A stretch of 64,000 bases of DNA, taken from Carcharhinus longimanus. Its lineage: Eukaryota. Positions 1-64,000 of this stretch are shown one piece after another; within the stretch, counting starts at the first letter, position 1; the number at the start of each line of letters is the position of its first letter. A program made the translations under genes and the position numbers. The notes below the pieces were generated by a model. That model was not told the DNA's origin. It was given only the letters and a program-made list of their open reading frames with translations, and made no database searches. The DNA lies in assembly GCA_030264375.1 (NCBI GenBank), contig JASCQW010000168.1, positions 10,989,500 to 11,053,499 on the forward strand, read 5' to 3'.

Positions 1-374
1 ATCTTAGTTTAATTGATTAGCTTAAATTAGTATTCAAGGTTTGAACAGTAACTTCAGTGTGCAGTGACATTTCAGAAGTTTTCTAAATGTCATAAGCCAT
101 GAAAATAATAAATGTTCTATGGGTTGCAAAACAACCTTATTGTAATAATATGCTTATACCTAAAACAATTCTAGAAGGAGAAAAATAAAATCAGCATGTG
201 TTTTGAATCAAGATGCACTCACAGAAATAGTTCATTCAACTAGAAATGATTTCAGTTTCAGTCTGACAGGAACTTAAAATGAGAAATGAGGCCACATATG
301 CAAGAAATAGATATCTATAGATATTAAAACAGCTTTGTTTGCCTTTGGCTTCCTTAGGTCAGTCAAGCCCTTAC

Positions 375-42182
<41,808 letters not shown>

Positions 42183-45100
42183 CTGAAACAGATACAAAAA
42201 TTGTCACTTATAACGTTCACCACAAACAGCTATCACCATACTCTCCCATCGCTGTGCAAAATGCTCACGACCAACTGCATTCACATTCACACAAAGGACG
42301 TGAATGATTTTAGGAAAACCTTCTGCCAACCACATGGTTCATTCCTGAATTGAGAATGAATAAACCGGCCTGTCTCTTGTTATGTTGGCCTCCAATCATT
42401 TTGAGTAATTGGACAGATATTAACTTTAAAATCCTAATTGCAATTATCTGACCCAGGTAACAAACCCACAACTTAAAATTGGTTTTAAAACAGAATTGGA
42501 AGCAGAGCTTGGAGGAGCACCTGATGTTGAGAACATTCAAAGTCAAGTATATTGCAAGTAAACAGTCATGAGGAAAAGTTGGGACAAAAAAGTGTGCAGA
42601 TTGAAATTTTGTAAAATAGATTGTCAATAGAAATCTCTCCCCCGAGCCTTCTGACCACTTTCCATCACTCACCAGTCTAAACTTTTCCATCTTACATTGA
42701 CATTAATGGTTGCTGACAAAAATAGGGAAGGAAGATGACAATCATTAAATTCTTCAGGAGTTACAAATATGTCCCCTGTTTTTGCATCACTTTTTTCACC
42801 AATCTTTCTGGAGGCAGACAAAAACAACTTGCATTTATGGGAAAAGCATTCCAAGGCGCTTCATCACAAACAAAAATAAAGATTTTATGATAAGTTACCA
42901 AAACTTGGTCAGGGAGATGAGTTTTAATGAGCATCTTAAAAAGGAGAGAAAGTAATATAGGGAAGGAATTTCTGGGGTTAGTTCCTTTGCCACTGAAGAC
43001 ACAGCTTCAATGAAAAGCATTATAGTGCAAGCGAATTGGGAAAGTGCAATGATCTCAGAGTTGTAGGGCTGAGGACATTACAAAAGCAAACAAGGCCAGC
43101 TACACATTATTAAATTGCTTTATTTTACAGACAAGTAAACACACGATTGTAATCAAACTCCATTTTGATCCAACTACAGAATCCTAAAAAAAATTGAAAG
43201 ACACCACAACAGTAGTTCATTTAACTTTTCCTGATTGTGATTAACTGATGATGCACCAGTCTTGCTCTGCATTAGTTGGAAATGGAAAGGCAGCCAGCCC
43301 CAGTGTCTCCAGCCCTGTTCTTGTTCAGTGATTTGTGAATAGGCTTGTCAACTGACTAACCTTCCCCTCTCCTCAGAAGATGTTCTCAGCAGACATATCA
43401 TGCTGGGTCACATGAATAGAATAGCCCCACCATAAGAGGCATGGATGTCTTTTGGCCATCAAAGACAAAATAATAAATTGCTTAATGTCGCCAGTTGTTG
43501 GAAAGCTTTAGAATCAACATGCTAAGTTAATATCCTGCACAGAGTTGGTGGCTTTTTAGGCCTATGAAATAGTGTTTTAAAAACACAATCTTGAAATATA
43601 ACTGAATCTTGAATCATTTCTGTGGGGAGAAAAAGGTCAAATTTGCCCAAGTAGTGGTAAGTGCATTTCCATAGGTTTAGAAAAATAATTTTCAAATTAA
43701 CAAATGTCTATATTTACACATCAAATCCATTTATTATCAAATAGCAAGATGATTCAAGTAGATTGTGCAGTTTGGAATCAAAGTCATTAACCTACTGTGC
43801 TTCACCAAGTGACTGGTTATTTTCACAACAGATGCAAATTTATTTATATAGTCTTGCACCTTGTGTCACATTTTAAAATGTCAGTATAATAAATGTGTCA
43901 ATAGTGCTATTAGGAGCACACTGATTAGAACGCACATGTTCACACACGCACACATGCAAAACAATTTTGTTTCAAAACAAAGATTCTGAATAATCCTTAA
44001 GTTCCTTTGAAGGTAGTCTTTGAGGTTCCTTAATTCCAATTTTGCCAATATAATCAATCTGAGGCTAATACTCAAGTTTTGGTAGATTCTTTCAAGTTTT
44101 TTCTCTTTAAGAAGAACACTTAATAGTTTTCAAAAGAATAGCACCATAAACATTTAAAGAACATAACAACAAACAGCTACTTGGTCTATTAAATCTACAC
44201 ATGCCAGGAAAAACGTATAATTTATCCAACATGGATTCTACCCTACTTAGCCAGCCTTCTAATAATTTCCTAACCCTATCTTTCTAAAGATGAATGAAGG
44301 GAAACTCTGGAATTCTGACAGATACCAACATCAATCTGATGCAGTTGTAGTCTGTTGCTTTACAAAAGTGACACAAACATGACTCCAGCAACTACCTGTA
44401 CGTCCTTCTATTCCAAACCCAAATAAAATAATGTTGTTCAACGACATGTTATCCAACCCCATCAAGCAGATATGATCTAAAACTAATCAGTCTGTTTAAA
44501 CAAAACCTTGCTGAAGGGAGTGTCCCTTCCTCACTTAGAGCTGTTAGTCTCAATCATCCTAATAGCCTTCTCTGAACTGTCTCCAACACATCTAACTCTT
44601 TTTGCAAACATGAAACCTGGAACACAATATTCCAAAGCAACTATTAAAAATTATAATCTGATTGGAAATCAAATACCCGCTAGAGGCAACCTAATAGTCT
44701 TTTAAAATTAAGTTTACGTTGAGTAATGCCAAAAGAGAAAGTGCTGGAAAATAGCAGGTCTGGGAGCATCTGTGAGGAGAACAAAGAGCTAACGTTTTGA
44801 GTCCAGATGACTATGCCAAATTACTTTCCATAAGCGCTTTTGTTGTGCATTCACAGACTTAATTATTAAAAAATATCTGATTTTCATTACGCTGTTTGCT
44901 TATTCTGAACATATCCTGCTGAATTCAGATACCTCTTATACTCACTACGTGTTAGAGTAATCAACAAATTTGCAATATTTTACAAGGATCAACCTCCTTC
45001 ACATCACCTACAAATTTGAGAGACTGGCAGGGAACCAAGTACACACACTTCAGCTGTTCTATCACTAAGACATGGAGCCTATTCCAAATTTAAATTTCAA

Positions 45101-46849
45101 ACATACTCTACACTCCAGCAGGATTTGGAGATGTTAATCTTCACAGATTAGTTTTGTGTGCTTACCTGCAGTGGTGGCAGTTTCGAATGCTATTTCCCAT
45201 TGCAATTTTCCCAAGAATGGTGATGGAAAAATTGAATTTTTTTTGAAAAGTTAGAAGGGAGAGGGTGTTGAAAAAATTGGGGAAAGATATCAAAGCACAT
45301 CCACACATCTAGTCTGAGTTTATATCAAAATTGAATCCTGTTGCATTCCCTTTGTAATCTGAAATCAATTTTGATTTAATTTATATTTAAAACAGTTACA
45401 ATATCAAAATCAACTCTGCAGTACAAGCTAGTGAGTTAAACAGCTTCTGTTTAAGATATCATCTGTGGATTGTGCCACCAAAGAAAACACTATTCAAAAG
45501 TAAAATTAAAGATTCCTGAATGCTTTTCTTTTCTGGAGCCATGAAGAGTAGAATCTCATCAAGTTATCGCTGCTCACACCAATCTCAAATGACATTTTTA
45601 AAAATGGCTGCTGTTTTAAATCGCGATACATCTGACTTTCCTATGCTGAGGATTTTTATAATCACTTGAGTAACTAAAATGAAATGTCCAGAAACTCTGA
45701 ATACCTCATGATTTGTCACAGGCATACATTCATGTTGATTGGATCATGAGAAATTCTTAGCATAAAGAATATATTCACATTTTTGACCATGATTTTGTAT
45801 TTTTCAAATCAACATTATTAAGCATATTTACACAGGAATTGATAAACACTTGAACATCTCCTTCAATAAGTAAACCACTAAAAATGTGCCAGACTGGATG
45901 TCTCTGATGCCCAACAGATTAGAACAAATATATTTATCAAAATAGAATTTGCCTATCTCTAGATCTTAATAACTAAAGGATTTATAATATTGAGCTTAAC
46001 ACTTAAGGCTTTTGTTCAATTTTAGAAGCATCAAACAGTATCTGCAAATTTATCTTGTTTCATGTTTCCGGTGAACTTTGAAATATATTTACCAGTTACT
46101 TCAATAGTGCACTATTCACTTGTTTTATCAACTGCACAACTCAACAAACTGTTTCATGCACAGAGGTTATTGCTGATCCTAGAAGTTACAAAATTATGCG
46201 AGAGGATCATTGATCTTCAAGAAGAAAACCAGATATTATCTTCTCACTTTGTTGTTGTCAATGAGAATTAACATCCAAACATGAAGTCAGATCTTTTACA
46301 AATGAGCATCTTACTTCACATTCAGACACTGTCAGTTTAGTACCTAATTCAGAATGTCCATGACTACTACTGTGTTGAGAGTTGAACGCTTAGAAAAATG
46401 AACGTTACCAAAATACAAGAATCTTCTCCATAGCAATTAGGTACACACAGCACGTGCTGGGCTTGCCAGCAATGCTCACATCCAATAAACAAATTTTTAA
46501 AATTTAAGTCAAGATGAGATTCAAACAACATCATGCCAGCGTCGCCAGTTTAAACCAAGCCACAAGTTTCAAATGACAGAGTAGATTGACAAATAATCAC
46601 TTGAGTAACTAAAATAAGTAGTTTCCAGAATTCCTAGTTTTCTTTGAACTCTCCAGGTTACACACTGAGGGTGCTGTTACCACCATCTACAACCGCAATT
46701 ATTCTGAATTTTTACCAGTTAGACAAATTGCAATGCCACTAGGTGGCATNNNNNNNNNNNNNNNNNNNNNCACTCTCTGCTATTTGACAGCCAACCCTCT
46801 ATCCACGCTAACACCCTACCCCCAACTCCATGCCCCCTTACCTTCTGCA

Positions 46850-47030
46850 ATCTCCCACAGTCCAAAGGTGTGCGAGTTAGGTGGATTGGCCACACCAAAT
46901 TGCCTCTTAGTGTCAGAGGGATTAGAAGGGTAAATATGTGGGGTTACGGGGATAGGGCCTGGGTGGGATTGTTATTGATGCATGCTTGATGAGCTGAATG
47001 CTCTCCCTGTTTGTTGTCGGTATTATGATC
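46850..47030 (+). mobile_element. HE1-type SINE 3' half
   Basis: ctcccacagtccaaaggtgtgcgagttaggtggattggccac..ggggttacggggatagggcctgggtgggatt. Confidence 0.75.
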
Positions 47031-49679
47031 TTGTTTCTCAAACCATTCTCTCAAGCTCTAAGGCATATTTCAGACAGTGGGCAGGGAGAAAAAGAGGAAA
47101 CGTGTAGCTCATCCCAGCGTTCCACTGTCTTAAAACCAAGCCAGCTCTGCCACTTTGATCTTAGTCACAGGCAGAATCAGACAATTGTCTCTCTTCACCA
47201 AAAGATTTGGAGTGGTTGAAAAAATAGGCATGCAGAGATCTTTGTTCAAAAGTAAAGTATTGACAAGATTGATAAAGTTAATTTGTTTCAGCATAACATG
47301 AGTCAATCTCTTCAAATTTCTGAAGGAGCCATTAACAAGGCACAGAATGAAACATTTATTTCCATCAACTGAACCAATTAATTCAAATCCAACACCATGT
47401 TAAAATGCAGAGACAGTTCCCAGAATGTTTCTTGTGTTTTTTTCTTATTACGCTGTCAAACCATTATTCAGAAAGTTGAACAGGTAACATGGCAAACAAG
47501 GGCTTTATTTCCATTTGTGCCCAGAGGCTTAAAGAAAAACAGCACATCAACAAGTGTGTTAAAATGCTGAACAAGCAACAATTCATGAGATGGTTGCAAA
47601 TTTGAAGTTTGGCACATTAAACAGAGTAACTGCGTCAAATTCATCGCAACAACATACTAGTTCTCTTGAAATAGGCATGTGTAAGAGAATAATTTTCATT
47701 CAGAAATATTAAGTTGCTGGTCCTCAAAACAAGATTTTTTTCTCCATACTGTTGATGGCTACCTGAAGTGCTATAATCCTGACATGCACAGGCTACAACC
47801 AAGGTTAAGGTGTTTCTGACACAATTTCCCAGTCAATTTCAAATTTCAATGGAGTGGTAGATTAATAATTTGTATAACACCTCTAATGCAGGCTCAAAAT
47901 CAGCTCAGGAATCTTTCCAGTATCTCCTCACTATTCCCCAAAGGGAAAAAAATGCCATCTGAAGATACACTAAAAAAAATGCTAATGCAGGTATACCACC
48001 AATGTTACAGAGTAAAATCAGATACCAAGAAGCATTCGGGCAGGAAATCAAAAGTGTGGCCAAAAAGATAGCTTTTAAAGGCAATTTCTAGACAAGAAAT
48101 ACCAGGCTAAAGATTCCTCCACTAATGGTACAGCAGCAGCAGAAATAGAGCTGCATGGAGGGAGGGGGGAGTCAGGGACATGCAGAATGGGGAAGTATTG
48201 TTCAAGTCAAGACAAAGATCTTGAATCGACGTGTTTTGTAATAAAATTAACAGATGTCTGCAAAATCAAGATAAACATGACAAAATGAAGAAAGTCGAAC
48301 TTGTATGCAGAGTTGATAACAGTGAGGAGATGTTACAAGACTAGAGGTAACATATGGGGAGGAGAAGAGTGAATAGCAAGTCATGTAGCACGAGGTGGAA
48401 ATAAGCTGGCTTGGTGACAGATAGGATGTGAAATCTGAGACAACTGACATCAAGGTTTTGCACTTTCTGATTCACCCTGAACGAGCAGCTGGAACAGAAA
48501 TGGAACAAGGGCTCAGGGTATGAGTTTAGAGTGCATTGGAAGAGAATACTGTCATCTGAAATGATCTGGTTAATAATCAGCTTCAACGTGACACGATCTT
48601 GTTCAAAGACGTAATCGTGAATGTTGGTCAGATTACATTGAGATTCAAAATAGAGAAATATCAGAGAAGAGGAGGTAAGGAGGTTCTGAGTGCAAACTGA
48701 AATAAGGATCAAGATTTGTTTGGTGCAATGATTAAAGGAAGAAACCCCAGTGGGAAAACATCTCCATGGGTTTGAGAAAGCCCCATAAATAACCAGTACC
48801 TAATAAAGGAGTCAAGATGGACGGAAGAGGGTGAAATGTTTAAACAGTGAATCAAAAACATGGGAGATAAGACCAGCAGCAGAAATGAGATGCAAAGCAA
48901 GTACACATAATTTTCTTATTTCCTCTCTTTATTGTTTTAAACAGTCTGAACTGTAGTTAAAATAATCAAAATAATTACTAACCTACAGCATAAAATTGTA
49001 CACAAACTGAACAAGTTTAGAAAAACACCAAGTCAAATAAAAAGGAGAAATGTTCTTTTCTTAAAAATGTGTGCAGGATTTTTAAAACCCATTTAATTTT
49101 AAATGAAACATTGATACGTGTGAGAAAAAGGAAAGAAGGAAAGACTGAATTGGTGGTATTTTAAACCTTAGAGGCTGTCCCAGAAGCACAGTGACTCTAA
49201 ACTCTTGCACAAGTATGGACCAAATTAACTGCAAATATCAGAGGTTTGCAGATCCTCTTACTAAAGGATGTACAACATGGAATGACTGAGACCATAAAGA
49301 CAAGACTACATTTTTAGAATAATTTATTCCTCACCACCTGTCAACATCAGTCATTGACTGTGACACCTTCAGTATAAGCTGGAAAAAAGGTTTACCACTC
49401 ATTTGTTCAGCACAGCTGCAAACCAGCACCATAAATTTAGCTCCATGCGCCTGCCAGAGAAGATTCTCCACTGAGGAAGCTAAGCATTGTAATGCCAAAC
49501 ACATTTGCCATCAATTTCCAGCACAGGCCAAATCCATGTCCTTTGCACTTCCTCCAAGAAAACCAAACTCAGTGAGTTTCAACTTACTGCACAATACTGT
49601 TTTTGATTTTGTACCCCCACGACACATATATACTCCTCACCCCATTACACAACACTCATCCCATGGAGCTACAAAAAAA

Positions 49680-50875
49680 AAGTTGGCAAATGGAATATAA
49701 TGTGGGAAAACATGAACTTGTCTACTTTAGCAGGAAGAATAGAAAAGAAGCATTTTATTTAACTGGCAAGAAATTACAGAACTCTGAGGCAGAGATGATG
49801 TCCCGGTACATGAATCATAAAAAGTTAGCATGGATGTACAGTTAGTGATTAGGAGGGCAAATGGAATGCAGGGGAATTTATTGCAGGGGAATAGAATATA
49901 AAAGTAGGGATGTTTTACCACAGTTGTACAGGGCATTGGTAAGAAAATCAACACAAGAATACAAGAAATAGGAGGAGTAAACCATATGAGCCATTGAGCC
50001 TGCCCCCCCCATCCACTACGATGATGGCTGATTTTAGGCTTCAACTCCAGTTCCTTGCCCATTCCCATATCTTTTGATTTTGAGACACCAAAAATCTGTC
50101 CATCTCGGTCTTAAAATGTAGACAATAATGGAGCTCAATAAAAATTCACATCTGAGTAATTTCTCCTCATCTCAGTCCTAACATGATAGTCTCAAGATAA
50201 GGAGTCTATACCTCCATGTTTCAGACTTCCCAATTGATGGAAACAATCTCTCTGCATCATCCCTATCAAGCGCCCCCCCCCACCCAAATTTTGTACATCT
50301 CAATGAGATCACTCCTCATTCTTTTGAACTCGAGAATACAAGCCCAAGTTTACTTAGCTTCTCATCATAGGACAGCTTCTCATCATAGGACTGTTCCCCC
50401 CAAATAAGAAAGTTGCCAATGTAATGAGGGTTTAATCAACTGACAGCAGAGATGAAGGGGTTATCTTATGATGAAATGTTGGGCAGGTTGTGTCTGTATC
50501 CATTAGGAGTTTAAAAGAATGAGAGGTGACTTTATTGAAACAAACAAGATCCTGAGGGTACTCAGCAGGGTGGATGCTGAAAGAATGTTTCCCCTTGTGG
50601 GAGAGATTAAAAACAAGAAGTCTCCCACTGAGATGCAAAGAAATGTTTCTCTGAGGGTCATGAGTATGTGGAGCACTTTTCCCTGGACAGAGTTGGAGCA
50701 GAATCATTGAATATTTTTAAGGCAGAGGTAGGTAGATCCTTCACTAATAAAAGAGTCAAATGTTATGTGGTGTAGGCAGTGTGGCATTGAAGCCACAATC
50801 AGATAAAACATGATCATATTGAATAGCTGAACAGGTTCGAGGGGCTGAATGGCCTACTCCTAATTTGTACGTTCA
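49680..50875 (+). mobile_element. CR1 LINE interrupted by an antisense CR1 3' end (~49950-50400)
   Basis: SWQMEYNVGKHELVYFSRKN and MRGDFIETNKILRVLSRVDAERMFPLVGE on plus; caagaatacaagaaataggaggagta tail on minus. Confidence 0.75.
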
Positions 50876-52944
50876 AATGAACACTTCTCTACATAATATT
50901 CCTCTGGATCAACACTCTACATAGTCAACTTTTCGCATTGTTTAAATTTACTGCAATTGGGTTTTTTTAAAAATTACATGCATTTAATTACTTGGTTGCA
51001 AAATTGTTGGTCTAGGTAGACAGAATTATAAAGCAAAACAGCAAAATTAAAAGAGAAAGGACAATAACCACAATGGAAAATCAGAGGAGCGAACACCCTT
51101 ACAGCAAAGTACAATAAGAACATGCAAAATACATTTGAGAGATATATATTTAGGAAGGTGGACTAAAATATCAATAATTCTGTTTCTNNNNNNNNNNNNN
51201 NNNNNNNNNNNNNNNNNNNNNNNNNNNNNNNNNNNNNNNNNNNNNNNNNNNNNNNNNNNNNNNNNNNNNNNNNNNNNNNNNNNNNNNGTGGACTAAAATA
51301 TCAATAATTCTGTTTCTACTTTGAAGACAAACTTGTAATCAATGTCATTTCACTTTGGGACATTGCATGGGAATTGTTGGCTCCATGATGTACATTATTG
51401 GCTCCATGGTTTGCAATGTGCCATGAAAATGGGAAATCTACCAAGTTAAGGAGAGTGATAATTCAGAGGAATGAATGCAGAGATACTGTCATTTACACCA
51501 CAGCAAGGGAGCCAATAATGAGACATGAAATTTATGTATATGCTGGAACCAAAGGGCTTCCTCAATTAATGTAATGCAAAGTGGCTTCTGACGTGTTTCA
51601 TGTCCAGGGTTGATAACGACGTGCATTCTACGGGATAACTGCTGTGAGCTAGGTGATGAACTTCAAAAGCTGGAAGATTCCACCATTCTGTTTTAATAAA
51701 AGCCATGCCTCGATGTAAACAAAAAAAAAGGAATTCCTATTGACTGTTCATCAAATCAACTATGAAGCTTAAACATTAAGACAAGGAATTAATTTTATCA
51801 TAGTTAAAATGGCAAAATATTAGTAGATTTTAATATCTATATTTGAAAGATATTATGCATATAAGGAACATACCGGAAAAAGACAGAAGTAAATCATATG
51901 GCAATCGAGCCAACTCAGCCATTCGGTACAATCATGGCTAACCCTGGGTTTCCATTCTATTTCCACCCCCTACTTCCCATATCTCTTAATTTTCTCTGAC
52001 ACTAAAATCTGTCCATCCAAGCCTCAAAATATATTCAACTACGGAGCATTCACAACGGGATAGTGATTTTCAAACATTCACAATCTTTTGAGCAAAGGTT
52101 CACCCTGCATTTGCAAATTTAAATTGCCATGAGAGTGTTGACTTTTAACATAAACAGACGTAGAAATAATGGAAGAGCTTCAATCTTAAAACCAACCTTG
52201 CTTTAACTTGCATCATCATCGAATCAGAAACAAAGATCTGATATATTGTTCAAGCAATGATTCATTTCACATTTATGTTAAGTGAGAATCTGGCCCTCCA
52301 GTTCACCAAATGTGTGTTTAAAAATACCAAATCAATATGAACTCATGGAATTCGCTTCTTCAGGGTATTGCTAAAAATTCTCTTGCTTCCTTCAGTTTAT
52401 CTTGAGGCAGAACAAATTTCTCATTATATAGAAAGTGTTCTGAACACAAAAATAGGTGGGGGGGGAAAGCATTTGCATTTATGTAGCACCCTAAATATCC
52501 CCAGAGCATTGCAGGGTACTTCAGACAATTTATTGCTTTTGAAGTTTGGCCACTGTATTGGTACTTATGAAGCAACATTAAGAAAGGGTCTAAGGCAAAC
52601 TTAATTCCCCCCGTGAGCCATGTAAAGTTATGATTAATAGCAAATGGTGCAATGTTTCCATAACAGCCTGCCATCTGATGTCAAATTGAGTAAACTAGTA
52701 AAACAGTTGATCAGAAAGAAAACTACATTTGTGTATTAGCCAGAGACTACTTTTTGTAAGCTCTTCTAATGTTTTCAGTAAACCGACAGTGGTGTGCAGC
52801 ATAAAAACATGAAATCACCACACATCTAAAGTAATTTTAATCACAATGCTCAAGCAGTTCTAAAGCCACTTTGCAACACACATCATTCAACGGTCATGAC
52901 AGTGACCTCTACCTAGAGCAGGCAACCACTGCATAGACCAAGAT

Positions 52945-53300
52945 AATAACAACTTGCATTTATACCGTGTTAGAAGCACTCTATAATGTCCAAGGCAATG
53001 TAAAGGAGCATTAACAGACAAACTTTTACACCACATAAAGGAGATATTAGGTCAGGTGAACAAAAGGTAGGCTCTAAGGAAGATCAAGAAGTAGAGAATG
53101 AGAACTTGGGGAATGAATTCCAGAGCTTCAGTCCAGAGGAGTTGAAGATAATGTTGGCAATTTTGGGTGGTTCAAATCAGGCATGCAAAAGAAGGTAGAA
53201 TTGGAGGAGAGTGATCTTGGGTTGTAGGGCTGCAGGAATTTACAGAAAAGAGGGACAAGATCCTGGAGGAATATGAATAAAAGAATTAAAAATGCAAAAA
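52945..53300 (-). mobile_element. L2-type LINE 3' end, old (similar pieces near 42823, 52470, 58140)
   Basis: aacaacttgcatttata tail followed by ggagatattagg..gaattccagagctt. Confidence 0.55.
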
Positions 53301-54164
53301 ATGGCAATGATGAAAAAGGACTTTAGGAAAGAGTGGGGCAATGGGAGTCTTGGATTACTCTAGCAAAGCGCTTGCCACTTCACAATTCCCAATCTGAGAT
53401 TCTACCAGATATGTCAATGCAGCAGACTTCAGACACTACCTGCCAATTCAAATGATTCTTTGAGGGCAGTGAGTTGCATGTGAATGATCTCACCATGGCC
53501 TGAATTTTAAAGGAGATACTCTGGAAACTTCTGCTTTATTTTAAATTTATTCCCTTCAGCTCATCGCCAGGTCTTATATGAAGCTATTTATTTCTCGTCT
53601 CACGATCCCCCTCATTGCCATGCTGGTGAGCGGCACAGATGCTTCTATTGAAGAATTTACTTTTCTATGTCCTGTGATATGTTAGAGGGATTAATCTATC
53701 CTTCCTCAAAAGCTTGCAAGCTGATTAATTACTATGGGTAGGACAATAGATAGCCCTAACCAAATAATGCTAAAAGACTCATGTTTTGCCCATGCACTTA
53801 GTGCTGCAAAAAGTACAACCATATGGGTCAAAAATAACATTCAGCTATTTGTTTAATTACATATAATCAAATCCAATCTACTATGGGAAGGCACATNNNN
53901 NNNNNNNNNNNNNNNNNNNNNNNNNNNNNNNNNNNNNNNNNNNNNNNNNNNNNNNNNNNNNNNNNNNNNNNNNNNNNNNNNNNNNNNNNNNNNNNNTGAC
54001 TAATGGAAAGCTTGTATAAGATTGAACATCAAGCTTAGTTCTACTCATATTCAACTTCTTCAAAAGTTCATGTATGGCTATGAAGAAAATTCCTATTGTG
54101 CATTCCTTGATGCAATGGACTTAAAAGATGTAAACTTCAGATGATGTCTCCAATAACAAAGACA

Positions 54165-55060
54165 TGGGGGCATGATCTTGAGCCCATACTCACCGCCCAC
54201 AGGATTAGTGATAGGGGCTCAAGATACAGTGAAACTCAGCAATTGTGAATCTCGCCAGTGAGATCGCAATTTCTGATTTTCACCTCCACTTGCCAGCAAT
54301 GTAATGAGATTCACACCCATGATGGGCAAGAACCTGATTTACATCCACTGAAATAAATATTAGACAACATCACTAGATCTTCCCCCTTCACTTAAGTTTT
54401 GTGAAGGTGAGTATAGCCCCCAAGGAATGGGACATGGCTAGGCAATGCCCAGGACAGATTGGTGTTAATCTGTGTTGGGGACAGCACTGGGATACACCCT
54501 AGTAGGACCTTCATGAGGTTGGGGGAGGCGGAGGTGGTGGTGTTAGCATGTATGTGTGTTGGGAAAGGAAAGTGTATTCAATGAAGGAGGGAGCAAATGC
54601 CAGAGATGGCTGTGAAGTGATACTGCCGCTGCTGGGGNNNNNNNNNNNNNNNNNNNNNNNNNNNNNNNNNNNNNNNNNNNNNNNNNNNNNNNNNNNNNNN
54701 NNNNNNNNNNNNNNNNNNNNNNNNNNNNNNNNNNNNNACTGCCGCTGCTGGGGGTGGGGTAAGAGATGCCAGTGTTGATGGGACGGTATGAAGAGATGAG
54801 ATGCTGGCATTGACTTTTGGTGGGGTGGGGTGGGGGGGGTGTGTGAAGAAGGAAGAGAGAAGAGGAGATGTCAGTGTTGATGTGGGTGAGGGATGCCAAT
54901 GTTCTTGGGGTGGGGGAGAGCCCTTGAAATCTATATGGTGGAGGGGAGATCATTTAGTCATTTCTTGGTCTAATTAAAAACGCACCCTGATTTCTGTGCA
55001 GCCGGCTTTACCAGCGTGTTTGGGTCCCACCCACAAAAAGTGAGGGTGTGAAACATGTTT
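54165..55060. mobile_element. GC-rich non-autonomous DNA-transposon-like element, gapped
   Basis: Start resembles 35492; G-rich interior. Confidence 0.4.
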
Positions 55061-56989
55061 CCTGCATTTTATTTTGATAATCCCACAAGAAAGCACAGCC
55101 AAAACTGGCATGTTTATGTCAGGAATACATTGTAGCTCTACCTCACTATTTAATAAATAGCTAGGGGGAAAAGTTACCAGGAAATGTCAGTGAAAATGTA
55201 TCACAATATTCACTTCCTTGTAAACTGTTTACTCCACTCCAAACATTCAGCTTTTTGGCTTCATTTTCACTGAATCCACAGTAGTGCAAACACATACCAA
55301 GTATACACAGTGAATGTGACACAAATCACTGAGTTTTTCTTTTGGTAGCTCATCGCCATTCCCAACAATCAGCATCATCATACCTGCAAATTCCAACTCT
55401 AACTACCAATGCTTCCCATTATTTACAATGTTATCAACATGAATTCTACACTTCTAACATATCAAATGAAACCAGTACTTTGACAGTTAAATGTAGTGAT
55501 GAAGTAAGACAAAGTGCAAGGATATTTTTCCTAAAGACTACATGAAAAGAACCGCATAAATATTCTAGCACTATTGCCAAGTAACTTGTATTTCCATTAA
55601 CTGTACGGCCTCCCTGTTGCAGTAATTTATAATACATTATTTGTACTTAAAAGGAATTTTGGTCATGAACAATGAGATAATCAGATGGCAACAATCCCAG
55701 TTTAAAATGCAGTCCAAATCTTCCAATTTAGCATCGTTTAGATGTTCTAGTCACAGCTCAACATTTTGACACAAAATTAGAAATCGAAGTACATTTTCAA
55801 ATAAATGTGTGTTCTTCTTTTCCTTCTTGTCCTTTCCCTCAAGTGCCAACAAGATTGCAGTAGCCAATTACAATGCCACTTTGGAATATTCAGTTATGCA
55901 AACATTACTACATAGACTAGTTTCATTTACCAATTGTATGAAAATCTCATTTTCACAAAGTATCCACAACAAAAATGTTAGATAAAAGAATCCTGCTTAT
56001 ACTTCAAGCAATCTTTTAACATTTCCGATCTCCAACATTTTCATTCACCCCCTAGCTACACCCACCCCCCCACCCCCACAAAAACGATCATTCTTCTTTA
56101 CACCATTAGAGTTCCAAAAATGCACTTCATTCCTGCATTTCTGCCATATCTTTAAAGCTTGGTTTCAATCTGTAAAGCATTTCTGTTTTCACATCCATCA
56201 ACTTAGGAGTTATCCCCTCATAAACAAAGGGAGCTCACAAAGCATATTTCAGACACATGTTCCAATACAAGGTCCAACACAGCAACTAGAAATGGATTAG
56301 CACCTACAGTTCCTCACACAGGCAGTTGTCATTTCAATCACACCACGATAGAGAATAGGGAAAGGAAACTCAGGGCTAGCAAATGCTAAATGCCCTTTTC
56401 TTATCTGCCAAGAATTTGTTCATAAAGTAGTGGGGGAGCCTCTCCTCTCCACATAGGAATGTGCTAATTTCAGTGCTACTACCTAATATGCAATAAAGAC
56501 AATATGCAAATTTTACCACTTAATTCATTACCTCTCAAACACATCCAGCAATATTTTTTTTCAAAAATGGAAATTCTTCACACATTTTCAAATGCCTCCT
56601 CAAAGACATCTCTTGGATCTCACCTTCCTTAATTGGTCCTCCAATCACTTCCAGATGTTTTAAACCCTCAGTAACCTCGGTGAGAAAACTTGGGAACATT
56701 TGCTGCGCTTGAGTCATCATACAAGTCCAAATGTGAGCAAAGCAACGGAATATTTTCAATTGAAGAGGTGAGCAGTTCACAATCAAGCTTTGGAAAAATA
56801 TCTTTTAACCATTGCTGCTCAGTACTCAGAAGGCCAACATACCAATAACACGATGACTGCCCAAATAGTATCGTTGTATACAATAATTTAGTCATGCCCT
56901 ACCATTTCAAGATAGAATTAACCAATCCGTTGGTCTTGTTGTTATTTCTAAAAAAAGTACATCTGATGATATCCATGTGGTCCTGGTTT

Positions 56990-57350
56990 CATGCTGAACC
57001 TCATCTGCTGAAGAAGCTCTCAACAATGCCTTTTGTTACCTGGACACTTGACTATCCCTACATACACTTGGCTGGATTCTCATCTCCCACCCTCCATAAA
57101 CTGGAGCTTATCCATAACTCCACTGTTTGCATTCTAATGTACATTTGGTCCCAGATAGCCATGAACCTTGTACCTGCTGGCTTACATTGGCTCCCAGTTC
57201 TGCAATGACTAGATTTTAAAATTCTTCTCCTTGTTCTCAAATCCTTCCACCTCTGTGTGCCTCCTAACTTATAACCCATACCCTCTTTGATATCTACGCT
57301 TTTGCAATTCTCTTGTTCTTTCACTTCTTGGACATTCTTTAAAATCTATC
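56990..57350 (+). mobile_element. L2 LINE ORF2 C-terminal fragment
   Basis: TLHKLELIHNSTVCIL..LHWLPVLQ*LDFKILLLVLKS (LHWLP motif). Confidence 0.8.
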
Positions 57351-58599
57351 TCTGAACGATCTACCCTTTTATCCCCTTAAGTGGCTTAATGAAGCAGTTC
57401 ACATGGGAAATAATAATAATAGACTTTTTTTTTTAAACAGTACACAATTTAAATTTTAACTTTACTTGGTTCACTGGAAAAACTTTTAATTGTGTACTCA
57501 AATGACAGTGGTGAAAATTGATCTCAAAAACTACATTAACAGTGAAAACAGCTCACTTTCTACTGATCAACCTAACTACATAAAGATGGCTCAATACTTG
57601 ACACACATTACTAAACAGCCCGAGACGTACATAAATAGATTCTTCATTAGTCTGAGCAAACTGCCTGCACAAGAAAAGCCTTTCAGGCACACCATACTAA
57701 TAGGATTGGGGTATCCCTCATCTGGTTCCTATTTCCTACTCTACTTTCATCTACAATCAATCATTTTCAATCAAAATTAGGTGTTAAATATTTTTGACCT
57801 TGAAATAAAAGCATTATGTGCAAACTGATCAGTTAGCAACATTTACGACCACTAATTCATTTTCAGCTTTTGTATGCTCATGGTTCCAACCCAATACTGC
57901 ATGGCTGAAAGCTAAATACACTCAAGATTATGAAAACACACACCAACAAGGAAGAAGTTTATTTGCTTAAAAATAAATGTTAACAAAATAGATCACAAAT
58001 ATTTTCAGAGGCGATAGTTGTATCTAAATAAACAAATAAAGTTAGAAATTTTCTGTAGAAGCTAATCTTGCCCACACAGATAGAAATAAATTCAGGGTCA
58101 CAGTACCAAGACTTGGTGATACTATCAGTTAAATTGACAAATGTTCCTGAGTCATGATGCAAGGACCTGACAGGAACAATTGTCAAACAAAATGTGACCC
58201 TAAGCCACATGAAGAAACACTCTGATATGCAGAGTGACTAAAACTTGGACAGAGCAGTGGATTGGAAGAGGTAAAATAGAGGTGGAAATGGTTAAGGAGA
58301 GAATTCCAAAGCTTTGAGCCAAAGCGGTTGAGTGCCTGTTTGCCACCAATTCAAAAGACTGGCAGAACTCTGCTCTCGAGCAAAAGGGAAGAGGAGCTCT
58401 TTCTTCCAATATACAACAGAATAATTTAATCGCACTTGTCTGTATATATCCTCCTGGACACTTTTAAACCTCTTAGCATTGCAACTTTACCACCATTTCT
58501 TGCATTGAAATGTCAGATAGATTTCAAGGAAGTTGCTTTTATACGTGATGCAGCTCATCTTCTAAATAGCTTTCATGTCATGTTACCAGCTTTCCATGA

Positions 58600-58887
58600 C
58601 TTCCATAAAAAACATACAATGCAAAAGGAAGCCATTCAGCCCATCGAGCCTGCACCGACAACAATCCTAAGTATTTACCTTGCTAATTCCCCTGACACTA
58701 AGGGACAATTTATCATGGCCAAACCATCTAACCGGCACATCTTTGGACAGCGGGAGGAAACTGGAGCACCCAGAGGAAACCCTGGAAGAACATGACACGA
58801 GGAAACTATCCACACACAGTCACCCAAGGCCAGAATTGAACCCAGATCCCTGGCGTTGTCAGGCAGTACTACTAACAACTGTGCCAC
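58600..58887 (-). mobile_element. HE1-type SINE
   Basis: Reverse complement of the HE1 body: gggaggaaactggagcacccagaggaaacc..ccacacacagtcacccaaggccagaattgaaccc. Confidence 0.8.
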
Positions 58888-58929
58888 TCCAAGAGTTGTG
58901 ATATCAGCTGTCGGAGCTTTCGTGACATC

Positions 58930-59545
58930 ACTTCTGCTGATGTCTCCCGGAATATGTCCAGCCATAGCATGAGTTATGTGCGAACTTGGAGCAAGTTAAT
59001 GCACTAACTACCCTCGTACTTCTTGGTGCTGCCAAGGAAGACTTGTTGAACGGTACAACATATCCTGTAGTTAATACTGATTGTACCAAAATTATGGCGC
59101 TGGTGGGGAGGATTACATTGGGTGAATTAGGTGGAATGCTTTGTTCTGCAGTGTCAAACTTCTTGAGTATTGCTGCAACTGAATCCATCCAGAGAAGTGT
59201 GGAATATTTCATCCCAACTGTCTTCTGCTTTGTAAATGCCAGAGAAATTTCAGCTAATCAGGAGGTGAGACACTCAAAGAATATCCAGTCCCCGATCTCC
59301 TCTAACAGCCACAGCAATTATGTGGCAGGTGAGTGATGCCCTCCAAGGTGGAGGACTTATTGATGGTAGCGCCATTGAAAAGCAATGGGAGATGATTAGG
59401 TTTTTGTTTGTTGGAAATGGTCATGGAATAACACAGATGTCATTTGCCACATTAGCCCAGGCCAGGATATCGTGCAGGTCTTGTTGCATGCGAACACTGA
59501 TTGCTTCATCATCTGAGGAATTTCAAATACAGCTCAGTATTTGTT
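58930..59545 (-). mobile_element. CR1-clade LINE fragments (second family)
   Basis: KYSTLLWMDSVAAILKKFDT resembles MEYSPLAWMSAAPTTLKKLD; same family at 63040-63840 (+). Confidence 0.55.
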
Positions 59546-59847
59546 AAATACACATCCTCTAACCAATAGCTAGAGCTCCAGTGTTATGAATTCAAAACTT
59601 TACTCAATTAAAAAGTCAGTCTATTTTTACCCAAATTTCTCAATTTACAAATGACACAAAATACCAGTCAGAAGGAATGGTCAAATAAAGCAGGACTTCT
59701 GCAATCTTTTCAGTGCCAGTGAGGACTGCATCTGTGTATCTCTGACAGCAACTTCCAGATTTAGCTGCATTGACTTAACCCCAGAAGTTGCTTTCAGGTG
59801 TTTTACATCAATGAAAGGTAAATAGCCTCACCATTACTCTCTCATCA

Positions 59848-60015
59848 TTTGCTTCTCGGCCTTTTGGCTAAGATCAAGTGTCAGATCAAGCCTAAGGTGG
59901 GATGCAATGCCTAATCTTTTTAGCTTGGATCTTTTTTGTCTTTCTTGTGGAGACCATGAATTGGATTCAACTGGAATTTGATTTTGGGTTTTTGAGCAAG
60001 CAAGGAATGGATTTG
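59848..60015 (+). ncRNA. U2 snRNA-derived sequence (pseudogene or U2-headed SINE)
   Basis: 59851-59881 gcttctcggccttttggctaagatcaagtgt is identical to U2 nt 4-34; diverged similarity continues through stem IIa/IIb and an Sm-like tgggtttttgagca. Confidence 0.85.
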
Positions 60016-60289
60016 AGTCCTATGATAAAAGCAAATTCCTGCGGATGCTGGAATCTGAGACAAAAATAAATCCCGAGTCAATATAATAGAAACCTATAGG
60101 TGGGCTGTCTGAAAGTGAAATACCATTCAAAACAACCATGTGCTCCACCTTTTGAGCAAAGCAATTGTCTGAGGATACCATGTATTATGCTACACCACTA
60201 TTCCAGGCTCAGGAAGGACACAGGAAACCAGGCTGTGAGATAAGTAGGCACTATCAACTACAGCACAACCAGAACATATTTTTAACGCT

Positions 60290-60540
60290 AAACAAATTCC
60301 TCTAACTCGTGTGCCTCTGACGCTAATTTTCAAACTCTCTGTCCACAGGAGAGGTGCCAGAGGACAGCTAATGTGGTAATTATTCAGGAAAAAAAAGTAG
60401 TGATAAACCTGTTAATAAGTAAGTCTAGTGTCAATGTTTGGAAAATTACTTGAAAAATTCTGAGGGATAGAATTAATCTCCATTTGGAGAGGCAAGATTT
60501 AGTCAAGGATAGTCAGCATGGCTTTATCAGGGGGCGTTAA
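60290..60540 (+). mobile_element. CR1 RT N-terminal fragment
   Basis: ggagaggtgccagaggacagctaatgtg (GEVPED..ANV); agtcagcatggcttt (SQHGF). Confidence 0.7.
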
Positions 60541-61115
60541 TACATTTGTGTTGTATTTGCTTTTAATGACATCCTCAAATTTTAATCTTTTGAACACTGG
60601 TATTATTTTGGTCAGTCCATGCTGATGCTTCACCTTCCTGACATGTGGTGCCAAAAAATTGAATGCATTACTTCAGTTAGGGTGAGGAAAGCTTTGTACA
60701 ACTGAAGCCTTTCTCCCCTTTGTATTCCAGCTCCCTTGCAATGTTCAATAATCCAAGGCCTAATTGATTACTTTGAGTATTTCTATACTCTCTTGCACAA
60801 CTTATTTTCTTCTTCCTCAATTCTTCATTTTACCTTTACACAAATGCTTTGTTTTGACTTTCTTGGACCCAAAGTGGGTGACCTTGCACTTCTCCATTGA
60901 ACTCCATCTGCCATTGTCTTAACCACTTGTATTATACCTGTGTCCCTTTGTAACTTCCAGCTCTCAGCTATATAACTTATTGTGCTCATAGCTTAGTTGC
61001 ATATCCAAGTTTACAAATTACTCTGTATTTCCTCATCCAAGTTATTGATCCTTATGACAAAAAGTGACACGTCAGCGCACATCCTCGGAGGACATTCCCT
61101 GTCATTTATTTCTCA

Positions 61116-61349
61116 GTAAGAAGCCTCACAATACCACGTTGAAGTCTCAACGGGTTTGTTTGGTGGCGGGGGGCCACTGGCTTTCGGGGTGCTGCTCCTT
61201 CATCAGGTGACTCACCTGGTGCAGGAGCGACGCTTCGGGGGCTGGTGGCTTTTGCTACCAAATAGACCTGTCAGACTTTGGCCTGGTATTATGAGATTTC
61301 TTACTGTGTTTACCCCCGTCCAATGCCAGCATCTCCACATCATGGCTAC
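61116..61349 (+). mobile_element. Palindromic Penelope-derived element with 13-bp TSD, hammerhead motifs and A-to-G hypermutation
   Basis: TSD catttatttctca at 61103-61115 and 61350-61362; ~95-bp arms around 61211; minus strand reads cacCTGATGAaggagcagcacccCGAAAgc. Confidence 0.88.
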
Positions 61350-61843
61350 CATTTATTTCTCAACCAATTATCAACATGTTGAGGTCTTCTCCAATTCTGT
61401 CTTTTTGCTAATATCTTGTGTAGGTGTTGAATGATTTCTGGATGTGCAAACTAGGAGCTGGAGTAGGACATTCAGCCCTTTTGAGCCTGCTCCCACATTT
61501 AATAAGATTATGACTGATGTGATTGTGCCCTCAACTCCACATTCCAACCTACCCCAGATAGACAACATTGACAGACCCTCCTTCATCTGCTCCATCAGTG
61601 AGCTTCCCAACTATTCAGCTTAATTAGTTAGATATGAATTGCCCTTGTATCCATGTTTCATCTTTAATCAAACTTGACAAAGCCCTCACCCACTAATTGT
61701 AAATTGTATTAACTTCTCCACAAATGATGTCAAAATCATGGATCTCCTTTTTTCCCCTCGCCTTTAATGTCTTGGAATGGAAATCATTTGATCCTGCAGA
61801 TTTGTCGACGTTAGGTCCCATTATTTTCTTTACTCTTTCTTTC

Positions 61844-62130
61844 ATTGCTCTCAGTGCCAGGGACCCAGGTTCAATTCCTGGCCTGGGTCACTGTCTATGT
61901 GGAGTTTGTACATGCTCCCCATGTCTGCGAGGGTTTCCTCTGGGTGCTCCAGTTTCCTCCCACAATCCAAGATGTGTGGGTTAGGTGCATTGGTGGTGCT
62001 AAATTGCCCTTAACATTAGAGGGACCAGCAGAGTAAATGCATGGGGTTATGAGGATAGGGCCTGGGTGGGATTGTGGTCAGTGCAGACTTGATGGGTTGA
62101 ATGGCCTTCTGCACTGTAGGATTCTATGAT
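61844..62130 (+). mobile_element. HE1-type SINE
   Basis: gccagggacccaggttcaattcctggcctgggtcactgtctatgtggagtttg..gcactgtaggattctatgat. Confidence 0.8.
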
Positions 62131-62479
62131 ACTCCTAAATAAAATATATTCCTCTTTGGCTGTGTGTATGTTGTCTTGCACTGATGTTTTGTTCTCTCCT
62201 TTTACTGTGAGGATAAATACAAATTAGTCATTTAAGAAGCCTGTAATTTCCTTTTTTTTTAATTATCTTCTCATCCTGCTTTTGCATTTAATGGACTTAG
62301 GTTGCTCCTCACCAATCTTCGTCAATGTATCTATTCAATTTGATATCCCTTGCAAGTGTTTTTTTAGTGTAGCATTTTTCTATATTTCTTGCCTGTTTTA
62401 AATCTACGTACAAAACAACTTTGTTGCTTTAGTAACCAGTTATTATTGGAAAGTGCTTAGTTTCACCCTTGCTGCCTGG

Positions 62480-62780
62480 CGGAAATTGAGAGCTCTGACA
62501 AGATTATCTTGTTGAGTGATATTTGAGAGATAGGTATTGGTGAGGACGCCAAGCAAACACCTGGTCTTTGAAATAGTGGCATGGATTGTATTGCCATCTG
62601 CTTACCAGGACAGGTTTAATGTCTCATCTGCAAGATGGTATCTCTGACAATGTAGCCCCTATCAGTGCAGCACTGGAGTCTTCACTCAGACTATATTTTG
62701 TGCTTTGGTATCTGGAGCAGTTGTTGAATCCACAACCTTCTGCTTAAGAGCTGAGAATTAGAACACTGAATTGAGGTTAG
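62480..62780 (-). mobile_element. DeuSINE (SacSINE1/AmnSINE-like) remnant
   Basis: Minus strand: gcagaaggttgtggattcaa (tRNA B box)..ctccagtgctgcactg..gatgagacattaaacc..ccatgccactatttcaaag (Deu-domain-like). Confidence 0.6.
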
Positions 62781-63039
62781 ATATTTCATATGATGGTCAC
62801 TCGACGCAAGATGTTCCCTTACAGCTGGTTTGTTAATCAATTTTGGTTCCATACTCATCAAATCTAGTGTGACCATCCTCCTTGTCAATGCTAAAATGTA
62901 TTGTGCCCAAAAACAGTCCTAAATATATTTGAGATTTGGTTCCTTTAGCATTGGAGCTGTTTTGCTTCTCCCAGTCTGTTATCTAGGATCATAAACATGC
63001 CCTTATAATGAAACAGTCTGTGCATGCATACAATAAGAT

Positions 63040-64000
63040 CAGGGTAATATTCAGGCTTAGAATGATAAGTGATGAGTAACAGATAACATTGATGCCATAC
63101 TATCACCAGTCTGATGACCACCAGTAGTGTTACTGTGACTGAATCTTAATGATCAAGTTCCTGGGGTCATCACGGCCAGAAGCTTAACTGGATCAGCCGT
63201 ACGTATACTGTGAATTAAGAGCAGATCAGGGGTTTGGAATTTTGCAGTGAATAACTTGCTTTCTGACTTGGCAAAGCGTGTCCACCATCTAAAGGGCACA
63301 AGTTAGGAGTATGATATGATGCTGTCTACTTGTCTTGCTAAGTGAAATTCCTATTTACAAATGGATGATATTCTGCTGCAAAGCCATCAACAATTCAATT
63401 GCGACAGCTCTTATAACAGAGATTGCATTTGTTTGTGAATAAGTATGAGCAAATTCAGAGTGCTGCTGTCATTGTGAAATTTAACCTGATATTTTCCAAC
63501 TTGCCCAGATGAATCCAACTTCAAGAAGATATGAAGCTCGACGCAGTCCAAGGCAAAACAGCCTGCTTGATTGGCACTCATCCACTACCCTAAACATTAA
63601 TTTCCTCCACTGCAAATGCATCATAGCAGCAGTGTGTACCATCTGCGATACATTGCAGCAACTCGCCAAGGCTCCTTTGACAGCACCTTCCAAATCCATC
63701 TCTAATGCTTAGAAGGACAATCTACAGTTTCCCCCAAATCACATTCCGTCATACTTGGCGATGTATTGCTTTTCCTTCTGTGGTGGGTCACTGCCTCTAG
63801 TAGGAACTCATTAATAGCACTGTAGGTGTACCTAAACCACAGGGGAGGCAGTAGCATTGTGGTATTTTTCTGGAGTAGTGACTGAGACCTAGAGTAATAA
63901 TCTGGGGACCCATGTTCGGATTCCACCACACCAGATGGTGAAATTTGAATTAAAAAATGTCTAATGACCATGAAATTATTGTCAATTGTTGTAAAAGCAC
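63040..64000 (+). mobile_element. CR1-clade LINE fragments followed by a tRNA-SINE head (~63845-64000)
   Basis: tgtccaccatctaaagggcacaagttaggagtatgat; cagcctgcttgattggcac; gtggtatt..gtaataatctggggacccatgttcggattccaccacaccagatggtgaaatttgaatt. Confidence 0.6.

Follow-up and report, generated by a model that had tools for sequence, protein, structure and literature searches.

How does an inherited retroelement copy come to carry a dense cluster of A-to-G changes on one strand only? RNA editing is normally not inherited. The preliminary description of the locus studied here proposed that the RNA of a hairpin element had been hyper-edited by ADAR, reverse transcribed and inserted into the germline. 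We examined the element in a window of 64,000 nucleotides (the whole stretch of DNA analyzed, from a genome of 2.68 Gb) and compared it with its relatives in the same genome.

A hairpin element in the first intron of vinculin

The focal feature (61116–61349) comprises a hairpin and a 43-nt tail and is flanked by perfect 13-bp direct repeats. The palindrome and target-site duplication (TSD) were found as described: the 13-mer is exact, and the arms 61114–61210 and 61212–61306 fold as one hairpin (z = -10.6). The features are as follows.

61103..61115, no strand: left TSD copy, 13 bp; perfect 13-mer, single at the empty site in organism F
61114..61210, minus: left arm, an inverted pseudo-LTR end without tail; 10 A-to-G changes on the plus strand, at 61141, 61152, 61158, 61165, 61169–61172, 61179 and 61188
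61176..61209, minus: putative minimal hammerhead motif; CUGAUGA and GAAA intact, predicted cleavage-site U lost via the change at 61179
61212..61306, plus: right arm, a sense pseudo-LTR end; 9 A-to-G changes, at 61219, 61229, 61238–61240, 61244, 61265, 61280 and 61281
61213..61247, plus: putative minimal hammerhead motif; core (61216–61222, 61237–61240) and predicted cleavage base (61244) altered
61307..61349, plus: unpaired Penelope-type tail; A-to-G at 0 of 8 scored A
61350..61362, no strand: right TSD copy, 13 bp; perfect 13-mer, A residues intact
42183..64000, minus: host context, vinculin intron 1, gene transcribed on the minus strand; exon 2 at 42114–42182
375..42182, minus: vinculin gene within the window; exon 1 at G000:C168:11101622-11101813, about 48 kb past the window end
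29449..29563, plus: sister copy, short palindrome with tail; not hyper-edited
41752..41970, minus: sister copy in opposite orientation; not hyper-edited

Vinculin exon 1 was located by a family search. The segment 42114–42182 we take to be vinculin exon 2 from its translation. The first intron of about 70 kb houses the focal element and at least one further fragment of a family copy. Two other sequences were noticed in the same part of the window. On the plus strand, 59848–59935 matches the 5' part of U2 snRNA (Rfam E 0.0009, below the gathering score) and is likely a truncated retrocopy. A piece of 287 bp, bounded by gaps and placed on a different contig (L283:1479-1765), is 97% identical to window positions 60538–60819 and is likely a misplaced haplotype fragment.

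The A-to-G changes of the focal copy

As reference we used the column majority of 29 sister copies. Against this majority the focal copy has G at 19 of 57 A on the plus strand, 10 in the left arm and 9 in the right, which makes exact the earlier hand count of about 19, whereas only 2 of 59 T are changed to C (Fisher p 2e-5). The remaining differences (4 C-to-T, 4 G-to-A, 3 transversions and 2 one-base insertions) leave the 13 substitutions other than A-to-G at the level of the sisters. In the sisters A-to-G occurs at 58 of 1615 sites (3.6%) with at most 4 per copy, and T-to-C at 47 of 1697, so that the excess in the focal copy is pronounced (binomial p 6e-14) and the G alleles are not the state of a subfamily. 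A T or A precedes 13 of the 19 edited sites, in line with the two thirds estimated before. The statement that each new G faces a T in the fold holds for 18 of them; the remaining one is displaced by an extra G within a G run.

Contigs of three other runs from two studies (X2, X5 (organism B) and X6) show 0–3 differences from the edited interior and carry the G alleles; at the G run at 61168, X6 has five G and the reference six. Run X1 contributed no interior piece among the matches listed. The insertion is present in runs X7 and X8, of which X8 covers the G-rich bin 61150–61169 at single-copy depth and X7 does not. It is present in organism C, where this bin has no matching contig, and the contigs of run X10 stop short of the insertion site. 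The empty site, taken as ancestral, was found in the related organism F, where record 9 of run X17 joins 61102 directly to 61350 with one target copy. The edited interior in several runs together with the empty site in X17 indicates that the changes are real and inherited and predate the split of some of the sampled organisms. The one-strand cluster of the focal copy is thereby confirmed.

An error of assembly or sequencing, or a G-rich subfamily or ancestral state, could be suspected here: hairpins and G runs are error-prone, the reference is one G longer than X6 at 61168, and two of the 19 sites are common variants in the sisters (8/29 and 5/29), which were themselves chosen by likeness to the focal copy. 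Against this stand the G alleles in the contigs of the independent runs, sets of edited sites that differ between loci, and new Gs that oppose T in the partner arm, which is not expected for a palindrome of a subfamily. We give such an origin practically no weight.

A family of Penelope-like elements

The focal copy is, by its predicted anatomy, a palindromic non-coding end-fragment of a Penelope-like retrotransposon, with an inverted pseudo-LTR, a hammerhead motif, a tail and a TSD. It had been taken for a stand-alone hairpin element, a view we abandoned as longer family members carry reverse transcriptase (RT) and GIY-YIG sequences with the same pseudo-LTR and tail. In these members the RT thumb is followed by a Cys linker, a GIY-YIG domain and then the shared pseudo-LTR, hammerhead and tail; in L270 thumb, linker, endonuclease, pseudo-LTR and tail are contiguous. 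The domain matches lie below the curated cut-offs, with Pfam E 0.005 for GIY-YIG and E 0.0015 for RVT_1 in a frame of L268 with RT motifs, which was reached via the family's thumb fragment. The putative CxxxxCxxC linker fits the criterion for Neptune/Nematis given in the available text of PMC8557442. Core motifs suggestive of a hammerhead are present in the pseudo-LTR, with the candidate cleavage-site U followed by U, A or C in 19 of 20 arms with an exact core; an Rfam scan of the window gave no hammerhead match.

Penelope-like elements are characterized in the available parts of PMC8557442 and PMC6155905 by an inverted copy and a tail, and both the 30–40 nt tail and the inverted 5' copy are present here, along with RT and C-terminal GIY-YIG in the longer members. 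The accounts of such elements in the text available from PMC11167929, PMC8557442 and PMC6155905 contain neither the editing marks nor a re-mobilization of palindromic copies in either polarity. Like retrozymes (PMC6155905, in part), the focal copy is a non-autonomous retroelement with hammerhead motifs. Unlike retrozymes, which have direct repeats and circular RNAs according to the same text, it has a single inverted pair and is part of a Penelope-like family. We therefore rejected an identity as a retrozyme: the terminal repeat is inverted, not direct, and RT and endonuclease are encoded by the family itself.

We found 177 arms in 1.19 Mb, targeted and distant arms included, which would place the family very roughly in the order of 10^5 copies. 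Among 43 palindromes the centers differ, with 41 distinct readable strings and 2 in gaps. Since the centers differ, most palindromes likely form anew at insertion. Reverse transcription of a Penelope-like element has been reported to begin internally, at two sites bounding the tail, with both target strands extended, and hammerhead cleavage to be dispensable for insertion in vitro (PMC11167929, available portion). Two side observations concern the family. Three insertions with differing centers (L023, L057, L060) share one target site within a LINE fragment, which suggests that certain target sequences are favored. In the tails of L053, L058, L074, L081, L085, L099 and others, an A versus G difference in a run of three A on the antisense strand splits subfamilies; it may stem from an edited source copy or from an ordinary subfamily change.

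Copies with A-to-G clusters elsewhere in the genome

The preliminary description had suggested looking for a subpopulation of copies with clustered A-to-G changes confined to the paired arms and depleted at 5' G. We searched the genome with six sequence patterns, each forcing 2–3 G, and obtained 92 matches at 80 places after dropping 12 duplicates. Arms with at least 12 other differences were excluded before counting, as were 11 flagged arms at least 27% diverged, which were taken as a distant subfamily or misalignment. A place passed if p < 1e-3 remained after removal of pattern-forced G and of 5'-C sites. Such a subpopulation was found: 22 of the 80 places passed, and one further locus was met untargeted among about 107 arms of the close family; discovery being pattern-based, these counts are not frequencies. 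The weak candidates L074, L077, L079, L098 and L114 failed once forced and 5'-C sites were removed. Neighboring copies show no mild A-to-G excess on the same strand (70/2060 vs 76/2070 in 105 arms).

Pooled over the edited arms, A-to-G affects 413 of 1016 A, compared with 33 of 1078 on the opposite strand; A-to-T (19) and A-to-C (9) are rare. For context counts L044 was omitted as kin of L042. The rate depends on the 5' neighbor in the order T (111/189, 0.59), A (129/263, 0.49), C (81/286, 0.28) and G (47/200, 0.23; G vs A/T p 1e-12), where the rate for C is depressed by CpG decay and by the selection rule. TAG is the triplet most often changed (20/27), and GAC is changed in 2 of 54 cases. Unedited arms lack the 5' order (T 13/612, G 19/615). 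ADARs favor 5' U and A over C and G (PMC11276115, in its available part). The loci thus share with ADAR editing the one-strand A-to-G type, the confinement to double-stranded parts and the preference for 5' U/A with avoidance of G; a 3'-G preference is absent overall in the edited arms (104/255 vs 264/683, p 0.55). The unpaired tails are spared, with A-to-G at 5 of 69 sites in nine sense loci and 1 of 24 in five antisense loci.

Both arms pass at 11 loci, and in all 11 the two arms are edited on one genomic strand, with no mirrored change. The substrate was therefore one strand holding both arms. Editing of a single-arm RNA before palindrome formation is disfavored, as mirrored changes would be expected and none were found. 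By element strand, the 23 loci divide into 14 sense-edited, 6 antisense-edited and 3 tail-to-tail composites; three of the 6 antisense-edited loci carry a TSD and a normal tail end. In L039, L083 and L097 a single edited arm has no partner within its own 3-kb locus. One composite occurs on two contigs with differing outer flanks (L042:987-1853 and L044:986-1860), which suggests that an edited copy or RNA was copied again.

The idea of ADAR-type hyper-editing of hairpin RNA, reverse transcribed into the germline, withstood the comparisons with subfamilies, T-to-C changes and independent runs. Its narrower form, in which the edited RNA is always the element's own sense RNA, does not hold, given the 6 of 23 loci that are antisense-edited and two loci with unedited host-flanked paralogs. 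Exons that match double-stranded-RNA-binding domains of ADAR1 (L245:9262-9441, L246:4623-4907, plus strand; PDB E 2e-19) lie about 29 kb downstream of the hyper-edited L100 on the same strand, which is probably a coincidence.

Unedited paralogs and the strand of the host gene

We examined 18 regions around edited loci, and in two of them found an unedited paralog that shares both the insertion and the flanking host DNA; 16 have no local paralog. At C112 (54.895–54.899 Mb) a pair of oppositely oriented hairpins, separated by 3.3 kb, has all its edits on one strand (23/46 and 27/48 A). Between the hairpins the spacer is unedited (A-to-G 38/722, G-to-A 42) as compared with 50/94 in the arms, and their tails show 1/10 and 1/6. 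The edited segment of 3.8 kb lies within a gene, which we take to be papilin-like, and both hairpins are edited on the strand of this gene. The paralog (84–85%) carries both insertions at the same sites, with A. Just upstream of the edited segment, at G000:C112:54888438-54893928, lies another direct duplication (83%, 1.3 kb, 4.1 kb apart), and low-complexity repeat arrays bound the region. At C98 (1.07–1.10 Mb) an edited arm and 1.07 kb of host DNA (L056) repeat, in inverted orientation and with 89.7% identity, a site 13 kb away; in the arm at that site, the 4 comparable edited sites all read A. The edited segment is flanked by a direct repeat of about 110 bp. Both unedited paralogs abut assembly gaps, that of C112 being a 3.86-kb piece with a gap on either side, so that where they lie and how far they extend is provisional. 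Paralogs that share insertion and flanks yet lack the edits imply that part of the editing postdates insertion and passed through a molecule with host sequence in it. These edits likely arose through host RNA copied back to DNA.

A gene could be called in 10 of the 18 regions, 8 giving no call from 20–70 exon candidates each. The edits lie on the strand of the host gene in 5 of these regions and on the other strand in 5, where several calls use one-sided exons only, those around L038 and L070 are confined to 40 kb, and a base-skew strand proxy was left out of the tally. We therefore rejected the idea that all edits follow the host-gene strand. For antisense-edited copies a gene could be called in three cases, and in all three the edits lie on the strand of the host gene as found at the source. 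Names of host genes beyond the Pfam labels are presumptive assignments. One antisense-edited copy (L032:985-1070, 1197-1571) lies about 130 nt past exon 1 of a DNA-glycosylase gene with H2TH domain, presumably NEIL3, on the strand of the gene; a search for a parent of its junction (28 nt, up to 3 mismatches), weak at such divergence, matched only the junction itself.

Proposed routes from edited RNA to germline DNA

We infer two routes from ADAR-edited RNA to DNA. In Route A a transcribed palindromic copy would be edited and re-inserted elsewhere by a Penelope-like protein. In Route B host transcripts bearing hairpins would be copied back near their source, as a duplication or a replacement. 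That an ADAR-edited RNA served as template for the focal copy, by either route, we hold to be very probable. Re-insertion of the edited hairpin RNA at a new germline site is the route we favor for this copy, as a probable though by no means secure reading. An older palindromic copy elsewhere would have been transcribed, its RNA would have folded into a duplex of about 95 bp, and ADAR would have deaminated a third of the A. A Penelope-like protein would then have nicked the target and primed at the tail, with RT reading inosine as G. The other target strand might have been primed at a second start site on the cDNA, a guess built on the available text of PMC11167929, and this would yield the exact ends and the TSD. 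Internal priming at two tail-bounding sites with both target strands, as set out there, is compatible with re-insertion.

Re-insertion is likeliest for the focal copy because the edits are on the plus strand while vinculin is transcribed from the minus strand, and because the adjoining flank is single-copy, with no long paralog found for it. Route A also draws support from the single edited arms without partner (L039, L083, L097) and from the missing tie to the host strand. Against it, no source copy was identified for the focal locus, the hairpin center is of a common type, and exact ends without carried-over flank demand the conjectured second priming step. Route B is needed for at least two other loci, given their unedited paralogs, and as these two were edited after insertion, the focal locus could have been written in place as well: an unedited insertion whose later transcript was hyper-edited, reverse transcribed and used to replace or duplicate local DNA. 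Such a history accounts for exact ends, intact TSDs and antisense-edited copies, and it is what the C112 pair with its unedited spacer, the inverted copy at L056 and the host-strand agreement of the three antisense cases point to. At the focal locus, the transcript would have to be antisense to vinculin, with the host gene on the other strand; host-strand concordance overall is even, 16 of 18 regions have no local paralog, and both paralogs abut assembly gaps. We regard in-place writing of the focal copy as a minority reading, perhaps one case in four.

Two explanations dispense with an edited RNA template. ADAR might have deaminated the DNA strand of an RNA:DNA hybrid, in an RT intermediate or an R-loop, with no later copying of RNA. 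In principle, an insertion that proceeds by two nicks could leave both arms marked on one strand, and in vitro the editing of dA in hybrids by ADARs is reported for A-C mismatches and mutant enzymes (PMC12925331, available part). A tail-primed hybrid, however, would expose the tail, and the tails of the antisense class are spared; hairpins 3.3 kb apart are co-edited across an unedited spacer, and a conversion of about 40% at A:T pairs far exceeds the reported activity, which makes hybrid deamination improbable. Still less probable is error-prone DNA synthesis of the Pol eta/iota type, in which a T of the template at a WA motif is paired with G, or misincorporation by RT as it copies through the hairpin. 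The 5' A/T preference and the strand coordination match the WA signature of Pol eta/iota-type synthesis, hairpins stall polymerases, and the overall lack of a 3'-G preference suits such an origin. Yet A-to-T and A-to-C stay near background (19 and 9 of 1016) at an A-to-G rate of 41%, and tails and the 3-kb spacer on the same strand are spared; by this confinement of the edits error-prone synthesis is largely refuted.

Returning to the ADAR-edited RNA template, a wider reading of the loci is that host RNA, still unspliced, serves as template for germline DNA at the locus it came from or close by, with ADAR marks as tracer, that kilobase tracts of introns are duplicated or replaced from edited RNA, and that Penelope-like hairpins of either polarity are themselves mobile units. 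We would put this at an even chance.

The edits had also been thought to damage both hammerhead cores and to hint at host restriction. The core on the plus strand is destroyed; on the minus strand CUGAUGA and GAAA are kept and only the cleavage-site U is lost. Restriction finds no support, as the edited copies integrated, the composite L042/L044 stands at two sites, and cleavage is dispensable in vitro according to the available text of PMC11167929. It is neither shown nor needed by the data.

Relation to known editing fossils

Editing fossils in retroelements are already known, and the ADAR-type Penelope-like set, judged on genomic sequence, apparently adds to them. APOBEC G-to-A fossils have been described in LTR elements, with other cluster types called negligible, in a screen whose scope was LTR elements and DNA transposons and whose supplements may list A-to-G clusters (Knisbacher and Levanon, PMC4866542, in part). 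Like those elements, the loci presented here are clustered, of one type, strand-coordinated, germline-fixed and a small share of copies; unlike them, they show A-to-G and not G-to-A, in paired arms only and on either element strand. A survey of trace archives reported ADAR clusters in RNA-derived traces (PMC2873906, available part). The ADAR-hypermutated avian retroviruses (Felder 1994; Hajjar and Linial 1995, both as cited in the available part of PMC12925331) resemble our loci in that about half of the A in an inverted-repeat region became G and were fixed by reverse transcription. The avian cases are exogenous viruses in culture, whereas the changes here are inherited, common to several organisms, non-viral and sometimes host-flanked. 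Steele and Lindley propose a model in which host RNA edited by ADAR templates DNA at the locus from which it was transcribed (PMC11817618, available text). That model uses somatic strand-bias statistics, whereas we find discrete germline tracts with unedited paralogs; unlike its expectation, the focal copy is not edited on the host strand. In a search of mostly open-access literature, main texts excluding supplements, we met no report of germline-fixed ADAR hyper-edited Penelope-like copies, nor of host tracts that are edited while a paralog is not.

The loci have the appearance of heritable, datable traces of ADAR at work in germ cells, and they parallel, for A-to-I changes, the retroelements edited by APOBEC. 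Since the mark can be laid only on single-stranded hairpins, it labels DNA that has passed through RNA. It thereby makes two questions testable in genomes already sequenced: whether a host transcript can serve as template for DNA at its own locus, and how the inverted ends of Penelope-like elements are formed and re-used. If true, the reading that edited RNA is written back would provide direct, datable genomic evidence for the transfer of RNA edits to DNA in a vertebrate germline.
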